A DNA stretch of 64,000 nt from an uncultured Vicinamibacteraceae bacterium. GTDB taxonomy: Bacteria > Acidobacteriota > Vicinamibacteria > Vicinamibacterales > UBA8438. Location: NCBI GenBank assembly GCA_964507425.1, contig CAZDQD010000053.1, positions 12,156 to 76,155 on the forward strand. The letters run 5' to 3'. The notes below the pieces were generated by a model, which had not been told where the DNA came from, ran no database searches, and worked only from the letters and a program-made list of their open reading frames with translations. A program made the translations under genes and the position numbers. How positions within the stretch are numbered: position 1 is the stretch's first letter; the number at the start of each line of letters is the position of its first letter. Shown here piece after piece: positions 1-64,000 of the stretch.

Positions 1-2757
1 AGAATCGCCGAACGCCACATAAACCGCATCGGTCGCTTTCCACTCACCACCCCGGTCTGCTCGCAGCTGCATCTCGGCAGATCGCGCATATACCGGAAGC
101 TGCAGCGACACGGTAGCTTGCGGCTGTCGCCCTGCTTTATAGTCAACGACTCTAAAGGTGTTGTCCGCGTAAAGGTCGAGACGATCAACCTGACCTCGAA
201 GCTCAACTACAGATATTTCAGCGCCACTGGTAACTTCAACTTTTCCCTCAATTTTGTATTCGAGTAACCGCTCGACAACCTCTGACGGATCTTCAATTTC
301 CCAAACAAAAACACGCTCCGCCACACCGGGTTCTCCGACGGACCCCAGCAACCACGAACGAATCAATCCCCGGTTTTGGCAATCAAGCCCTTCAATCAAC
401 TCATCAACCACAACCGAGAATTGTTCAAGCGCATCCTCTAGATTGGTCAATGTGATGGCCTGCTTTCCCTCTGCCTGCCAACGTCTAAAAAACTTTTCGA
501 GAACGTCGTGCAGCAACCGGCCGCGTTCTTGTGACGTCAGTATCTCCCTATCGTCCTGTCTTATTTCGCCTTCCAGCCCTAGCACATCATGTGCAAAATA
601 TTTGAACGGACATTGAAGGTAGCGTTCGAGTGAACTAACAGCATGGCTCTGAACAGACTCCGGCAGTGTGACAGTTGGCTCCGCAGGAAATCTTTCGTGA
701 CTGATCCGCTCTAGTCGACTCTCATACCACCGGCCCCAACGTTGAGGATCGATGGGAACACTAGAACCACCAGTCCTAGGTGTATTAGTTGCAACTCGTT
801 CCCTATGAGAGCCGCCCTTTTCAAGGTGAACTCGTGGCAACTCATCCCTGCTGAGATCGTCCAGTAGAGGTGACGTAACTACCTTCGTGTCATTCTCAAG
901 CTGAAAAGTTGACAGCGTTAGGTGACACCGCGGTAAACCCATAAGGTCGTCGAATGCCGCTCGACCCGCACGAAGGCAATCGGGCTCACGTGGCCATCCA
1001 AGGCCACGCAGTAAAAACCCCGGATAAAAAATATTCCGCTGTCTCGGCGTCAACCATTCACCGTCTACCAACCCAGCGAGAAAGACATCATCAAATACCC
1101 CGTAAATAGCGGCATCGGCATCGACAATATGAAGCGTGCCACAATCACGTTTCGCCATCTGCTCAGGCCTAGATGTCTTATTTTCGATCCAACGATGGAC
1201 CAACATCGATACACGTGAGAAATCACCGATCTCTTGGCTGTCCTTCGCCTGGGCATATGCAACTTCAAGCTCGTGCAACCCATTCCAAACCATGTCTCGG
1301 ACCAACCTAGTACGATCAGCGGCAACAGTCCCATCAAGTTTCGACGCGTGCTTAACAAGAAATAAACGTAGCGCTAAAAGATGCGCTTCAACTGACTGTT
1401 GGGCCCGAAGAGCCTCCAGCTCTCGCACAACGGCCAGCGCGCATCCCAGCACATGTAGAACATTAGGATTTGTTGGTGGTGCTTCTCGCCATTGTTCTAG
1501 GCATACGTCCAGTCCATCACAACCGCCACCGAAACCGGAATCCGACAAGGCTCGATCGAAACTCAATAATGGGCCAGAACCGACAACCGATTGCTCATAC
1601 TGAAATTCAAAATGAGGTGAAGCCAAAAGTGCGACCAATGCTCTCCGCGAAAAATTAGTTTGAACACAATCTATGACGAGGTCCACGGCAGCCACATACG
1701 GTTCCACTGCAAGTGGAAGCCCGTGACCAAAGTTCAAAGTCTTCCGTACCGAATCAAATGCAGATCCCGCCAGATATACGTAAGGTAGCGGCCTTTGCAC
1801 AACAACTGCGGAAACCTCCGCATCGCGTTTATCCACTTGAACTGCTATGCCGTTTAGTTCGTCTTCTCGGTCCCTCCAAACAAAATAATCTTGACTATCA
1901 GCCACATCAGGCACTGCCAGAGCCGGACCTTGGCCAGCGCTTTCGACTCGTTCCTCAGTAAAACCAGGTAGCCAATCCTCGAGCCTCTCACGATAACCAC
2001 TGTCAAGTAATGAGTCCGTAGCAATCAGCGTTATTTGCTTCAAATTTGGCAATCGAGTCAAAAGATCAAAATCAGCAGGATAGAGCCCAAGCGGGTGGGC
2101 CGCCTCATCCGGCACAGTCACAATCAGCTCAACAATTTGTTGAAATTCATTCGCCGCCAGAAGCAACTTCCGCAATTGATGCTCGTCAACACCAACGAGA
2201 CTTTCGCGTCGCCGCTCATAGGCACGGAATACCGATACCAAGAAGTGTGTCTGCTCTAGTAATCGCTGCGCTCCATGATCAAAATTGACTGTTGGTTCAA
2301 GTTCGCCCAGTACTAGACGTTCAAATGAATCAATGGATTGCTTGCGTCTACGGAGTTCGTCATAAAACCCAACGATTTCACCAACTAAGCGCGGACGAAC
2401 CTTAAAAGGAGGTCGCGATCCTGACTTAAGAGCTTCACGACACGCTGTGCTGATAGCCACTTCTCTTTCGACTTCTGTGAGAGCGATCGGCTCGGGTGAA
2501 AGCCGTGTTCTCATCCAGTCATACCAATCCGTACGTGTCAACAACGCTGGCAGCGTCTCCTTGCACCCTCCCACCCTAAGTGTTCTACGTAACTCAACTA
2601 CGGCACCATTCGTTGGGACCAACACGGCGCAGGATGACGCCTCAGAATGGTTGTACGAGCACACCCGTTCCAGGATCACACGCTGGAACATAGTCAAATT
2701 TTTTACGCGAACAAGACGCGTCTGTCTCGAACCGATCACAGGACAATTGTGAACCAT
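1..2757 (-). CDS. addB: AddB/RecB-like PD-(D/E)XK nuclease family protein (double-strand-break repair subunit-B-like); C-terminus runs off the left edge of the window
   Basis: Absent from the ORF track because there is no stop inside the window. Hand translation of the reverse complement from ATG at 2757 (in-frame TAA at 2760-2758) stays open to position 1; frame spot-checked at 2100, 1440, 660 and 60. It reads MVHNCPVIGSRQTRL...AVLVPTNGAVVELRR...SLERYLQCPFKYFAHDVLGL...RGQVDRLDLYADNTFRVVDYKAGRQP, which are RecB-family nuclease motifs. Plus-strand track ORFs 254-2752 are S/T/R-rich antisense artefacts. Confidence 0.8.
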   Translation of the reverse strand, partial: MVHNCPVIGSRQTRLVRVKNLTMFQRVILERVCSYNHSEASSCAVLVPTNGAVVELRRTLRVGGCKETLPALLTRTDWYDWMRTRLSPEPIALTEVEREVAISTACREALKSGSRPPFKVRPRLVGEIVGFYDELRRRKQSIDSFERLVLGELEPTVNFDHGAQRLLEQTHFLVSVFRAYERRRESLVGVDEHQLRKLLLAANEFQQIVELIVTVPDEAAHPLGLYPADFDLLTRLPNLKQITLIATDSLLDSGYRERLEDWLPGFTEERVESAGQGPALAVPDVADSQDYFVWRDREDELNGIAVQVDKRDAEVSAVVVQRPLPYVYLAGSAFDSVRKTLNFGHGLPLAVEPYVAAVDLVIDCVQTNFSRRALVALLASPHFEFQYEQSVVGSGPLLSFDRALSDSGFGGGCDGLDVCLEQWREAPPTNPNVLHVLGCALAVVRELEALRAQQSVEAHLLALRLFLVKHASKLDGTVAADRTRLVRDMVWNGLHELEVAYAQAKDSQEIGDFSRVSMLVHRWIENKTSRPEQMAKRDCGTLHIVDADAAIYGVFDDVFLAGLVDGEWLTPRQRNIFYPGFLLRGLGWPREPDCLRAGRAAFDDLMGLPRCHLTLSTFQLENDTKVVTSPLLDDLSRDELPRVHLEKGGSHRERVATNTPRTGGSSVPIDPQRWGRWYESRLERISHERFPAEPTVTLPESVQSHAVSSLERYLQCPFKYFAHDVLGLEGEIRQDDREILTSQERGRLLHDVLEKFFRRWQAEGKQAITLTNLEDALEQFSVVVDELIEGLDCQNRGLIRSWLLGSVGEPGVAERVFVWEIEDPSEVVERLLEYKIEGKVEVTSGAEISVVELRGQVDRLDLYADNTFRVVDYKAGRQPQATVSLQLPVYARSAEMQLRADRGGEWKATDAVYVAFGDS

Positions 2758-2987
2758 TTAAGGCTGCCAATTAACTAGGAATCTTACTGACTGTTGGTTA
2801 TGGAGATTCAAATACTGTCGAATACGAGGATTCCAAACCGAGCCACATTGTTTTCAGTGTGTATCGCCTGTGGAAAAACTGTGGATGTCGTGTTGAATCA
2901 CCGATGAAATATTTTTTTTTCTTAACAATTCACTGAGCACCTTCAGACTTAGTCGCATGTGGATGGAGTCTTCGTGTTTTGCTTCGC

Positions 2988-3015
2988 TTGACCAGTTGTC
3001 ACAGCGCAATAAAAT
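2988..3015 (+). promoter_or_regulatory. candidate sigma70 promoter (TTGACC, 16 nt spacer, TAAAAT) upstream of the 3055 small ORF
   Basis: TTGACC at 2988-2993 and TAAAAT at 3010-3015 sit in an AT-rich intergenic stretch. Found by eye only. Confidence 0.3.
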
Positions 3016-3054
3016 TCCCCTGTCAGCCGTGCTAATCACGTTGGCATCGAAATT

Positions 3055-3270
3055 GTGACCGTCCATCACTTCGAAGAGACAATAAACGGCCGTTGCTACG
3101 CTATTGAAGTAACACCAGCCCTGGGAAACCGTTGGCGAGCCTACCTCGTTCGTGCTTCTGGTGGCCCTACTGCTCTCATGCCCTTCTACGGAGGAACCCC
3201 GCAGGAAGCTGCTGCGAGTCTTGTCACCTGGCTGTCATTGGCTCACCATATCACCGCGGATTCTGTATAG
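3055..3270 (+). CDS. small hypothetical protein (71 aa)
   Basis: GTG-start ORF with protein-like composition (MTVHHFEETINGRCYAIEVTPALGNRWRAYLVRASGGPTALMPFYGGTPQEAAASL...). A promoter-like motif lies upstream. No family recognised. Confidence 0.4.
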   Translation: MTVHHFEETINGRCYAIEVTPALGNRWRAYLVRASGGPTALMPFYGGTPQEAAASLVTWLSLAHHITADSV

Positions 3271-3297
3271 TACGAACGTTCGGACAAACGAGACCCA

Positions 3298-4374
3298 ATG
3301 CGTTTTTTGTTGCAGTTACTGCTCGCAGCAGCCCTGTGCGTGGTTGCACAGCCAGATCTTGGTGAAGGGGCCCAATCTAGCCAACGTCCGATAGTCCGAC
3401 TAATCGCTACAGGCGGGACAATCGCAAATCATCCAGACGGCCGTCTCACGGCTTCTGAGCTCATTGAACTTATCCCATCGATCAACCGCCACGTCGATGT
3501 CGAGACTGAGCAATTCGCTAACCTGCCAAGTAGTTCTGTCACCGTAGACCAGTGGCTGATGCTTGCACAGCGCTTGAACGAACTTTTTCGAGAACGGTTA
3601 GACCTGACTGGTGTTGTAGTAACAAGCGGAACCGACACACTCGAGGAAACAGCCTACTTTCTCAACCTGACAGTCAAAACCGACCGCCCGATAGTAGTAG
3701 TGGGCGCAATGCGAATGCCAAATGCACCTGGCTATGATGGCGCATCGAACCTGCTTGATGGTTTTCGTGTGGCTTCATCGCCAGCTTCCGTTAATCGTGG
3801 CGTTCTCGTCGTAATGAACAATCAAATTCACAGTGCCCGCGATGTCACAAAAAGTCACGCGCAACTTCTCGACGCTTTCAAATCCAGTCCACGCGGCATT
3901 CTTGGAACCGTAGATACGGGCCGGGTAATTTTCCACCGTCGTTCCAATAAACTTCACACTCACCGCTCCGAATTCGACCTGGGGGGTTTAGTGGGACTCC
4001 CTAGGGTTGACGTGGTACTAAGTTACCTCGGTGCGTCTGGCGATCTAATTTTGGCAGCGCAGCAGAATGGAATTGCAGGCTTAGTGATCGCCGGGGCTGG
4101 CGCTGGGTCGACAACACCGGAGCAACGCAATGCGATAAAACAGCTCGCCTCGGTAGACGTGCCTGTGGTCATCACTACCCGTACCGGAAGTGGGCGCGTA
4201 CCAGCCAGGCGACGTCAAACGAACCCCACTCGGGCTCAATCAGAAAGACTCTATAACCCTGACCGTATTGCAGGCGAGGACCTTTCTCCAGTAAAAGCGC
4301 GCGTGCTTTTGATGCTTGCTCTAACCAAAACGACCGAGCCGACAGAAATACAACGGATGTTCATAAGCTACTAG
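3298..4374 (+). CDS. ansB: L-asparaginase, type II-like, with N-terminal signal peptide
   Basis: Signal peptide MRFLLQLLLAAALCVVAQ. Catalytic motifs IATGGTIAN and VVTSGTDTLEETAYFL. C-terminal LSPVKARVLLMLALTK is typical of the asparaginase family. Confidence 0.9.
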   Translation: MRFLLQLLLAAALCVVAQPDLGEGAQSSQRPIVRLIATGGTIANHPDGRLTASELIELIPSINRHVDVETEQFANLPSSSVTVDQWLMLAQRLNELFRERLDLTGVVVTSGTDTLEETAYFLNLTVKTDRPIVVVGAMRMPNAPGYDGASNLLDGFRVASSPASVNRGVLVVMNNQIHSARDVTKSHAQLLDAFKSSPRGILGTVDTGRVIFHRRSNKLHTHRSEFDLGGLVGLPRVDVVLSYLGASGDLILAAQQNGIAGLVIAGAGAGSTTPEQRNAIKQLASVDVPVVITTRTGSGRVPARRRQTNPTRAQSERLYNPDRIAGEDLSPVKARVLLMLALTKTTEPTEIQRMFISY

Positions 4375-4437
4375 TCGACCGTTGCTTATCGTTGACGTAA
4401 CCTGGTCGGGGGTTACTGTGAGTCGCACAATAATTTC

Positions 4438-4770
4438 ATGTCAGTTGAAACGTTTACAGCGGGGCTCCCCAATTACCACCCACTTCTCGTGCATTTTCCA
4501 ATTGGCCTCCTGGTATACGCAACGGTCATGGATGTCATACAGGTCATCCTCCGTCGACCAACCAAGCTAAAAAACACCTCGCCGCTCTATCTTGCAGGTA
4601 CAGTGTTACTTGCATTGGCTTATTTTTCTGGCCGTGATTCCTCTGCCATGTATGTATTTGCTGTCACTAGTTTGATCGGTTTGGTCCTACTCGTAACAAC
4701 TTCCGACCTAGGCGATCGGCTAGTTTACCGCTATGGCGTTGGCGTCGTGACTGTATCTGCCTCACCATAA
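4438..4770 (+). CDS. DUF2231-like small integral membrane protein
   Basis: HPLLVHFPIGLL motif and several hydrophobic helices. Confidence 0.55.
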   Translation: MSVETFTAGLPNYHPLLVHFPIGLLVYATVMDVIQVILRRPTKLKNTSPLYLAGTVLLALAYFSGRDSSAMYVFAVTSLIGLVLLVTTSDLGDRLVYRYGVGVVTVSASP

Positions 4771-4795
4771 ACACGCTTCGTCCAACATTGTTGAG

Positions 4796-6130
4796 ATGCG
4801 CTTCGCCCACTTTTGGTTAATGAGCCGCTTGTCTGTAACTATGGCTCTGCTGGTGCCGTTCTTTGCCGTAACAGCGCAAGAACTTCCGAAGACCACGGAC
4901 CCACAAACAAACCAACAACGGCTTCGTGTCACGTTAGAACACCGAAGCCGAGCCGAACACCTGACTAATGATTTTAGAATTGGCGAAAAAAGTGCCACGC
5001 GAGCACTTGTAGAGAGAACCAGACTCCGGATTAGGCTTGGCAAGAATACGGATCCAGCTCGGGTTCTTGTAGAAATGCAGGATTCCCGTGGATTGCTGCA
5101 AGATAAACCTTTTTTTTACGAGGACAACCACACCAACACATTTGATTTCTTGCAATTGAAAGCGGACTTCTTGCTGGATGAATTAATTCGAGGTAAACCA
5201 GTAGAACTTCACGTCGGACGCTTCACAATAGACCTCGGGAACAGAAGGCTAGTTGCCCGTAACAACATGCGAAACACCACTAATGCATTTGATGGCATCC
5301 ACCTAGACCTTGGATCGAATAGTTCAAACCAACTGGACGTCTTTATCACGCGTCCGGTGCTCATCAACCCAACTTCGTTGGACAGTAGTGCACGTAATGG
5401 TTATTTCTGGGGAAGCTACTATCAGGAACGGCTGAACCCAAACACGAACATTGATTTTTATTACTTGGGTCTCCATGATGACGGCCGCTTGGGCTACGAG
5501 GCTACGTATACAACCCTAGGAACGCGCCTCAACAAAAGTGGCATGCGTGGACAATTTAACTACGAGCTCGAATCGGCGTGGCAGTTCGGAAGCACAAATA
5601 ATCTGTCTCATTCCGCACATTTCCAACATGGGAGTTTCGGTTATACAGCTCCCCTCAGATGGGAACCAAACCTTTCTGTGAATTACGACTACGCAAGCGG
5701 TGATAGTGAGCCACAGGATAAACGTTTTGGCACATTCGATACGTTGTTTGGTGCACGAAGCTTCGAACTAAATTCGACGGGCATCTATGGACCATTTCTG
5801 AGGAGCAACCTGCACACGCCAGGGCTCAATCTTCAACTACGACCTAAAACGAAACTTCAGATCGAAGTTTCATATCGGCTGTTCTGGCTCGCACAACCAA
5901 CGGACCATTGGGTTGATTCGGGGCTACACGATCCAACCGGCAATTCTGGCAGCTTCCTCGGGCAACAGATTGAAGCCAAGCTTCGTATGGATGTACAGGA
6001 TTACTTTCACGTTGAGTTCGGATACGCTCACCTCTTCAAAGGTGATTACCTAGCACGCGTACCGATGAGCCCGGCGACCCCTAACTCAAACTTTGTTTAC
6101 GCAGCAGTGAATTTCAAAACGCCACTTTGA
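4796..6130 (+). CDS. outer-membrane beta-barrel protein, alginate-export (AlgE-like) family
   Basis: Signal peptide ending AVTAQ. N-terminal LRVTLEHRSRAEH...RTRLRIRLG and HVGRFTIDLGNRRLVARNNMRNTTNAFDGIHLDL resemble the Alginate_exp family. Alternating beta-strand pattern runs to the C-terminus. Confidence 0.6.
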   Translation: MRFAHFWLMSRLSVTMALLVPFFAVTAQELPKTTDPQTNQQRLRVTLEHRSRAEHLTNDFRIGEKSATRALVERTRLRIRLGKNTDPARVLVEMQDSRGLLQDKPFFYEDNHTNTFDFLQLKADFLLDELIRGKPVELHVGRFTIDLGNRRLVARNNMRNTTNAFDGIHLDLGSNSSNQLDVFITRPVLINPTSLDSSARNGYFWGSYYQERLNPNTNIDFYYLGLHDDGRLGYEATYTTLGTRLNKSGMRGQFNYELESAWQFGSTNNLSHSAHFQHGSFGYTAPLRWEPNLSVNYDYASGDSEPQDKRFGTFDTLFGARSFELNSTGIYGPFLRSNLHTPGLNLQLRPKTKLQIEVSYRLFWLAQPTDHWVDSGLHDPTGNSGSFLGQQIEAKLRMDVQDYFHVEFGYAHLFKGDYLARVPMSPATPNSNFVYAAVNFKTPL

Positions 6131-6174
6131 ACGAGAAAACCTAGCCGCAACACGAACTCAACTGCGGTAAAGAG

Positions 6175-6250
6175 TGGTGGACCAGACGGGGGTCGAACCC
6201 GTGACCTCGTGAATGCCATTCACGCGCGCTCCCAACTGCGCCACTGGCCC
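6175..6250 (-). tRNA. tRNA-Ala (anticodon GGC), 76 nt with encoded CCA
   Basis: Reverse complement is GGGCCAGTGGCGCAGTTGGGAGCGCGCGTGAATGGCATTCACGAGGTCACGGGTTCGACCCCCGTCTGGTCCACCA. It folds as a cloverleaf with anticodon loop AUGGCAU, the G3:U70 alanine identity pair and T-loop GGTTCGA. Confidence 0.9.
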
Positions 6251-6289
6251 TCCGAACTATTTTATTGTACGACCGTGCGGCTTGGGGGA

Positions 6290-6922
6290 TCAACGCTCTC
6301 GATTTTCCCTCGGAAAAGGTCGGCCGGTTAGACGCTCATAGTCAGACGGTGTATCAATATCAGCAAACGCCCCCTCATCATCTACAGGCACGTTTACAGC
6401 TACATGTCCGTAGGATCGAACCACTGGCTTTGCCCCTTCACTTAGCGATGCCTGACGTAGTTTTGTAAAAAGTTCTCGATCGAAAATTACCGGGTGTCCA
6501 TGTTCACTATCGTCTAATCTTGTTGGTCTGACAATAGGGGCTCGCGCCGATTTATATGTATCAAGTAGCGTTTGAACGGTCTCAACCGTTACGAGTGGTA
6601 CATCAACCAGCGTAACCAACACTGCATCGGCACCAACCTGTTCAACGGTCTCAAGACCAACCAACAACGAAGAGAGTTGTCCCCTCGTAGGGTCCGGATT
6701 AACTACTACACGTGGCATCTTTTCCGTACCTTTTAGTGCTACATGAACATCGTCTAGCCCAACATCTCCAGCCACAACAACAACTTCATCGACACCTGCA
6801 GTAACCAGCACACGGACAATACGACTAAGAAACGTCTCGTTTTGATCGATCGGCAGAAGAGCTTTAGGCCGTCCCATCCGTGAGGAACGGCCGCCAGCCA
6901 GAATGATGCCGGGGATTGTCAC
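6290..6922 (-). CDS. MobA/MocA-like nucleotidyltransferase (molybdenum cofactor nucleotidylyltransferase family)
   Basis: N-terminal GIILAGGRSSRMGRPKALLPI signature of the NTP_transf_3/MobA-like family. Confidence 0.75.
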   Translation of the reverse strand: MTIPGIILAGGRSSRMGRPKALLPIDQNETFLSRIVRVLVTAGVDEVVVVAGDVGLDDVHVALKGTEKMPRVVVNPDPTRGQLSSLLVGLETVEQVGADAVLVTLVDVPLVTVETVQTLLDTYKSARAPIVRPTRLDDSEHGHPVIFDRELFTKLRQASLSEGAKPVVRSYGHVAVNVPVDDEGAFADIDTPSDYERLTGRPFPRENRER

Positions 6923-6945
6923 ACTGTAATGCTACAATTTGCAGG

Positions 6946-7197
6946 ATGGTTGAGTTTAACGTTCAGATCCGCTGTCAGCGGTGTGGTGAACAAATGGAGT
7001 TGCGTGACCCGGCCCAGGACCAGCCTTGGCCCCCAAACCAATTCTGGAAATGCCCAACGTGTGGCCGTAATTTTTGGACCACGTATCCCCCACCGAAAAA
7101 ACCGAAACCTGCCGAGCCCGCGAAGCCGACGGAGGCAGCGGCTGCACCAAAGCCCAAAACGGAGGCAGCGGCTGCACCAAAGCCAGAATCTGCTTGA
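6946..7197 (+). CDS. small zinc-ribbon protein with Pro/Ala/Lys-rich repeated tail
   Basis: CQRCGEQ...CPTCG (two CxxC pairs) followed by PPPKKPKPAEPAKPTEAAAAPKPKTEAAAAPKPESA. I prefer ATG at 6946 over the track TTG at 6916, which overlaps the divergent gene. Confidence 0.45.
   Translation: MVEFNVQIRCQRCGEQMELRDPAQDQPWPPNQFWKCPTCGRNFWTTYPPPKKPKPAEPAKPTEAAAAPKPKTEAAAAPKPESA
7129..7184 (+). repeat. tandem duplication, 30-nt period (two identical 26-nt cores)
   Basis: ACGGAGGCAGCGGCTGCACCAAAGCC occurs at 7129-7154 and again at 7159-7184, encoding TEAAAAPKP twice in frame. Confidence 0.9.
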
Positions 7198-7293
7198 TAG
7201 GTGCGTCTTCTCGACAAGATATTAGATCACAAAATACTTCCTAAACTCCTGAATCAAACGGAGTTTTGCCTTTCTTGGACGAGAAGTAATCTC

Positions 7294-7453
7294 TTGACTT
7301 CTAACTGGGACCTCAATAAACTGCGAGCTTCCAGTCGAGGCGCTTCGGTCGATGAATGCCCTTGAAAGCGAAGGGCATCTCCTCTGTGCGATCGGCTAGA
7401 GGGCGTCGTGTTCCGTCGATCGTGGCGGGTCCGCGCGCCTGCGGAGGTACGGT
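7294..7453 (+). promoter_or_regulatory. candidate promoter plus long structured 5' leader of the cold-shock gene
   Basis: TTGACT at 7294-7299, 17 nt spacer, TAAACT at 7317-7322. Perfect 8-bp hairpin ATGCCCTT/AAGGGCAT at 7356-7378. Long structured 5' UTRs are typical of csp mRNAs. Confidence 0.35.
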
Positions 7454-7660
7454 ATGCCAAACGGCACGATTGCACGTTTGCTGATTGACAAGGGATTCGG
7501 ATTCATCCGGGACGAGGCCGGAGTGGAGCATTTCTTCCATCGAAGTTCAGTCCGCAGCGCTGTGTTTGAACTCCTTCGGGAGGGCCAGCGGGTTGAGTTC
7601 ACGGAGGAACAGTCGGACAAAGGCCCAAGGGCCGGTGAAGTCCGCTTGCTCGAAGGTTAG
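7454..7660 (+). CDS. cold-shock domain protein (CspA family)
   Basis: 68 aa. KGFGFI RNP-1-like motif, then VEHFFHRSSV and GQRVEFTEEQSDKGPRA. Confidence 0.9.
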   Translation: MPNGTIARLLIDKGFGFIRDEAGVEHFFHRSSVRSAVFELLREGQRVEFTEEQSDKGPRAGEVRLLEG

Positions 7661-7830
7661 CCGCAGGTTGGACCAATAGTCCGCCCTTGCGATATTTGGT
7701 GTCGGCCCGTAAGTTCGGCGTGTAGTCCGGTAAACGGTGAGCGGTTATCCTGGCTCGCAGCAAGGGCCCGCTCGCACAATGGCGGCACGCCACCTCTCGT
7801 AGTGGGCTCAAGGTCTTAAGTTTGCTCTTT

Positions 7831-7927
7831 GGAAGCGAACGGGGCCCGGTGGCCCTCCCGGTCTTCAAAACCGGTCGCTCCCCGCTAGCGCGGGGGGGCT
7901 GGGTTCGACTCCCCGGCGCTTCCGCCA
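7831..7927 (+). tRNA. selC: tRNA-Sec (selenocysteine, anticodon UCA), 97 nt with encoded CCA
   Basis: GGAAGCGA acceptor, 2-nt linker, 6-bp D stem GGGGCC/GGCCCU with 4-nt loop. Anticodon stem CCGGU/ACCGG with loop CUUCAAA (UCA). 8-bp variable arm (CUCCCCGC-UAGC-GCGGGGGG), T-loop UUCGACU, discriminator G, CCA. One A-G mismatch at acceptor pair 8 and one U-C mismatch in the T stem. Confidence 0.85.
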
Positions 7928-7977
7928 ACGCATTCACGTTTTGGCACGTGACAGGGACGATTATCCATTTGTCACAT

Positions 7978-8727
7978 TCAGCTCAGCTCCGTTTTCGGAA
8001 GTGAGCCCATTGTCACGCCATCGACACAAGACAAGAAACTTGAACAGTCGGATAAATCCGTTAACACCGCACCAGCTCCCGCATCACGAAGAGCTTGTTC
8101 ACTGAAAGCCCCTGTTGCTACACCGATAGAAGACGCCCCGACAACTTGCGCACATCGCACATCAAGCGGCGTATCCCCGATTACCACAACATCGCGAGGA
8201 AACACCACAGATACGCCTAATTCACGCGCACGAGCAACGGCAATCGGTACGAGACCATCGCGCCCTTCAGCATCATCACCGTATGAACCACACAAAAAGT
8301 AGTGCCATAAACTAAAGTGCCTTAACTTTATTTCCGCGGCACGCGAAAAATTTCCAGTCAGCAAAGCGATTACAAGGTCCGAACGGAACCGAAGTTCTTC
8401 TAATAAATCCTTGACTCCCGGCATCAAGCCTTTCTTCGCTCCCGGTTCGATAATTTCTTCCTCAAGATAGTCAAAATAGCGACGAAAAAATTGTTCTTTC
8501 GATTCTTGGTCCGTCTCGATCTTCGCCTGTTCAAGTGCGTGGTCGAATATGAGGGAGTCCGTGCGACCTGCGACAGGTATGCCAGCAAAAGCATCACCAA
8601 CGCCATACACATCAGAAAATGCACGGTTCAGCGCTCGCTTCCCGGCACCCCCCGAGAGAAGCAAAGTTCCGTCTATGTCAAAGAGCAATAGGCGACGACC
8701 ACCATGACCGCTAGACAAGGTTTCCAC
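7978..8727 (-). CDS. HAD-superfamily hydrolase (phosphoglycolate phosphatase-like)
   Basis: LLLFDIDGTLL (DxDxT), LLTGN and VIGDTPLDVRCA motifs. Confidence 0.8.
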   Translation of the reverse strand: METLSSGHGGRRLLLFDIDGTLLLSGGAGKRALNRAFSDVYGVGDAFAGIPVAGRTDSLIFDHALEQAKIETDQESKEQFFRRYFDYLEEEIIEPGAKKGLMPGVKDLLEELRFRSDLVIALLTGNFSRAAEIKLRHFSLWHYFLCGSYGDDAEGRDGLVPIAVARARELGVSVVFPRDVVVIGDTPLDVRCAQVVGASSIGVATGAFSEQALRDAGAGAVLTDLSDCSSFLSCVDGVTMGSLPKTELS

Positions 8728-8729
8728 AA

Positions 8730-9215
8730 TCAGTCGGTCTTAACTTGGATAAGTAATGCATTTACTTTGGTGACCGTCTCAGACGCAAGAAGCAAAGCGA
8801 CCAGCTCGACTCTAAACGCAAAAATATTTGCAGCAATCGTCATAAGACCAGCGAGTGAGTGCACACCAACCGGTAGGACGTTTGTATCGACGGCTCCTCC
8901 GAGAATCGCTGTCAGCATCGTGACTCCCATGGCCATGGTTCCGATAGAAAAAACTGGACGTCGAGCTCTTGCAACTGCGCGATAGAACTCATCAGGAAGC
9001 CCACCATCCGTAACCGCCTCCCGAATAGCCTTTCCTTTGCCAATGAGATAAAACATGGTCATGGAATGAGCAAGCAGTGTAATTAAGGTTGAAAATATGG
9101 CCAGTGTCACGTGCGGTCCAACATCAGCGGGAACGGCAACTAGAAAACCGGTCACTACACTGTAGGCCAACCCGCTAACACCCAGGAACGTCGCGGTTAT
9201 GAGCGCAGCATTCAT
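8730..9215 (-). CDS. hypothetical integral membrane protein (about 4 TM helices)
   Basis: 161 aa, strongly hydrophobic segments. Translationally coupled to its neighbours (4-nt overlap upstream, 2-nt gap downstream). No family recognised. Confidence 0.55.
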   Translation of the reverse strand: MNAALITATFLGVSGLAYSVVTGFLVAVPADVGPHVTLAIFSTLITLLAHSMTMFYLIGKGKAIREAVTDGGLPDEFYRAVARARRPVFSIGTMAMGVTMLTAILGGAVDTNVLPVGVHSLAGLMTIAANIFAFRVELVALLLASETVTKVNALLIQVKTD

Positions 9216-10081
9216 TGTTCTCTAGGAGATGACTCCATGCCGTTATATGCCGCGGTACGAGCCGAAAGAACCCGCTCAAGCAACGAAACAAACCGTTCGC
9301 GCGGAAGCCCTATCTTTCCCAAACGCCTCGCCCGGTGGCTCCGGTTGGAGTGAAAGTCTGAACCGCCACAAACATCCAAACCGTGCTGCTCAGCAAGACG
9401 TAAGTAATGCGCTTGATCGCCTGAGTCGTGATCGTTGTGGTACACCTCAATCGCACCAAGACCGGCCTCGACAAGTTCGGGCACCAACTCATCTTTACGT
9501 AATAGTCCTGGATGTGCCAACGCGGACACACCGCCCGCGCGTGACACTCGACGCACAACATCAACCGGGACTGCACCAGTTCGTGGCACGTACGCCTCAC
9601 CATCATCTCCTAGCCAGCGGTCAAACGCCTCTTGAACCGTTGAGACATGACCTGCGTCAACCAAGGCTTGTGCCAACATCGGACGACCGATTGATTTACC
9701 TGTCTCCTCAGCAACAGCTATCGTGTCCTCAACATCGATCGGCTTCCCGAGTGAAGACAGCTTGTGTGAAATTTCTCGTGCTCGTCTCAGCCGGTCTGCG
9801 CGTTGGCTTTTCAAAAACTCATCTAGCCCACGGGGAGTTGGTTCAAGAAAATAACCGAGGATGTGAACATCGCGCCCATTATCTACTGCCGTTATCTCAA
9901 TTCCCGGCAGCAACGCCATTCCGTACCCCGCTGCGGCTTCCGCTGCTTCAACAACACCAGCCATCGTGTCATGGTCGGTAACGCTAAAAGTCTTTATTCC
10001 GGCAACATACAGCTGGTCAACAAGCGTCGTCGGGTCCAGCTCGCCATCAGAAGCCGTCGTATGCATGTGGAGATCGATCAC
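9212..10081 (-). CDS. PHP-domain phosphoesterase (TrpH/YciV-like)
   Basis: IDLHMHTTASDG N-terminal PHP motif. Further His/Asp ligands at FSVTDHD, ALAHP and GGSDFH. Confidence 0.85.
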   Translation of the reverse strand: MIDLHMHTTASDGELDPTTLVDQLYVAGIKTFSVTDHDTMAGVVEAAEAAAGYGMALLPGIEITAVDNGRDVHILGYFLEPTPRGLDEFLKSQRADRLRRAREISHKLSSLGKPIDVEDTIAVAEETGKSIGRPMLAQALVDAGHVSTVQEAFDRWLGDDGEAYVPRTGAVPVDVVRRVSRAGGVSALAHPGLLRKDELVPELVEAGLGAIEVYHNDHDSGDQAHYLRLAEQHGLDVCGGSDFHSNRSHRARRLGKIGLPRERFVSLLERVLSARTAAYNGMESSPREQ

Positions 10082-10112
10082 AAGTGTGCCACCTAAATCC
10101 TAAACAGAACTG

Positions 10113-11087
10113 CTAGTTTCTTACGCGAACCGACCGTTTAGATTTGCCTTTTGATGACTTCGCCTGTCTCGCCAAGTAATCTCGATATTCACGTATTAAT
10201 AGCTCAAGGTGCACACGTTCCTCATCAGCAAACTCAAGAAAAATACGCTTGCCTTCAGAGTCCTCAAAACGCTCACCATATCGTTTAAAAAAGCGATGCG
10301 AACCTCGCTCACAACGAATACCAACTTTAAAAGCCTCTGCCGCGTCTACGCCTCGTTTTAATTCATCGGCCCCAGAAGCAAAAATACCGTTCGCTGCACC
10401 CTTAAAGAAAAGAAACGTCGGCTGAGACTCAAGCTCTGGGTCGGCAGCCAACAATTCCGAGTAACGAGCTTCAAGAGTAGCAAGATGTTCCTTTTCCTCA
10501 TCGCCAAGCTTTTTGAACACTCGCTTGCCTCGAGGATCCTTTGTCAACTTGGCGGCGCGCGTGTAAAACTCAAGCCCACTTCTTTCAGTAGCAATCGCAA
10601 TCCTCAAGGCGTCACGCGCAAACAGCAATTCGGTCGTAGCTGCCCTCTCCGGGCGCCGACGGCCTGCCTGACACTCATCACACGTCCCGTATATTTGAAG
10701 CACACTCTGCTTGGCTATAAATCCTCGTGCCTCAGCAATTTCCTCGACAAGAGCTTCTATATCCGAAGAGAGAAATTCTGATGATTGATTGCAAGTTTTA
10801 CAGATGAGATGGAAGTGTCTTGGGTGACGGTATGAATGTTCAAATCTAAAGCGCCCTTCACCGAAATCAACCTTACGAGCAATTCCAGCTTCGACCATCC
10901 ACTGCAACGTTCGATAAACCGTCGCCCTACTAATCTGATGATCGTCACGATGCAGGATGGCAACAAGGTCGTCAGCGCTTAGGTGCCCATCTTGGCGAAG
11001 AAAAACATCAACAATAAGATCACGCTTACTGGACCGCTTACCACCTTCTGGACGGAGGCGCTCTAAATATGCGGACTGTGGTTCCAT
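10113..11087 (-). CDS. Fur-family transcriptional regulator fused to a C-terminal rubrerythrin/ferritin-like diiron domain
   Basis: Residues about 10-145 form a Fur-like winged helix (ISRATVYRTLQWMVEAGIA), a His cluster HSYRHPRHFHLICKTC and a second CDEC pair. Residues about 165-310 form a four-helix-bundle pattern with E (IATERSG), ExxH (EEKEH), E (RCERGSH) and ExxH (EERVH). Confidence 0.75.
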   Translation of the reverse strand: MEPQSAYLERLRPEGGKRSSKRDLIVDVFLRQDGHLSADDLVAILHRDDHQISRATVYRTLQWMVEAGIARKVDFGEGRFRFEHSYRHPRHFHLICKTCNQSSEFLSSDIEALVEEIAEARGFIAKQSVLQIYGTCDECQAGRRRPERAATTELLFARDALRIAIATERSGLEFYTRAAKLTKDPRGKRVFKKLGDEEKEHLATLEARYSELLAADPELESQPTFLFFKGAANGIFASGADELKRGVDAAEAFKVGIRCERGSHRFFKRYGERFEDSEGKRIFLEFADEERVHLELLIREYRDYLARQAKSSKGKSKRSVRVRN

Positions 11088-11180
11088 TATTTAAATCAAG
11101 CCGAACCCGTATCTATCCGCCGAACACTAAACCTCTAACCTTCGATCCATGGTTTCAAGCCACTGGCTCGGTTGTCTGGC

Positions 11181-11540
11181 TCAGACTCCAAAAGAAGAGC
11201 CACAACCACAGGTCGATTTAGCATTCGGATTATTAATCGTGAAGCCACCACCGGAAAGGTTGTCAATAAAATCAACCTCGGCGCCATTGAGATAACGAAT
11301 ACTAATAGGGTCTACAAATAATTTGACGCCATTCGAGCTAAAAATCTTGTCGGCGTCCCCATCGCCTGGGCCATCTTCAATCATCAGCCCATACTGGAAC
11401 CCAGAACACCCGCCACCTTGCACAAACACCCGTAAACCGGCCTCTTTCCTTTGCTCATCAGCAAGTAAAGCACCAATTTTTCCAGCGGCTGCTTCCGTAA
11501 CGGTTACCGGACCATTGCTCACACTTATCGTTTCTGGCAC
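11181..11540 (-). CDS. erpA: iron-sulfur cluster insertion/carrier protein (HesB/IscA/ErpA family)
   Basis: GGGCSGFQYGL and C-terminal STCGCGSSF motifs. Confidence 0.9.
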   Translation of the reverse strand: MPETISVSNGPVTVTEAAAGKIGALLADEQRKEAGLRVFVQGGGCSGFQYGLMIEDGPGDGDADKIFSSNGVKLFVDPISIRYLNGAEVDFIDNLSGGGFTINNPNAKSTCGCGSSFGV

Positions 11541-11606
11541 GTGAAAGTCTCCCTTACGCGATTAGTATAGCGATGGACTCCAACTTGCTTCAAGACTGTA
11601 TGGGTT

Positions 11607-11672
11607 AAATTCCCACAAACCTCGCCACATAGATATTTCTTCTATTTTTCGACCCGAACTTCCCACAAACCT
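11607..11672. promoter_or_regulatory. 16-nt direct repeat, two copies exactly 50 bp apart, in the erpA / fdhE-like divergent region
   Basis: AAATTCCCACAAACCT at 11607-11622 and AACTTCCCACAAACCT at 11657-11672 (15/16 identical). Confidence 0.5.
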
Positions 11673-11698
11673 GACAGTCAGGTGATACTGACCACCTG
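11670..11698 (+). promoter_or_regulatory. two overlapping inverted repeats abutting the fdhE-like start codon
   Basis: CCTGAC-A-GTCAGG at 11670-11682 and CAGGTG-ATACTGAC-CACCTG at 11679-11698. ATG is at 11699. Confidence 0.4.
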
Positions 11699-12628
11699 AT
11701 GGACCCCACGGACGACTACATACTGAATAGCGCAGACCAGCGCTGGCATCATCTAATTGAAAAAGAACCTGACCTGGCGGCCGCCATCGATCTACAGCGT
11801 ATTATCCTGACCAGAACTCTAGAGCTTTCCAACGAGGCACCAGAAGTGCTAAAAGGTCCGGTAATGGCACCGCCCGGTCTTTTGGACCGGTTAGCCAGCC
11901 ACGAAGCGCCGGTGTTAGATATGGCCATAAAATTTGACACCGATCGCGTAATACCGCATCTACTCGGATTTTGTAACGACTTCGCCACTGGAGGTGCTGG
12001 AGAACCGGCACTTAACGTTCACAAGGCTCTCAAACAAGGGGATATTGAGGCCGGCTCCCTCCTATACGGCTCTCTACTTCGCCAACAGACGTCGATCCGC
12101 ACACGAGCAAACCAGCTGGGAATCTCTCCCGACCTTGTCTGGTTGGTAGCCGAGCTGTCGGTCGCGCCACTTGCTAACCACCTTCAGCACAATGCCCTAG
12201 TTTCACCGACGACGTCTTCACCTGAAGCAATCCGAGCTGCCCAGAACTGGCCTCTCGGCCACTGTGCCGCATGTGGGTCGTGGCCTGCTTTTGCGGAAAC
12301 GCATTCGCAAGAAAGGCATCTAAGGTGTTCTTTCTGCGGAGCCGACTGGACCCCGGCAAAAACTGGTTGCGTTTACTGCAACACGAATGGAAATGCCTTT
12401 CTCAGAGCCGCGGACTCCAAACAGCCAAATCACCACCTTGAGTTCTGCCGAGCCTGCGGTGGATACCTCAAGCACGCCGAAGTAACAAGTGCGACTCCAT
12501 TTGCGCTACTGCCGGTGCTCGATCTTGAAATGACCTATCTTGACATTCGTGCGGTGGAACGAGGCTACGGCCGCCCACCCATGCCTGAGCGTTCAGTATC
12601 CGTAAGTCCCTGTCCACCGGAAGCCTAA
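11699..12628 (+). CDS. fdhE: FdhE-like protein (formate dehydrogenase accessory/maturation factor family)
   Basis: 309 aa. Four Cys pairs in FdhE spacing: CAACGSWP, CSFCGADW, CVYCNT and CRACGGYLKH. Confidence 0.7.
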   Translation: MDPTDDYILNSADQRWHHLIEKEPDLAAAIDLQRIILTRTLELSNEAPEVLKGPVMAPPGLLDRLASHEAPVLDMAIKFDTDRVIPHLLGFCNDFATGGAGEPALNVHKALKQGDIEAGSLLYGSLLRQQTSIRTRANQLGISPDLVWLVAELSVAPLANHLQHNALVSPTTSSPEAIRAAQNWPLGHCAACGSWPAFAETHSQERHLRCSFCGADWTPAKTGCVYCNTNGNAFLRAADSKQPNHHLEFCRACGGYLKHAEVTSATPFALLPVLDLEMTYLDIRAVERGYGRPPMPERSVSVSPCPPEA

Positions 12629-12637
12629 CTTCAAAAG

Positions 12638-13399
12638 ATGTCCACTGCGTTAACAATCGCGGGAAGCGACTCGAGTGGTGGCGCCGGCATACAAGCGGAC
12701 TTGCGAACATTCACGGCGCTAGAGGTTTATGGTTTTAGTGCAATCACTGCGATCACGGCGCAAGAGAAAAACGGCATAACAGCCGTTCACCATGTCCCAC
12801 CAGATGTCATCCTCAATCAAATAACAGCTGCTTTAGACAGCACGCCCAAAATTGGCGTCAAAACCGGCATGTTAGGAACGTGTGAAACAGTCGACACTGT
12901 TTGTAAAATCATGCGAGAGCGAAGTATCCGGCCCGTCGTGGACCCCGTTATAACTTCATCAAGCGGCACGGCATTATTGGCCGACGATGCAATCGAATTC
13001 ATGATCGAAGATCTATTTCCGATCGCATCTGTTGTTACCCCAAATATTGAAGAAGTAGAAAAACTGATCGGGACAAACATTCGGACAGCCTCCGACGCAA
13101 AGAAAGCCGCCAAACGTATCGGAGACCTTGGTCCTCAGGCAGTCGTCATAACCGGCGGACATCTAAACCCGGCAAATGACACGGTGGTGGACTTTGTTTT
13201 TGATGGTCAGGCGCATCACGAAATCTTCTCTCCTCGGGCTCACCCTATGAACCCCCTTCAGTCGAGAGGCACCGGCTGTACCTACACTGCAGCTTTACTC
13301 GCGCGTCTCATAAAGGGAGACCGGCTAGTCAAGGCAGCACAGTTTGCCCAGACTTACGTGGCACGGATTCTTTCAATTCATCCCATTAGTCCAAACTAG
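12638..13399 (+). CDS. thiD: hydroxymethylpyrimidine/phosphomethylpyrimidine kinase
   Basis: ALTIAGSDSSGGAGIQADLRTF, KTGML and GTGCTYTAAL motifs. Confidence 0.9.
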   Translation: MSTALTIAGSDSSGGAGIQADLRTFTALEVYGFSAITAITAQEKNGITAVHHVPPDVILNQITAALDSTPKIGVKTGMLGTCETVDTVCKIMRERSIRPVVDPVITSSSGTALLADDAIEFMIEDLFPIASVVTPNIEEVEKLIGTNIRTASDAKKAAKRIGDLGPQAVVITGGHLNPANDTVVDFVFDGQAHHEIFSPRAHPMNPLQSRGTGCTYTAALLARLIKGDRLVKAAQFAQTYVARILSIHPISPN

Positions 13400-13463
13400 G
13401 CACTAGTTTCCTAACAAACACTGCACTCTTAACAATGAGTAGCCACCTGCTATACTGCGGAAA

Positions 13464-13958
13464 ATGTTAGCGTCAGCGTTCGTCATAACGAAAGAGCCCC
13501 TCAAACTGGATGGCCTCGTAACTTTTGTAATGGAACAACTACATAAAGCGCCCTCTAGTACCGGTGCTGTTGTGTCGTTTCTTGGCACCGTCCGAAATGA
13601 AAATAAGGGGCGCCGTGTGAACCATCTTGAATACGAAGCGTACGAGCCACTAGCAATTAAAACATTCGAACAAATTGCTATGGAGTCGGCAGCACACTGG
13701 GCGGAAACACGCTTGGCACTTCACCATCGTATTGGTCGACTTAACATCGGAGACGCCAGCGTTGCCATTGCTGCAGCATCCCCGCATCGACCCGATGCAT
13801 TCGCCGCGTGCCGGTACGCCATTGAACGCGTGAAACAAATTGCTCCCATCTGGAAGCACGAGTATTTTGAAAATGGCAACGTCTGGATCGAAGGTGCGAC
13901 AGCAGACCCGGACAGTGCTGACGCCATCAACACCGCCCTACGAATAGCATGCGCGTAA
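13464..13958 (+). CDS. moaE: molybdopterin synthase catalytic subunit
   Basis: GAVVSFLGTVRN, HLEYEAYEPLA and APIWKHEYFENG are typical of MoaE. Confidence 0.85.
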   Translation: MLASAFVITKEPLKLDGLVTFVMEQLHKAPSSTGAVVSFLGTVRNENKGRRVNHLEYEAYEPLAIKTFEQIAMESAAHWAETRLALHHRIGRLNIGDASVAIAAASPHRPDAFAACRYAIERVKQIAPIWKHEYFENGNVWIEGATADPDSADAINTALRIACA

Positions 13959-14194
13959 CAATTCTTCTTTTTGCCAGACTTAGGGAAATTGCCGGCGAAT
14001 CCGTCATGGTGAGAAATGTGCCAGCTAATTCCACAGCACGCGCGCTGTGGACAGGTCTGGTGCAAGATTTTCCAGAATTTGATGCCTACACTGGTAGCGT
14101 CTCGACAGCTATCAACGAAGAATATGCTCAGATGGGTTCAATAGTTTCCGACGGTGATGAAGTCGCCTTTCTCCCTCCGGTATCGGGAGGCTAA
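13949..14194 (+). CDS. moaD: molybdopterin synthase sulfur-carrier subunit (ThiS/MoaD family)
   Basis: 81 aa ending in PPVSGG, with the C-terminal Gly-Gly. Overlaps the moaE stop. Confidence 0.85.
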
Positions 14195-14198
14195 CCCC

Positions 14199-15278
14199 AT
14201 GTTCGATAAATTGCAGTCCATCGAAGAACGCTACGAAAAACTAATGGTTCTCCTCAGTGACCCGGTCGTTCAAGCCGACCAGCAGGAGTACCGTACGCAC
14301 GCTATGGCAGTCTCAGAAATCCAGCCGATCGTTGACAAGTTTAAGGAATATAACAACGTGGTCAAAGAGACAGCTCAGGCAAAGGAACTCATAGTCGCTG
14401 ATGACGAAGAGTTACGGTACTTAGCTGAAGAAGAGCTAGCCACCCTACAAACGCGGCAAGAGGAACTACTAAGCGAAATAAAGATTCTTCTTGTTCCAAA
14501 AGATCCAAACGACGAAAAAAACGTCGTCCTGGAGATTAGGGCAGGTACCGGTGGCGACGAAGCGGGGCTATTTGCAGCTGATCTTTTTCGAATGTATTCC
14601 CGATATGCCGAAACACTCGGGTGGCGCGTCGAAGTACTGTCCTCAAACGAAACTGGAGTGGGCGCTATAAAGGAAATCGTCGCATTGATCGAGGGGAAGC
14701 GTGTGTACAGTCGATTGAAGTACGAAAGTGGAGTACATCGTGTCCAACGTGTCCCAGCAACCGAAACAAGTGGTCGTATCCATACATCGACTGCCACAGT
14801 AGCCGTACTACCAGAAGCCGAAGAAGTGGACATCAAGATTGATGCGAAAGAACTCAGAATTGACACCTTTTGCTCGAGTGGACCGGGTGGACAAAGCGTC
14901 AACACGACATACTCCGCAGTACGGATTACGCACATACCGACAGGACTCGTGGTGTCGCAACAAGACGAAAAATCCCAGATCAAAAATAAGGCAAAGGCTA
15001 TGAAAGTTCTTCGTTCTCGACTCTACGAAATGGAACTTCAACGACAGCAAGATGAGATCGCGACTGACCGGCGTGGTCAAGTCGGCACCGGTGAAAGATC
15101 GGAAAAAATTCGGACCTATAACTTCCCGCAGACACGAATAACAGATCACCGTATCGGCTTTACGACACACCAACTTCCCGCCGTACTAGCTGGAGACTTG
15201 GGAGAGCTCGTGGATACGGTCGTTACACATTTTGAATCAGAAAAGCTTAAATCCGAGACTGCTTCGACGGTTCCATGA
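14199..15278 (+). CDS. prfA: peptide chain release factor 1
   Basis: [15 protein letters not shown] start preceded by GGGAGG at 14185-14190. PAT tripeptide ([14 protein letters not shown]) and GGQ ([12 protein letters not shown]). The track start at 14154 would overlap moaD. Confidence 0.95.
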
Positions 15279-16150
15279 CTCTGCAGGAGTGCGTTGCCCG
15301 CGCAACCGAACGACTGGTACATGCTGGATTAAACAAGCAAGAAGCAACTAGCGATGCAGAATTGCTCGCACGCCATGTGCTCGGTTGGGACCGCGCCACT
15401 TATATAACTCGCCACCTTGAACCAAGTCCAACGAACTTTAACCGCAGTTTCAGTCCACTTATCAGTCGGCGCACGAGGCGAGAACCTGTCTCTTTAATCA
15501 CGGAGCAACGAGAATTCTGGGGCATTACGTTTCAGATGACAGCCGGAGTATTAACGCCTCGCCCTGAAACTGAATTGATTGTGGAAGCATCGATTGCCCA
15601 CCTACAACATCGAAGAAAGACACCTCTGTTGATCGCTGATATTGGTACCGGATCTGGGTGTTTAGCGGTCGCACTCGCAACAGAATTTAGTCTTGCGATG
15701 GTGACGGCAATTGACATTTCTCCCACAGCCGTAAAGTTGGCCCGGTCGAACGCATACTCTAGAGGTCTGCAGAACCAGGTTCAAGTAATCGAAATTGACC
15801 TGTCAGATTGGCTAAAACATCAGACGGCCACATACGACTTGGTGGTAGCAAACCTTCCCTACATACCAACCGCAGAAACGGATAATCTCCCGCCGGAAGT
15901 TAAGGCATACGAACCACGCTGCGCACTGGACGGCGGACAGGACGGTCTCTATCCATTAAGAACTCTGCTGAGCTATGCTCACACCTGCTTGAAACCTTCT
16001 GGAAACTTGATCGTCGAAATCGGCCTAGGCCAAGACAAAGAACTGCAAAGGATCACCGATTCCTCTAACGGTCTTGAAATGGACGAAATCCGGAAAGACC
16101 TCCAAGGCATACCGCGAACGGCAGTAATCAAATCAACGAAGCAGAGGTAA
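15275..16150 (+). CDS. prmC: release factor glutamine N5-methyltransferase (PrmC/HemK)
   Basis: Immediately downstream of prfA with a 4-nt overlap. SAM motif [10 protein letters not shown] and NLPY (NPPY-type) motif. Confidence 0.9.
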
Positions 16151-16152
16151 CG

Positions 16153-16497
16153 ATGGCGGACTGCTTATTCTGCAAAATTGTAAATGGCGAACTTGACGCA
16201 GAGATTGTCTACGAAAATGAGGACATCGTCGCTTTCAAAGACATCAATCCTCAAGCCCCGACGCATCTACTCATCATCCCTCGTCTCCACATCAGCACCC
16301 TTAACGAATTGACCTCCGAACATGACCGCACGGTAGGAGCCATCGTACGATGCGCCGCGGAACTTGCTGAATCACTAGGCTATAAGGAAGAAGGTTACCG
16401 GACCGTCTTTAACTGCAACGAGGCCGCCGGACAAACTGTCTTTCATATTCACCTACATCTCCTGGCTGGTCGTAATTTAGCGTGGCCACCTGGATAA
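16153..16497 (+). CDS. HIT-family (histidine triad) nucleotide-binding protein
   Basis: CLFCKIV...APTHLLIIP...HIHLHLL histidine triad. Confidence 0.9.
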   Translation: MADCLFCKIVNGELDAEIVYENEDIVAFKDINPQAPTHLLIIPRLHISTLNELTSEHDRTVGAIVRCAAELAESLGYKEEGYRTVFNCNEAAGQTVFHIHLHLLAGRNLAWPPG

Positions 16498-17190
16498 CAT
16501 CAAAGGAAGTTCTGACAGCGTCTGGATCGTCTGAATCTCCGCGCCTATGTCTGCACCTCTGAAACCTGAACGAGCCAAAAGAACAGCATTCATACCGACA
16601 TTTTGAGCGCCCGTAACGTCGTGCGCCATGCTGTCTCCCACCATAATTCCTTGATCTGGGGAAACGCCGATCAGATTGAGTGCGGCCCAGAAAATACTTG
16701 GATGCGGTTTGAGATAGCCGTGTTCCGAAGATGAAATGGCTGCAGAAATGTACGGCCCAAGTCCGAAGTAATCTTGAAAAGAATCCAAACAGCGATGGGT
16801 GTTAGAAATCAGTCCAATCAAATATCCTGATTCGTATAATTCGACAAAAGTTGGTTTTACGTCGTTATAGAGTAAAAAATACTCAGACAACGCCCATTGA
16901 TCGTAAATATCCTGAGCGCAGCGATCAATATGGTTGCCAGCGGCTCCCATTTCGACCAACACCCGTCTCGCATACCTGACAAAAGGTTCCGGCCTGTACA
17001 CCTCATCCTTCAATTGATTCAACTCACCGGTCGCCAGGTCAATAGCCTCATCAAACCGTAACGGATCAACTGACAAGCCGTAGTGGGAAGCGAATGCTCG
17101 GTACCCTTCTCCATCAAACTTCCTACCGGGGTATATCAGAGTAAAGTCAACATCAAAAAATACAGCCCTGATAGAACGCTCTCGGCCCAT
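16477..17190 (-). CDS. HAD-superfamily hydrolase
   Basis: VFFDVDFTLIYPG, GLISNT and MVGDSMAHDVTGA motifs. Its 3' end overlaps the HIT gene convergently by 21 nt. Confidence 0.8.
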   Translation of the reverse strand: MGRERSIRAVFFDVDFTLIYPGRKFDGEGYRAFASHYGLSVDPLRFDEAIDLATGELNQLKDEVYRPEPFVRYARRVLVEMGAAGNHIDRCAQDIYDQWALSEYFLLYNDVKPTFVELYESGYLIGLISNTHRCLDSFQDYFGLGPYISAAISSSEHGYLKPHPSIFWAALNLIGVSPDQGIMVGDSMAHDVTGAQNVGMNAVLLARSGFRGADIGAEIQTIQTLSELPLMLSRWPR

Positions 17191-17371
17191 GTCAACACAA
17201 CCAAAACACTAACTGCGGTTTCATCGTTAATGGCGCACCAACTTGGCGCTCTGACTTATAGAATCGTTGCTTCGAAAAAACTTAATGCCATTATATTTAC
17301 ACTACAATTGATGGGAAGCCCTGGCGACGTGAGATCCATCCTGTACGCGAGAGAGCCGCACCGTAACCACC

Positions 17372-20281
17372 ATGTCAGACTGGAAAGATACACTTAACCT
17401 GCCTCACACTGGCTTTCGCATGAAAGCTAACCTACCCGTAACGGAACCAGAAACTTACAACCGATGGGAAACTTCAGACCTGTATGGACAAATTAGAAAA
17501 CTGCGCCATGGCAGCAAACGCTACATCCTTCATGACGGACCACCGTACGCCAATGGTCGCATCCACCTTGGTCATGCGCTAAACAAAATTTTAAAAGACT
17601 TCATCGTCAAGTCTCGGACAATGGCTGGTTTTGACGCACCATATATCCCTGGATGGGATTGTCATGGGTTGCCAATCGAGCTACAGGTGGACCGACAACT
17701 TGGCAAACAAAAGCGCGAAATGAGCGTCGCCGACATCAGGCGGGCATGCCGTGACTATGCCAGCAAACACGTTGGGATCATGCGTCAAGAGTTCAAAAGG
17801 TTAGGGGTACTTGGCGACTGGGACGCGCCGTACCTAACGATGAACTACGCCTACCAGTCCACAATCGTTAGCGCCCTTGGCAAATTCATCGAACAAGGTT
17901 TGATTTACCGAGGCAAAAAGCCTGTTCATTGGTGTATCCGTTGTCGGACAGCACTTGCCGAAGCTGAAGTCGAATACGAAACACATCGTTCGCCGGCGGT
18001 TTACGTGGAGTTTCCGTTACATGAACAGAGTCAGTCACGCTTCCATGACCTGGCTCCCAGCGTAGTCGGGAAGTCTGTCTCGGTATTGATTTGGACAACC
18101 ACCCCATGGACAATACCGTCGAATCTGGCTATCGCATTCCACCCGGAACTCACCTACGGAGTGTACGAAACGCAAAACTCAGATGGAGACGTCCGTGCCG
18201 TAATTTTGGCGCAAGATCTCGCCGGTCGGGTGGAACGCGAGACCAATATGACCCTCGGATCACCGCTGGCAACATTTCAAGGTCGAGACCTAGAGTCTCT
18301 TCGGTTTCGCCATCCGCTATATGAACGAGACTCTATAGCCGTATTGGCTGATTACGTAACACTCGAGCAAGGCACTGGTGCCGTACACACCGCACCTGGC
18401 CACGGTGCGGATGACTTCAACACCGGAAACAGGTACGGACTTGAAGTGTACGCGCCAGTTGGACCAGACGGTAAGTTTACTGATGATGTTGAATTGTTTG
18501 CTGGCCTGCAAGTCTTCGAAGCGAATCCAAAGGTCGAAGAAGCGCTTCTACAAAAGAAGCGACTCTGGCACCGTGCCAAACTAGATCATTCATACCCACA
18601 TTGTTGGCGCTGTCACCACCCAGTCATCTTCCTAGCAACCTCACAATGGTTTGTTGCTATGGACACAGAACAGTTTCGATCACGCGCTCTCGATGCGATC
18701 GCCCGTGTCGAATGGTTTCCTAGTTGGGGTCAAGAACGAATTCACAACATGGTGGCCAACAGGCCGGACTGGTGCATCTCTCGGCAACGCTCGTGGGGTG
18801 TACCGATTCCCGCACTGTATTGTAAATCTTGTAATGAAGCCGTTTTGACCAAAACACTGACTGACCGCGCTGCCGAGCGATTTAAGACTTATGGCGCTGA
18901 CGCCTGGTACGAGCAAGACCTCCGTCACTTCGTACCAACAGGTTTTGAGTGCCCATCCTGTGGCCATCAGGCGTTCGAACGAGAAAAAGACATCCTTGAT
19001 GTATGGTTTGACTCTGGCTCGAGTCACGAAGCAGTACTCGAACCCCACGAAGATCTTCAATGGCCAGCGGACCTTTACCTTGAAGGTTCTGACCAGCATC
19101 GTGGTTGGTTTCACAGCTCACTACTTGTCGGACTCGGAACACGGAATGCGGCACCATATAAGCAGGTTTTGACCCATGGTTTCGTGGTTGATGAAGACGG
19201 TCGAAAAATGTCGAAATCGATCGGCAACGTCATCGATCCCGATACCGTCATCAAACGCAACGGTGCCGAAATACTACGTCTCTGGGTTGCGATGGTCGAC
19301 TACCGAGAGGAAATGCGACTCGGCCAAGAAATCCTAGCTCGGGTCGTTGAGGCGTATCGAAAAATCAGGAATACCCTTCGAATCATGGTAGCCAACCTCT
19401 ACGATTTTGATCCCGCTGCAAACATGGTGCCCTACAACAAACTTGAGGAAGTCGATCGTTACGCGTTAGCGTGCTACGGTGAAACCGGAACGAAGATTCT
19501 TGACGCATACGAAAAATATGAGTTTCAACCAATCTCGCACACACTTAATCAATTTTTGACGGTGCATCTCAGCGCGTTCTACATTGATGTCTTAAAAGAT
19601 AGGTTGTACACATTTTCATCGGACTCGGTCCAGCGCCGATCAGCTCAGACCGCACTCTATAACATTACTGACGGGTTAACGCGTTTACTCGCACCTTTAC
19701 TCCCAGTCACGGCTGACGATTTGTGGCGTTTCCTTCCCGGCGAGCGAGAATCGAGTGTTCATCTCTCAGATTTTCCAACTAACTGCCACGAGTTTATTGA
19801 CACTGATTTGCAAGCTCGTTGGAAGAGACTTCTAGCGCTTCGAAATAAGGTCAACTTAAAACTTGAAGAACTGCGACAAGAAAAGATCGTTGGTACGTCG
19901 CTTGAGGCAAGCGTAACGCTTCGAACAACAGGTGTCACCGAAGAGTTGACAAAACAATATGAAACTTTCCTTCCGACATTATTCATTACGTCCGATGTGG
20001 TAGTAACCGCACAAAATGTGAGCGAACTCGATAAAGATGACGCCCCGAGAAGCACTGAAACGTCATCGGAAAAATGGCAGGAAGGTGAAACGCACGCTTG
20101 GTTCACCGAACAAGAGCTGGACAAATATGTCGGAAGCGCCCTCATTGAAGTTAGCCGAGCAGAGGGTACAAAATGCGAGCGTTGCTGGCGATACGTTAAG
20201 AAAGTGTCTCGAAGTGCCCCAACGGGGCTCTGCGATAGGTGTGTTGATGCACTACCAGGAAGTGTAGATGTTGCTGACTAA
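17372..20281 (+). CDS. ileS: isoleucine--tRNA ligase
   Basis: 969 aa. PYANGRIHLGHALN (HIGH), KMSKS and C-terminal zinc-finger CERCW...CDRC. Confidence 0.97.
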   Translation: MSDWKDTLNLPHTGFRMKANLPVTEPETYNRWETSDLYGQIRKLRHGSKRYILHDGPPYANGRIHLGHALNKILKDFIVKSRTMAGFDAPYIPGWDCHGLPIELQVDRQLGKQKREMSVADIRRACRDYASKHVGIMRQEFKRLGVLGDWDAPYLTMNYAYQSTIVSALGKFIEQGLIYRGKKPVHWCIRCRTALAEAEVEYETHRSPAVYVEFPLHEQSQSRFHDLAPSVVGKSVSVLIWTTTPWTIPSNLAIAFHPELTYGVYETQNSDGDVRAVILAQDLAGRVERETNMTLGSPLATFQGRDLESLRFRHPLYERDSIAVLADYVTLEQGTGAVHTAPGHGADDFNTGNRYGLEVYAPVGPDGKFTDDVELFAGLQVFEANPKVEEALLQKKRLWHRAKLDHSYPHCWRCHHPVIFLATSQWFVAMDTEQFRSRALDAIARVEWFPSWGQERIHNMVANRPDWCISRQRSWGVPIPALYCKSCNEAVLTKTLTDRAAERFKTYGADAWYEQDLRHFVPTGFECPSCGHQAFEREKDILDVWFDSGSSHEAVLEPHEDLQWPADLYLEGSDQHRGWFHSSLLVGLGTRNAAPYKQVLTHGFVVDEDGRKMSKSIGNVIDPDTVIKRNGAEILRLWVAMVDYREEMRLGQEILARVVEAYRKIRNTLRIMVANLYDFDPAANMVPYNKLEEVDRYALACYGETGTKILDAYEKYEFQPISHTLNQFLTVHLSAFYIDVLKDRLYTFSSDSVQRRSAQTALYNITDGLTRLLAPLLPVTADDLWRFLPGERESSVHLSDFPTNCHEFIDTDLQARWKRLLALRNKVNLKLEELRQEKIVGTSLEASVTLRTTGVTEELTKQYETFLPTLFITSDVVVTAQNVSELDKDDAPRSTETSSEKWQEGETHAWFTEQELDKYVGSALIEVSRAEGTKCERCWRYVKKVSRSAPTGLCDRCVDALPGSVDVAD

Positions 20282-20774
20282 ATTGGTATCTCGACCAATC
20301 ATGATTGGAACCTTCGGATCGATTTTGATCATTGATCAATTTACCAAAACACTCGTCCGTCAACAGCTTGCCCTACACGAACACGTCACTGTAATACCGA
20401 ATCTACTCGACTTCAGGTACGTGCAAAACACTGGTGCGGCGTTCGGATTTTTGAACTCTGCTGATATACCGTTTAAAGCGGCCCTGATGACTGCCGTCGC
20501 ACTTTTTGCGCTCATTGCCATTGCGATATACGCAAGCCACCTGTCATCTGAGGAACCTTTGGCTAAACTAGGCCTCGCTTCGATTCTCGGAGGTGCCACC
20601 GGAAATCTGATCGACCGCATCATGCACGGCTACGTTATCGATTTTGTCGATTTCTACTTTGGAACGTGGCACTTCTGGGCATTTAACGTTGCAGACGCCG
20701 GAATTACGGTCGGAGCAAGCTGTCTCATCCTAGATATGGCAATATTAAACAGACATGTATCCAAAACTGTTTGA
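20268..20774 (+). CDS. lspA: lipoprotein signal peptidase II
   Basis: NTGAAFGF, GGATGNLIDR and FNVADAGIT motifs. Overlaps the ileS stop. Confidence 0.9.
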   Translation: MLLTKLVSRPIMIGTFGSILIIDQFTKTLVRQQLALHEHVTVIPNLLDFRYVQNTGAAFGFLNSADIPFKAALMTAVALFALIAIAIYASHLSSEEPLAKLGLASILGGATGNLIDRIMHGYVIDFVDFYFGTWHFWAFNVADAGITVGASCLILDMAILNRHVSKTV

Positions 20775-21570
20775 CCTAGGCCCAATCAGCATCTATTCGT
20801 ACGGTGTTCTCCTGGTAGCCGCCTACTTGATCGCGTTTCAAATGGCGGTGGTCCGTGGAAAAGCGCGTGGTCTCGACGGTAACCGCGTAATGGACCTTGG
20901 AATTGCAGTCATCATCAGTGCACTCATTGGTGCAAAGCTACTGCTACTGATCGTCGAGTTCGATCAGTTTGCGGCAAACCCAGAGAGGTTGTGGACACTG
21001 GTTCGGTCTGGGGGCGTTTATTACGGCGGGTTTTTGCTCGCCGTCGGCGTGGCGTTCTTGTACATGCGCCGTCATTCGCTACCACTCTGGGTTACGTGTG
21101 ACGCATTCGCTCCTGGCATAGCATTAGGACAGGCAGTAGGACGTGTTGGCTGTCTCCTAGCAGGTTGCTGTTATGGACACCCGACCGACCTCCCTTGGGG
21201 CGTCACCTTCACTGATCCAATCGCTGCGACAAATGTCGGAACCCCACTAGGAGTGAGCCTTCACCCTACGCAACTCTACGAATCCCTTGCAGCTATCTCG
21301 ATACTAGTGTTTCTACTACTCTTTGAGCGCAAAGGACGAACTTTTCACGGTCGCACATTTTGGACGTACCTACTCCTTTACCCCGTAGCGCGATTTCTCA
21401 TCGAGTTCCTGCGGGGGGATCCAAGAGGAACCGTTTTTGATGTTTTGTCAACGTCCCAATTCGTATCCGTGCTTCTGATCCCGTTAAGTGTGGTCATGTT
21501 GCTAGTTCTTTCGAGAACTGGTGGTTCGACGCCAAATAGGATGCCTCCAGCACGCGTACATGCGACGTAG
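20755..21570 (+). CDS. lgt: prolipoprotein diacylglyceryl transferase
   Basis: YGVLLVAAY, GRVGCLLAGCCYG and HPTQLYES motifs. Confidence 0.9.
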   Translation: MYPKLFDLGPISIYSYGVLLVAAYLIAFQMAVVRGKARGLDGNRVMDLGIAVIISALIGAKLLLLIVEFDQFAANPERLWTLVRSGGVYYGGFLLAVGVAFLYMRRHSLPLWVTCDAFAPGIALGQAVGRVGCLLAGCCYGHPTDLPWGVTFTDPIAATNVGTPLGVSLHPTQLYESLAAISILVFLLLFERKGRTFHGRTFWTYLLLYPVARFLIEFLRGDPRGTVFDVLSTSQFVSVLLIPLSVVMLLVLSRTGGSTPNRMPPARVHAT

Positions 21571-21578
21571 CGCAGCTT

Positions 21579-22589
21579 TTGGGCTTCGTAATGGATACCC
21601 CCCAGCGTAATCCAGATCAACGTTCGCAACACATTGAACTAACGGTTCGCGATAAATACAGTGGCACCCGCCTTGATCAGTTCCTAACCGCACATCTTGC
21701 GGATATGACTCGATCTCAAATCCAACGCTTAATTAAAGGCGGACTGGCCTGCATTGACTCGAGACCTGGTCGTGCCAGCGCGCCAATTCATTCAGGCAAC
21801 ATCGTTACGCTTGAGATTCCACCACCCCTAGCAGCCGCGCCAACTGCCGAGGCATTGCCGCTCGATGTTATCTATGAAGATCAGGACCTCATCGTTATTA
21901 ACAAGAAAGCCGGAATGGTTGTACACCCAGCTAATGGACATAGAAGCGGAACCTTGGTGAATGCGCTCTTGCACCATGTGCAAGACCTCAGTGGTATCGG
22001 TGGAGAACTACGGCCTGGAATCGTTCATCGGCTTGATCGTGGAACATCAGGACTGATTGTCGTCGCGAAAAACGATGTGACGCACCGTGAACTCTGTCGC
22101 CAATTCAAAAACAGAGAAGTTGACAAGGAATACCGTGCGTTGGTCTGGGGATTAGTCCAACAAGGACGTCGGATAGACGTGCCGATTGGACGAGATGAAG
22201 TCGACCGAAAGAAGATATCAGCCCGGTCTCGTCGTGCGAGGTCAGCTGTCACTCGCATCACGCGAGCGGAACATCTCGATGGGGTTTCACTGCTAAATGT
22301 GGTGATCGCTACCGGGCGGACTCACCAAATCCGTGTTCATCTGAACGCCATTGGACACCCAATAGTGGCGGATGCAACCTACGGGGGAAAACGGCGACAT
22401 CTGCCCGCCCACCTCCGAGTAGTTAACTACCTTGAAAGACCTTTTCTCCACGCCAGTCGGCTTGCTTTTACACATCCTCGAGATGGACATCAACTTGATC
22501 TTAAATGTGTACTTCCGGAAGACTTACAGATGGTCATCACTGGTATCAGACATGCAGCCAAACAGAGGCAAGAAGCGCATCAAAAATAA
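21579..22589 (+). CDS. rluD: RluA/RluD-family 23S rRNA pseudouridine synthase
   Basis: S4-like N-terminus (GTRLDQFL), catalytic HRLDRGTSGLIVVAK and GRTHQIRVH. Confidence 0.9.
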   Translation: MGFVMDTPQRNPDQRSQHIELTVRDKYSGTRLDQFLTAHLADMTRSQIQRLIKGGLACIDSRPGRASAPIHSGNIVTLEIPPPLAAAPTAEALPLDVIYEDQDLIVINKKAGMVVHPANGHRSGTLVNALLHHVQDLSGIGGELRPGIVHRLDRGTSGLIVVAKNDVTHRELCRQFKNREVDKEYRALVWGLVQQGRRIDVPIGRDEVDRKKISARSRRARSAVTRITRAEHLDGVSLLNVVIATGRTHQIRVHLNAIGHPIVADATYGGKRRHLPAHLRVVNYLERPFLHASRLAFTHPRDGHQLDLKCVLPEDLQMVITGIRHAAKQRQEAHQK

Positions 22590-22602
22590 GCTGGCAATTT
22601 AA

Positions 22603-23133
22603 ATGACTCCTAACGAACCAACCGCCACTACATTAGCAAGTCATCAAGTGCACACAGGTCGTGTTTTTAAAACAACACAAGACCAGGTAAAACTTCCCAA
22701 CGGACGCGAGGCAACTTTCGACGTTATTCGACACCCCCCATCAGTCATACTTATTCCAATTTTGGACGGCAAAAAAATAATTCTCGTTCGTCAATATCGC
22801 TACGCTATTGACAAGTGGATTTGGGAGCTACCAGCTGGCAACATCGAGCCAGGAGAGACTCCTGACGCGGCAGCACGCAGAGAATGTGGCGAAGAAACAG
22901 GTCAAATGCCATCTGCCGTTGAACAAGTCGGCACTTTTTTTCCCACACCGGGCTACTGTAACGAAAAAATGCTGTTCTATTTGGCAACACAACTTCGCCC
23001 AGCAGCAAGTTCAAGACTTGACGAAGACGAAATACTTACAGCTCACGCTTTCCCGCTAAACGAAGCCAAAAACATGGTTTCAAGTGGAGCCATTATCGAC
23101 ATGAAGACCGCACTCGGACTGACACTTGTATGA
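22603..23133 (+). CDS. NUDIX hydrolase (ADP-ribose pyrophosphatase-like)
   Basis: Nudix box GNIEPGETPDAAARRECGEETG. Confidence 0.85.
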   Translation: MTPNEPTATTLASHQVHTGRVFKTTQDQVKLPNGREATFDVIRHPPSVILIPILDGKKIILVRQYRYAIDKWIWELPAGNIEPGETPDAAARRECGEETGQMPSAVEQVGTFFPTPGYCNEKMLFYLATQLRPAASSRLDEDEILTAHAFPLNEAKNMVSSGAIIDMKTALGLTLV

Positions 23134-23146
23134 TTAAAAGAAATCG

Positions 23147-25594
23147 CTACTGCACAGTTTCGTGTGCTGTCTGATCGGAATCAGAAGAGCCTGGATTTCG
23201 AGACGGCGCCATGGGTGTTAAGGCCAGCGCCAACACCTCGTCAACCATTGACACATAGTGTACGTTGATCTCTCGCCGCAAATCAGTATCGAGGTCTTCG
23301 TTGACATTTTTCTCGTTCTGCTTTGGTAATATCACGTCTAAAATCCCCAGTCGGCGTGCCGCTAACACTTTTTCCTTAATACCACCAACGGGTAGAACGT
23401 GACCTGAGAGCGTGACCTCACCAGTCATTGCAAGATCACCGCGTACCGGTCGACCGGTTAATTCGGATACGAGAGCTGTAACCATCGTAATACCTGCAGA
23501 AGGCCCATCCTTCGGAATGGCCCCGGAAGGAACATGAAGATGAATCTCAGCGTCCTTGTAAAAAGTGGGTAACACATCGTAATTGTCCACATTCGCACGA
23601 AACCATGACAGTGCGGCCTTAGCCGATTCCTTCATGACATCACCGAGATGCCCCGTCAAGGTTAGAGACCCACTGCCGCTCATACGACTCGCCTCAACAA
23701 ATAACACGTCGCCACCAACTGGCGTCCAAGCCAAGCCAATCGCGACTCCTGGACGTTTGGTCCGCTCAGTCACCTCTTCATCTAAAAACTTCGGTGCTCC
23801 GAGCATCTTTACCACCGTTTCGTTTGTAATCTCCACTGAAGCTTCGTCACCTTCGGCCCTTCTGCGCGCAACCTTCCGACACAGCGCACCAATTTGCCGA
23901 TCAAGGTTCCTTACTCCGGCTTCGCGAGTGTACCCACGAATAATCGATCGAAGAGCCGCCTCAGAAAACCCAATCTCATTAGCTTTCAAACCATGGTTTT
24001 CGATTTGTCGACCGATTAGATGGTCTGTCGCGATGACAAACTTTTCGTCTTCTGTATATCCGGGGAGCTCCAACACCTCCATCCTGTCCTTTAACGCAGC
24101 TGGAACCGGATCAAGCACATTCGCTGTTGTGATGAAAAGCACTTCAGACAGATCAAACGGCACGTCGAGGTAGTGATCGCGAAAGGTAGAGTTCTGTTCT
24201 GGATCAAGTACCTCAAGTAGTGCGGAAGCTGGATCGCCACGAAAATCCATGCCTAATTTGTCAATCTCGTCGAGAATAAAGACAGGGTTTTTCGATTCGG
24301 CTCGCCTCAAGCCGCGTACAACCTGCCCCGGAAGAGCACCAATATAGGTTCGACGATGTCCACGAATCTCAGCCTCGTCGCGCATCCCACCAAGCGAGAT
24401 CCGAACAAATTTTCGACCAAGCGAAGCCGCAATCCCCTTCGCCAACGACGTCTTTCCGACACCTGGCGGTCCAACAAAACAAAGAATCGGTCCTTTAACG
24501 TCAGGATTCAACTTCCGGACCGCCAAATACTCCAGAATGCGATCCTTTGCTTTCTCAAGGCCGGAATGACCTTCATCGAGCGTATCTTTAGTCACCTTCA
24601 GGTCGATGGTTTCGTTCGTTCGCACATTCCACGGCAACTCAATCAACCAATCGAGATAAGTACGTGAGACGGTATATTCCGCAGCCGCAACTGGCATCTT
24701 CGAAAGCCGATCCAGCTCTCGATAAGCGTCCTTCGCTACCGATTCAGGCATACCCGCTGCTTCAATCTTCGCTCGTATTTCCTCGACTTCTTTCGTTTGA
24801 TCGTCAGATTCACCGAGCTCTTTTTGGATAGCTTTCAACTGCTCCCGAAGTAAATATTCTCGTTGGTTTTTACCGACCTCGGACTGCACTTCCGATTGAA
24901 TTTTCGATCCAAGCTCAAGAACCTCAAGTTCTTTGATAAGCAAACGATTCAATCGACCCATTCGAGCCAAAATGCCTAAGGTTTCAAGGATGTCTTGCTT
25001 CGCCGCAGTTTCGATCGTTGCCAAACTCGACGCTATAAAATCCGTTAGCTTCCCCGGTTCTGAAATGTTCTCCGATAACGTCTGAAGGTCGTCAGAAAGT
25101 AGCGGGGAAAGTGAGACCACACGCTGGAAATTATTTTTAATGTTCCGTTGCAACGCATCAATCTCGAGTTCTTCAGACTCCACGATCTCCACATCCGTAG
25201 CATGTATCTCCGCACGAATAAAAGGGTCTGTTTGAACAAACCGGTCTAGCGATACACGCGCAAGTCCTTGGACGATTAGTCGCAAACTGCCATCGGCCAA
25301 CTTGAACATTTTATGGATATGAGTAATCGTCCCAACCGGGTAGAGATCTTCCCGTGTTGGGTCTTCAATAGAGGCTTCCTTTTGCGTAAAGACACCAACA
25401 AGGTGCCCATCGGCCACCGCCTTGTCAATAAGGCGGATAGAACTCTCACGTGCCACCGCGAGAGGCATAAATGAATTGGGAAACAGGACGGTGTCCCTAA
25501 GGGGTAAGACGGGTAGCTCTTTCGGTATCGAAAACTGCCCGTCCTCCGCCAATAAATTTTGGTTATCAGGCTTCTCTAGTTCGTCGCTCATCAC
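23147..25594 (-). CDS. lon: ATP-dependent Lon protease
   Basis: 815 aa. LON N-domain, Walker [10 protein letters not shown] and catalytic Ser motif [11 protein letters not shown]. Confidence 0.97.
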
Positions 25595-25691
25595 TACCCC
25601 CTCAACCTACCAGTACGCTGATGGCAAACGACCATCGAAACAGGCGTCGTCACTGAACACTCGCTCCCACATTCTTCTATTAACTAGTTTG

Positions 25692-26144
25692 TTAACCATT
25701 TTGATCTGAAAATACTGACAGCGTATCTGACCGTTTCTCAAACACCTGCCGAAACTGCTGCTCATTATTTTCTGAGGCTTCCTCGCAGTCCTTACACCGT
25801 ACCGCGAAAGGTAACGCACGCAGCCGGCGACTGGCTATCTCGTGACCACACTCGCGACAGTAGCCAAATTCATTCTCCGAAAGCAGCACGAGCGCTTCAC
25901 CAATCTTCTTAAGGGTCTCGGCTTTCATTTGCAGCACGGCAAATTCCATATCACCTTGAACATCAGCTTCCGAGCTCTCAACCTCGTCTCTGACCCCCAG
26001 ATTAGTTGCCTCCTCACGTTCTGCACGAACATTGCGGATCTTGTGCCGCATGTCCCCCATAAGCGCGAGTCGCCGTTCCTCAAGAATACGTCTTAATTCG
26101 TTATACCGTTCTCGTCTCATCTTTGGTGTTCGAGTGTTAGCCAT
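25692..26144 (-). CDS. dksA: DksA/TraR-family C4 zinc-finger transcription factor
   Basis: Coiled-coil region followed by CRECGHEI...RCKDCEE. SD AGAGGGG lies upstream of the ATG. Confidence 0.85.
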   Translation of the reverse strand: MANTRTPKMRRERYNELRRILEERRLALMGDMRHKIRNVRAEREEATNLGVRDEVESSEADVQGDMEFAVLQMKAETLKKIGEALVLLSENEFGYCRECGHEIASRRLRALPFAVRCKDCEEASENNEQQFRQVFEKRSDTLSVFSDQNG

Positions 26145-26549
26145 AGCAACGACCCCTCTGTTCCACTAAACTATCGACTCCAAAGTCCGCGGTTATCTTC
26201 TCGGATCGAGCTATCCGATCCATCAGTCATTTTCCGTGCAGCAGTGGCTTACTCTTTGGGGAAAAGCGCCCCATCAACAAGTGATCGAGCCGGTCATCAT
26301 TAGTTTGGCTAGCCAGTCAAAGCACTTGTGGCTATAACCTCTTTGAATTCAGATAGTTCTTATACAGCCCAGCTCCATTGCATTTTTGTGCAGGTTGGTA
26401 CTAACAAAGTCTCCAGTACCCACGTGCGGCAAGAACCAATATTTTTTATTTAGCTTTAATTCCATTCTGGGCCATTTCCCCTGTCATAATTTGTCAGCCG
26501 TCTGTGACCGATACGAGGCTCAATTGAACCCAGCTCGTTGTCGACTGAC

Positions 26550-27224
26550 ATGAAAAAAGCACTGTGCCCACTCTGCAATAAACGCCGAGCGCGACGCGCC
26601 TGCCCAGCACTCAATCAAGACATATGCGCAATTTGTTGCGGAACTAAACGCATAACCGAAATCGATTGCCCTAAGAACTGCACCTACCTACAATCCGCCA
26701 GCACTCATCCACCCGCAATCGTCCAGCGTCAACAGCAAAGAGACCTTCGATTCTTGCTACCTGTGTTCCGCGGACTTACTGAACCTCAACATCAGATCTT
26801 GTTTTTGTTGCAAACATTTTTGGTTGCCGGACATCACAACGTACAGTCGATATCCGACCGTGATATAGAAGAGGCTGCACGTGCACTGGCTAAAACTTAC
26901 GAGACCGCCGATCGTGGAATTGTCTACGAACATACAGCAACTGGTGTTAATGCCCAGCGGTTGGCCGTCGAATTCAAGGGCATGCTTCAATCTAAACAAG
27001 CAGAGGGATTACGGCTTTCAGATCGAAATCTAGCGACTGCGTTTCGCCGTCTTGAAACCGCGGCCAAAGATGCAGAGAACGCCGTGACTGACGACCGGAA
27101 TGACAGAGCCTATCTGGAGCTTCTGAAAAGAATGCTCAAAGAAACCTCTGATACCGGAAACAACTCAGAGGCCCCCACGACGAACCCGACGACTAAGTCG
27201 GGGTTGATTGTGACTGGCGAATAG
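26550..27224 (+). CDS. hypothetical protein with N-terminal 8-Cys cluster
   Basis: MKKALCPLCNKRRARRACPALNQDICAICCGTKRITEIDCPKNCTYL followed by an alpha-helical-looking body. I chose ATG at 26550 rather than the track TTG at 26538. No family recognised. Confidence 0.5.
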   Translation: MKKALCPLCNKRRARRACPALNQDICAICCGTKRITEIDCPKNCTYLQSASTHPPAIVQRQQQRDLRFLLPVFRGLTEPQHQILFLLQTFLVAGHHNVQSISDRDIEEAARALAKTYETADRGIVYEHTATGVNAQRLAVEFKGMLQSKQAEGLRLSDRNLATAFRRLETAAKDAENAVTDDRNDRAYLELLKRMLKETSDTGNNSEAPTTNPTTKSGLIVTGE

Positions 27225-27278
27225 CGAGTCCATTGAGCTAGAATAGGCATCCCGAAGCACTTGAACTCAGAGAGAACT

Positions 27279-27470
27279 ATGGCAAAACGTTGTGATGTAT
27301 GCGGAAAGGGACCAGCGGTCGGTCGAAACGTGAGTCACGCTCACAATGTCACCCCTCGTAGATTCGAAGCAAACATTCAACGTGTTCGTGCGGTAGTTAA
27401 CGGCAGTGTCAAGCGAATACGCGTCTGTACCCGTTGTATCCGTTCAAATAGGATAACCAAAGCCGCTTAG
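27279..27470 (+). CDS. rpmB: 50S ribosomal protein L28
   Basis: [34 protein letters not shown]... is a classic bL28 N-terminus. The true ATG is at 27279, inside the track ORF. Confidence 0.9.
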
Positions 27471-27495
27471 TTAGAGTGGCACATGGAGCAAAGCG

Positions 27496-27879
27496 CTGCG
27501 GGTCTCAATCAATTCTGACGGTGCGCCGAAAGCAGTTGGCCCCTATTCCCAGGCAATCCGTGCAGGTGGTTTCATATTTTTATCTGGTCAGATCCCGCTA
27601 GATCCCTCCACCGGGAACTTAGTCGATGGAGATGTCGCCGCACAAACACACCAAGTCCTGAAGAATCTTGACGCTGTATTGCAGGCTGCAGGAGCGACGA
27701 TGAATGATGTCGTGAAAACGACCGTCTACCTTGCAAACATGGTGGATTTCACTGACATGAATCAAGTTTACGAGACTTACTTCAGCAGCCCAACTCCAGC
27801 CCGCGTCGCTATTCAAGCCGCGAAACTCCCGAAAGGTGCTCGCGTAGAAATTGACGCGATTGCCATCATTTCCAACTGA
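27496..27879 (+). CDS. ridA: RidA/YjgF/TdcF-family reactive-intermediate deaminase; start codon uncertain (proposed CTG)
   Basis: Hand translation gives (L)[78 protein letters not shown]...[23 protein letters not shown]. The frame is open from 27475 but has no ATG/GTG/TTG before 27679. GGAG at 27485-27488 sits 7 nt before CTG at 27496. Confidence 0.8.
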
Positions 27880-27939
27880 TCGGGGAACAGCCGACGTCCC
27901 CTCCTACGAGACTCAGTCAATCAAATAAAGTTTTCGGGT

Positions 27940-30102
27940 TCATCTCTGCCGTAAAACACGTTCAACATCACGAACACCAGAAACAGCGCGTAATACCTTG
28001 ATCACGCGTTGCAGATGTTTAAGGTCATCAATATCCATGGTCACACTAATGTACGCATGCTCATCTTCCTTGGTTGATGTCTCAATTTTTCGGATGTTAA
28101 TCTCCGTGTCGGAGATGCAGGACGTAACGTCCGCAAGCATCCCTCGGCGGTCTTCGACCTCAATCGTGAGACAAACTGTAAATTGAGTGTTATCACTCTT
28201 CGAATCCCAGACCACATCGATACGACGGTCTGGATCGTAAAAAAGATTCATCACATTCGGGCATGTGGAAGAATGGACGGATACGCCCTTACCTCGGGTG
28301 ACATACCCAACTATCTTCTCTCCCCGAATAGCGTTGCAACAACCTGCACGAAACACCAATAAATCATCAAAGCCTCGAACTTTGATCTTGTCGTGATGGG
28401 GTCTAAGGACCCGACGTACTACCGACGTCAGCGCGGCCTTCTGTTTCGGTTCGACCAATCGTTCCGCTGGATACAGCTTTGCCAATACGTTGCGGGGCGA
28501 AACCTTTCCATACCCAACACTAGCAAACAGATCGTCTGGTTTTGGGGCAGCAAAACTGTCACAAGCCTCAACCATCGCCGGAGAATCAAAAATCGTTCTT
28601 GTCTTCAGATCAAACCGACGCGCTTCTTTTTCCAACATTTTTCGACCAAGTTCAACCGCGCGCAACTTCTCTTCTTCATGAATAAAATGCTTGATCCGAT
28701 TTCTTGCACGAGTCGTGACAACGAAATTCAACCAGTCACGACTGGGACTATGACCAGACGAGGTCACCACCTCCACGATATCGCCAGCTTGTAGACGTGT
28801 GCGTAGAGGTACCATCCGACCATTCACACGCGCCCCCACGCACGTGTGCCCCACATCTGTATGCACCGAGTAGGCAAAATCAACAGGGGTAGCACCACGA
28901 GGAAGTGCTTTTACTTCACCTTTAGGAGTGAAGGTGTAGACCTCCTCTGGATAGAGATCAAGTTTGAGGTTGTGTATAAACTCGTTCGGATCTGGCACGC
29001 CGTTTTGCCACTCAAGCAATTGTCGAAGCCACGAGAAATACTGCTCGTCAGCGGCAGACCCTACACGCCCTTCTTTGTATTTCCAATGAGCCGCGATACC
29101 ATCTTCAGCCACTCGGTGCATCTGCTCCGTTCGTATTTGCGCTTCAAAAGGAAACCCTTTATCACTAACAACCGACGTATGAAGTGATCGGTAACCATTA
29201 GGACGTGGGACGGCAATAAAATCCTTAAACCGACCGACCACCGGTTTCCAGGTTTGATGAATGATTCCCAGTGCCGTATAACAATCTCGCACTGATCCAG
29301 TAACCACGCGGACGGCAACCAAGTCATAGACATCGTCCAGAGAAATTTTCTGCCGTTGCATCTTTCTCCAAATGCTAAACAGGCGTTTGGTCCGGCCCTC
29401 AATGGCAATCACCGAAACCCCTGCTTCCCGTAATTTTTTCTCCAAGGTTTCTTTCAAGACGACAACTGCCCGCCTAGTTGCTTTTCGATGTTTCTCTACC
29501 TGCCCGCGTAGTGTTTCGTACTCTCGAGAATCACGATGTTGAAACGCGAGTCCTTCCAACTCGTTCTTGACCTTGCTCATACCTAATCTGTGCGCAATCG
29601 GAGCATAAATATCGAGCGTTTCCTGAGCGATTTTTATCCGTCGTTCCTCCCCAAGATGGCCAAGCGTTCGCATGTTGTGCAAACGATCAGCCAGTTTCAC
29701 CAGGATGACCCGTACGTCGTCAACCATCGCAAGCAGCATTTTTCTGAAATTCTCAGCTTCACGTTCTTCTCTAGATGAAAAAGGGATCGCACTAATCTTG
29801 GTTACTCCTTCAACAACATGAGCGACCTCTGGACCAAAAAGTTCATTAATTTTCTCAATCGTCGTCAACGTGTCTTCAACTACGTCATGCAACAAACTCG
29901 CAGCAATACCGACATCGTCTAAATGCATTTCGGCAGCTAAACCGGCAACCTCAAGCGGATGGGTAATGTACTGAGCACCAGACCGCCGTTTTTGTCCGGC
30001 GTGGGCTAGAGCAGAAAAATCGTACGCCCGGCGCAACAAGTCTGCGTCCGTATCTGGACTGTAACTCCGAACGACTGTAATCAAGTTTTCAAAACCATTC
30101 AT
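27940..30102 (-). CDS. spoT: bifunctional (p)ppGpp synthetase/hydrolase (RelA/SpoT homolog)
   Basis: 720 aa. HD domain (HPLEVA...HDVVEDT), synthetase domain (GYRSLHT), and TGS and ACT regions. Confidence 0.95.
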   Translation of the reverse strand: MNGFENLITVVRSYSPDTDADLLRRAYDFSALAHAGQKRRSGAQYITHPLEVAGLAAEMHLDDVGIAASLLHDVVEDTLTTIEKINELFGPEVAHVVEGVTKISAIPFSSREEREAENFRKMLLAMVDDVRVILVKLADRLHNMRTLGHLGEERRIKIAQETLDIYAPIAHRLGMSKVKNELEGLAFQHRDSREYETLRGQVEKHRKATRRAVVVLKETLEKKLREAGVSVIAIEGRTKRLFSIWRKMQRQKISLDDVYDLVAVRVVTGSVRDCYTALGIIHQTWKPVVGRFKDFIAVPRPNGYRSLHTSVVSDKGFPFEAQIRTEQMHRVAEDGIAAHWKYKEGRVGSAADEQYFSWLRQLLEWQNGVPDPNEFIHNLKLDLYPEEVYTFTPKGEVKALPRGATPVDFAYSVHTDVGHTCVGARVNGRMVPLRTRLQAGDIVEVVTSSGHSPSRDWLNFVVTTRARNRIKHFIHEEEKLRAVELGRKMLEKEARRFDLKTRTIFDSPAMVEACDSFAAPKPDDLFASVGYGKVSPRNVLAKLYPAERLVEPKQKAALTSVVRRVLRPHHDKIKVRGFDDLLVFRAGCCNAIRGEKIVGYVTRGKGVSVHSSTCPNVMNLFYDPDRRIDVVWDSKSDNTQFTVCLTIEVEDRRGMLADVTSCISDTEINIRKIETSTKEDEHAYISVTMDIDDLKHLQRVIKVLRAVSGVRDVERVLRQR

Positions 30103-30330
30103 AGAAAAACCATCTCTGCGAAAGAAAATCAGACGCCCCTCCTGGACTTTCTAGCGCCATTCTGGCGAAGCGCCAAGTGCCCCAATGGGGCTTCAAAGAC
30201 AACTTATACACGCCTGCGTTACACGTTTCTAGTGTCCTCTGAGACGGATAGACACCAACATCTCTCAAAGAAGTGTAATTAAGAACTGTAAACGATTGAA
30301 TTTCAAAGACTTAATAAGCAATATGAATGC

Positions 30331-30360
30331 TTGACTTGCCATTTTTCGCTTCACTATACT
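30331..30360 (+). promoter_or_regulatory. candidate sigma70 promoter (TTGACT, 18 nt spacer, TATACT) about 115 nt upstream of the TPR lipoprotein gene
   Basis: TTGACT at 30331-30336 and TATACT at 30355-30360. Found by eye only. Confidence 0.35.
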
Positions 30361-30479
30361 GGACCGGTTTTCAGGTGTGTTATCGCGCCTCTGGCACCAG
30401 CCCCTGACACAGTAGTCAGCACGTCGAGGTATAGCGAAATTAAGGCACGGTCGTACACAGGGCTGAAAGGGGAAAGAAC

Positions 30480-31493
30480 ATGCAAACGGCACGCAAACTC
30501 GTAAGACTGGCGCTCGTCATCGCTCTCACCGTACCGCTTGTCTCATGCGCCTTCTTCGACCAGCTAGGCGCGATGAGAACTTTCAAGGACGCCAATACGT
30601 TCTACCAGCGTGGCGACTACGAACAGGCTATTGAAGAATATATGGCCGTCGTCGAAACCGTTGAAGCGGATCCGAACTCGGAGTTATCACAGGCAATGTC
30701 CGTGGCCTACTTTTACGTCGGGAACAGCTACGACAGTCTTTATACGCCGGCGTTCAGGGGGCAGGCCGAGAACGATGCATACCTTGACAGAGCTGAAGAG
30801 TTCTATCAGAAGGCCGCGGACGCGGTTCCAAATGATGATTTCAAAAAACTTGCTATGCAATACCTGGTTGCCACATACGGCCCGGACAAGCTCAATGACC
30901 CAACGAGTCGGGCTACGCTGCTACTGGATATGATCGAGTTGGAACCGGACAATCCTGAAAATTACTTCGCTCTAGCCCAGCTTTATGAACAATCTGGTTT
31001 GGCGGAGTTCGCCGAAGCCTCCATGACTTCAGTTCTCTCATTTCTCGATGATGACCCTACCGTCTACTTACAGTTGGCGGGGTACTACGACCGTGCGGGC
31101 AACTTTGACCAGATGATCGTACAACTGAGGGAACGAGCGCGTATCGAGCCAGACAACCCGGAAGCGTTTTATACGATCTCGACAACATACTGGAATAAAG
31201 CATTTCGAGATTTCACAATCACCCAGGACCAGAAACTCGAGTACATCATGTCTGGCCTTGAGGCGGCAGATGACGCCATCGCGTTGAACGACCGTTACGT
31301 CGATGCGCTCGTCTACAAGAATATTCTGCTCAGGATGCAAGCTGGCGAAATGGTATGTGTAGATACCGACGACACTGAATGCATCAATGCGCAGGACGGT
31401 CTCATTGCGGAAGCGGAAGAGCTTGAAGCTCTGGCACAGCAGATCCAGGACGAACAGCGTGCCCAAGCGGCGGCTGCTCCCTCAGCGGGGTGA
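30480..31493 (+). CDS. TPR-repeat lipoprotein
   Basis: Lipobox LVSC after a hydrophobic signal. Multiple TPR-like A/Y/L-patterned repeats. Confidence 0.7.
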   Translation: MQTARKLVRLALVIALTVPLVSCAFFDQLGAMRTFKDANTFYQRGDYEQAIEEYMAVVETVEADPNSELSQAMSVAYFYVGNSYDSLYTPAFRGQAENDAYLDRAEEFYQKAADAVPNDDFKKLAMQYLVATYGPDKLNDPTSRATLLLDMIELEPDNPENYFALAQLYEQSGLAEFAEASMTSVLSFLDDDPTVYLQLAGYYDRAGNFDQMIVQLRERARIEPDNPEAFYTISTTYWNKAFRDFTITQDQKLEYIMSGLEAADDAIALNDRYVDALVYKNILLRMQAGEMVCVDTDDTECINAQDGLIAEAEELEALAQQIQDEQRAQAAAAPSAG

Positions 31494-31590
31494 GAGTAGT
31501 TTTAAAGCTGCCTGCTGTCCCTCAACATGACCCGAGCGGCATTTAGAATAGGCCACTCGGCGGGCAGAGCGGCACGAGACTACAACTAGG

Positions 31591-31627
31591 CCGGACGCCC
31601 TCAGCAGGGGGCCTCCGGTCTTTTTTT
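31591..31627 (+). terminator. rho-independent terminator
   Basis: CCGGACGCCC-loop-GGGGCCTCCGG stem (9 bp with 1 mismatch) followed by TCTTTTTTT. Confidence 0.7.
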
Positions 31628-31651
31628 CTGTACAAGACAGGCTGAAGAGCG

Positions 31652-32104
31652 TTAAGGAATCGGTTCAAGCCGAGTTGTCTGTACTGGCCCGACGCCTGTG
31701 ATCTGGACCGTCACAGCACCATCTCTCGCCTCATCGTAATGAATACCGTTCGCGGGTTCGTATATGAAGCTTCCGGCTTCAATTGGAACCATCTCGTCGG
31801 GTTTGTAGCTGGCCGCATCGGGCCCCAATGCGACCCACCAAGTTCCTTCGATTACGGTGATGTATCTGGCCTGGTCATGAAAGTGGGGCTTCGTGCCAGT
31901 ACCGGGTGCAAACGTAATCCGCATCACGTAGACTCCCGGTTCGTCTGTTCGCCCTAAAATTCTCACTGCACGGCTTCCGGGCGGCGGCTCTAGGTCTCCC
32001 GGTAGCGCCACAACAAAACCATTCGTATCTGGTTCCAACGTTTGAGCCAACGGCGACATGCCCACGATGAATACAAATCCAATCGCGCACGTAGTCAATT
32101 TCAC
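31652..32104 (-). CDS. secreted cupin-domain protein
   Basis: Signal peptide, then GTKPHFHDQARYITVIEGTWWV and a downstream GxxxH-type cupin motif. Confidence 0.65.
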   Translation of the reverse strand: MKLTTCAIGFVFIVGMSPLAQTLEPDTNGFVVALPGDLEPPPGSRAVRILGRTDEPGVYVMRITFAPGTGTKPHFHDQARYITVIEGTWWVALGPDAASYKPDEMVPIEAGSFIYEPANGIHYDEARDGAVTVQITGVGPVQTTRLEPIP

Positions 32105-32257
32105 AATATTTCCAGCACCGATAAGATCCGGCCTTAATAAAAGACCTCGAATAGCTGTCTGTTGAGCCCCTGTAAGAAAACGTGAGACGACTCAAAATTA
32201 ACGGCCAAAAATACTGAAACCCAAGAGCCTCTCGGACAAACCCCACATCACTAAGGA

Positions 32258-33265
32258 CTAAGGAACAGCTGCTGCTTCCTCCGCACGAGCACCACTCAAA
32301 ATATTAATCATCGCGTGATTACCTTCATGACAGGCGTATTCCCACAGCTGTCCCGATGTCACCCCTCGTGAGGCATGATCCGTAGTCATAGGTGCGGTCG
32401 CTGTCCATGATTGGGTGAAAGACAGCGGATCCTCAACCGTAAAGCTGTAATCAATGGTATCTGAGCCGATACGCGTAAAACGTTCGACTATCCTTAGGCT
32501 AGGCCGTGATGCGCGCCACGGTGCGCTCCAATAAGCACTTGACCTATCTAAAAAATTCCCCGTCTCTACAACTAAGGTGTCCCCATCCCAGTGTCCTCGT
32601 GCTTCCCCAGTCCATTGCTTAATACCAGTCAACGGTCGAGGTTCCGTTGGAATAACCCGAAGCTCGTGGTACATCTCGTGCAACATGACCACTTCACCGG
32701 GAGTCTGGAATATTTGTAGGTTCATATTGTACGGCTGCAAGGGCACCATGTTAGGTAACCCATCAGTAATGCAGCGCTCACCGGTATCAAGATCAACCCA
32801 CGAAAAAAAAGGACCCACACCGTATCTTGCCTGTTCGCGATCGCTCTCCAGCTTGGCACTAGGCTTCCAAGGAATCACTCCCGTCGGAGGGTCCACAATG
32901 AGCGAAGTACGTCGGTCTTCCACTATTTGGGTCCCCGCATCAAGCCACACTTGGTTATACCCACCCACACTACCCGGAGCTGATTTTCCATCTGAGGCTA
33001 TTCGGCTTTCCTCCGATTGCTGTTCAATGGAGCGAACTTCCTCATTGGTCAACTCCACCTTTTCCGATTGTTGAGCCGGTCTCTCCAGTGGAGTCAGAGT
33101 TGCGGAGGTCCAAATTCCCTGTAGGTCAGGCTCACCCCATGGTAACTGAAACACTCTTTCCGACTCGTCGCCTGGAACTTGGCCTTCAACAATTGACGGC
33201 AACACGGCGAGTCCAGCCGTCAGAATCACAACAAACAAAGCAGATGTCTTGGAGCTCATTTCCAC
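32258..33265 (-). CDS. secreted hypothetical protein (335 aa)
   Basis: Signal peptide MEMSSKTSALFVVILTAGLAVLPSIVEG. PDLQGIW near the N-terminus and WEYACHEGNHAMINILSGAR near the C-terminus. Family not recognised. Confidence 0.55.
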   Translation of the reverse strand: MEMSSKTSALFVVILTAGLAVLPSIVEGQVPGDESERVFQLPWGEPDLQGIWTSATLTPLERPAQQSEKVELTNEEVRSIEQQSEESRIASDGKSAPGSVGGYNQVWLDAGTQIVEDRRTSLIVDPPTGVIPWKPSAKLESDREQARYGVGPFFSWVDLDTGERCITDGLPNMVPLQPYNMNLQIFQTPGEVVMLHEMYHELRVIPTEPRPLTGIKQWTGEARGHWDGDTLVVETGNFLDRSSAYWSAPWRASRPSLRIVERFTRIGSDTIDYSFTVEDPLSFTQSWTATAPMTTDHASRGVTSGQLWEYACHEGNHAMINILSGARAEEAAAVP

Positions 33266-33367
33266 CTCCTAGACTAAACAACCGTCAATGTAAGTAACAA
33301 CCTATTAAACGCCACTTACTCTCCGGTGCATAGTCTACACATGGACACACACGGCTAGCCTACCACC

Positions 33368-33412
33368 AAAAAAAAGACCGGAACCCCGAGTAACGGGATT
33401 CCGGTCTTTTTT
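33368..33412 (-). terminator. rho-independent terminator of the tonB-exbB-exbD-exbD operon (A-tract/T-tract flanked, potentially bidirectional)
   Basis: On the minus strand, GACCGGAAUCCCG-UUAC-CGGGGUUCCGGUC (13 bp including one G-U) is followed by U8. Confidence 0.8.
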
Positions 33413-33446
33413 GGGTTCTCTTATCGCTTCGGAAGTTAAACTAGAA

Positions 33447-33908
33447 CTACTCACCAACTGGCGCCGCACCAGCCGCACGACGCATACCCTCCGTAACAAT
33501 ACCGACTTTTTCGACGCCAGCACCCTTGGCAGCATCAATCACGTTAATGATCTCACCATAAGTCAAAGTGCCCGCACCGGCAATAAACATCGTCTTCTCT
33601 CGCCGTGCCTGGAATATCTGGCGTAACTCCTGTTCGAGCGAGTTGATATTCATCGGCTGCTGGTTCACAGAGATCCGGCGATCAGCAGTAAATTCAAGCA
33701 CGATCTGACTGCTGTCAGTCGCAGCCTCTGCTGAGCCCTGCGTTTCAAGTGGTAGGTTAATGTCCAAACCACGCTGACCCAATGGTAGGGCCGCAAGGAA
33801 AATAACGATCAACACCAAAAGCACGTCAATAAAAGGTGTGATGTTTATTTCGGAGTTGTGCTCTTTGTGCCCAACATCCGACATCTCATTTTGAAATTTT
33901 TTCGCCAT
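33447..33908 (-). CDS. exbD: ExbD/TolR-family biopolymer transport protein
   Basis: EINITPFIDVLLVLIVIF TM anchor and a typical ExbD periplasmic domain. Confidence 0.9.
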   Translation of the reverse strand: MAKKFQNEMSDVGHKEHNSEINITPFIDVLLVLIVIFLAALPLGQRGLDINLPLETQGSAEAATDSSQIVLEFTADRRISVNQQPMNINSLEQELRQIFQARREKTMFIAGAGTLTYGEIINVIDAAKGAGVEKVGIVTEGMRRAAGAAPVGE

Positions 33909-33910
33909 GG

Positions 33911-34348
33911 CTATTCGCCCCCACCAGCGGCACCCTCTTGGTCTCGCTCAGTAATAAGGCCAACGTTTTCAATCCCGGCACGCTGCAATGAGTCCATCAG
34001 ATTCATAATTGCCGAGTACTGAGCATTTACATCACCCTTAATCAGTAGGATTCTTTCGTTCTTACGGTCCAGCGCCGTATTAACTGCCCGAAGCAGATCC
34101 TGCTGCACGGTTTGCACATTATCGACGAAGTAGGCCCCGTCCGCTGTGACCGCGATGACCGTATTGTTGTCGTTATCAGGCTTATCACTTGTATTTCCAG
34201 CCCTTGGTAGGTCCAAACTCACACCAGCCTGTAACAGAGGCGCGATGAGCATGACAATAATCAACAACACCAACATCACGTCTGCAAGCGGAGTGATATT
34301 AATCTCCGAATTAAGTCCGCCTGCTTTATCGCCAACTTGCATTCCCAT
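33911..34348 (-). CDS. exbD: ExbD/TolR-family biopolymer transport protein (second copy)
   Basis: EINITPLADVMLVLLIIVM motif. I prefer ATG at 34348 (AAGGGA upstream) over the track start at 34393. Confidence 0.88.
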   Translation of the reverse strand: MGMQVGDKAGGLNSEINITPLADVMLVLLIIVMLIAPLLQAGVSLDLPRAGNTSDKPDNDNNTVIAVTADGAYFVDNVQTVQQDLLRAVNTALDRKNERILLIKGDVNAQYSAIMNLMDSLQRAGIENVGLITERDQEGAAGGGE

Positions 34349-34431
34349 GGTGGTATCCCTTCCCCTGGATGTGAAACGCGCTGAGTGACTCAACAGAGCC
34401 GCTCAGCCGCTCACCCACACTTTTGTTCTAT

Positions 34432-35100
34432 CTATGACTTCTTGATGAAGTAGTCAACAAGCTCGGACGACGAGTTATCCATCTCAGTCGTAAAATGCTC
34501 AAGACGACCAGTCAGATAATTGAAGAACCACACGGCCGGGATCGCAACAAACAAACCAATGGCGGTGCCAACGAGCGCCTCTGAAATACCACCAGAAACA
34601 GCACCCAAACCACCGGAACCGGTCGCTGCAATACCCTGAAACGCGTTGATAACGCCGAGAGTCGTAGCCAACAGTCCGACGAACACCGCAGTCGAACCAA
34701 TCGTCGCCAGCGCGCCCATCCCCTTCTTCATGTCACCACTTGTCAACGCCGACGCGCGAGCAATGGCACGACGGATGCTATCGACCACATCGTCCTTCGC
34801 CAACGAGACGCCTGTATCCTGCTGGAACTGATATTCCTGCAGACCAGCCAACACAACTTTTCCAAGGTGGCTATATTTGAATTTCTGCGACTTTGCCATC
34901 GTAATCGCATCCTTCACTTTGTTGTCCTTAAGGTGCTTCGCCACCTGCGGCGCAAAATCCTTGGACTGTTTCGCAGCTTGGTTGTACGTAAACAAACGCT
35001 CAAAAAACACGCCAACGGACCACATCGACATAAGCGCCAAGATTCCCATCAGCAGACGAACGGAAAGACCCATCTGTTCCCACAATTCAACAAAATCCAT
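34432..35100 (-). CDS. exbB: MotA/TolQ/ExbB proton-channel protein
   Basis: Three TM helices and the C-terminal GGISEALVGTAIGLFVAIPAVWFFNY signature. Confidence 0.9.
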   Translation of the reverse strand: MDFVELWEQMGLSVRLLMGILALMSMWSVGVFFERLFTYNQAAKQSKDFAPQVAKHLKDNKVKDAITMAKSQKFKYSHLGKVVLAGLQEYQFQQDTGVSLAKDDVVDSIRRAIARASALTSGDMKKGMGALATIGSTAVFVGLLATTLGVINAFQGIAATGSGGLGAVSGGISEALVGTAIGLFVAIPAVWFFNYLTGRLEHFTTEMDNSSSELVDYFIKKS

Positions 35101-35178
35101 GATTCCTCCTAAGCGACGAGAACCCTATTCACGCCGTTCTGTTCAAACCTTACTTCTTGTTACGTCAAACCTTACATA

Positions 35179-35988
35179 CTAACCAATCTGGAAGTTCACG
35201 GTGACAGTCATGATAACCGGCACCGGCACGCCGTTTAAGAGCGTTGGCGTGTATTGCCACTGCTGCACAGCTGTAATAGCAGCTTCATCCAGTAGTGGCA
35301 CCGAACGGAGCACGGTAACCTCAGTTACATTTCCCGTCGGCCCGATAACGGCCTCCAAGATAACCACACCCGTAACACGCGCCGCCTGCGCAACTGGCGG
35401 ATAGACGGGCGGCACGTCAGTCACTTTAGTCGGGGGACTGATATTACCACCAACACGAACTGGCTCTGGCGGCGGAGGAGGTGGCGGCGGAGCTTCCGCC
35501 AGACCACCGACGATGCCACTGACGACACCGCCAGCCACACCCTGCACGACTTGTGTCTGTGCAGCCAATTCAAACACAGGTTCCGGAGCAATCTCTTCTG
35601 GCGCTGCAATCGGAGCCGCGTTCGGATTTACGTCAACGACCGGGGGTGGCGCAGCCTCTGCCGCCGCAGGTGGTGGCGGAGGCGGTGGCGGAGGCGGTGG
35701 CGGAGGAGGCGCAGCCACGAACGCCATCATTGTTGCTGGCGTCGGAAGCGCGTCCATAGCCATCAGGGGAACAATGACTACTCCCGCAATTGCGACCACG
35801 TGCGCCACAATCGACAACGGGACGGTATACCACTTTCGGGTACCGACCTGATAAGTGTTGTTCACCACCTGGCCAAACATCGCATTTGGGTCAGACTTCG
35901 GCTCTTTTGCTTTTGCCGCTTGCGCCGGCTTCGACGCCGGTTTTGCCATCGGTTTGTTCTCAGCCACAGGGCCCCTCCCGGCCATCAT
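35179..35988 (-). CDS. tonB: TonB-family energy transducer
   Basis: N-terminal TM, P15 and P8 proline tracts, and a C-terminal TonB_C-like domain (YPPVAQAARVTGVVILEAVIGPTGNV...). Confidence 0.85.
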   Translation of the reverse strand: MMAGRGPVAENKPMAKPASKPAQAAKAKEPKSDPNAMFGQVVNNTYQVGTRKWYTVPLSIVAHVVAIAGVVIVPLMAMDALPTPATMMAFVAAPPPPPPPPPPPPPPAAAEAAPPPVVDVNPNAAPIAAPEEIAPEPVFELAAQTQVVQGVAGGVVSGIVGGLAEAPPPPPPPPEPVRVGGNISPPTKVTDVPPVYPPVAQAARVTGVVILEAVIGPTGNVTEVTVLRSVPLLDEAAITAVQQWQYTPTLLNGVPVPVIMTVTVNFQIG

Positions 35989-36253
35989 ATCTTTCTGGCC
36001 GCGTTCCTCAAGAACGACGATTATAAGCAGGCAAAAAACCCACTGTCAACGAATTGTAACCGCCCCTCATTATTGCTAAACACTACGCAAAGCGCTAGTA
36101 AATATTCGGCAACTATAACGAAACAAAAATGACGTATACCGCCAAAACCCTATCTCACCCCCAACCCACCAACAACGCACCCACTGCCAGGGGAGGCCGC
36201 ATGGTACCCGTCATCACCCGCAACGTCAATGGAAAGAACGAAAGTTGGCCGCA

Positions 36254-38356
36254 TCACGACATCCAACTGACAACAAGCGGCGCAAAAATGACTGCCACGA
36301 TTGTCATAAGTTTGATCAAAATATTCAGACTCGGTCCGGAGGTATCCTTAAAGGGGTCGCCAACAGTATCGCCAATGACGGCCGCTTTATGGGGTTCAGA
36401 TCCCTTCCCGCCGTGATGCCCTTCCTCAATGTATTTCTTCGCATTGTCCCAGGCACCACCAGCGTTAGCCATCATTAACGCCATCAAAACACCCGTAACC
36501 AAGGCCCCGGCTAACAGACCACCGAGCCCAGAAATTCCTAACAAGAATCCCGCAGCTATTGGAGCCAAAACCGCTATTAGGCCAGGCACAATCATTTCTC
36601 GAATGGCTGATTTCGTAGAAATTTCGACGCAACGCGCAGAATCAGGTTCCGCTTTCCCTTCTAACAAGCCAGTAATTTCCTTAAACTGGCGTCGCACCTC
36701 CTCGATCATGTCGTTCGCGGAGCGCCCGACTGCATTCATCGTCAGCGCGGAAAAAAGGAATGGCAGCATCCCCCCTAGTAACATTCCAAGCAGTACGTTC
36801 GGGTTATCAAGTTGAAGGTTTAGGTAGTTAGTGTCGAAAACCACACCGTTCGCTTGCGCCGCACTAACTGCGGAATCAGCTTCAGCGCGAAAAGTGCTGA
36901 ACAGTGCCAATGCGGTAAGCGCAGCCGAACCAATGGCAAACCCCTTACCCATAGCCGCAGTGGTATTTCCAACAGCGTCGAGCGCATCGGTCCGCTCACG
37001 GACGAACGCGTCACATCCGCTCATTTCGGCTATCCCTCCAGCATTATCAGCAACTGGTCCATACGCATCGACACCAAGGCTAATCCCCAAGGTAGACAAC
37101 ATCCCAACTGCCGCAATAGCAATCCCATAAAGCGCCGCAAGAGAATAACTAGCGTAAATAGCTAGGCAGATAATCAAAATAGGAATGGCACAGGACATCA
37201 TCCCAACACCAAGTCCAGAAATAATATTCGTCGCCGGACCAGTTTCTGACTGTTGGGCTATTTTGTGGACTGGCGGCTTGTCCTTTCCCGTGTAGTACTC
37301 GGTAACTTGACCGATCGCGACACCCGCCACGATACCAGTAACCACGCAGCCCAGAACCGCCATCGGTAGCCCTAAAATAGAAATCAACCCAGCTGCAGCC
37401 AAACAAACAAGAGCGGATGCAACGAGTAAGCCCCGATGAAGGGCACTTCCAATCTTGCTCTCATCATCAGTCTTAACAGCAAAGGTCCCTAAAATCGACG
37501 CAAGAATACCCGCCCCAGAAAGCAGTATCGGGAAAATTACTAAGTTTTGCTGGACTGCAACAAACGCCACTTCATCCGTGCCCCAGAGTGCGGCCGCCGC
37601 TGGCGCACCGAGCGCCCAAGCCAAAGCCACTGCCGATATGATGCTACCGACATACGATTCAAACAGGTCGGCACCCATCCCCGCTACGTCTCCAACGTTA
37701 TCTCCAACGTTGTCGGCTATGGTTGCCGGATTTCGTGGATCATCCTCTGGAATACCGGCCTCCACTTTGCCTGACAAATCGCCAGCAACGTCAGCCGCCT
37801 TGGTATAAATTCCTCCTCCAACCCTTGCAAATAGTGCAATCGACGAGGCTCCAAGGGAAAACCCAAACAGCGAGTCAATGGCGCTTGCACCTGCACCGGA
37901 CATGCCACCGTACAAAAAGTAGAGCACTGAAATACCAAGCGTGCCGAGAGCAACTACGGTTAACCCCATTACCGCGCCACTCGAAAACGCCACGTTAAGT
38001 GCACTGGACAAGCTATCCGTAGCCGCATGGGTCGTCCGAACCGCCGCTCCGGTTGCCGTGCGCATACCGATCCAACCAGCGGTCGCCGACAACCCCGCAC
38101 CAACCAGAAACGCTACCGCTGTCAATTGGCCAATGAAAAACGCCAACACAAAAAACATGACAACCACAAATCCAGCAAGCACGGAATATTCAGTCTTCAA
38201 AAATGCCATCGCACCGCTTCGTATAAGCGCTGCAATCCGCTGCATATTCTCACTACCGGCCTCGCGACCATTAATCTGCTTAATCAAAAACAGTGCAAAT
38301 AACGCCGATATGATCGGCGCACCCCAACCGAGTACGTAATACAGTTGATGCTCCAT
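36254..38356 (-). CDS. hppA: membrane-bound proton- or sodium-translocating pyrophosphatase
   Basis: 700 aa polytopic protein with [30 protein letters not shown] and [15 protein letters not shown] signatures. Confidence 0.95.
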
Positions 38357-38432
38357 TCACCCCTCTGCTGTTATAGAACTAAGGAAAACTAGGCAAGTAA
38401 ACAAGTCTGTTTTAACCGTGTCAAGGTCAAGG

Positions 38433-39047
38433 TTATAGACTCGTCTTGGTCAGTTTATCTCGCTGGACACGTAATTGTTCTCGCATCGCCATGCCGCCGG
38501 TCAAAAAAATTTGAACTCCCTCCTGAACCGTCAAATCAGGAAATAATAATTTTGTGGTCGGATAAATGTGAATGTCTCCAAAATAGATGTGATTGGTCGG
38601 CACATACACAGCCACGTGGCGCACCGCATCAACACCGTCCCCCAACGTAAATTCCTTGGTCAAAAATCCAAGTGCAAGACCTCGGTGGGAGTCATCCACA
38701 AGCACAACCTGCTTAAACCCCAATTGATTGTCTGGCGAAAACGCTACAACCAATTGTTTCACGGGGCCGTAAATGGCCCGAAACACAGGTAGCTTAAGTA
38801 GATATTCTTCACCTCTCTTTAGTATGCGACTACCAATAACGTTGGTTGTAAGGCCACCTACCAGAACAACGATTAACAAAAGAGTTGCGAGACCAAGCCC
38901 GGGAACCTCACGTGTAAGCCATCGGTCATAAACTGGTCCCATCACACCGTCGACCAACTGAAAAAGCCAAATAAATGCCGCCACGCTGACAACGAGCGGC
39001 ACAATAACAACAAACCCGGCAATCAAACTGCGCCGAATCCACTGCAT
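38433..39047 (-). CDS. DUF502-family membrane protein
   Basis: MQWIRRSLIAGFVVIVPLVVSVAAFIWLFQLVDG... I chose ATG at 39047 because it removes the overlap with uppP. Confidence 0.65.
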   Translation of the reverse strand: MQWIRRSLIAGFVVIVPLVVSVAAFIWLFQLVDGVMGPVYDRWLTREVPGLGLATLLLIVVLVGGLTTNVIGSRILKRGEEYLLKLPVFRAIYGPVKQLVVAFSPDNQLGFKQVVLVDDSHRGLALGFLTKEFTLGDGVDAVRHVAVYVPTNHIYFGDIHIYPTTKLLFPDLTVQEGVQIFLTGGMAMREQLRVQRDKLTKTSL

Positions 39048-39066
39048 AGTTAGGTCCAGTCTTGAT

Positions 39067-39882
39067 TCACGATACAAACCAAATGGCAACTGCTGTCCCC
39101 AGAGCAAAACGGTAAGCAGCAAAGACGTCTAAAGAATACCTGGAAACATAGGCAATAAAGTACTTCACCACAACATAACCGACTGTGGCCGACGATGCGA
39201 TACCTACTGCAAACACTAGCGGGTCAACTTGGGAGCCTGGAGCAAACCATAGATCAACTGCTGTTTTAGTAGCAGCTCCAAATATCGCCGGAATGCCGAG
39301 GAGAAAAGCAAACCGGGCGGCAGATTGCCTGCGTAATCCCAAGAGCAAACCAATAATCAAAATAGCACCCGAACGTGAGACACCCGGAACTAGCGCAACC
39401 GCCTGTCCACAACCGATTGCAAGTGCCTCACAAATTGTCAGCGTCGTTTCATCTCTGTCCTGTTTTCCAATACGTTCGACCACGAACATGGCAACAGCAC
39501 CGAGAACTAAAGTAACCGCTACGACTGCAGTCGTACGCAATGAACCGGAAATCGACTCTGCCGCAGCAAGCCCGACAACAACAGTCGGAACAGTGCCCCA
39601 ACAAATAGCGCGAAACAAAACTGAATCTGGCGCATGACGATTACTCCAGGTGCGCGGGTGAAGACCAACCTGAATAAGCTTTGCAACATCACGGCGAAAG
39701 TAGAAGAGAACCGAAAACAGCGTTCCAACGTGGCAAGCCACGTCAAACGAAAGTCCAAGGACACCGCCACCGTCCCAGCCTAGAATTTCTCGGGCAAGTA
39801 ATAAGTGCGCCGAGCTCGAAATCGGGAGAAACTCCGTAAGCCCCTGGACCACACCAAGTAATAGGGCGTAAAGCGCGGCCAC
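39067..39882 (-). CDS. uppP: undecaprenyl-diphosphate phosphatase
   Basis: TEFLPISSSAHL and PGVSRSGA motifs. Confidence 0.9.
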   Translation of the reverse strand: MAALYALLLGVVQGLTEFLPISSSAHLLLAREILGWDGGGVLGLSFDVACHVGTLFSVLFYFRRDVAKLIQVGLHPRTWSNRHAPDSVLFRAICWGTVPTVVVGLAAAESISGSLRTTAVVAVTLVLGAVAMFVVERIGKQDRDETTLTICEALAIGCGQAVALVPGVSRSGAILIIGLLLGLRRQSAARFAFLLGIPAIFGAATKTAVDLWFAPGSQVDPLVFAVGIASSATVGYVVVKYFIAYVSRYSLDVFAAYRFALGTAVAIWFVS

Positions 39883-39910
39883 GGCTTTAGTCTAACGTGG
39901 AACAACCAAT

Positions 39911-40906
39911 CTATGAGGCACGTGCCCTACGGACGGCTCGCTTTTTGGCCCGCTGTGATGTGACCGGTTGTCCAGTTGCTGTCGACGCGGCCCCTTGATA
40001 ACCCTTAGCCGCCTTGCGCTCAGTAATCAGAATGGCAATCATGGCCGCAACAAATATCGTCGAGTAGGTCCCACTCATGACCCCAACAAGCATCGTGAAT
40101 GCAAAACCCTCCAGAACCTCTCCACCAAAAACGTAAAGAGCGAGTACCGCCACGCCTGTGGTTCCAGACGTAATTACTGTCCGCGCCAATGTTTGGTTGA
40201 TACTTGTGTTCACAAGCGGAGCAAAAGCGTCACGACGCATCGACCGGAGGTTCTCGCGGACTCGGTCAAACACAACGATCGAGTCGTTAACCGAATAACC
40301 CGTAATCGTTAGCATCGCCGCGACAACATTAAGTGACAACTCATAACCGAGAAACGTTAACAGAGATAGCGTAACGGCAATGTCGTGAACGACAGCCACG
40401 ACCGCACCAACAGCAAAACTAAAACGAAATCGCAGACCGATGTAAACAAGGATGCCGACCATGGCAAATACAAACGCATTGACGCCACGCTCCTGGAGCT
40501 CCTGGCCAATCACCGGACCAACCAACTCCTGGCCGATCACCTCGAACGAACCGAGGTCTCCGCGCTCCAACGCGGCGACAACCGCATTGGCTCCCGCTTC
40601 CAGACTTGCGCCCTCCTCCGGACCAGAGATAGGCAAACGCACCAGTATTTCGTTCGCTCCAGGTTCTCCGTACTGCTGGACAACCTTCTCTTCGATCACA
40701 GATAACGCCTCACGGACCGCACCCTCACCCGTTGGCTGGTCAAACTTCAAGATAATCAGTGAACCACCTGAGAAATCAATTCCGAGCGGCACTCCTCCAC
40801 GCATCACAGTCAAACTGAGGCCTACCACGAGAACTAGGGCCGATAACCCGAGTGCCGGAAGTCTCAAACCAACGAAGTCAATGTTCGGTGTCTTGAAAAG
40901 TGCCAT
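39911..40906 (-). CDS. secF: protein translocase subunit SecF
   Basis: GIDFSGGS motif and a 6-TM SecD/SecF domain. Follows secD with a 1-nt gap. Confidence 0.9.
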   Translation of the reverse strand: MALFKTPNIDFVGLRLPALGLSALVLVVGLSLTVMRGGVPLGIDFSGGSLIILKFDQPTGEGAVREALSVIEEKVVQQYGEPGANEILVRLPISGPEEGASLEAGANAVVAALERGDLGSFEVIGQELVGPVIGQELQERGVNAFVFAMVGILVYIGLRFRFSFAVGAVVAVVHDIAVTLSLLTFLGYELSLNVVAAMLTITGYSVNDSIVVFDRVRENLRSMRRDAFAPLVNTSINQTLARTVITSGTTGVAVLALYVFGGEVLEGFAFTMLVGVMSGTYSTIFVAAMIAILITERKAAKGYQGAASTATGQPVTSQRAKKRAVRRARAS

Positions 40907-40907
40907 C

Positions 40908-42461
40908 TCAAATACTAAGCCTCACCACACGCCGGCGAGACAGAATGGTTTCAAATAGCGACCTCGATACAAAGACCGCCGTAAAAACATTTGCCACCAA
41001 GCCAAAAAAGAGTGTCGTAGCAAATCCCTTGATCGGCCCTGAACCGAATTGAAAAAGAAATGCAGCCGCAATGAGCGACGCGACATGGGTATCGATGATT
41101 GTCAAAAGAACGCGATCAAAACCCGCAGCAACGGCCGCTTTGATACTGCGCGCAGAACGCAGCTCCTCCTTGATCCGCTCGAATATAAGAACGTTAGAAT
41201 CGACGCCGATACCAATGGTTAAAATTAAGCCGGCGATACCTGGAAGCGTTAACACGGCACCAACATAGGACATACATGCCATAAGGATTAGCAAGTTAAG
41301 TACAACCGCTACCACGGCGTTAATACCAGCCAGCTTGTAGTACCCGAGCATAAAAAACGCGACGGTGATAAGACCTGCCACCGACGCGGTAACACCCGCA
41401 CGAATCGAATCCGCTCCCAACGTAGGACCGACAGTCCGCTCTTCGAGGTAAGTCAGTGACGCCGGTAGTGCGCCGGAACGAAGCGTAATTTGCAGGTCCT
41501 CAGCTTCTTGCTGCGATACACCGGTAATTTGGCCGCTGTCAGCAATGCGACCCTGAATGGTTGGTGCTGACCGAATTTGTCCGTCAAGCACAATGGCAAG
41601 TGACCGGCCCAAATTTTGGCCTGTTAACTCACCCATCTTCGTTGCTCCCTCGCGATTCAACGTAAAGCTAACCGCGGGTTGGTTGAACTCATCCAATGAT
41701 GGACGCGCATTTCTCAAATCCCGCCCAGTAACCGCAGCAACGCGACGAACGAGGTAAAACAGCGGTTCACCCTCAAAACCAGGAACACCACCAGTAGTGA
41801 CCTCCATATCAGGAGGGACAACCCCGCTTCGCCCCGCTAACAAAGAATCACGCGTCGGCGAAGGCCCTTCCTCAACTAACTTAAATTCAAGCATTGACGT
41901 CGACCGAATCAGTTCCTTGGCTCTCGCAACATCCGAAACCCCTGGAAGCTGCACCAAAATCTGGTCCCCGCCAATCCCGTGTGGTGCAACAATCGGTTCA
42001 GAAACACCAAGTTCATTTACTCGTCGCTCTATCGTTTGTAACGCCTGTCGCACCGCTTCTTCACGAAGTGAGGAAACGACCGGACCGCGCATGCGAAACG
42101 TATAGGTGCCTCCAGCGCCAGATTCTCGATCATACGACGCAGCTAAACGCTCATCAGACAATCGTCTAAACTCCGTGTCTCGGTCGGAGTTGATGCCCTC
42201 TGCTCGTATTGTGACCGCATCGACTGGAATAATCGCGGCGTCTGACATCCCCTGAAGCGATAGCTGTTCTGACAATTGCTCCGCAGACGTTTCCGTCTCA
42301 ATTTGTAGCGCATCGTCCGTCTGGACACGCAACACCATATGAACGCCACCCTCCAAGTCCAAACCTAGACGTATTCGGTCCTCGGGTGGGAGTACAGCCC
42401 ACGTAGCAAGAGCCGTTATCGCCACAATCGCGAGTAACTTCCACTGCAAATTTTTCTGCAT
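40908..42461 (-). CDS. secD: protein translocase subunit SecD
   Basis: LGLDLEGGVHMVL motif, a large periplasmic domain and a C-terminal SecDF TM bundle. Confidence 0.9.
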   Translation of the reverse strand: MQKNLQWKLLAIVAITALATWAVLPPEDRIRLGLDLEGGVHMVLRVQTDDALQIETETSAEQLSEQLSLQGMSDAAIIPVDAVTIRAEGINSDRDTEFRRLSDERLAASYDRESGAGGTYTFRMRGPVVSSLREEAVRQALQTIERRVNELGVSEPIVAPHGIGGDQILVQLPGVSDVARAKELIRSTSMLEFKLVEEGPSPTRDSLLAGRSGVVPPDMEVTTGGVPGFEGEPLFYLVRRVAAVTGRDLRNARPSLDEFNQPAVSFTLNREGATKMGELTGQNLGRSLAIVLDGQIRSAPTIQGRIADSGQITGVSQQEAEDLQITLRSGALPASLTYLEERTVGPTLGADSIRAGVTASVAGLITVAFFMLGYYKLAGINAVVAVVLNLLILMACMSYVGAVLTLPGIAGLILTIGIGVDSNVLIFERIKEELRSARSIKAAVAAGFDRVLLTIIDTHVASLIAAAFLFQFGSGPIKGFATTLFFGLVANVFTAVFVSRSLFETILSRRRVVRLSI

Positions 42462-42474
42462 CTTCCTCTACCTT

Positions 42475-42819
42475 TTAAGAGCTGGTCCCTTCCTGCACGA
42501 CCGGATCTTCGCCCTGATTCCCACCTACAGCGCTTCTCGATACTTCAATCCTAACTTTATCGGCTATCTGCACTTGCACCGATTTGTCATGAAGTTTGGT
42601 AATGGAACCATATATGCCACTGGTCGTGACGATCTTGTCACCGACTTTCAAGGAACTCTGGAAATCCTGAACCTTCTTCTGTCGTCGTTTCATCGGCAAC
42701 AAAATGATGAAGTAGAAAATGCCGAGAATCAGTAGGAACGGGAGAAATTGCACGAGCAGGCTCGGCCGTTGGTCGGTAGGCTGGGCCATAGCAAACATGA
42801 GGACTTCTTGAAGAATCAT
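42475..42819 (-). CDS. yajC: preprotein translocase subunit YajC
   Basis: FLPFLLILGIFYFIILLPMKRRQKK followed by GDKIVTTSGIYG. The start is ambiguous (ATG at 42819, 42798 or 42789). Confidence 0.85.
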   Translation of the reverse strand: MILQEVLMFAMAQPTDQRPSLLVQFLPFLLILGIFYFIILLPMKRRQKKVQDFQSSLKVGDKIVTTSGIYGSITKLHDKSVQVQIADKVRIEVSRSAVGGNQGEDPVVQEGTSS

Positions 42820-42878
42820 CACAGATAAACCAAAACGTTATTTATTCGGGCCGACTTCTTTTTTTGGGCTGCCACGCC

Positions 42879-44060
42879 TTACCACCGGCCGGAATACTGT
42901 TTGTGGAAGGTTTGCCGAAAGCTCTGGAACGCACCCAACTTTATAGACTCCCTTATCCTCTTCATGGTGTCAAGATAGAAGTGTAGATTATGTATCGTAT
43001 TGAGCGTAGCTGAGGTCATCTCTTTGGCAACAAAGAGGTGCCTGAGGTAGGCACGCGAAAATTTACTGCATGTGTAACAAGTGCATTCTCCATCGACCGG
43101 CCTCTCATCGTCGGCAAACCTAGCAGCCTTAATTGCGATCGCACCATTTCGCGTAAAGAGCTGTCCATTACGCGCGTTTCTGGTTGGCAACACGCAATCA
43201 AACATGTCGACCCCTCGAGCAACGGACTCTACGAGATCATCAGGCATTCCGACACCCATCAGATATCGGGGCCGGCCCTGAGGTAACAAATCCGTAGTCC
43301 GTGCCGTTACGTCATACATCATGGTCTGTGGTTCACCGACACTAAGCCCTCCAATGGCATACGCGTCAAAGCCAAGCGCGACTGTTTCCCGAGCACTAAT
43401 TTCACGTAACTCCGGATACATCCCACCTTGAATAATGCCAAACTGCACCTGCCCAGGAGTTGTTAAGATGGCCCCGCTCCCGTAGGGTGTGCCGACGAGG
43501 TCGGCGAATCGAGTTCGGGCTCTGGCAGCCCATCGGATTGTTCGTTCCATCGACAATTTTGCCTCGACAGCCGTCACCGGATGAGGCGTACACTCGTCAA
43601 AAGCCATCGCGATGTCACTTCCAAGACGAGCCTGAATATCGGTCGTCGACTCCGGCGACAAGACATGTTCGCTGCCGTCAATGTGTGAGCGGAAACTCAC
43701 CCCACTCTCTGTAATCGTCCGACGCCCTGCCAAACTAAAGACCTGATAACCACCGCTGTCAGTAAGGATCGGCCCAGACCAGGACATAAAACGATGCAAG
43801 CCCCCGAGCTCGGCAATTAACTGATCACCAGGGCGTAAGAACAGATGGTAGGTGTTTGCAAGAACAATTTCGGCACCAAGTTCTTGGAGGTGACGCGGGG
43901 TCAGCGATTTTATTGAACCTGCCGTGCCAACCGACATGAAAGCAGGGGTCTCAACTGTGCCGTGCGGCGTGCACATAATCCCACATCTCGCATCACCATC
44001 ACGGGCAACCACTTCAAACCCATAAATATCGTTCACAGAGTCACGTATAGTAGAGTCCAT
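42879..44060 (-). CDS. tgt: tRNA-guanine transglycosylase (queuine tRNA-ribosyltransferase)
   Basis: TPAFMSVGT, LTDSGGYQVFSL and zinc site CTCYTC...RAYLRHL. Confidence 0.95.
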   Translation of the reverse strand: MDSTIRDSVNDIYGFEVVARDGDARCGIMCTPHGTVETPAFMSVGTAGSIKSLTPRHLQELGAEIVLANTYHLFLRPGDQLIAELGGLHRFMSWSGPILTDSGGYQVFSLAGRRTITESGVSFRSHIDGSEHVLSPESTTDIQARLGSDIAMAFDECTPHPVTAVEAKLSMERTIRWAARARTRFADLVGTPYGSGAILTTPGQVQFGIIQGGMYPELREISARETVALGFDAYAIGGLSVGEPQTMMYDVTARTTDLLPQGRPRYLMGVGMPDDLVESVARGVDMFDCVLPTRNARNGQLFTRNGAIAIKAARFADDERPVDGECTCYTCSKFSRAYLRHLFVAKEMTSATLNTIHNLHFYLDTMKRIRESIKLGAFQSFRQTFHKQYSGRW

Positions 44061-44063
44061 ACT

Positions 44064-45227
44064 GTGGATCGCCTCCGCATCGGCGTAGTCTACGGCGGTC
44101 GTTCAGGTGAGCACGAAGTCTCGCTCGCTTCTGCCGCCGCCATATTCAGCCAACTTGACCCCAAACGCTACGACGCCGTACCTGTCTTTGTCGACAAGAA
44201 CGGCCGATGGTCACTCGCTGATGCTATCCCAGCAACTATGTCAGCAGGCGAAATCATTCAAAACCAACACGCTAGGGCTAGACCGAACACTGCGGTCCAG
44301 CCCAGCGAGGCCCATTTCGTGACATACCCTTCCGAAGAGACCGTTATCACTATTTCCCGTGATAACTCCACCATGGGGCAAAGCGTCGATCGCGCAGTAG
44401 TAAGAGGCCTCTCCTTAGACATAATTTTTCCAATTATCCATGGTCCTTTTGGTGAAGATGGCAGCCTACAGGGACTTCTAGAGCTAGCAAACGTTCCCTT
44501 TGTCGGTTCAGGAGTACTCGCGTCTGCACTAGCAATGGACAAGTCAATGTCGAAGGTTGTTTTCGCAGCGCACGGTCTTCCGCTTGTGCCGCACATGGTC
44601 GTGAAGGCGTCGGAATGGGAAACAAACCCGGAGACGATCGTGGACAAGATCAATCAAGTCTTTAGCTACCCGGTGTTTGTCAAACCTGCCAACCTTGGCT
44701 CCAGTATTGGAGTTTCACGAGTAACCAACAAGGCAGAACTCGAAGCCGCCCTCTCTAAAGCGTACTCACTTGACAATACTTTGCTTGTCGAAAAAGCCGT
44801 TATAAAGGCACGCGAAATTGAATGTTCCGTTCTCGGGAACGAATCACCTCTAACCTCAGTGCCAGGAGAAGTGATTCCATCAGGTGAGTTTTACGATTAC
44901 GAATCAAAATATCTTGACGATCGGTCGGAGCTTAGAATTCCTGCAAACCTGTCAATAGAACTTAGCAACAAAGTTCGCGACCTCAGCGTTAAAGCGTTTC
45001 TCGCTCTTGGGTGTACAGGCATGGCGCGTGTAGATTTTCTACTCGACCAAGATAATGAAACCCTCTATATCAACGAAGTAAACACACTACCTGGTTTCAC
45101 GACCATCAGTCAGTACGCCAAACTTTGGGAGGCTACGGGCCTAGCGTATTCTGCATTACTCGATAGGCTGATCGAATTAGCGCTCGCCCGGCATGACCGC
45201 AAGAACCGCATCGAAACCTTACGTTAA
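44064..45227 (+). CDS. ddl: D-alanine--D-alanine ligase
   Basis: GTG at 44064 gives VDRLRIGVVYGGRSGEHEVSLASA, the canonical Ddl N-terminus. ATP-grasp body ends in NEVNTLPGFT. The track start at 43962 would run through the tgt 5' end. Confidence 0.9.
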   Translation: MDRLRIGVVYGGRSGEHEVSLASAAAIFSQLDPKRYDAVPVFVDKNGRWSLADAIPATMSAGEIIQNQHARARPNTAVQPSEAHFVTYPSEETVITISRDNSTMGQSVDRAVVRGLSLDIIFPIIHGPFGEDGSLQGLLELANVPFVGSGVLASALAMDKSMSKVVFAAHGLPLVPHMVVKASEWETNPETIVDKINQVFSYPVFVKPANLGSSIGVSRVTNKAELEAALSKAYSLDNTLLVEKAVIKAREIECSVLGNESPLTSVPGEVIPSGEFYDYESKYLDDRSELRIPANLSIELSNKVRDLSVKAFLALGCTGMARVDFLLDQDNETLYINEVNTLPGFTTISQYAKLWEATGLAYSALLDRLIELALARHDRKNRIETLR

Positions 45228-45387
45228 CGATCAGTCTTTTTGTATAAACCAATCCGTATCCAAAACTTCTTCGAGCCGTCGTGATAGAGCTGTGCGTCAG
45301 CGAACTTGAATAAAGAAATCTTCGCCAAAACCGATACAGTCTCACGAAGACCAAAGAAATTATTTTGACTTTTGACCCCTATTGTGC

Positions 45388-45415
45388 TTGACACCAAGTT
45401 TTTCTCATCCATAAT
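45388..45415 (+). promoter_or_regulatory. near-consensus sigma70 promoter (TTGACA, 16 nt spacer, CATAAT) for the lysine-rich micro-gene(s)
   Basis: TTGACA at 45388-45393 and CATAAT at 45410-45415, about 95 nt upstream of ATG at 45512. Confidence 0.5.
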
Positions 45416-45511
45416 CTACATCTTGTATGAGGGTGGACGGCTCAGCCCACCTGTAGTGATGTCTCGGTGCCGGTAACAAAGCTGAGCAGCCACATTCCAT
45501 AAGGAGGAAGA

Positions 45512-45676
45512 ATGGCGAAGAAGAAGGCAGCGAAGAAGAAGGCAGCGAAGAAGAAGGCCACCAAGAAAAAGGTAGCCAAGAAAAAGGCCACCAAGAAAAA
45601 GGCCGCCAAGAAAAAAGCCACCAAGAAAAAGGCCGCCAAGAAAAAGGCCGCCAAGAAAGGCGCCAAAAAACGTTAA
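45512..45676 (+). CDS. 54-aa lysine/alanine pentapeptide-repeat basic protein (histone-H1-tail-like)
   Basis: Not in the track (shorter than 60 aa). Translation is MAKKKAAKKKAAKKKATKKKVAKKKATKKKAAKKKATKKKAAKKKAAKKGAKKR. AAGGAGG at 45501-45507 sits just upstream and a terminator lies downstream. Confidence 0.7.
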   Translation: MAKKKAAKKKAAKKKATKKKVAKKKATKKKAAKKKATKKKAAKKKAAKKGAKKR

Positions 45677-45698
45677 ACCCGTAGCTACTTAACTATGT

Positions 45699-45739
45699 AA
45701 TGGGGATGTCCACGAGAAAGTTGGCATCCCCATTATTTT
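45699..45739 (+). terminator. rho-independent terminator after the first lysine-rich gene
   Basis: AATGGGGATG (45699-45708) pairs with CATCCCCATT (45725-45734), followed by ATTTT. Confidence 0.6.
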
Positions 45740-45844
45740 GAGGTCTCCGTGCATCTGCACGGAAACAGCGATCCGGAGCACCGAGACAAATTGTTAAGGT
45801 TCTGCGGGCCGTAATCCAAAACCGAAGGGGGGGAGAACCCGACC

Positions 45845-45994
45845 ATGGCAAAGAAGAAAGCTGCAAAGAAGAAGGCCACCAAGAAAAAGGCCGCCAAGAA
45901 AAAGGAAGCCAAGAAAAAGGCCACCAAGAAAAAGGCCGCCAAGAAAAAGGCCACCAAGAAAAAGGCCGCAAAGAAGGGCGCCAAAAAGCGCTAG
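45845..45994 (+). CDS. 49-aa lysine/alanine pentapeptide-repeat basic protein (paralog of 45512-45676)
   Basis: Not in the track. Translation is MAKKKAAKKKATKKKAAKKKEAKKKATKKKAAKKKATKKKAAKKGAKKR. GGGAG at 45831-45835 is 9 nt upstream, and a strong terminator lies downstream. Confidence 0.7.
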   Translation: MAKKKAAKKKATKKKAAKKKEAKKKATKKKAAKKKATKKKAAKKGAKKR

Positions 45995-46012
45995 TCGCGG
46001 TTAATCGCGATG

Positions 46013-46047
46013 AAAAGGGGGGCCCACACTGGGCCCCCCTTTCTTTT
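46013..46047. terminator. bidirectional rho-independent terminator between convergent genes
   Basis: Perfect 9-bp GC stem GGGGGGCCC (46017-46025) / GGGCCCCCC (46031-46039), flanked by AAAA on one side and TTTCTTTT on the other. Confidence 0.8.
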
Positions 46048-46114
46048 ACTGCCGGTGCTTCCTCGAGCCGAAGCAGTAAACCGTTCGAGCGTTCACTGTT
46101 ACGAATCCCCTGGA

Positions 46115-48304
46115 CTACTGTCTCACACTGGACTCTGGTTGCCGATCGAACGGCTGGACACCATCCCAGACTAAAACGCGCTCGATAACATCGCCTGGTT
46201 CAATACTGCCAAGAACCTCCATGCCCGCAACGACGTGTCCGAAGGCCGTGTAACGTGCATCGAGCTGAGGCTGAGGTGAGTATGTGATGAAAAACTGACT
46301 ACCACCCGTATCGGCCCAATCACGAGCAATACCCACGGTCCCCGGAAGGAAGGGTCGGCTATTCAGTTCGTCACGAATGGTGTAGCCTGGCCCTCCTTCG
46401 TTATCACTGCGCGGATCTCCAGCCTGAACGACGTTGTTGGGTATAACGCGATGAAATGTTAATCCGTCATAGAACCCCTGCCGTGCCAAAGTCATAAAGT
46501 TATGCGACACAAGTGGCGCATCGACCACTGCCAATTCAATTTCAATCGTTCCATGAACCGTCTCTATATAGGCATGGGGTGACACACGCGGCCTAACCAA
46601 ATCAGCGGATTCGTAGTTCACCTGTCGCAAGCTAGGTGCTGGTCGAATCCTATTTCCAGAAACGCCTGGCGAAAGCCGCTCCAAATGGTGGTCAGCCTTA
46701 AGACGCACCGCCCAATCTCGATCGGTAAGTGCTTTACTTAAAGTATCTCTTGCCAGCTCGCCATCAAATTGAGAAAGTGCATCGAGTGCCGCAGCTCTCG
46801 CAACATATGACGGGTCCGGCAACGCCAACTCGTAGGCCTCTACGAAAAGTTGTTCGGCACCCTCTGGTCGAATTTCGGCTAACAAACGTAACGCTGTCTT
46901 TCGAACGACAACATCAGAAGCCGTTAATCTTGTTCTTAAAATACGTGCAGCGTCCTCGCTACCGACCGCGACTAATGATTTAAGTACTGACGGAACAACG
47001 CGCTGATCTTCATCGTTCAACATCAACAGCAACCGATACTGTGCAGCCTCCTTAGGTACCCAACGCAACCCATCGGCAATAGCGGCACGGACGCGCCAAT
47101 CTTGGTCGGACGAGAATCCTGACAGGACCAACACAAAAGTATCTGGGTCGGTTCGAGCAAGGGCACGAAAGGCAGCCGCTCGCAAAAATGCCCACGGATG
47201 ATCCAACAGTTCAATAAAAACTTCGACAGAGGCCAAACTGTTTTGTTGGGAAAGTGCATTTACCGCAATAAGTCGAAGATGTTGGTCGAGTCGACGAATA
47301 CGAACAAAACGATCCAGTGCAGCCGCCGCTTTAGGTGCATCAATTTCTGCCAAAGCCTGAACCGCAGCAATGACAACATTACGGTCTCTCCGGTCAAGGT
47401 CGAGAAGAGCTTCAAGTGGTTCGATCGCGCGAACGTCACCAAGTCGACCGAGACCACGCGCCGCCAAAGATACTCCAAAGCTTCCCTGGACACCTGACAA
47501 AGTTTCAAGAGCCGAGAGCGCCCGCGCGTCTCCTGTCTGTCCAAGTGCGTAAGCAACAGGCCACCACCAAAGAATTGGCTGCCCCCCGTCGTCCAACACT
47601 GCTTCAGCTAACTGATCAAAAGCCTTTAAATCACCCAATGCGTAAACACCGAGGCGAAAAGCTTCAATCTCTGCGTCGAGCGGGTAATCAATATCCTCTG
47701 GGTCCACCACAAACGCGGCTGTTACATAACGCCCCACCATAGACCCGATGTCTTCAACTGCGGAAACCGCACCAATCCGAGCAAGAGCTTGCGCGGCTTG
47801 CCCCTGCACCTTTGGAGAAATGTCGTTCAGAGCAGAACTCAACGGAACAGTTGCAGCTACATCTCCAATCAAACCTAAACCAAAAGCCGCCATCCGACGA
47901 ACTTCCATCTCCGGATCGTCAAGTAAATCAAGCAGTATTTCGACACCTTCCGACAAACCGACACGGCCTACCGCAAGCGCCACCCGTCGACGAAGGTATG
48001 CTTCATCAGATTTTGCGAGAACTTCAAGATCAGGTTGCGGTATGGGCTTCGGCGGGATAATTAACAACAAATCGTCAGTTTCGGCGGTAGGGGGCGGGGG
48101 CGGGGGCGGCAGATCATCCGCCAATTTCCTCTGATCTTCAAGTCGTAAAATCCAAGACATTCTTTCGTCTATCGAGGGCAACTCAGTTACTACATCCACC
48201 ACGAGTGGTGCGGACGCACAACCGTAAGTTGCCATCAAAATGGTGACGACGGAAGAACGTACTAACAGACCTTGAAAATCGGCGGTAAGCATCGCCGCCG
48301 CCAT
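46115..48304 (-). CDS. putative lipoprotein: HEAT/armadillo-like repeat region fused to a C-terminal cyclophilin-type peptidyl-prolyl isomerase
   Basis: N-terminal hydrophobic segment ending ATYGC. Repeated D/E-x-VR-x-xAAxALG HEAT-like units. The C-terminal ~160 aa (GTIEIELAVVDAPLVSHNFMTLARQGFYDGLTFHRVIPNNVVQAGDP...GGSQFFITY) is cyclophilin-like. Confidence 0.8.
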   Translation of the reverse strand: MAAAMLTADFQGLLVRSSVVTILMATYGCASAPLVVDVVTELPSIDERMSWILRLEDQRKLADDLPPPPPPPTAETDDLLLIIPPKPIPQPDLEVLAKSDEAYLRRRVALAVGRVGLSEGVEILLDLLDDPEMEVRRMAAFGLGLIGDVAATVPLSSALNDISPKVQGQAAQALARIGAVSAVEDIGSMVGRYVTAAFVVDPEDIDYPLDAEIEAFRLGVYALGDLKAFDQLAEAVLDDGGQPILWWWPVAYALGQTGDARALSALETLSGVQGSFGVSLAARGLGRLGDVRAIEPLEALLDLDRRDRNVVIAAVQALAEIDAPKAAAALDRFVRIRRLDQHLRLIAVNALSQQNSLASVEVFIELLDHPWAFLRAAAFRALARTDPDTFVLVLSGFSSDQDWRVRAAIADGLRWVPKEAAQYRLLLMLNDEDQRVVPSVLKSLVAVGSEDAARILRTRLTASDVVVRKTALRLLAEIRPEGAEQLFVEAYELALPDPSYVARAAALDALSQFDGELARDTLSKALTDRDWAVRLKADHHLERLSPGVSGNRIRPAPSLRQVNYESADLVRPRVSPHAYIETVHGTIEIELAVVDAPLVSHNFMTLARQGFYDGLTFHRVIPNNVVQAGDPRSDNEGGPGYTIRDELNSRPFLPGTVGIARDWADTGGSQFFITYSPQPQLDARYTAFGHVVAGMEVLGSIEPGDVIERVLVWDGVQPFDRQPESSVRQ

Positions 48305-48340
48305 GATAACACGCTAATTTTTGGCTATACTCGCCGCACC

Positions 48341-48979
48341 TTGGACTTTCGCTACATCGCGGTCGAGGGTCCGATCGCCGTTGGCAAATGCAACCTCACC
48401 GAAAAGCTCGCGGCGAGGTTGAACGGGACTGTTGTCCTCGACGATACGGAAAACCCTTTTCTAGCGGACTTCTACGCCGGTCGCCCTGGCGCCGCATTTC
48501 AGGCACAACTGTTTTCGTTGCTTGCGCGCCATCGACAACAAGTAACTCTTCAACAAGCTAATTTATTTCGCCAGTTGACTATTTCTGATTACCTCTTTGA
48601 CAAAGACAAGATTTACGCGTACCTGAACCTTGATGACAATGAACTCTTCATATACCAGAATTTGTTTGAGCTTTTATCTCGTGATGTCGTCATGCCCGAT
48701 GTCGTTATCTATTTACAGACACCAACCGACGTACTTCGTAGACGTGCCCATGCGACGATCAGTGCAGACCAAGCAGCACCGAACAGTGAATATCTAGGTG
48801 AACTGAACGAAGCTTATAATCACTTCTTTTTTCACTATAACGCCACACCACTGTTGGTCGTCGAAACGTCGGACTTTGACCTTGATTGGGGAGATAGCGC
48901 ACTGGACGATCTGATCAAACAACTAAAAGAAGTCGGAAAAGGCACGCGATATTACGTACCAAGAACCACTAGACGTTAA
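48341..48979 (+). CDS. deoxynucleoside kinase family protein (atypical P-loop GPIAVGKC)
   Basis: IAVEGPIAVGKCNLTEKLA and VIYLQTPTDVLRRR lid-like region. TTG at 48341 avoids overlap with the divergent gene; the start is uncertain. Confidence 0.65.
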   Translation: MDFRYIAVEGPIAVGKCNLTEKLAARLNGTVVLDDTENPFLADFYAGRPGAAFQAQLFSLLARHRQQVTLQQANLFRQLTISDYLFDKDKIYAYLNLDDNELFIYQNLFELLSRDVVMPDVVIYLQTPTDVLRRRAHATISADQAAPNSEYLGELNEAYNHFFFHYNATPLLVVETSDFDLDWGDSALDDLIKQLKEVGKGTRYYVPRTTRR

Positions 48980-49017
48980 CAACCAAAAACGTCCCAGCGC
49001 GTTAGAACTAGTAGTAG

Positions 49018-50388
49018 ATGCACAATAACAAACAGACCCAAGAAGAAAGATTGGCAAAACAGGAGGATCCGCTTGCCTACTTGTTCGGGCTCGAACAGTT
49101 CGGGATCAAGCTTGGCCTTCACAACATACGGATACTCACTGCAGCGCTCGAATCTCCGGAAAGTAGCTTCCATTCAATTCTCGTCGCCGGTACAAATGGG
49201 AAAGGATCAGTAGCAGCAATGATCGAGTGTGGGCTGCGCAAAGCTGGTTACCATACTGGCCTGTACACATCGCCGCACCTAAGCCATCTTCGTGAACGTT
49301 TTGTGGTTAATGGTCAAGCAATTGACCAATTAACGCTTCTACAAGAGGCAGAAGACATCCAGAACATTATCGCACTCCTTCAAACGCAAGGAACGCTTCG
49401 TACCCCCCCAACCTTCTTTGAAGCGACCACAGCTCTCGCGCTATCGTTGTTCCGACGGAGCCAGGTTGAAGTAGCAATCCTTGAAGTAGGGCTAGGCGGT
49501 CGTTTCGACGCAACAAACGTTGTCAAACCGATAGCTGTTGCTATTCCCTCCATAGACCTCGACCACGAGCAATACCTCGGGACGACCCTCGCGCAGATCG
49601 CATTTGAAAAAGCCGGCGTCATCGCTACAAACAGTGTTGTCGTTAGCGCGGAGGCAAAATCTGAACCAAGTGCCGTGCTACGCACAGCTGCTGCCTCAAA
49701 AAGAGCTCGGTACATCAGGGCAGACGAAGACACCACTATTAGCTATCACATTGAAAAAGATGGTGAGTCACATATCCGGAAGGCCGTAACACCACGCGCA
49801 AGCTACGGTCCAATACGCCTTTCGCTTCGCGGGCGTCATCAAGTGACTAACGCTGCTGTTACCATTCGCTTGCTAGAAGAATTAGCAACGTTCGGTCTAA
49901 CAATTCCGCCGAGTGCAATTGAAATCGCGTTGTCACAAACAGAATGGCCAGGAAGATTAGAACTTGTTTCAGTCACACCAAATCGTCGCGTGCTTTTAGA
50001 TCCTGCGCACAACGTCGCCTCAGCACTAGCACTTGCGGAATATATACGCGGGTGGCAACCTAGCGGCATTCCATTTGTCTTCAGCGCATTCCGGGACAAG
50101 AATATCAACGGAATTTTGAGAGCGTTTGGCAACGCAGTAAGCCAAATCACCTGCACGACTATCGATAGTCCTAGAGCCTGCACTCTGGAGAATCTATTGC
50201 GAATCACGTGCTCGGCCCGACCAGACCTGCCGGTCACTGCGGTCGCCGACCCAAATGAAGCGCTTGAAACTTCATGGCAATTTGGACCATTAGTTGTAGT
50301 GACCGGTTCCGTGTTTCTAGTAGGTAAATTCAGGGACATCCTCACTCTGATTGAAGAGAAAGCCACACCGACACCAAACCAGATGTAA
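49018..50388 (+). CDS. folC: bifunctional folylpolyglutamate synthase / dihydrofolate synthase
   Basis: VAGTNGKGSV P-loop and Mur-ligase-like layout (EVGLGGRFDATN). Confidence 0.9.
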   Translation: MHNNKQTQEERLAKQEDPLAYLFGLEQFGIKLGLHNIRILTAALESPESSFHSILVAGTNGKGSVAAMIECGLRKAGYHTGLYTSPHLSHLRERFVVNGQAIDQLTLLQEAEDIQNIIALLQTQGTLRTPPTFFEATTALALSLFRRSQVEVAILEVGLGGRFDATNVVKPIAVAIPSIDLDHEQYLGTTLAQIAFEKAGVIATNSVVVSAEAKSEPSAVLRTAAASKRARYIRADEDTTISYHIEKDGESHIRKAVTPRASYGPIRLSLRGRHQVTNAAVTIRLLEELATFGLTIPPSAIEIALSQTEWPGRLELVSVTPNRRVLLDPAHNVASALALAEYIRGWQPSGIPFVFSAFRDKNINGILRAFGNAVSQITCTTIDSPRACTLENLLRITCSARPDLPVTAVADPNEALETSWQFGPLVVVTGSVFLVGKFRDILTLIEEKATPTPNQM

Positions 50389-50401
50389 AATTAATACCCG
50401 G

Positions 50402-52771
50402 ATGCGTTTTCCCGTGTTGTTGCTCCTGGTTATCACACTGCTACCAGAAGTCGCCGCGGCGCAGCTCTTTCCGAGCCTTCCGTTCGATTCCAGACAGTTT
50501 CGGATCGAACAGTTGAGCGAAACTCACCTCCGTCTAATTGACGAAGTTGAGATCGACGGAGGCACGTACGGATTCTTCGCTGACCAAGTTGACATCTACG
50601 TAGAAGTATCAGACGCCCTAATGGGACCCGTGCAAGCGACGCGAACAGATGACGTTACCTTCTCGTTAGTCGCCACTGGAAATGTTGTTTACACATCTGC
50701 CGACATCCGCATCGCTGCCGAGCGAGTGGAATTCGCAACCTCTGACCAATCCGCCATCTTTTACCAAGCCAACGGTTCAATAAACATGGGGGACGAGGTC
50801 GACAGAAGTATGTTTGGAACACAAGAGCCTGACATGCTGTTCTACGGAGAGACCATCGAAAGACTCGGACCAAGAACCTATCGACTGAACAAAGGTGCCT
50901 TTACAAGCTGTATTCAACCAACCCCTCGCTGGCAGGTAGTGGCTTCGACGCTAACCCTAAACCTTGACCAGTACGCAGTCATCCGAAACTCAGTCATCAA
51001 GGTAAAGGGAGTGCCCGTATTTTACCTTCCAGCACTTTACTACCCCATCCAAGAGGATGGCCGAGCAACGGGTTTTCTTATGCCTACCTATGGTGCCTCG
51101 TCATATCGAGGCACAAGTTTAAGCAACGCCTTCTTTTGGGCAATCAATGACAGTCATGACGCCACGATGCTCCACGACTGGTTTACTCAAACTGGACAGG
51201 GATATGGAGGCGAGTACCGCTATACGCAAGGCAACGGCTCCGAAGGCCAACTGCAAACGTACTTCCTCAACGAACACGAAGCTGAATTTACAACCGCGCG
51301 AGGCACCAGACAGCTTCCAGCCAGGAAGAGCTTCAACCTTGAAGGTCTAGCCATGCACCGCCTGGGCGACACATGGCTAGCGCGTGGGCAAATCAATTAC
51401 TTCTCAGATGTCACAGTCCAACAGACCTACAACCAAAACATCTTTGATGCTTCAAACAGACAACGCAGTTGGTCTGGGAACGTTACCGGCCAACTTGGGA
51501 GATACCAGTTAAACGGCACCTACGATATGAACGAAACGTTCTTCGGCAGCACTCAATCGACACTCAATGGTGGCGGTCCACGTATTGGACTATCGCAGGC
51601 TAAGACCGAGCTCGCTGGCGGCTCAATGTACTATTCATTCGACGCCGAATATGTTCGTCTTCTTAGAGTATCCCGCTTTTTTGAACAAGAGGCGATGACC
51701 CCTGATATCAATTCTGGTCTCAACAGAATGGACTTCAACCCAGTGCTGCAGGTCCCATTCACCAAATGGCCTTTCCTCACAGTTGATACAAACGTGCAGT
51801 GGCGGGGAACCTATTGGGATGAAAGCATTGGTCAAAATTCGTCAATTGGTGAACAAGTACCCTTGGGGGTTGGGCGTTCGTTCGTAGAGTTCAGTAGTCG
51901 AGCAACAGGTCCAACATTTGTCAAGATCTGGGACACACCAAATAGCAGTTACTCAGAACGAATGAAACACACCATTGAGCCGTGGGTTTCAATGCGACGC
52001 GTTAGCGCCATCGACAACTTCGATCAAATTGTGCGTCTCGAAGGAATTGACTCGATCGTTGGTAATGTCACGCAAGTCGGCTTCGGACTGGACAATCGTA
52101 TATACGCAAAAAGGTACGAAGGGGGACCGGAAGGGGTCTCGCGTGAAATAGTGGCGGTGTCACTGCAGCAAAACTATTATACGGATGCCAGAGCTGCTGA
52201 ATTCGACCGCAGCTTCCGAACAAGCTTCAATGCAACCCCGCCGACAAACTTTTCACCGGTCTCACTTATCGTCAGAAGCGAGCCAACACCCGGTATCACC
52301 GGAGACCTAAGAGCGGAGTTCGACTCAACTCACAAAATGCTACGAACAATCGCAGCCGAAGGAAGCTACGAACTGGGAGGATGGCTGGAAACCAGAGGCG
52401 GCTGGAGTCAACGGCGATTCATTGCAGGACTACCAGGTTTCAATGACCCGTCAAGACTCGACCACTACATCAATTCGTATACAGCTGTGCGCACACGAGA
52501 TAACACAGTCGGAGCACTCTATATGTTTAATTACGATGTGCTTCGAAGCAGAAATTTAATGCAACGTGTAGTTGTGTACTACAACGCTCAATGCTGCGGC
52601 GTCAGTGCTGAATACCAGGAATTCAACTTTGAAGGCCTCGGTAGCCGGGCGCCGGTTCCAAAAGATCGACGCTTTAATTTCTCATTCACCCTAGCAGGAC
52701 TCGGCACCTTCGCTAACCTTTTTGGTGCTTTCGGAGGCGGCGGTAGCGGTGGTGGCCAAGGCGGATTTTAG
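50402..52771 (+). CDS. lptD: LPS-assembly outer-membrane protein LptD/OstA-like
   Basis: Signal peptide MRFPVLLLLVITLLPEVAAAQ, an OstA-like N-terminal beta-jellyroll region, then a large beta-barrel-like body. Gly-rich tail ends in F. ATG at 50402 chosen. Confidence 0.7.
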   Translation: MRFPVLLLLVITLLPEVAAAQLFPSLPFDSRQFRIEQLSETHLRLIDEVEIDGGTYGFFADQVDIYVEVSDALMGPVQATRTDDVTFSLVATGNVVYTSADIRIAAERVEFATSDQSAIFYQANGSINMGDEVDRSMFGTQEPDMLFYGETIERLGPRTYRLNKGAFTSCIQPTPRWQVVASTLTLNLDQYAVIRNSVIKVKGVPVFYLPALYYPIQEDGRATGFLMPTYGASSYRGTSLSNAFFWAINDSHDATMLHDWFTQTGQGYGGEYRYTQGNGSEGQLQTYFLNEHEAEFTTARGTRQLPARKSFNLEGLAMHRLGDTWLARGQINYFSDVTVQQTYNQNIFDASNRQRSWSGNVTGQLGRYQLNGTYDMNETFFGSTQSTLNGGGPRIGLSQAKTELAGGSMYYSFDAEYVRLLRVSRFFEQEAMTPDINSGLNRMDFNPVLQVPFTKWPFLTVDTNVQWRGTYWDESIGQNSSIGEQVPLGVGRSFVEFSSRATGPTFVKIWDTPNSSYSERMKHTIEPWVSMRRVSAIDNFDQIVRLEGIDSIVGNVTQVGFGLDNRIYAKRYEGGPEGVSREIVAVSLQQNYYTDARAAEFDRSFRTSFNATPPTNFSPVSLIVRSEPTPGITGDLRAEFDSTHKMLRTIAAEGSYELGGWLETRGGWSQRRFIAGLPGFNDPSRLDHYINSYTAVRTRDNTVGALYMFNYDVLRSRNLMQRVVVYYNAQCCGVSAEYQEFNFEGLGSRAPVPKDRRFNFSFTLAGLGTFANLFGAFGGGGSGGGQGGF

Positions 52772-53724
52772 TGTCACGGGTTGTTCTCGTCACTGGGGCA
52801 ACAGGCTTCGTGGGAAATCACCTCATGAAGGCACTAGAACGAGAGACTCCCGTTCCGACCATCATCGGGTGGCGACGACCAGGGCCAAAAGGACCTCAAT
52901 TTGGCAAAAACAACCGCGTCTCGTGGTACGAAGTAGATCTGCTTAAGCAGCAAGACGTCGATACCGCATTATCCGAAACAAAACCTACAGAAATTTTCCA
53001 CTGTGGCGGCATTGCCAACGTTGCCGGTTCCTGGAAAAACGTTTTAGACACACTCGACGTAAACGTTCGCGGCACGAAACACTTACTCAACGGTCTCCGT
53101 CGGCTACGGATGCGCTCACGCACACTCGTACCCGGATCAGGATTGGTCTATCTACCCAAGGCAGGTCCGCTGGCAGAGGAAGATGCCATTCGTCCGGTAA
53201 ATCCATATGGTCTCAGTAAACTCGCCCAGGAAATGCTCGCCTTGCAGCTCAATTCTGGTGACCATGAAATACTCGTCACTCGTTCCTTCACCCACATCGG
53301 ACCTGGCCAGGACACCGCCTACGCCGTATCTAATTTTGCTCATCAGATCGCCCGGATCGAGCTTGAACAAACAAACCCAATTATCCACGTTGGTTCACTG
53401 GATGCGTATCGCGACCTAATGGATGTACGTGACACAGTTGAGGCGTACAGAACCCTGATGCATCGTGGAAGGCCAGGACAAATTTATAACGTCTGCACAG
53501 GCCACACCTACAAAATTGGGGACGTGCTCGACCGCCTAATCAAGTGCGCACACGTGCCGATCGAAGTACGTCTGGACCCTGATCGAGTAAGACCCAGCGA
53601 CAACCCAGAAATGCGCGGCGACCGAACAAAAATAACAGCAGCTGTCGGTTGGACTCCGAAGATCCAACTCGACGACACTCTGCGCGATACACTGAACTAC
53701 TGGCGTGAACAAATTAGCGGTTAG
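52771..53724 (+). CDS. NAD-dependent epimerase/dehydratase (SDR; GDP-sugar reductase/dehydratase-like)
   Basis: VLVTGATGFVGNHL Rossmann motif and catalytic YGLSK. The GTG start overlaps the lptD stop (TAGTG). Confidence 0.8.
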   Translation: MSRVVLVTGATGFVGNHLMKALERETPVPTIIGWRRPGPKGPQFGKNNRVSWYEVDLLKQQDVDTALSETKPTEIFHCGGIANVAGSWKNVLDTLDVNVRGTKHLLNGLRRLRMRSRTLVPGSGLVYLPKAGPLAEEDAIRPVNPYGLSKLAQEMLALQLNSGDHEILVTRSFTHIGPGQDTAYAVSNFAHQIARIELEQTNPIIHVGSLDAYRDLMDVRDTVEAYRTLMHRGRPGQIYNVCTGHTYKIGDVLDRLIKCAHVPIEVRLDPDRVRPSDNPEMRGDRTKITAAVGWTPKIQLDDTLRDTLNYWREQISG

Positions 53725-53883
53725 GCCCTCGGTCAAAACTCCGGCCTGGCCGGAAAATCAGTCCCGGACGCATCACCGGCGCACCGTGTCCTTCGTCAGT
53801 TTTACAACATTTTAGTTGCAGTGATTTTACGAACAATTTGAGGTTCAGCTCCAGAAACAGGTTTCATCAGGCATAATAAACAC

Positions 53884-54414
53884 GTGGCTAATCCAGCAAG
53901 GCATTCGCTACTTCTGTTAGCGCTGTTTGTGTACTTGTCACCTAATGTCTCAGGCCAGCAACAGCCTGTGCCACAACCATTCCCAACTCCCAATGCTGCA
54001 GAAAGACAACAGCTAGAATCGGATGAAGAAGTATTAACCGCTCCCGTACCGACTGAGGAAAACCTCGGCGTACCGATGTACCCCAACGCAAACCACTTGG
54101 CATCCTACGACGCCGGTCGCGGCCAGACGCTACACATTTATGGTACCAATGCTGGTTTTGAAGAAATGGTCCGGTACTACCGTGTCATCCTTAACGAGGG
54201 CGGCAACCGCGTCTTTGATTCGCCGGCAACACACCAATTTGACACGGAACGTTTCCGGGACGAAGACATGACGTACAGACCGAGTGTAACGGTTAAAGAC
54301 TACACATGGAATGGTGCAGAAGGTTATCTCAATCCGATTCCAGGAGCTACACCAGCAAGGTATCAAACTATTATCCAGGTCACCACTGCACCTAACAGTG
54401 GCGCTGGTCGCTGA
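53884..54414 (+). CDS. secreted hypothetical protein (176 aa)
   Basis: Signal-like N-terminus LLLLALFVYLSPNVSGQ. No family recognised. Confidence 0.5.
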   Translation: MANPARHSLLLLALFVYLSPNVSGQQQPVPQPFPTPNAAERQQLESDEEVLTAPVPTEENLGVPMYPNANHLASYDAGRGQTLHIYGTNAGFEEMVRYYRVILNEGGNRVFDSPATHQFDTERFRDEDMTYRPSVTVKDYTWNGAEGYLNPIPGATPARYQTIIQVTTAPNSGAGR

Positions 54415-54440
54415 CATCCAAACGGAAACAAAACATTTAC

Positions 54441-56168
<1,728 letters not shown>

Positions 56169-56455
56169 TTAGAACTACTTGAGACTGGGCAGAATATAGC
56201 ATGTCAAATCAGATGCCTCGTGGCTACCGTTAACACAAAGTATTTGGCTCTCACGAGACAGCCCACATTCGTAAACACTTTCATAAACATACTACTGAGA
56301 CTAGTGTGGTCTGCATCTTAGAAAAACGAACACTCAAGACAGAGCCATTGTCGCAAAAGTCATCGAAACAAATACCTTTTTACGATTGCAACGATTGCTA
56401 TAGGCTTGATGGAGGATCATCTCAAACGTTCAAATGCCTATAGTACAATCGTATT

Positions 56456-56935
56456 GTGAGAATCGCGCTTGGATCCGACCATGCAGGCGTACATCTTAAG
56501 AACGAACTGAAGAACGCGTTCGACAAGTCGTACTCAGCAGGCACCGTCAAGCATACCTACGTCGATTTTGGCACCGATTCGACCACATCTGTTGATTACC
56601 CTATTTTTGCTCAGCAGGTCGCCGAAGGGGTCGCGTCTGGAGCATTTGAGTGCGGCATCCTTGTTTGCGGAAGTGGTGTTGGAATGTCAATCGCCGCTAA
56701 CAAGGTAACTGGAATCCGCGCAGCACTCGTATCTGACGTTGAGAGTGCGCGTCTATGCCGCGAACACAATGACGCAAACGTTTTAGCACTCGCTGGTCGA
56801 ACGCTAGCTTCAGAAACAGCCGATAAGATCGTACAAACATTCTTGTCTACGGCATTTGCCGGGGGCCGCCATCAACGCCGCATAGATAAAATTACAGCCA
56901 TTGAAAAAAAACGAACGGAAACAAGTGACGAATAG
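56456..56935 (+). CDS. rpiB: ribose-5-phosphate isomerase B
   Basis: [11 protein letters not shown] and [15 protein letters not shown] motifs. Confidence 0.9.
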
Positions 56936-58223
56936 CACTACTGCCACATCGGATACGGCGAGAAATATAGAACTTTTACGTTCATTACGGGAGTCAGATC
57001 CAGCGATCGCCGACGCCATCAGTCAAGAAATTAAGCGTCAAAATTCTGGTCTTGAGCTGATCGCGTCAGAAAATTTCGTGAGTAATGCCGTGTTAGAGGC
57101 GATGGGATCACCGCTGACCAATAAATACGCCGAGGGCTATCCCGGACGTCGCTACTATGGTGGGTGCGAGTTTGTCGACATTTCCGAATCTTTGGCTATC
57201 GAACGAGCAAAAAAGATCTTTGGTGCTGAGCACGCGAATGTCCAGCCACACTCTGGTGCCCAAGCAAACATGGCGGCTTACTTTTCTCTGCTGAAACCAG
57301 GCGATACGGTTCTAGGAATGGACCTTGCACATGGTGGTCACTTAACCCACGGGCACCCGCTGAATTTTTCAGGCCAGCTATACAAAATAGTGCCGTACGG
57401 CGTTCGCCAGGACGATGAACGGATTGACTACGAGAATATTGAACAACTGGCTAGAGAACATCAGCCCCAACTCATCATGGTTGGAGCGAGTGCCTACCCT
57501 CGCATTATTGATTTCTCAAGAATTGCAGACATCGCGTTAGAAGTAGGCGCAGCGATGGTCACTGATATGGCACATATCGCTGGTCTCGTCGCCGCAAATG
57601 TACATCCGAGTCCGGTTCCGCACTCCGACATCGTAACTACTACTACGCACAAAACTTTACGTGGGCCACGTGGTGGACTAATCCTTTGTCGAGACGAACA
57701 CCGGAAAGCAATCAATCGTTCACTGTTTCCCGGCGTACAAGGCGGTCCGTTAATGCATGTTATTGCTGCAAAGGCAGTCTGTTTTGAGGAAGCGACAGAA
57801 CCTAGCTTTGTTCAATACCAGCAACAGGTTGTTAGGAATGCAAGTCGACTTTCTGTCGCAATTTCGGATCGAGGTTTTCGGGTCGTAAGCGGTGGCACAG
57901 ACAACCACATCGTACTTGTCGATGTTTTCTCTCGTGGTCTCACAGGAAAAGTATCCGAAGAAGCACTTGGAAAGGCCGAGATAACTGTCAATAAAAATAC
58001 CATCCCGTTTGACGAGCAACCACCAATGGTGGCCAGTGGCATTCGCCTTGGAACACCTGCGCTAACCACGCGCGGCATGACGGAAGCAGAAATGGATACC
58101 ATCGCTGATTTGATAGTACGCGTGCTGAGTGCTCCGGAAGATGACAACGTAATTCGAATGGTTCGTGACGAAGTCAAAGAATTGTGTCGGAAGTTCCCGT
58201 TGTATCCAACTCCACAGGGCTAG
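56925..58223 (+). CDS. glyA: serine hydroxymethyltransferase
   Basis: LIASENF and the PLP-lysine motif [14 protein letters not shown]. The start could be GTG at 56925 or TTG at 56901; both overlap the rpiB end. Confidence 0.95.
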
Positions 58224-60172
58224 TCGGGCTTTCTCGACGCGTAGCCGAAGCTTTCGCCGAGAACGGCTCGCTGGCTAAGGCCATTCCAGCGTTCGAATCA
58301 CGGCCGAGCCAACAACGCATGGCGGAAAATACCGCGCGAGTGCTTGAGAACGGTAGTACTCTCCTTGCAGAGGCTGGAACCGGAATTGGAAAGACGCTTG
58401 CCTACCTCGTACCGGCTATTCTGAGTGGACAACGCATTCTAATTTCTACGGGAACAAAAAATCTGCAGGACCAAATCTTCTACAAAGATCTACCGGCACT
58501 TAGTAAAGCACTTGAAGTTGACATCGACGCAACATATATGAAGGGTCGTTCAAACTACCTGTGTCTACATCGATTCTACGCAATGCAACAAGAAGAAACA
58601 CCCAGATCAGAAATTGACCAGAGCTACTTGGACCAACTTGCAGAGTGGTCTGAACAAACCGAAACCGGTGACAGAGCCGAGGTTGAAGATTTGCCAGACA
58701 GCTTTTCACTGTGGAACGACATCTCTGCAACATCAGAGAATTGCGTTGGAACGTCTTGCCCCCAATACGAGGAATGTTACGTAACGACCATGAGGCGACG
58801 AGCTTCCGAAGCAGACCTCGTAATTGTTAACCACCACCTTTTATGTGCAGACGCATCTGTGCGGCAAAGTGCCTATGGAGAGGTTATCCCAGCGTGCTCC
58901 TATCTCGTAGTTGACGAAGCTCACCAACTCGAAGACGTCGCCACTCAGTATTTTGGCACGTCGATTAGTACGCACCGGTTCGACGAACTAGATCGCGATG
59001 GCCGCAGGCTTCTTACGACTAAAGTTAGCGACTCCGAACTGGAACAATCCATTGAAGACGAAGTCACAGTGCTCCTGTCAAACATTCATAGCGCATCCAA
59101 ATCCTTGTTCGGATCTCTTGCAACGGCTATCCCTGCCAACGAGCGACGGCGAATGAACAGTGACGATTTTCTACCCTTCTCTGATTCGGGACATCAACTG
59201 ATAGCGCAACTAGGCCATTTAATAAATCTTGTGAAAGACCATGGTTCATCGTCAGAAGACTTCGTTGCATTGGCACGCCGAGCTGACGAACTACGAACCC
59301 AACTGGTTTTTATTTTAAAAGCTACGGACCCCTCATATGTTTATTTTGTAGAGCATCGCGGGCGTAGCGTATTCCTGCACGCGCAGCCAATCGATGTGTC
59401 ACGTCTGGTTAACAGCCTTCTCCTCGAACATGTGCATGGCGCCATACTGACATCAGCGACACTCACAGTCGACAATTCGTTCCACTACATTAAGGGGCGA
59501 CTTGGTATTAAAGAGGCAACTGAGTTGCGTCTTAAATCTGAGTTTGATTACACAGAACAGACCATTCTATATGCGCCTAGGTCGATGCCGGCACCAAACA
59601 ACAGAAGCTTCGCAGAAGCAGTTGCAACAGAAGTGCGTCGATTGCTATCGGTTACCTCCGGAAGGGCTTTCGTGCTATTCACCAGCTACGCCAACCTGCA
59701 TGATGTCGAGTCTCGCCTGAGACCGTCCATCCCATACCCGTTACTTGTTCAAGGTTCGGCGCCACGAAACGTGCTCCTTCGAGAATTTCGTAGTACCCCG
59801 AACGCCGTATTACTGGCAACTTCCAGTTTCTGGCAAGGCGTAGATGTCGCGGGGGAGGCTCTCAGTTGCGTCATTATCGACAAGTTACCGTTCGCATCGC
59901 CGAACGATCCACTTACAGCGGCACGAATGGAGAAGATTGAAACGGACGGCGGGAACCCATTTGCCGATTATCAAATACCACTTGCAATCTTAAACTTGCT
60001 TCAAGGAATAGGACGCCTACTCAGACTCCGTACCGACCGTGGGGTACTTGCATTACTCGACAGTCGACTGTACTCAAAAGGATATGGGCAACGTTTCCTC
60101 GAGTCCCTCCCCCCAGCACCCGTAACAGACGACCTCAAAAAAGTCGATGAGTTTTTTAACGGTGTAGACTAA
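58184..60172 (+). CDS. dinG: DinG/XPD-family ATP-dependent DNA helicase (Fe-S type)
   Basis: Walker [13 protein letters not shown] box VVDEAHQL, Cys cluster (C-x-C...[12 protein letters not shown]) in the Fe-S domain position, and C-terminal helicase motifs. Confidence 0.85.
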
Positions 60173-60175
60173 GGC

Positions 60176-61159
60176 ATGCGTCCGACCTGCGTTGGCACGC
60201 CCAACCTCGTAACAGGTTTAGTTTGTACTCTGCTCGCTCTGTTATTTCTCTCGGCACCCACCAATGGTCAGGACATTTCAAACGGTAGTATCCGCGGAGA
60301 TGTTGTCGATGAGAGCGGAATGCCTGTCGCCGCTGCCAATATCGTTATCACTGCTCTCAGCGCTGACGGTGACGTCACACGGATAGACACAACCTCAGAC
60401 GGTAAATTTTTATATTCACAACTCAGAGCAGGTCTTTACACAATTAGCGCCACACAAGACGAAATCGGAAGCGACTTTCACCGCGTACGTGTCAGAAGTA
60501 ATCGGACCGTCGAGGTGAGATTTAAACTCCAACCAGGCGGAAGGCTCAGATCTTGGGTCGACGTAGCGACTCGCGATGCATTCGCGAACGTTTTTTCCGC
60601 TGGCGTCAAAGCGAATAGAACCGGTGCATACGACGAGGCGGCAACGAATTTCTCGCAGGCGGCGGAGTTAGACCCAACGTGCCTTGAATGTCACTACAAC
60701 ACTGGCGTTGCTTACACAGCCATCGGTCAATTGACAGAAGCCGAGATGGCATTTAGGCGTGCCCTTGCTATTAACAATAACTACGCTCCAGCCTACTATG
60801 GGTTATCGGCGCTTTACGTGCAATGGGAAAGACCAAGGGATGCCAGTACGGCAAGGGCACAGGCTAATCGGATCGCATTGGCATCGCTCGACGCCAGACG
60901 ACAGCAAGCCACGGCTGATGTCAACCGGGGAATCACCTTCTACGAAGCTGGAAACCACACCGACGCGCAAAGACAATTCCAGAATGTCATCGACGAACAT
61001 CCCACACACGCACCGGCATACTACTGGCTCGGCGTAACATTAGTTGAAAATGCGAAAAAAGAAACAGCGACTCGTGCACTGCGTCGTTACCTAAGCCTAG
61101 ACCCAGACGGCCGACACGCTGAACTAGCGCGCAATCTACTTGAGAAGATGACACCCTAA
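60176..61159 (+). CDS. secreted carboxypeptidase-regulatory-like domain plus TPR-repeat protein
   Basis: Signal peptide, GSIRGDVVDESGMPVAAANIV (CarboxypepD_reg-like beta sandwich), then TPR repeats (AYYGLS..., APAYYWLG...). Confidence 0.65.
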   Translation: MRPTCVGTPNLVTGLVCTLLALLFLSAPTNGQDISNGSIRGDVVDESGMPVAAANIVITALSADGDVTRIDTTSDGKFLYSQLRAGLYTISATQDEIGSDFHRVRVRSNRTVEVRFKLQPGGRLRSWVDVATRDAFANVFSAGVKANRTGAYDEAATNFSQAAELDPTCLECHYNTGVAYTAIGQLTEAEMAFRRALAINNNYAPAYYGLSALYVQWERPRDASTARAQANRIALASLDARRQQATADVNRGITFYEAGNHTDAQRQFQNVIDEHPTHAPAYYWLGVTLVENAKKETATRALRRYLSLDPDGRHAELARNLLEKMTP

Positions 61160-61166
61160 ATAAGTT

Positions 61167-61898
61167 GTGGATGCGATCCCTCAAAACTATCTTCGTCGAA
61201 ACGTCGAGCAGGTACGAGACCGAATAAATCGGGCAGCTGCATCGGCACGACGCGATGTCAAACAGATAAAGCTAATCTCAGTATCCAAAACGTTCTCTGC
61301 CTCTGATGTAGAGTTTGCGTGCCAAACTGGCCTCGAGAATTTCGGAGAAAATCGAGTGCAAGAAGCTGTGGACAAGATGGACCATAAATTCAGTCGGCCC
61401 ATCCAATGGCATCTAATTGGCCACCTCCAATCCAACAAGGCTAAGACAGCAGTTGAACACTTTGATTGGATTCACTCTGTGGACAGCCTCAAACTTCTTA
61501 GGCGTCTGGAGCGAACAGCTACGGAGTCTGGGGCAGCTCCTCGTATCCTTATTCAAGCAGACCTTGCCGGCGAGGCGACTAAGCACGGTGCGCGAATCGA
61601 CGAAATTCGACACATATGTCAGTTTGCGAATACCTGTAAAGCGATTGTCTTGAAGGGGCTAATGATTATTCCACCCGCGTACAAAGACGTAGAACTAGTG
61701 CGCCCATATTTTGAGCGTTTAAGACAGCTCCGAGATACTTTGATAGCCGAGGGCGCCGACAAAAATGTGTTCACTGAACTGTCAATGGGTATGAGCCGCG
61801 ACTTCGAAATCGCAATTGAGGAGGGCGCCACCATGGTGCGAGTAGGGACAGCTATCTTCGGCAACAGAACGAGTAGACACCTACAACAACGCAGATAG
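61167..61898 (+). CDS. yggS: YggS-family pyridoxal-phosphate homeostasis protein
   Basis: LISVSKT (PLP lysine), FGENRVQE and WHLIGHLQSNK motifs. Confidence 0.9.
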   Translation: MDAIPQNYLRRNVEQVRDRINRAAASARRDVKQIKLISVSKTFSASDVEFACQTGLENFGENRVQEAVDKMDHKFSRPIQWHLIGHLQSNKAKTAVEHFDWIHSVDSLKLLRRLERTATESGAAPRILIQADLAGEATKHGARIDEIRHICQFANTCKAIVLKGLMIIPPAYKDVELVRPYFERLRQLRDTLIAEGADKNVFTELSMGMSRDFEIAIEEGATMVRVGTAIFGNRTSRHLQQRR

Positions 61899-61926
61899 AA
61901 GACTTCCCTCTACCTAAGACACGTAG

Positions 61927-62637
61927 CTAGCTAACGAGGAGAAAAACCCTGTCCCAACGAGTCCGAGTAAAAAAATGAACAAACACTGAACCAACTCGCC
62001 TAAACGTCGCACCAATGCCGGGGTCTACAAACAGTTGAGGCTCGACCGCATCATAGGACCAATATATAACCACTGCCTTCCCTTTGATGTGATCATGCGC
62101 CAACGTTCCCCAAAATCGACTATCTTCAGAGTTATCTCGATTGTCACCCATCACAAAGTAATGATCACCAGGAATAACCACGGGCGCTAGATTGTCTCGA
62201 CGATCGATCACTACTCCACCTGGAATCACACTGGTCATATGAGTCGGCAAATACGGTTCCTCAAGTGCAATCTCATCGATGTATACCGTCTTGTTACGAA
62301 TTTCTATCTGTTCTCCGGGAAGTCCGATAACACGCTTAATGAAATCCCGCTGCGGATCATTTGGAAACTTGAACACAATAACGTCACCTCGTTCAACAGT
62401 CGCGTGGGGAAGAAATGACTCGTCAACATCACCTAAGGTTGGACCAAAAACAAATTTATTGACGAGGAGGTGGTCACCCACCAACAAATTGTTTTCCATT
62501 GACCCTGTCGGAATTTTGAAAGCCTGCACAACCCACGTCCGGATAAAAAGTGCGAGGATGACCGCGATTACGATTGACTCAAAATACTCCCGGATCGTTG
62601 ATTTTCTGAACGACTGCGGCTGGCTCAACTTACTCAT
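61927..62637 (-). CDS. lepB: signal peptidase I
   Basis: [10 protein letters not shown] (catalytic Ser), KRVIGLPGE (catalytic Lys region) and [17 protein letters not shown] at 62637 overlaps the lepA stop by 8 nt. Confidence 0.9.
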
Positions 62638-64000
62638 CTCCCACTTTAAGTACAGCCAAAAAAGCCTCCTGAGGTATCTCCACGTTACCAACACGCTTCA
62701 TACGACGTTTACCTTCCTTCTGCTTTTCGAGCAATTTCCGCTTCCGACTAACGTCGCCGCCATAACATTTCGCAAGCACGTTCTTTCGAAGCGCTTTCAC
62801 GCTCTCACGGGCGACAATCCTCGTTCCAATGGCAGCTTGAATAGCCACCTCAAACATTTGTCTCGGGATCAACTCGCGCATTTTCCTAGCCAAAGTTCGT
62901 CCGCGAGTGTAGGCCATCTCCTTGTGAACAATAATGGACAGGGCATCAACTGGATCGCCATTAACTACAAGATCTAACTTCACCAATGGGGATTCCCAAT
63001 ACCCACTGACATGATAATCCAGCGACGCGTACCCTCTAGAGATTGTTTTTAGACGATCGTAAAAGTCCAGTACCACCTCGTTGAAGGGCAATTCATATGA
63101 AATCAAAACTCGGTGTGACGCATGATACTCAAGATTCTTTTGTATTCCCCGTTTCTCCTGACACAACTGTAAGATTCCGCCTACTTGGTCAGCCGGAGTC
63201 AAAATCATCGCGGTAATAACTGGTTCCTCTATTTTTTTGATTTTTCCGACGTCCGGAAGTTTTGCAGGACTATCCACATCGGAAACATCTCCATCCGTTG
63301 TCGTGACACGGTACAAAACACCTGGGGCTGTTGTAACCAATTCCATGTCGTATTCACGCTCCAAGCGCTCTTGCACGATTTCCATGTGGAGAAGACCGAG
63401 AAAACCGCAACGAAACCCGAATCCTAGTGCTGCGGATGTCTCGGGTTCGAAGAAAAACGACGCGTCGTTTAGCCTTAACTTTTCCAATGCTTCACGAAGA
63501 TCAGTATATTGATGGCTTTCAACTGGATAGAGCCCGGCAAAGACCATCGGCTTCATCTCTTGGAAGCCAGGCAATGGTTCCGCTGTTCGTCGCGCAGCTT
63601 CTGTAACCGTATCCCCTATTTTCGCATCCGATACATTCTTAACGTTTGCAATAAGAAAGCCGACCTCACCAACGCTAAGTTGATCAACGACTTCTGGCTT
63701 CGGGGAAAATACTCCCACTTCTTCAACCTCATAGTCCTGCGAAGCAGCCATAAAACTTACTTTCATCTTCGGCCGAACCGTGCCGTCGACAACCCGAATT
63801 AAGATAATTACGCCTCGGTAAGCGTCGTACCAAGAATCAAAAATCAACGCCTTCAGCGGAACGTCAGTATTTCCCTCTGGTGGCGGAACCCGCGCGACGA
63901 TTGCCTCGAGAACTTCTTTAGTTCCACTTCCTTCCTTTGCGCTTGCCAACAACGCCTGAGAGGGATCTAATCCAACGAGCTCTTCAATTTGTAACGCCGC
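62630..64000 (-). CDS. lepA: elongation factor 4 (LepA); N-terminus runs off the right edge of the window
   Basis: The frame stays open to 64000 ([24 protein letters not shown]...). LepA-specific C-terminal domain ...[41 protein letters not shown]. Confidence 0.95.

Follow-up and report, generated by a model that had tools for sequence, protein, structure and literature searches.

A conserved protein of Acidobacteriota that joins a Fur-type module to a ferritin-like bundle with a putative di-iron site

A gene from an uncultured Vicinamibacteraceae bacterium encodes, in one reading frame, a Fur-type regulator and a ferritin-like four-helix bundle. Judging from the sequence and from structural models, aa 1-142 form a complete Fur module, which is followed by a bundle with the full set of four glutamates and two histidines of a putative di-metal site. 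The fusion is genuine, and results neither from a frameshift nor from an assembly join. The sequences of its homologues indicate that it is conserved across Acidobacteriota. On the basis of sequence and models, we tentatively propose that the protein may be a Fur-type metal-dependent repressor in which a redox-active di-iron centre provides a second sensory site, a reading which we consider somewhat short of probable. The features of the locus are listed in Table 1; the window is the whole stretch of 64,000 nucleotides that was analysed.

Table 1. Positions in the window of the fusion gene, of the parts of its product and of the neighbouring features
Feature	Position	Strand	Basis or remark
Fusion ORF, 324 aa, ATG start	10113-11087	minus	Stop codon 10113-10115; Fur module and ferritin-like di-iron module
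Fur winged-helix DNA-binding domain, aa 1-85	10833-11087	minus	Pfam FUR, conservation, model, Foldseek; contains site-2 ligands H35 and E83
Fur dimerisation domain, aa 86-142	10662-10832	minus	Conservation; alignment with structures of Fur and PerR; contains site-2 ligands H91, H93 and E104 and the four cysteines of the predicted Zn(Cys)4 site
Inter-domain linker, aa 143-155	10623-10661	minus	Low conservation; pLDDT dip
Ferritin-like four-helix bundle, aa 156-305	10173-10622	minus	Pfam Rubrerythrin, conservation, AF2 domain model, fold and PDB profile matches
Basic tail, aa 306-324	10116-10172	minus	Charge count; low-confidence model
erpA (A-type Fe-S carrier)	11181-11540	minus	NF010147, 133 bits (equivalog cut-off 117); directly upstream, 93-nt gap
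PHP phosphoesterase	9212-10081	minus	Family match; 31-nt gap after the fusion gene
Protein without family match ("4-TM" in the earlier note)	8730-9215	minus	-4 nt to the PHP gene
HAD hydrolase	7978-8727	minus	Family match; 2-nt gap
Putative sigma-70-like promoter of the erpA-fur unit, TTGAAG-18-TATACT	11564-11593	minus	Sequence match

The two Pfam profiles that the earlier note had proposed as a check both match the protein above their gathering scores. FUR (PF01475) covers aa 15-133 and positions 3-121 of the 121 of the profile (E = 6e-26, 91.4 bits for a gathering score of 23.1). Rubrerythrin (PF02915) matches in two stretches (E = 1.2e-10, 42.3 bits for a gathering score of 22.8), and the score is 43.6 bits when the C-terminal domain is searched alone. 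Both domains are in one frame, which confirms the single 324-aa ORF that had been described. The motifs named at the time could all be located: HSYRHPRHFHLIC at aa 84-96, the cysteine pairs C96/C99 and C136/C139 and, in the bundle, ERSG (E168), EEKEH (E198 and H201), CERGSH (E260) and EERVH (E290 and H293). The AF2 model of the full-length protein, computed as a monomer, has a pLDDT of 84.3.

A frameshift or a join between two genes had been suspected near 10620-10680. This region is that of the inter-domain linker (10623-10661), and the reading frame is intact. The linker is variable and consists of ~13 residues, with 15% identity between the two branches of the family, compared to ~40% for the domains, and a pLDDT in the model that goes down to ~72. 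Among Vicinamibacterales, at least 481 genomes at the species level encode relatives of the fusion with 72-87% identity; these loci come from many studies and include multi-Mb contigs, and the 80 loci which were retrieved all contain near full-length matches. Both domains are present in the top 120 homologues listed, as a single ORF of 316-335 aa in all 120 close clusters. The same architecture is found in a second, distant branch (33-39% identity, more than 1,100 clusters), in which every named member comes from a MAG labelled Acidobacteriota, one of these being labelled Terriglobia. The idea that neighbouring fur and ferritin-like genes were fused by a frameshift or an assembly error is refuted by this recurrence in the listed clusters, in the Vicinamibacterales loci and in the distant branch, and we regard it as vanishingly improbable. 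Matches of 388-636 aa in the representative search, considered as further architectures, are instead frameshifted or read-through ORFs (e.g., Fur...PHP). Several matches of ~300 aa, which are Fur-Fur tandems without the ferritin-like part, were left out of the family.

The phyletic distribution, which was to be checked, is therefore wide, from Vicinamibacterales to a second deep branch with Acidobacteriota MAGs. The novelty suggested in the earlier note has to be qualified accordingly: the architecture is common, and the combination of FUR and Rubrerythrin already appears in precomputed Pfam annotations, but it is uncharacterised. Indeed, a search of the literature, including recent reviews on Fur and metal sensing, returned no description and no characterised example of a Fur-ferritin-like fusion, and the database labels of the protein are only "Fur family" or "transcriptional repressor". 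Genes for Fur-like proteins and rubrerythrin (rbr) are known as neighbours in other organisms, at the operon level and in the setting of oxidative stress. These are separate genes, whereas in the present protein the regulator and the ferritin-like module form one chain, and the latter differs from a classical rubrerythrin.

The score with PF01475, the predicted fold and the two CxxC pairs of the predicted Zn(Cys)4 site place the N-terminal half in the Fur family. The model shows helices 20-31, 38-47 and 54-66 and the strands of the wing. Its best Foldseek match is the metal-bound, closed form of Fe-Fur (5nhk, TMt 0.87, rmsd 2.0 Å); 67 matches have E ≤ 1e-3, and the 50 of them that were listed are without exception chains of the Fur family. 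The regulatory site of PerR consists of H37, D85, H91, H93 and D104; Fur has a glutamate at the position of PerR residue 104, which governs the access of H2O2, and Zur has a cysteine ligand in place of the equivalent of D85 and lacks the equivalent of H37 (PMC4866751). Conservation in the fusion family was counted in 150 sequences from both branches, the Vicinamibacteria and the distant one. The regulatory site (site 2) is formed by H35, E83, H91, H93 and E104 in 150/150, that is, by three histidines and two carboxylates with a glutamate at the PerR-104 position, as expected for Fur sensu stricto.

The signature of PerR is absent, since positions 83 and 104 are invariably glutamate and not aspartate on the common Fur-family scaffold, and the scores with the PerR equivalogs are below cut-off. 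A Zur identity was likewise rejected: E83 and H35 are invariant, so there is neither a replacement by cysteine nor a loss of the H37 equivalent. The sequence thus identifies the N-terminal half as Fur-type, neither PerR nor Zur. It shares with Fur proper (structures from F. tularensis, M. gryphiswaldense and E. coli) the winged-helix and dimerisation fold (TMt 0.8-0.87), the Zn(Cys)4 site and the His3/Glu2 regulatory site with its glutamate at the PerR-104 equivalent. The fusion differs from Fur proper by ~180 additional C-terminal residues, which form the predicted di-iron four-helix bundle, and by the lack of site-3 ligands in the Vicinamibacteria branch. It is also far under every curated NCBIfam Fur equivalog cut-off, the best match being NF051892 (75.5 bits for a cut-off of 220; NF006999, 65.2 for 146).

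In the bundle, the putative ligands form an E / ExxH / E / ExxH set, with E168 on helix A, E198 and H201 on helix B, E260 on helix C and E290 and H293 on helix D. The AF2 model of this domain has a pLDDT of 87.7 and helices 152-181, 185-215, 249-271 and 278-323. A predicted four-helix bundle with ligands 97-100% conserved, together with the PF02915 score, indicates that the domain belongs to the ferritin-like superfamily. The earlier note had called it rubrerythrin-type. The full set of four glutamates and two histidines is present, but the label is too specific for a generic ferritin-like domain. Classical rubrerythrin has in common with the fusion the PF02915 match, the four-helix bundle and the Glu/His di-iron ligands, and has in addition a Cys4 rubredoxin domain and a second glutamate on helix C, which is also a ligand. 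Both are missing here: there is no CxxC after aa 139 that could belong to a rubredoxin-like Fe(Cys)4 domain (the sole cysteine beyond C139 is C259), and the ExxE motif of helix C is absent from the protein of the window (E260-R-G-S-H) and from the distant members inspected by eye. The best matches of the bundle, by sequence or by fold, include no structure of a rubrerythrin.

The best sequence and profile matches of the C-terminal half are TM1526 (1vjx), 2fzf and 2oh3 (E = 5e-12 and 1e-9), and 2fzf is also the top fold match. According to sequence and model, the domain is therefore nearest to the uncharacterised COG1633/TM1526-like bundles, and is not a classical rubrerythrin. These proteins have the same E / ExxH / E / ExxH ligands on a duplicated two-helix unit, but, unlike the fusion, they are stand-alone structural-genomics entries of unassigned function without a DNA-binding domain. 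Other assignments were rejected: the scores are below cut-off for encapsulated ferritins of the EncB type (NF058679, 36 for 90; TIGR04535, 26 for 125; PF22277, 15 for 27) and for DUF2383 (PF09537, 25-26.8 bits for a gathering score of 30.8), and the fusion has a complete four-helix unit instead of the two-helix half-bundle of EncFtn.

The fold matches of the bundle are all ferritin-like, although moderate (best E 1e-3, TM 0.5-0.6), and include Mn catalase and Dps-like proteins with di-metal sites of the bacterioferritin type. The best NCBIfam match is PRK12775 (E = 4e-18), a ferritin domain attached to a flavin/Fe-S oxidoreductase; by analogy, this suggests that ferritin domains of this kind are redox-active partners. 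With the complete and conserved di-iron site and its nearby tyrosines, as in ferroxidase centres, these relationships are also what would be expected of a tethered protective enzyme, a kind of "sequence-specific Dps". The bundle would then be a ferroxidase or peroxidase that removes H2O2 and Fe2+ where the regulator sits on DNA, and would shield the Fe2+-loaded Fur site and the DNA around it against Fenton chemistry, but would have no part in the control of DNA binding. The C-terminal tail (aa 306-324, pLDDT 49-60; net charge about +8 over aa 305-324) is rich in Lys and Arg in the Vicinamibacteria copies and resembles in this the tails with which some Dps proteins bind DNA, but in the second branch it is short and carries no charge. 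Neither a rubredoxin nor any other electron-donor module can be recognised in the fusion, which leaves the turnover of a peroxidase unexplained, and a low-copy regulator would be a poor bulk detoxifier. We consider this explanation unlikely, although the strongest of the alternatives.

The conservation of the two halves is the same (~0.40 identity between branches, 0.82-0.86 within Vicinamibacteria), and that of the whole protein is about equal to that of PrfA. Comparison of the sequences thus points to purifying selection that is equally strong on both halves, across branches that share ~35% identity. The cysteines C96, C99, C136 and C139 of the predicted Zn(Cys)4 site are present in 150/150 sequences, and T56 and R59 of the recognition helix are invariant. 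In the bundle, E168, E198, H201 and E290 are found in 150/150, H293 in 149/150 and E260 in 146/150, the other four having E260N. Two tyrosines near the di-iron ligands, Y175 and Y270, are present in at least 148/150. All the ligands that had been proposed are therefore present, and are invariant or nearly so over this divergence.

Some members (P0169, P0145 and P0181) keep the domain after loss of di-iron ligands, and P0169 has lost the Pfam Rubrerythrin match as well, which implies that the bundle has some metal-independent role. The bundle could be mainly an additional oligomerisation module, for example for the formation of a dimer of dimers or the bridging of operators, with a metal that is only structural. 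Many ferritin-like proteins oligomerise, and the conserved crossover loop between helices B and C, in which P223 and L226 are invariant and F225 and F228 at least 90% conserved, could be an interface. However, ligand-loss variants are rare, and six ligands conserved at 97-100% over a deep divergence are more than architecture needs. The same ligands are also kept in a small family, including a protein from a Latescibacterota MAG, in which the same two modules occur in the opposite order. We find a mainly architectural role improbable. In the reverse-order family, the Fur and di-iron ligand sets are both invariant. Its sequences make it look like a fusion of independent origin, and the retention of both ligand sets argues for a functional coupling of the modules.

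In the proposed repressor, the bundle would be a built-in metal sensor in addition to the Fur site; the metal that it binds, its redox chemistry, the allostery between the domains and the genes under control are all inferred. The protein, presumably a dimer, would bind its operators and repress transcription when iron is sufficient, with Fe2+ in the Fur regulatory site and in the di-iron site. O2 or H2O2 would convert the diferrous centre to the diferric state or, alternatively, iron limitation would empty the site. The linker would transmit the resulting change in the bundle to the dimerisation domain next to it and thereby modify DNA binding, so that the expression of iron-uptake and Fe-S genes would follow both signals, iron and oxidant; in Vicinamibacterales, the targets would include the erpA-fur transcription unit itself. 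Since the Fur site has glutamate and not aspartate at the position that controls peroxide access, any sensitivity to oxidants would come from the appended di-iron domain. Di-iron sensors fused to signalling outputs are known: FBXL5, DcrH and the Bhr-diguanylate cyclase have hemerythrin-like domains. They would share with the fusion the concept of a di-iron four-helix bundle that reacts with O2 or iron and serves as a regulatory input, but the fold (hemerythrin, not ferritin-like) and the outputs are different. To our knowledge, none of these sensors is fused to a Fur-family DNA-binding protein.

The neighbours of the gene had been taken as a sign of a role in iron metabolism or oxidative stress. 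The gene spacings in the earlier note (31, -4 and 2 nt) were correct, and profile matches support its identification of the erpA, PHP and HAD genes. The erpA gene is directly upstream of the fusion gene in 80/80 Vicinamibacterales loci, with gaps of 17-242 nt. The linkage to the downstream genes is frequent, not universal (PHP in 59/80 loci, HAD in 63/80 and a homologue of the protein encoded at 8730-9215 in 42/80). There is no terminator-like site between erpA and the fusion gene in the window, and the two genes are probably co-transcribed. However, none of the three loci that were sampled in the distant branch has erpA upstream, and so the linkage says little about the ancestral function.

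A promoter equivalent to that of Table 1, CTTGAAG-N17-GCTATAAT, was seen by eye in many of 30 related upstream regions; the 8-mers GCTATAAT and TTATAGCG occur in 22/81 and 16/81 upstream regions, respectively. The region 11541-11698 yielded no conserved operator. Searches for k-mers and palindromes in 81 sequences, covering 160-220 nt upstream of erpA and the erpA-fur spacer, returned the conserved promoter only. Two candidate operators were discarded. The element TAAGTNATT is ~250-fold enriched upstream of erpA, but occurs in 11/80 loci and is missing from the window; it is palindromic in 5 loci. A 16-nt direct repeat of the window (11607-11622 and 11657-11672) is absent from 86/86 loci, which excludes a family-wide operator, and shows no significant recurrence in the rest of the window.

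The linkage to the gene of an Fe-S carrier would also suit a non-redox function of the bundle, as an iron counter or reservoir: a two-metal site could raise the stoichiometry or the cooperativity of iron binding, or pass Fe2+ to the Fur site, and would sharpen or shift the iron set-point without sensing oxidants. The invariance of both metal sites is consistent with this. The positions of Fur site 3 are R90, F92 and S128 in the Vicinamibacteria branch, which are not metal ligands, and mostly histidine in the other branch, which suggests that the number of sensing sites varies in the family. The fusion nevertheless persists with or without site-3 ligands. Diferrous carboxylate-bridged sites of the ferritin-like superfamily generally react with O2 or H2O2, and a redox-silent site would be unusual in this respect. 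We regard a function limited to iron counting as rather unlikely.

Fur is the textbook iron regulator of bacteria, and PerR uses the metal site of the same scaffold to sense peroxide. If the proposed repressor with a second, redox-active site is real, the addition of a ferritin-type di-iron centre to Fur would amount to a third solution, with iron and oxidant sensing in one polypeptide; we know of no earlier case in which such a centre serves as the input of a transcription factor. The hypothesis is directly testable, because the protein is small and probably soluble, and cultured relatives exist (Luteitalea and Vicinamibacter, which are putative carriers of the gene). The broadest claim, that Acidobacteriota rely on the fusion as their main iron regulator and that it represents a new class of one-component sensors, in which a ferritin-like di-iron centre is the allosteric O2/H2O2-and-iron input to a Fur output, is doubtful. 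Under this claim, the apparently independent reverse-order fusion would be a "Rosetta stone", and would imply that separate Fur or PerR and erythrin- or rubrerythrin-like proteins, such as those of fur-like/rbr neighbourhoods, are physical partners as well. Acidobacteriota are among the most abundant soil phyla and are poorly tractable. An understanding of the fusion would shed direct light on iron management and Fe-S biogenesis in these bacteria, and the fusion may be an unstudied way to couple iron and oxidant sensing to gene control.

The fusion protein is encoded on the minus strand in a single reading frame of 324 aa with an ATG start, according to the ORF listing of the window, as the earlier note had proposed, and all the motifs quoted there are located in it (see the table). 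Pfam recognizes both FUR and Rubrerythrin in this ORF; the C-terminal 175 aa, scored separately, reach 43.6 bits to Rubrerythrin (PF02915). The region where a frameshift or an assembly join had been suspected (10620–10680) is a variable linker, and the fusion recurs across homologues. An artefactual join of two genes is rejected: the 120 matches listed when about 5.8 billion proteins were searched (75–95% identity) all have the same FUR+Rubrerythrin ORF, of 316–335 aa.

Features of the fusion protein and its surroundings, and solved relatives of its C-terminal half (aa, residues of the fusion protein; other numbers, window positions)
Feature	Position	Evidence or remark
Fusion ORF	10113..11087 (-)	ORF listing
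FUR (PF01475)	aa 15-133	Pfam, near-complete profile, E 6e-26, 91.4 bits
Fur motif HSYRHPRHFHLIC	aa 84-96	ORF sequence
CxxC pairs	aa 96-99 and 136-139	ORF sequence
Variable inter-domain linker	aa 143-155	
Rubrerythrin (PF02915)	two stretches, C-terminal half	Pfam, E 1.2e-10, 42.3 bits
Di-iron ligand motifs	E168 (ERSG), E198..H201 (EEKEH), E260 (CERGSH), E290..H293 (EERVH)	ORF sequence
TM1526 (1vjx)	C-terminal half	relative, E 5e-12
P. furiosus 2fzf	C-terminal half	relative, E 1e-9
2oh3	C-terminal half	relative, COG1633, sequence/profile match
Basic tail	aa 305-324 (10116-10175)	Lys/Arg-rich
Protein without family match	8730-9215	downstream of the fusion gene
Sigma-70-like promoter TTGAAG-18-TATACT	11593..11564	predicted, just upstream of erpA
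16-nt direct repeat AA[A/C]TTCCCACAAACCT	11607-11622 and 11657-11672	two copies 50 nt apart
FdhE-like protein, 309 aa	11699-12628 (+)	E 6e-8, far below cut-off

When each species was represented by one genome, at least 481 loci were found to encode a relative. Nearly all of the 80 loci retrieved are labelled as MAGs of Vicinamibacterales, Vicinamibacteria or Acidobacteriota; the Bifidobacteriaceae label on three of them is apparently a binning or labelling error. Some of these loci lie on multi-megabase contigs. An exhaustive representative search found further full-length fusions with just 32–38% identity to the query, and a profile built from them detects, at E ≤ 1e-10, 1,128 clusters; the architecture is the same in all of the best 120. 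Where the source names the organism, the distant-branch matches listed come from an Acidobacteriota or Acidobacteria bacterium, except for one (P0213) from a Terriglobia bacterium. The fusion is neither an artefact nor rare.

The same exhaustive search returned four proteins of about 290–335 aa that are apparent Fur-Fur tandems, one with two Pfam FUR stretches (P0290) and three from alignment alone (P0209, P0285, P0287); such tandems are a further uncommon arrangement in the Fur family. Among the matches listed, the cluster closest to the query (P0001) is 95% identical. The source of the window is a low-GC member of the Vicinamibacterales group (50.6% GC versus an average of about 66% in the related loci L001–L080). 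One Vicinamibacterales genome (MAG chromosome OZ244656.1) carries two erpA-fur modules, L022 and L040, whose fusion copies are 77% and 75% identical to the query; a PHP-like match lies after each module, partial in L040.

When the protein is aligned with solved structures of PerR and Fur, H35, E83, H91, H93 and E104 fall opposite H37, D85, H91, H93 and D104 of Bacillus subtilis PerR. According to PMC4866751, positions 85 and 104 are Asp in PerR proteins, position 104 is Glu in Fur proteins and is considered to determine the access of H2O2 to the Fe2+ site, and Zur proteins use Cys and lack the H37 equivalent. Unlike PerR, the fusion has Glu at 83 and 104, and unlike Zur it keeps Glu at 83 and the H37 equivalent (H35). 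By these criteria, its Fur half is Fur-type, and not PerR or Zur. None of the curated NCBIfam cut-offs for Fur, PerR and Zur equivalogs is reached (best 75.5 bits, 220 required). The Fur "site-3" positions are R90, F92 and S128 in the Vicinamibacteria branch and mostly His in the distant branch. The full-length AlphaFold2 model (pLDDT 84.3, pTM 0.77) superimposes on the metal-bound closed Fur 5nhk with a TMt of 0.87 and an rmsd of 2.0 Å, compared to about 16 Å for open or apo forms.

Among solved structures, the C-terminal half is closest in sequence and profile to uncharacterised COG1633 proteins from structural genomics, and next to de novo "due ferri" designs and encapsulated ferritins. The domain-only model (pLDDT 87.7, pTM 0.82) matches only ferritin-like bundles in a fold search (TM 0.5–0.6, best E 1e-3), including 2fzf, MJ0754, the Ava_4496 ferritin-like domain, Dps-like proteins with bacterioferritin-type sites and Mn catalase. 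In contrast to classical rubrerythrins, the bundle has no rubredoxin domain and no second Glu in helix C, and rubrerythrin structures are absent from its top sequence and fold matches. The earlier label "rubrerythrin-type" is thus too specific: with its 4 Glu + 2 His site, the domain is generically ferritin-like and not a classical rubrerythrin. The best NCBIfam match (PRK12775, E 4e-18, aa 132–304) is a ferritin domain joined to a flavin/Fe-S oxidoreductase, a hint that redox chemistry involves such domains.

The basic tail of about 20 aa that ends the Vicinamibacteria-branch proteins has a median net charge of +8 and is modelled at low confidence; in the distant Acidobacteriota branch the tail is short and uncharged. 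Some Dps proteins have DNA-binding tails, which the Vicinamibacteria tail resembles.

The metal sites were compared in an alignment of the query, 40 Vicinamibacteria-branch and 109 distant-branch sequences (33–39% identity between branches). The five Fur regulatory-site ligands, the four Zn-site Cys and the di-iron ligands E168, E198, H201 and E290 are each present in 150/150 sequences, H293 in 149 and E260 in 146. Y175 and Y270 are kept in at least 148, and F156, R158 and D159 (start of helix A) and P223 and L226 (B-C crossover loop) are invariant. Between-branch identity is 0.38–0.44 for the Fur domains and helix pairs, versus 0.15 for the linker (0.82–0.86 within Vicinamibacteria). The two halves are under equal constraint. 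Across loci, the fusion protein is about as conserved as the release factor PrfA (73–87% versus 71–82% identity, tblastn). That the bundle is mainly an architectural oligomerisation module is quite improbable, as the near-absolute conservation of the ligands speaks against a purely architectural reading. A few distant members (P0169, P0145, P0181) nevertheless keep the bundle with at least one ligand lost; P0169, judged by eye, has lost four and has no Pfam Rubrerythrin match. These rare variants show some metal-independent role for the bundle as well, and they would make natural "ligand-knockout" controls.

The neighbours named in the earlier note are confirmed by ORF listing, Pfam and NCBIfam: erpA (133 bits, NF010147 equivalog cut-off 117) lies directly upstream, and a PHP phosphoesterase, the protein without family match, called 4-TM in the earlier note, and a HAD hydrolase follow downstream with spacings of 31, -4 and 2 nt. 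In the Vicinamibacterales loci, erpA directly precedes the fusion gene on the same strand in 80/80, the PHP gene is found downstream in 59, the HAD gene in 63 and the 8730–9215 homologue in 42. The erpA-fur gap varies from 17 to 242 nt; that of the window (93 nt) contains no terminator-like site. An equivalent of the predicted promoter is visible by eye in many related loci. The erpA linkage is lineage-specific, since in the three distant-branch loci sampled the fusion gene is solitary amid unrelated housekeeping genes.

Scans of the upstream regions of the window and related loci gave no assignable operator for the window locus. The 16-nt repeat, located between erpA and the divergently transcribed FdhE-like gene, occurs in none of the 86 loci compared, has no further exact copy within the window, and is possibly a strain-specific regulator site. 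An AT-rich palindrome, TAAGTCATT-N7-AAnAACTTA, found 103 to 110 nt before the erpA start in L009, L016, L022, L024 and L029 and absent from the window, is a candidate operator in a subclade. Its half-sites occur in 11/80 loci, and the half-site TAAGTNATT is about 250-fold enriched upstream of erpA (13 matches in 16 kb versus 3 in 909 kb). The FdhE-like protein, whose weak match lies in its Cys-rich C-terminal half, adjoins erpA in 42/80 loci.

As the reading with the best support, we tentatively propose, with a little less than even confidence, a Fur-type repressor in which the added di-iron centre serves as a second sensory site and modulates DNA binding. The analysis shows the architecture, the conservation of the ligands, the fold, the distribution and the synteny, and from these we infer the metal identity, redox chemistry, allostery and regulon: the centre would be iron-dependent and reactive with O2 or H2O2, and its state would modulate DNA binding by the Fur half. 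Since the Fur site is of the peroxide-insensitive Glu kind, oxidant sensing, if any, would fall to the bundle. The bundle could also be a tethered ferroxidase or peroxidase protecting the regulator and DNA, which is unlikely, or a non-redox iron counter or reservoir, which we consider rather improbable.

The earlier note did not recognise the fusion as a characterised regulator, and allowed that it might belong to a common, already characterised family. The family is common, but no description of it was found in the literature searched, including a survey of rubrerythrin architectures and a 2024 structural review of Fur, nor in the available part of a 2024 metal-sensing review. Databases "know" the architecture through automated Pfam annotation and generic names ("transcriptional repressor" at NCBI, "Fur family ferric uptake transcriptional regulator" at JGI, nothing more specific), but it is functionally uncharacterised.

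The opposite order also exists. P0293 and eight related clusters (P0439–P0446; 329–338 aa, 69–100% identity) have the ferritin-like/Rubrerythrin domain first and Fur second, on contigs of up to 5.46 Mb; one locus is L087, 5001–5990, and one member, MSS72144.1 at NCBI, is from a Candidatus Latescibacteria MAG. Both the di-iron and the Fur ligand sets are invariant in this small family, which seems to have arisen by a separate fusion of these modules. That two fusions of opposite order each keep both metal sites argues that the Fur and ferritin-like modules work together and are not joined by accident.

Follow-up and report, generated by a model that had tools for sequence, protein, structure and literature searches.

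Conserved genes for lysine-rich micro-proteins, unannotated and preceded by structured leaders, in Vicinamibacteria

Hc2, a histone H1-like protein of chlamydiae, has 165-237 aa and is built of pentamers with two basic residues, arranged in 36-aa higher-order repeats (pentamers plus a hexamer) between conserved flanks; its lysine-rich pentamers vary in number, which generates its length variation (PMC2848022). In AlgP/PhaF-type proteins and in Burkholderia-type H1-like proteins, Ala/Lys-rich polycationic segments bind DNA, polyphosphate granules or RNA (PMC9239181, PMC12818456). Among ribosomal proteins, bL37 is unannotated in M. tuberculosis (PMC10081302).

The locus described here lies in a 64,000-nucleotide stretch of DNA from an uncultured Vicinamibacteraceae bacterium, called the window throughout. 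It carries two short plus-strand ORFs, which a first-pass annotation had proposed and which translation places at the same coordinates:

45512-45676, plus strand: gene 1 (ORF1), 54 aa with 31 K, MAKKK(A[AT]KKK)n...AAKKGAKKR, from ORF translation and orthologues behind the same leader
45845-45994, plus strand: gene 2 (ORF2), 49 aa with 28 K, paralogue of gene 1, from ORF translation and codon comparison

Both products follow the pattern M-(A[AT]KKK)n-...AAKKGAKKR, and the repeat makes up the whole protein, from Met to stop. TRF delimited period-15 arrays of 9.4 copies in ORF1 (45518-45658) and 8.3 copies in ORF2 (45851-45975). Lysine accounts for 57% of the residues, compared to 3.4% in the long ORFs of the window; hydrophobic and aromatic residues are absent, as are Pro and any domain outside the repeat. 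AAG and AAA codons stand at 41:18 in the two ORFs and at 216:247 in the background, and the longest A-run does not exceed 6. The two genes share 35 identical codons and are separated by 11 synonymous and 4 non-synonymous differences and one 5-codon indel, in agreement with the earlier remark that codon choice varies while the peptide periodicity is kept. The antisense FFLAAFF ORFs mentioned at the same time do exist in the ORF list; they are by-products of the repeat. An exact-sequence look-up of both window peptides in the gene catalogue gave no record.

Relatives were collected by an exact-pattern scan for the promoter and leader, which yielded 120 metagenomic loci, and via ddl, which yielded 6 genome loci. 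A MAKK...KK[RK] micro-ORF was present behind the promoter and leader in all instances with at least ~200 nt of downstream DNA, except on one rearranged contig (L097). The initial description of proteins made only of pentapeptide repeats holds for the lineage of the window but not for the family, whose typical and modal form has 16-17 aa (MAKKAKGGKKKAGKKR) and no repeat array. Lengths range from 13 to 60 aa through gain or loss of A-x-K-K-(K) units, and the 54- and 49-aa repeat proteins of the window are, by this comparison, a lineage-specific expansion.

The family comprises 59 peptides from 139 distinct CDS, with up to 16 different CDS for a single peptide. Summed column entropy at the first, second and third codon positions was 3.0/3.8/13.2 for the 16-aa forms and 2.9/5.6/13.6 for the 17-aa forms, and AAG:AAA across the family CDS was 1226:180. 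Lysine positions are fixed, the spacers are small residues (G/A/T/S/V), the KKR end is conserved, and the family is kept in genomes of 49-71% GC. Loci fall into 53 with a single gene (class B) and 58 with two. Both paralogs encode an identical peptide in 17 of 57 two-gene loci, despite 4-9 synonymous codon differences, and the edit distance is 1.67 within a locus versus 6.54 between loci. The comparison of paralogs and orthologues shows selection on the peptide, with the variation at third codon positions. Taken together, these substitution patterns show the ORFs to be real, conserved, unannotated genes, with a peptide evidently under purifying selection.

Could the locus encode no protein at all, being instead a non-coding repeat or an RNA gene, or could the antisense FFLAAFF ORFs be the real genes? 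Gene callers do pick the antisense ORF in three relatives (L003, L004, L006), slippage can create low-complexity repeats, and the transcript is predicted to contain conserved RNA structure. We nevertheless attach scarcely any credence to this explanation: variation is concentrated at sense-strand third codon positions, with many synonymous encodings per peptide; ATG, SD spacing and stop are conserved among orthologues; an antisense ORF of any length is impossible in the 16-17-aa orthologues; and loss of the start codon goes with decay of the repeat, as at L207, where gene 1 has no ATG and a degraded K-repeat while gene 2 is intact.

Upstream of gene 1, the following signals were delimited:

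45360-45379, plus strand: T-tract with a repeated TTTTGAC motif, ~20 nt upstream of the -35, conserved T-rich block
45388-45415, plus strand: sigma-70-type promoter, -35 TTGACA at 45388-45393, 16-nt spacer, -10 CATAAT at 45410-45415
45416-45511, plus strand: leader 1, the 5' UTR of gene 1, ~95 nt, with invariant columns, helices and SD
45416-45433, plus strand: invariant 5' block of leader 1, CTACATCTnGTATGAGGG, from the alignment of leaders
45431-36 (GGGTGG) with 45447-52 (CCACCT), plus strand: local hairpin of leader 1, from pairing counts
45433-45446 with 45481-45493, plus strand: long-range helix of leader 1, from pairing counts and fold
45501-45507, plus strand: SD of gene 1, AAGGAGG, from the sequence

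The near-consensus TTGACA/CATAAT promoter noted previously is found at its place with 11/12 matches, and is the sole such site recovered by the motif scan in 45000-46400, against 0.7 expected. The promoter sequence (GTGCTTGACA...TCCATAAT) is nearly invariant among loci of 49-71% GC, and its position predicts a transcription start near 45421-45423. At the position of the T-tract, 121 distinct promoter regions, among them those of 68-71% GC genomes, keep a T-rich block with TTGAC behind it; the tract possibly serves as an UP-like element or as a site for a regulator.

Leader 1 has 25 invariant columns among 71 distinct sequences. Its long-range helix is 84.5% paired in a structure-naive MAFFT alignment versus 25-49% when slid, and its local hairpin is 78% paired with modest covariation. 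The complementary segments of the ~95-nt leader, already noticed, are both present, GGCTCAGC (45439-46) and GCTGAGC (45481-87), and are paired in the minimum-free-energy fold; the fold of the window leader as a whole is no better than shuffles (z = -0.9). SD motifs precede both genes, as had been reported, AAGGAGG at 45501-45507 and GAAGGGGGGGAG at 45824-45835.

Two candidate features of the leaders were rejected. The first is a conserved uORF in leader 1 (AUG 45427, with an in-frame TAG, or TGA/TAA, in most sequences) as a coding feature; its entropy by codon position is 6.2/7.9/4.5, early stops occur in several lineages and the peptides are diverse. The second is mimicry of rRNA by UGGCUCAG and GUGCCAG..GCAGCC, which we take to be similar to 16S segments; it was dropped because the resemblances are only 8-mers, expected by chance against a 1.5-kb RNA.

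The remainder of the cassette comprises the two terminators and the leader of gene 2:

45697-45739, plus strand: terminator-like hairpin after gene 1, 14-bp stem 45697-45710 / 45723-45736, then TATTTT
45740-45844, plus strand: leader 2, reduced version, upstream of gene 2, from a weak covariance-model match and fold
45746-45763, plus strand: hairpin in leader 2, from the fold of the intergenic region
45813-45817, plus strand: AATCC in leader 2, from the sequence
45824-45835, plus strand: G-rich SD of gene 2, GAAGGGGGGGAG, from the sequence
46014-46049, plus strand: intrinsic terminator after gene 2, 13-bp stem with 9 G-C pairs, loop of 3, CTTTT, called by the scan

Each gene thus has its own stem-loop and T-tract, as first proposed, with 46014-46042 called by the terminator scan and 45697-45736 obtained as a hairpin by folding. 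The gene-1 hairpin dominates the intergenic fold (45677-45853, z = -4.93) and went uncalled because its loop is larger than 8 nt. Of 54 distinct related loci, 42 have a hairpin followed by a T-run 3' of gene 1, and at L141 the terminator scan recovers it as well; the corresponding counts are 45 of 55 after gene 2 and 42 of 45 after single genes. The gene-2 terminator faces a convergent gene for a HEAT-repeat peptidyl-prolyl isomerase (HEAT-PPIase), which ends at 46115. The first-pass view of independently signalled, unannotated genes is borne out, promoter, leader, SD and per-gene terminators being kept across >100 related loci.

The control regions of the two genes, between which the first-pass annotation drew no distinction, turned out to be different. 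In most relatives gene 2 is preceded by a second, much larger RNA structure, a strongly covarying ~100-nt hairpin plus an SD of the form GAAGGGGGGGAU, and has no sigma-70-like promoter of its own; the promoter scan found none in the window (45740-45844), in L141 or in L010. The leader-2 model, R1, matches at 59 loci. On the alignment fitted to this model, which inflates the figures, 87% of cells are paired versus 71% in shuffles, both sides change in 24 of 30 pairs, and the covariation score is 0.368 versus 0.131 shuffled and at most 0.042 slid. The window carries a degenerate version of the element that covaries strongly in full form in soil relatives: its match to the covariance model is weak and comes chiefly from the SD part, at 10.2 bits (E 0.029 over 801 nt). 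Hand-specified helices and the covariance model replaced RNAalifold, which gave 3-4 invariant pairs on MAFFT leader alignments because the variable hairpins were misaligned. At the gathering threshold, Rfam 15 matched two tRNAs in the whole window and neither leader, and only sub-threshold noise was obtained from 45200-46200 and nine related loci, with no family for either leader.

Runs of Lys codons, then directly an intrinsic terminator, then a second structured leader, together with the lack of a detected sigma-70 promoter for gene 2, are also what one could expect of Lys-codon-rich leader peptides sensing Lys-tRNA supply or ribosome stalling and controlling termination or the downstream copy. 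The layout of the locus renders this very improbable. The order tgt / ddl / cassette / convergent HEAT-PPIase, examined as a synteny check that had been recommended, is held in essentially all loci, and the cassette, lying between ddl and the convergent gene, is therefore no leader peptide for a downstream operon. No same-strand gene, biosynthetic or other, was found downstream as an attenuator would have it, which would leave a second copy of the peptide gene as the sole target of regulation. Moreover, single-gene loci are common (53 versus 58 two-gene), conservation extends beyond the Lys codons to the G/A spacers and the KKR end, and in the window the distance from the stop to the extended stem (45697) is ~20 nt, and that to the G+C-rich core of the stem (~45702) is 26 nt.

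On this gene-order evidence the cassette family is present in many Vicinamibacteria (Acidobacteriota) at one fixed locus. It occupies >120 loci; the syntenic site, where examined, is empty in 8 related genomes (L008, L011, L013-15, L017-19), which must therefore do without the function, encode it elsewhere or have a substitute for it. We also weighed whether the cassette works together with ddl, the ATP-grasp gene upstream, and dropped the idea because a TPR gene often stands between the two.

Similar small K-rich ORFs were sought by phmmer-type searches of 5.8 billion proteins, which returned no match at E 1e-3; with the limit relaxed to E 10 there were 8 lysine-rich matches, among them P0005, a gene-2 relative with a misplaced start. 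Homology search fails for such peptides because composition correction defeats matching. Searches of Pfam, NCBIfam, PHROGs and PDB sequences with the window peptides gave sub-threshold compositional matches or none, the profile and PDB chain scans covering family peptides of 20 aa or more. The resemblance to Hc2, BpH and AlgP put forward earlier stands as one of composition and not of kinship, since the scores with the HC2 and H1-like models are 7-10 bits, where the cut-offs are 40-80: Hc2 (Pfam PF07382) gave 7.0 and 7.2 bits (E 6.5-8, gathering cut-off 40) and NF038053 (NCBIfam, histone H1-like, Burkholderia type) 10 and 8 bits (equivalog cut-off 80). Higher-order 36-aa repeats of the Hc2 type are absent, TRF giving period 15 only, and the window peptides have no Pro-containing KPAA repeats on a folded N-terminal domain as in AlgP/PhaF. 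The ribosomal families bL37, bS22/DUF1713, bTHX and eL41 gave no match at E up to 10 in Pfam and NCBIfam, and the PDB chain search returned SigA alone (E 8.7) and no ribosomal chain. In the literature on lysine-rich small proteins and microproteins we found no account of this family.

What would such a cassette do? We propose, with about even confidence, that it is a self-contained unit for a stand-alone polycationic micro-protein, abundant and polyanion-binding, of the H1-tail or protamine kind. Within much of the class Vicinamibacteria it would have been passed on by vertical descent. Gene 1 combines an UP-like T-tract, a consensus -35, a near-consensus -10 and a canonical strong SD, and the peptide would be made in large amounts. 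It would bind polyanions (DNA, RNA/ribosomes, polyphosphate) without sequence specificity and neutralise their charge, much as an isolated histone-H1 tail, a protamine or a peptide polyamine might. Conserved structured leaders adjoin the ribosome-binding site of both genes; they might tune synthesis after transcription start, conceivably with feedback by the peptide itself. The paralogs of one genome usually encode the same or nearly the same peptide. Gene 2 might be transcribed by polymerase that passes the gene-1 terminator, or from a promoter not of the sigma-70 type, and this would place the same product under a second regime. In favour of polyanion binding are the 57% Lys without hydrophobic or aromatic residues and a length plasticity that parallels the pentamer variation of Hc2 (PMC2848022). 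Nucleoid compaction, suggested by analogy, and binding of ribosomes, RNA or polyphosphate appear equally compatible with the data.

The 16-17-aa sequence is kept through many synonymous changes, more tightly than a pure charge carrier needs, which hints at a specific partner. The main rival to the polycation reading is a ribosome- or RNA-specific role: a lineage-specific micro-protein comparable to bL37, bS22, bTHX or eL41, whose leaders would be autogenous translational operators imitating its RNA site. Structured leaders beside the SD are typical of ribosomal-protein genes, and here covarying leaders adjoin the SD as in ribosomal-protein operons; the promoter and SD are very strong. The tightly conserved modal peptide of 16-17 aa, with ~10 positive charges, is comparable in size and charge to bL37 (24 aa, pI 12) and bS22 (33 aa), and same-peptide paralogs recall alternative ribosomal-protein paralogs; bL37 was likewise left unannotated in M. 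tuberculosis (PMC10081302). We consider this role unlikely, although a serious contender. A span of 13-60 aa by repeat expansion would be unusual for the filler of an rRNA pocket, all spacers are small, with no aromatic or polar residue for anchoring, 8 related genomes lack the cassette at the syntenic site, no ribosomal family matched in Pfam, NCBIfam or PDB chains, and the case for rRNA mimicry is based solely on chance-level 8-mers.

More speculatively, and in our judgement rather improbably, the family could represent a new effector class: a very abundant 16-17-aa polycation, its level sensed and set by leader 1 and the covarying leader-2 hairpin as two new cis-regulatory RNA motifs, acting as a clade-specific ribosomal or RNA-bound micro-protein or as an organiser of RNA/polyphosphate-peptide condensates, and re-tuned in the marine lineage of the window by a three-fold expansion.

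Soil metagenomes commonly contain Vicinamibacteria (Acidobacteria subdivision 6), whose molecular biology is, to our knowledge, almost undescribed. Here a strongly signalled gene family, widespread in the class, escapes every gene caller, since their length limits lie well above 16-17 aa, and every homology tool, because composition filters remove such peptides; longer members are annotated on the wrong strand or from a wrong start. The two conserved RNA structures at ribosome-binding sites, without Rfam match and one of them with abundant compensatory changes, are candidates for new riboregulators. Should the peptide prove to be a major polycation of the cell, it would have a bearing on nucleic-acid or polyphosphate packaging and on survival of starvation and desiccation, and the 13-60-residue range provides a natural series for asking how much charge such a molecule requires.

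Compared to known systems, the window proteins share with Hc2 (hctB) and Bordetella BpH1 consecutive lysine-rich pentamers, Ala/Thr/Val spacers and in-frame gain or loss of units, as well as a charge-based nucleic-acid binding that is presumed in both (PMC2848022). They differ from Hc2 in having 3 Lys per pentamer, only a 15-nt period and nothing but the repeat, in a family whose mode is 16-17 aa. An Ala/Lys-rich low-complexity polycationic segment is common to AlgP, PhaF and the Burkholderia-type H1-like proteins, in which, however, it forms the tail of a larger protein with KPAA units and a folded N-terminal domain, whereas the window peptides have neither Pro nor another domain. bL37 (24 aa), bS22 (33 aa), bTHX and eL41 are similar in size, charge and strong expression signals, and bL37 was also missed by annotation, but there is no sequence relationship, and Lys/Ala/Gly low complexity, variable length and syntenic absence in some relatives set the present family apart. 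Finally, a short ORF dominated by one codon family with an intrinsic terminator close behind recalls the leader peptides of his, trp and thr attenuators, in contrast to which the cassette has no downstream operon, the peptide sequence is itself conserved, and the gene is duplicated and served by a strong promoter and SD of its own.

Two tandem lysine-rich ORFs, hereafter gene 1 and gene 2, lie on the plus strand, as the first-pass annotation had proposed; every detail of that observation was confirmed. The pair sits between ddl and a convergent peptidyl-prolyl isomerase gene. The two ORFs are accompanied by the following signals:

45388-45415, + strand: promoter TTGACA-16-CATAAT, 11/12 matches
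4 nt (bases between) before ATG-1, + strand: SD of gene 1, AAGGAGG
45512-45676, + strand: gene 1, ATG to TAA, 54 aa, 31 Lys
45697-45736, + strand: hairpin after gene 1, 14 bp then TATTTT (RNA fold)
9 nt before ATG-2, + strand: SD of gene 2, G-run GAAGGGGGGGAG
45845-45994, + strand: gene 2, ATG to TAG, 49 aa, 28 Lys
46014-46042, + strand: terminator after gene 2 (called by terminator scan)

Both peptides follow the pattern M-AKKK-(A[AT]KKK)n and share the C-terminal end AAKKGAKKR; the underlying 15-nt arrays comprise 9.4 copies in gene 1 and 8.3 copies in gene 2 (TRF). Lysine makes up 57% of the two ORFs against 3.4% of the long ORFs of the window, AAG is favoured over AAA (41:18, compared to 216:247 in the background) and the longest A-run does not exceed 6. 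Between the two paralogs, 11 codons differ synonymously and 4 non-synonymously. Neither peptide is present in the public gene catalogue. Where gene calls were made at the locus, they correspond to an antisense FFLAAFF ORF (contigs L003, L004 and L006, all broken within the repeat) or to an over-extended start (P0005, a gene-2 relative).

The promoter, both SDs and a terminator for each gene, all predicted in the first-pass annotation, were recovered; the gene-1 hairpin escaped the terminator scan solely through the length of its loop. The promoter is the sole sigma-70-like site in 45000-46400. No second one was found between the genes in the window or in two related loci, L141 and L010, so gene 2 is probably reached by read-through or from a promoter of another type. 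Some 20 nt upstream of the -35 there is a conserved T-tract accompanied by one or more additional TTGAC motifs (45360-45379 in the window, with an equivalent site in 121 loci), and the window has three successive TTGAC copies, at 45365, 45373 and 45388. This block is kept even in 70% GC genomes and may be a UP-like element or a regulator binding site. Together with the consensus hexamers and strong SDs, it suggests very high expression.

Micro-ORFs were found downstream of ddl in related genomes of 49-71% GC: MAKKKAAKKKATKKK...GAKKR (45 aa) in L007, MAKKAAKGGKKKGGKKR in L010 and MAKKAKKAAKKAAKKTAKK[KR] in L016, the last two in two copies each, and similar peptides in L023 and L084. In these genomes the promoter is nearly identical, as are the ~45 nt that follow it (GTGCTTGACA-N16-CATAATCTACATCTnGTATGAGGG). 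Scanning public metagenomes with this promoter/leader as an exact pattern gave at least 120 loci, which were therefore ascertained by the leader, independently of the ORF. With one exception, every listed match with sufficient downstream sequence carries a MAKK...KK[RK] ORF, and about half of the listed matches a second one ~200 nt downstream. This is L097, whose cassette is on the minus strand; on the reverse complement of the contig, the promoter lies 184 nt from the beginning, and it and the 5′ block precede a ThiE-like coding region instead of the K-rich ORF, probably a rearrangement or a chimera. The peptides of the listed loci are 13 to 60 aa long, and their length distribution peaks sharply at 16-17 aa (59 + 59 of 169 ORFs). 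The window peptides belong to the long-form tail of 35-60 aa, as do those of L007, L089, L103, L112, L126, L146, L150, L185, L191 and L198, among others. The first-pass annotation, while it somewhat undersold the reality of the genes, was over-specific on the pentapeptide repeat and on an H1-like function.

Within the family, variation shows that selection acts on the peptide. Summed column entropy at codon positions 1/2/3 is 3.0/3.8/13.2 for the 16-aa forms (41 distinct CDS) and 2.9/5.6/13.6 for the 17-aa forms (51 distinct CDS). For a single peptide, MAKKAKGGKKKAAKKR, 16 distinct coding sequences were counted, and AAG:AAA over the family is 1226:180. Paralog peptides are identical in 17 of 57 distinct two-gene loci, despite 4-9 differing codons of 14-17, and the edit distance between gene 1 and gene 2 is 1.67 within a genome compared to 6.54 between genomes; the two copies of a genome thus stay in step at the protein level. 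L207 (locus 2810-3280), a relative found in ENA metagenome assemblies of which one carries a marine label, retains a recognisable leader 1, but its gene 1 is a pseudogene in which the ATG has become ATA and the lysine repeat has decayed. Its gene 2 is intact (33 aa; the public gene call places its start 59 codons too far upstream). The lysine repeat is not maintained once untranslated, the opposite of a nucleotide repeat kept without its frame, the outcome that the first-pass annotation named as refuting its proposal. That the element is non-coding and yields no protein is extremely unlikely. That the ORFs are regulatory rather than functional products is also very unlikely; an attenuator leader peptide is excluded, since no gene follows the cassette on the same strand. 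These comparisons mark the locus as a conserved and translated micro-protein gene with signals of its own and structured leaders, present in duplicate as a rule.

Leader 1, the 5′ UTR of gene 1, has 25 invariant columns among 71 distinct sequences. For a local hairpin, GGGUGG/CCACCC, pairing is 78%, and a few G-C pairs are exchanged for A-U. The 5′ arm and loop of this hairpin (GUGG..GCUCAGC) can also form a long-range helix with GCUGAGC.GCCAC, just upstream of the SD; the complementarity noticed earlier between GGCTCAGC and GCTGAGC is indeed paired in the MFE fold. The long-range helix is 84.5% paired in a structure-naive alignment, compared to 25-49% in slid controls, with changes on both sides in only 17 cells. 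Because the GUGG segment is common to both, hairpin and helix are mutually exclusive, and leader 1 is possibly a two-state switch. The window leader 1 folds no better than shuffles (z = -0.9). A uORF of 9-10 codons (45427-45456), with an invariant AUG 12 nt after the -10 and an in-frame stop (TAG or TGA/TAA) in most leaders, was rejected: its codon-position variation is not coding-like and indicates no coding selection.

Leader 2, upstream of gene 2, is predicted by RNAfold, in highly divergent sequences, to form one long irregular hairpin with a UGCC-AGGC-GGCA cap, then a small hairpin pairing AUCCC to the GGGAU end of the GAAGGGGGGGAU SD. Trained on 16 sequences of class B (defined below), a covariance model matches 59 loci, gene-2 leaders of class A included. 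In the resulting alignment, which is fitted to the model and favours structure, 87% of cells are paired compared to 71% in shuffles. Both-side changes occur in 24 of 30 pairs (230 cells; e.g. UA 26 / CG 24, GC 32 / CG 21). The covariation score, 0.368, exceeds that of shuffled (0.131) and slid controls (at most 0.042), a large effect nevertheless for an alignment fitted to the model. The window has a reduced leader 2, whose match to the model is confined to the SD-proximal part (10.2 bits); the region is strongly structured, the intergenic RNA folding with z = -4.9. Neither leader matches any Rfam family. At gathering level, Rfam gave only two matches in the window, an ordinary tRNA (6178-6250, minus strand) and a selenocysteine tRNA (7831-7923, plus strand, 59.7 bits); the organism therefore probably uses selenoproteins.

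The window cassette is flanked by tgt (-), ddl (+) and the convergent HEAT-repeat isomerase gene (-), and the order tgt(-) / ddl(+) / [optional TPR gene] / cassette(+) / HEAT-PPIase(-) holds in essentially all loci. The TPR-like gene (~520 aa; 5149-6711 in L010), absent in the window, is found in about half of the loci, in many soil lineages. The best Ddl relatives (52-60% identity) come from MAGs named Vicinamibacteraceae, Vicinamibacterales or Acidobacteria. Class A, to which the window belongs, consists of promoter, ~95-nt leader 1 with an AAGGAGG-type SD, gene 1, hairpin and T-run, then a 100-320-nt leader 2, gene 2 and terminator; class B loci have a single gene, whose leader-2-type sequence is joined directly to the promoter and 5′ block seen in class A. 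Related loci show terminator-like structures behind 42/54 gene-1, 45/55 gene-2 and 42/45 single genes. Two ENA metagenome contigs 99.7% identical to the window (L001, L002; ERZ accessions) carry both genes. A near-identical strain or contig (L005, 5752-5871) has one 39-aa gene in place of two, by either paralog recombination or assembly collapse of the repeat. In L170, leader-2 matches lie on opposite strands (1029-1126, minus; 2919-3015, plus) with PPIase fragments on both sides, which is either an inverted duplication or a chimeric assembly.

Eight related Vicinamibacterales genomes (L008, L011, L013-L015, L017-L019) lack the whole cassette at this junction, ddl and the isomerase gene being 10-115 nt apart (about 5150-5270 in L011-L019, 2164-2235 in L008), showing loss or relocation at the syntenic site examined. 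These empty sites, as well as the length plasticity of the peptide, argue against the main rival explanation, in which the peptide would have a specific partner, ribosomal or RNA, and would control its own synthesis through the leaders. In favour of this rival, the 16-17-mer is tightly conserved; we consider it rather unlikely. We give about an even chance to an abundant, sequence-unspecific polyanion binder, a free-standing H1-tail/protamine-like peptide. The leaders would then tune synthesis of this binder at the RBS, and two differently controlled genes would supply one and the same product.

Searches of large protein databases, PHROGs and PDB gave no significant match to the window peptides, and the Pfam HC2 and NCBIfam H1-like models remained below threshold (7-10 bits, cut-offs 40-80). 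Hc2/BpH1 resemble the family in their lysine-rich pentamers and in-frame length variation (PMC2848022), and AlgP/PhaF tails (PMC9239181, PMC12818456) in composition. These proteins are much larger and have extra regions, and their units contain Pro or fewer basic residues; the likeness lies in composition and probable physics rather than in descent. In size and charge, the modal micro-protein is matched by tiny ribosomal proteins such as bL37, which has 24 aa and lacks annotation in M. tuberculosis, and bS22, of 33 aa (PMC10081302), but there is no sequence relation, and a plasticity of 13-60 aa is atypical for such proteins. No description of the micro-protein family or its leaders was found in the literature and sequence databases searched, nor a described counterpart of the combination: a clade-wide 16-17-aa poly-lysine peptide, protein-identical paralogs and a pair of new RNA motifs, none of it seen by annotation. 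The components themselves are of known kinds, a small basic nucleic-acid-binding protein and cis-regulatory leaders.
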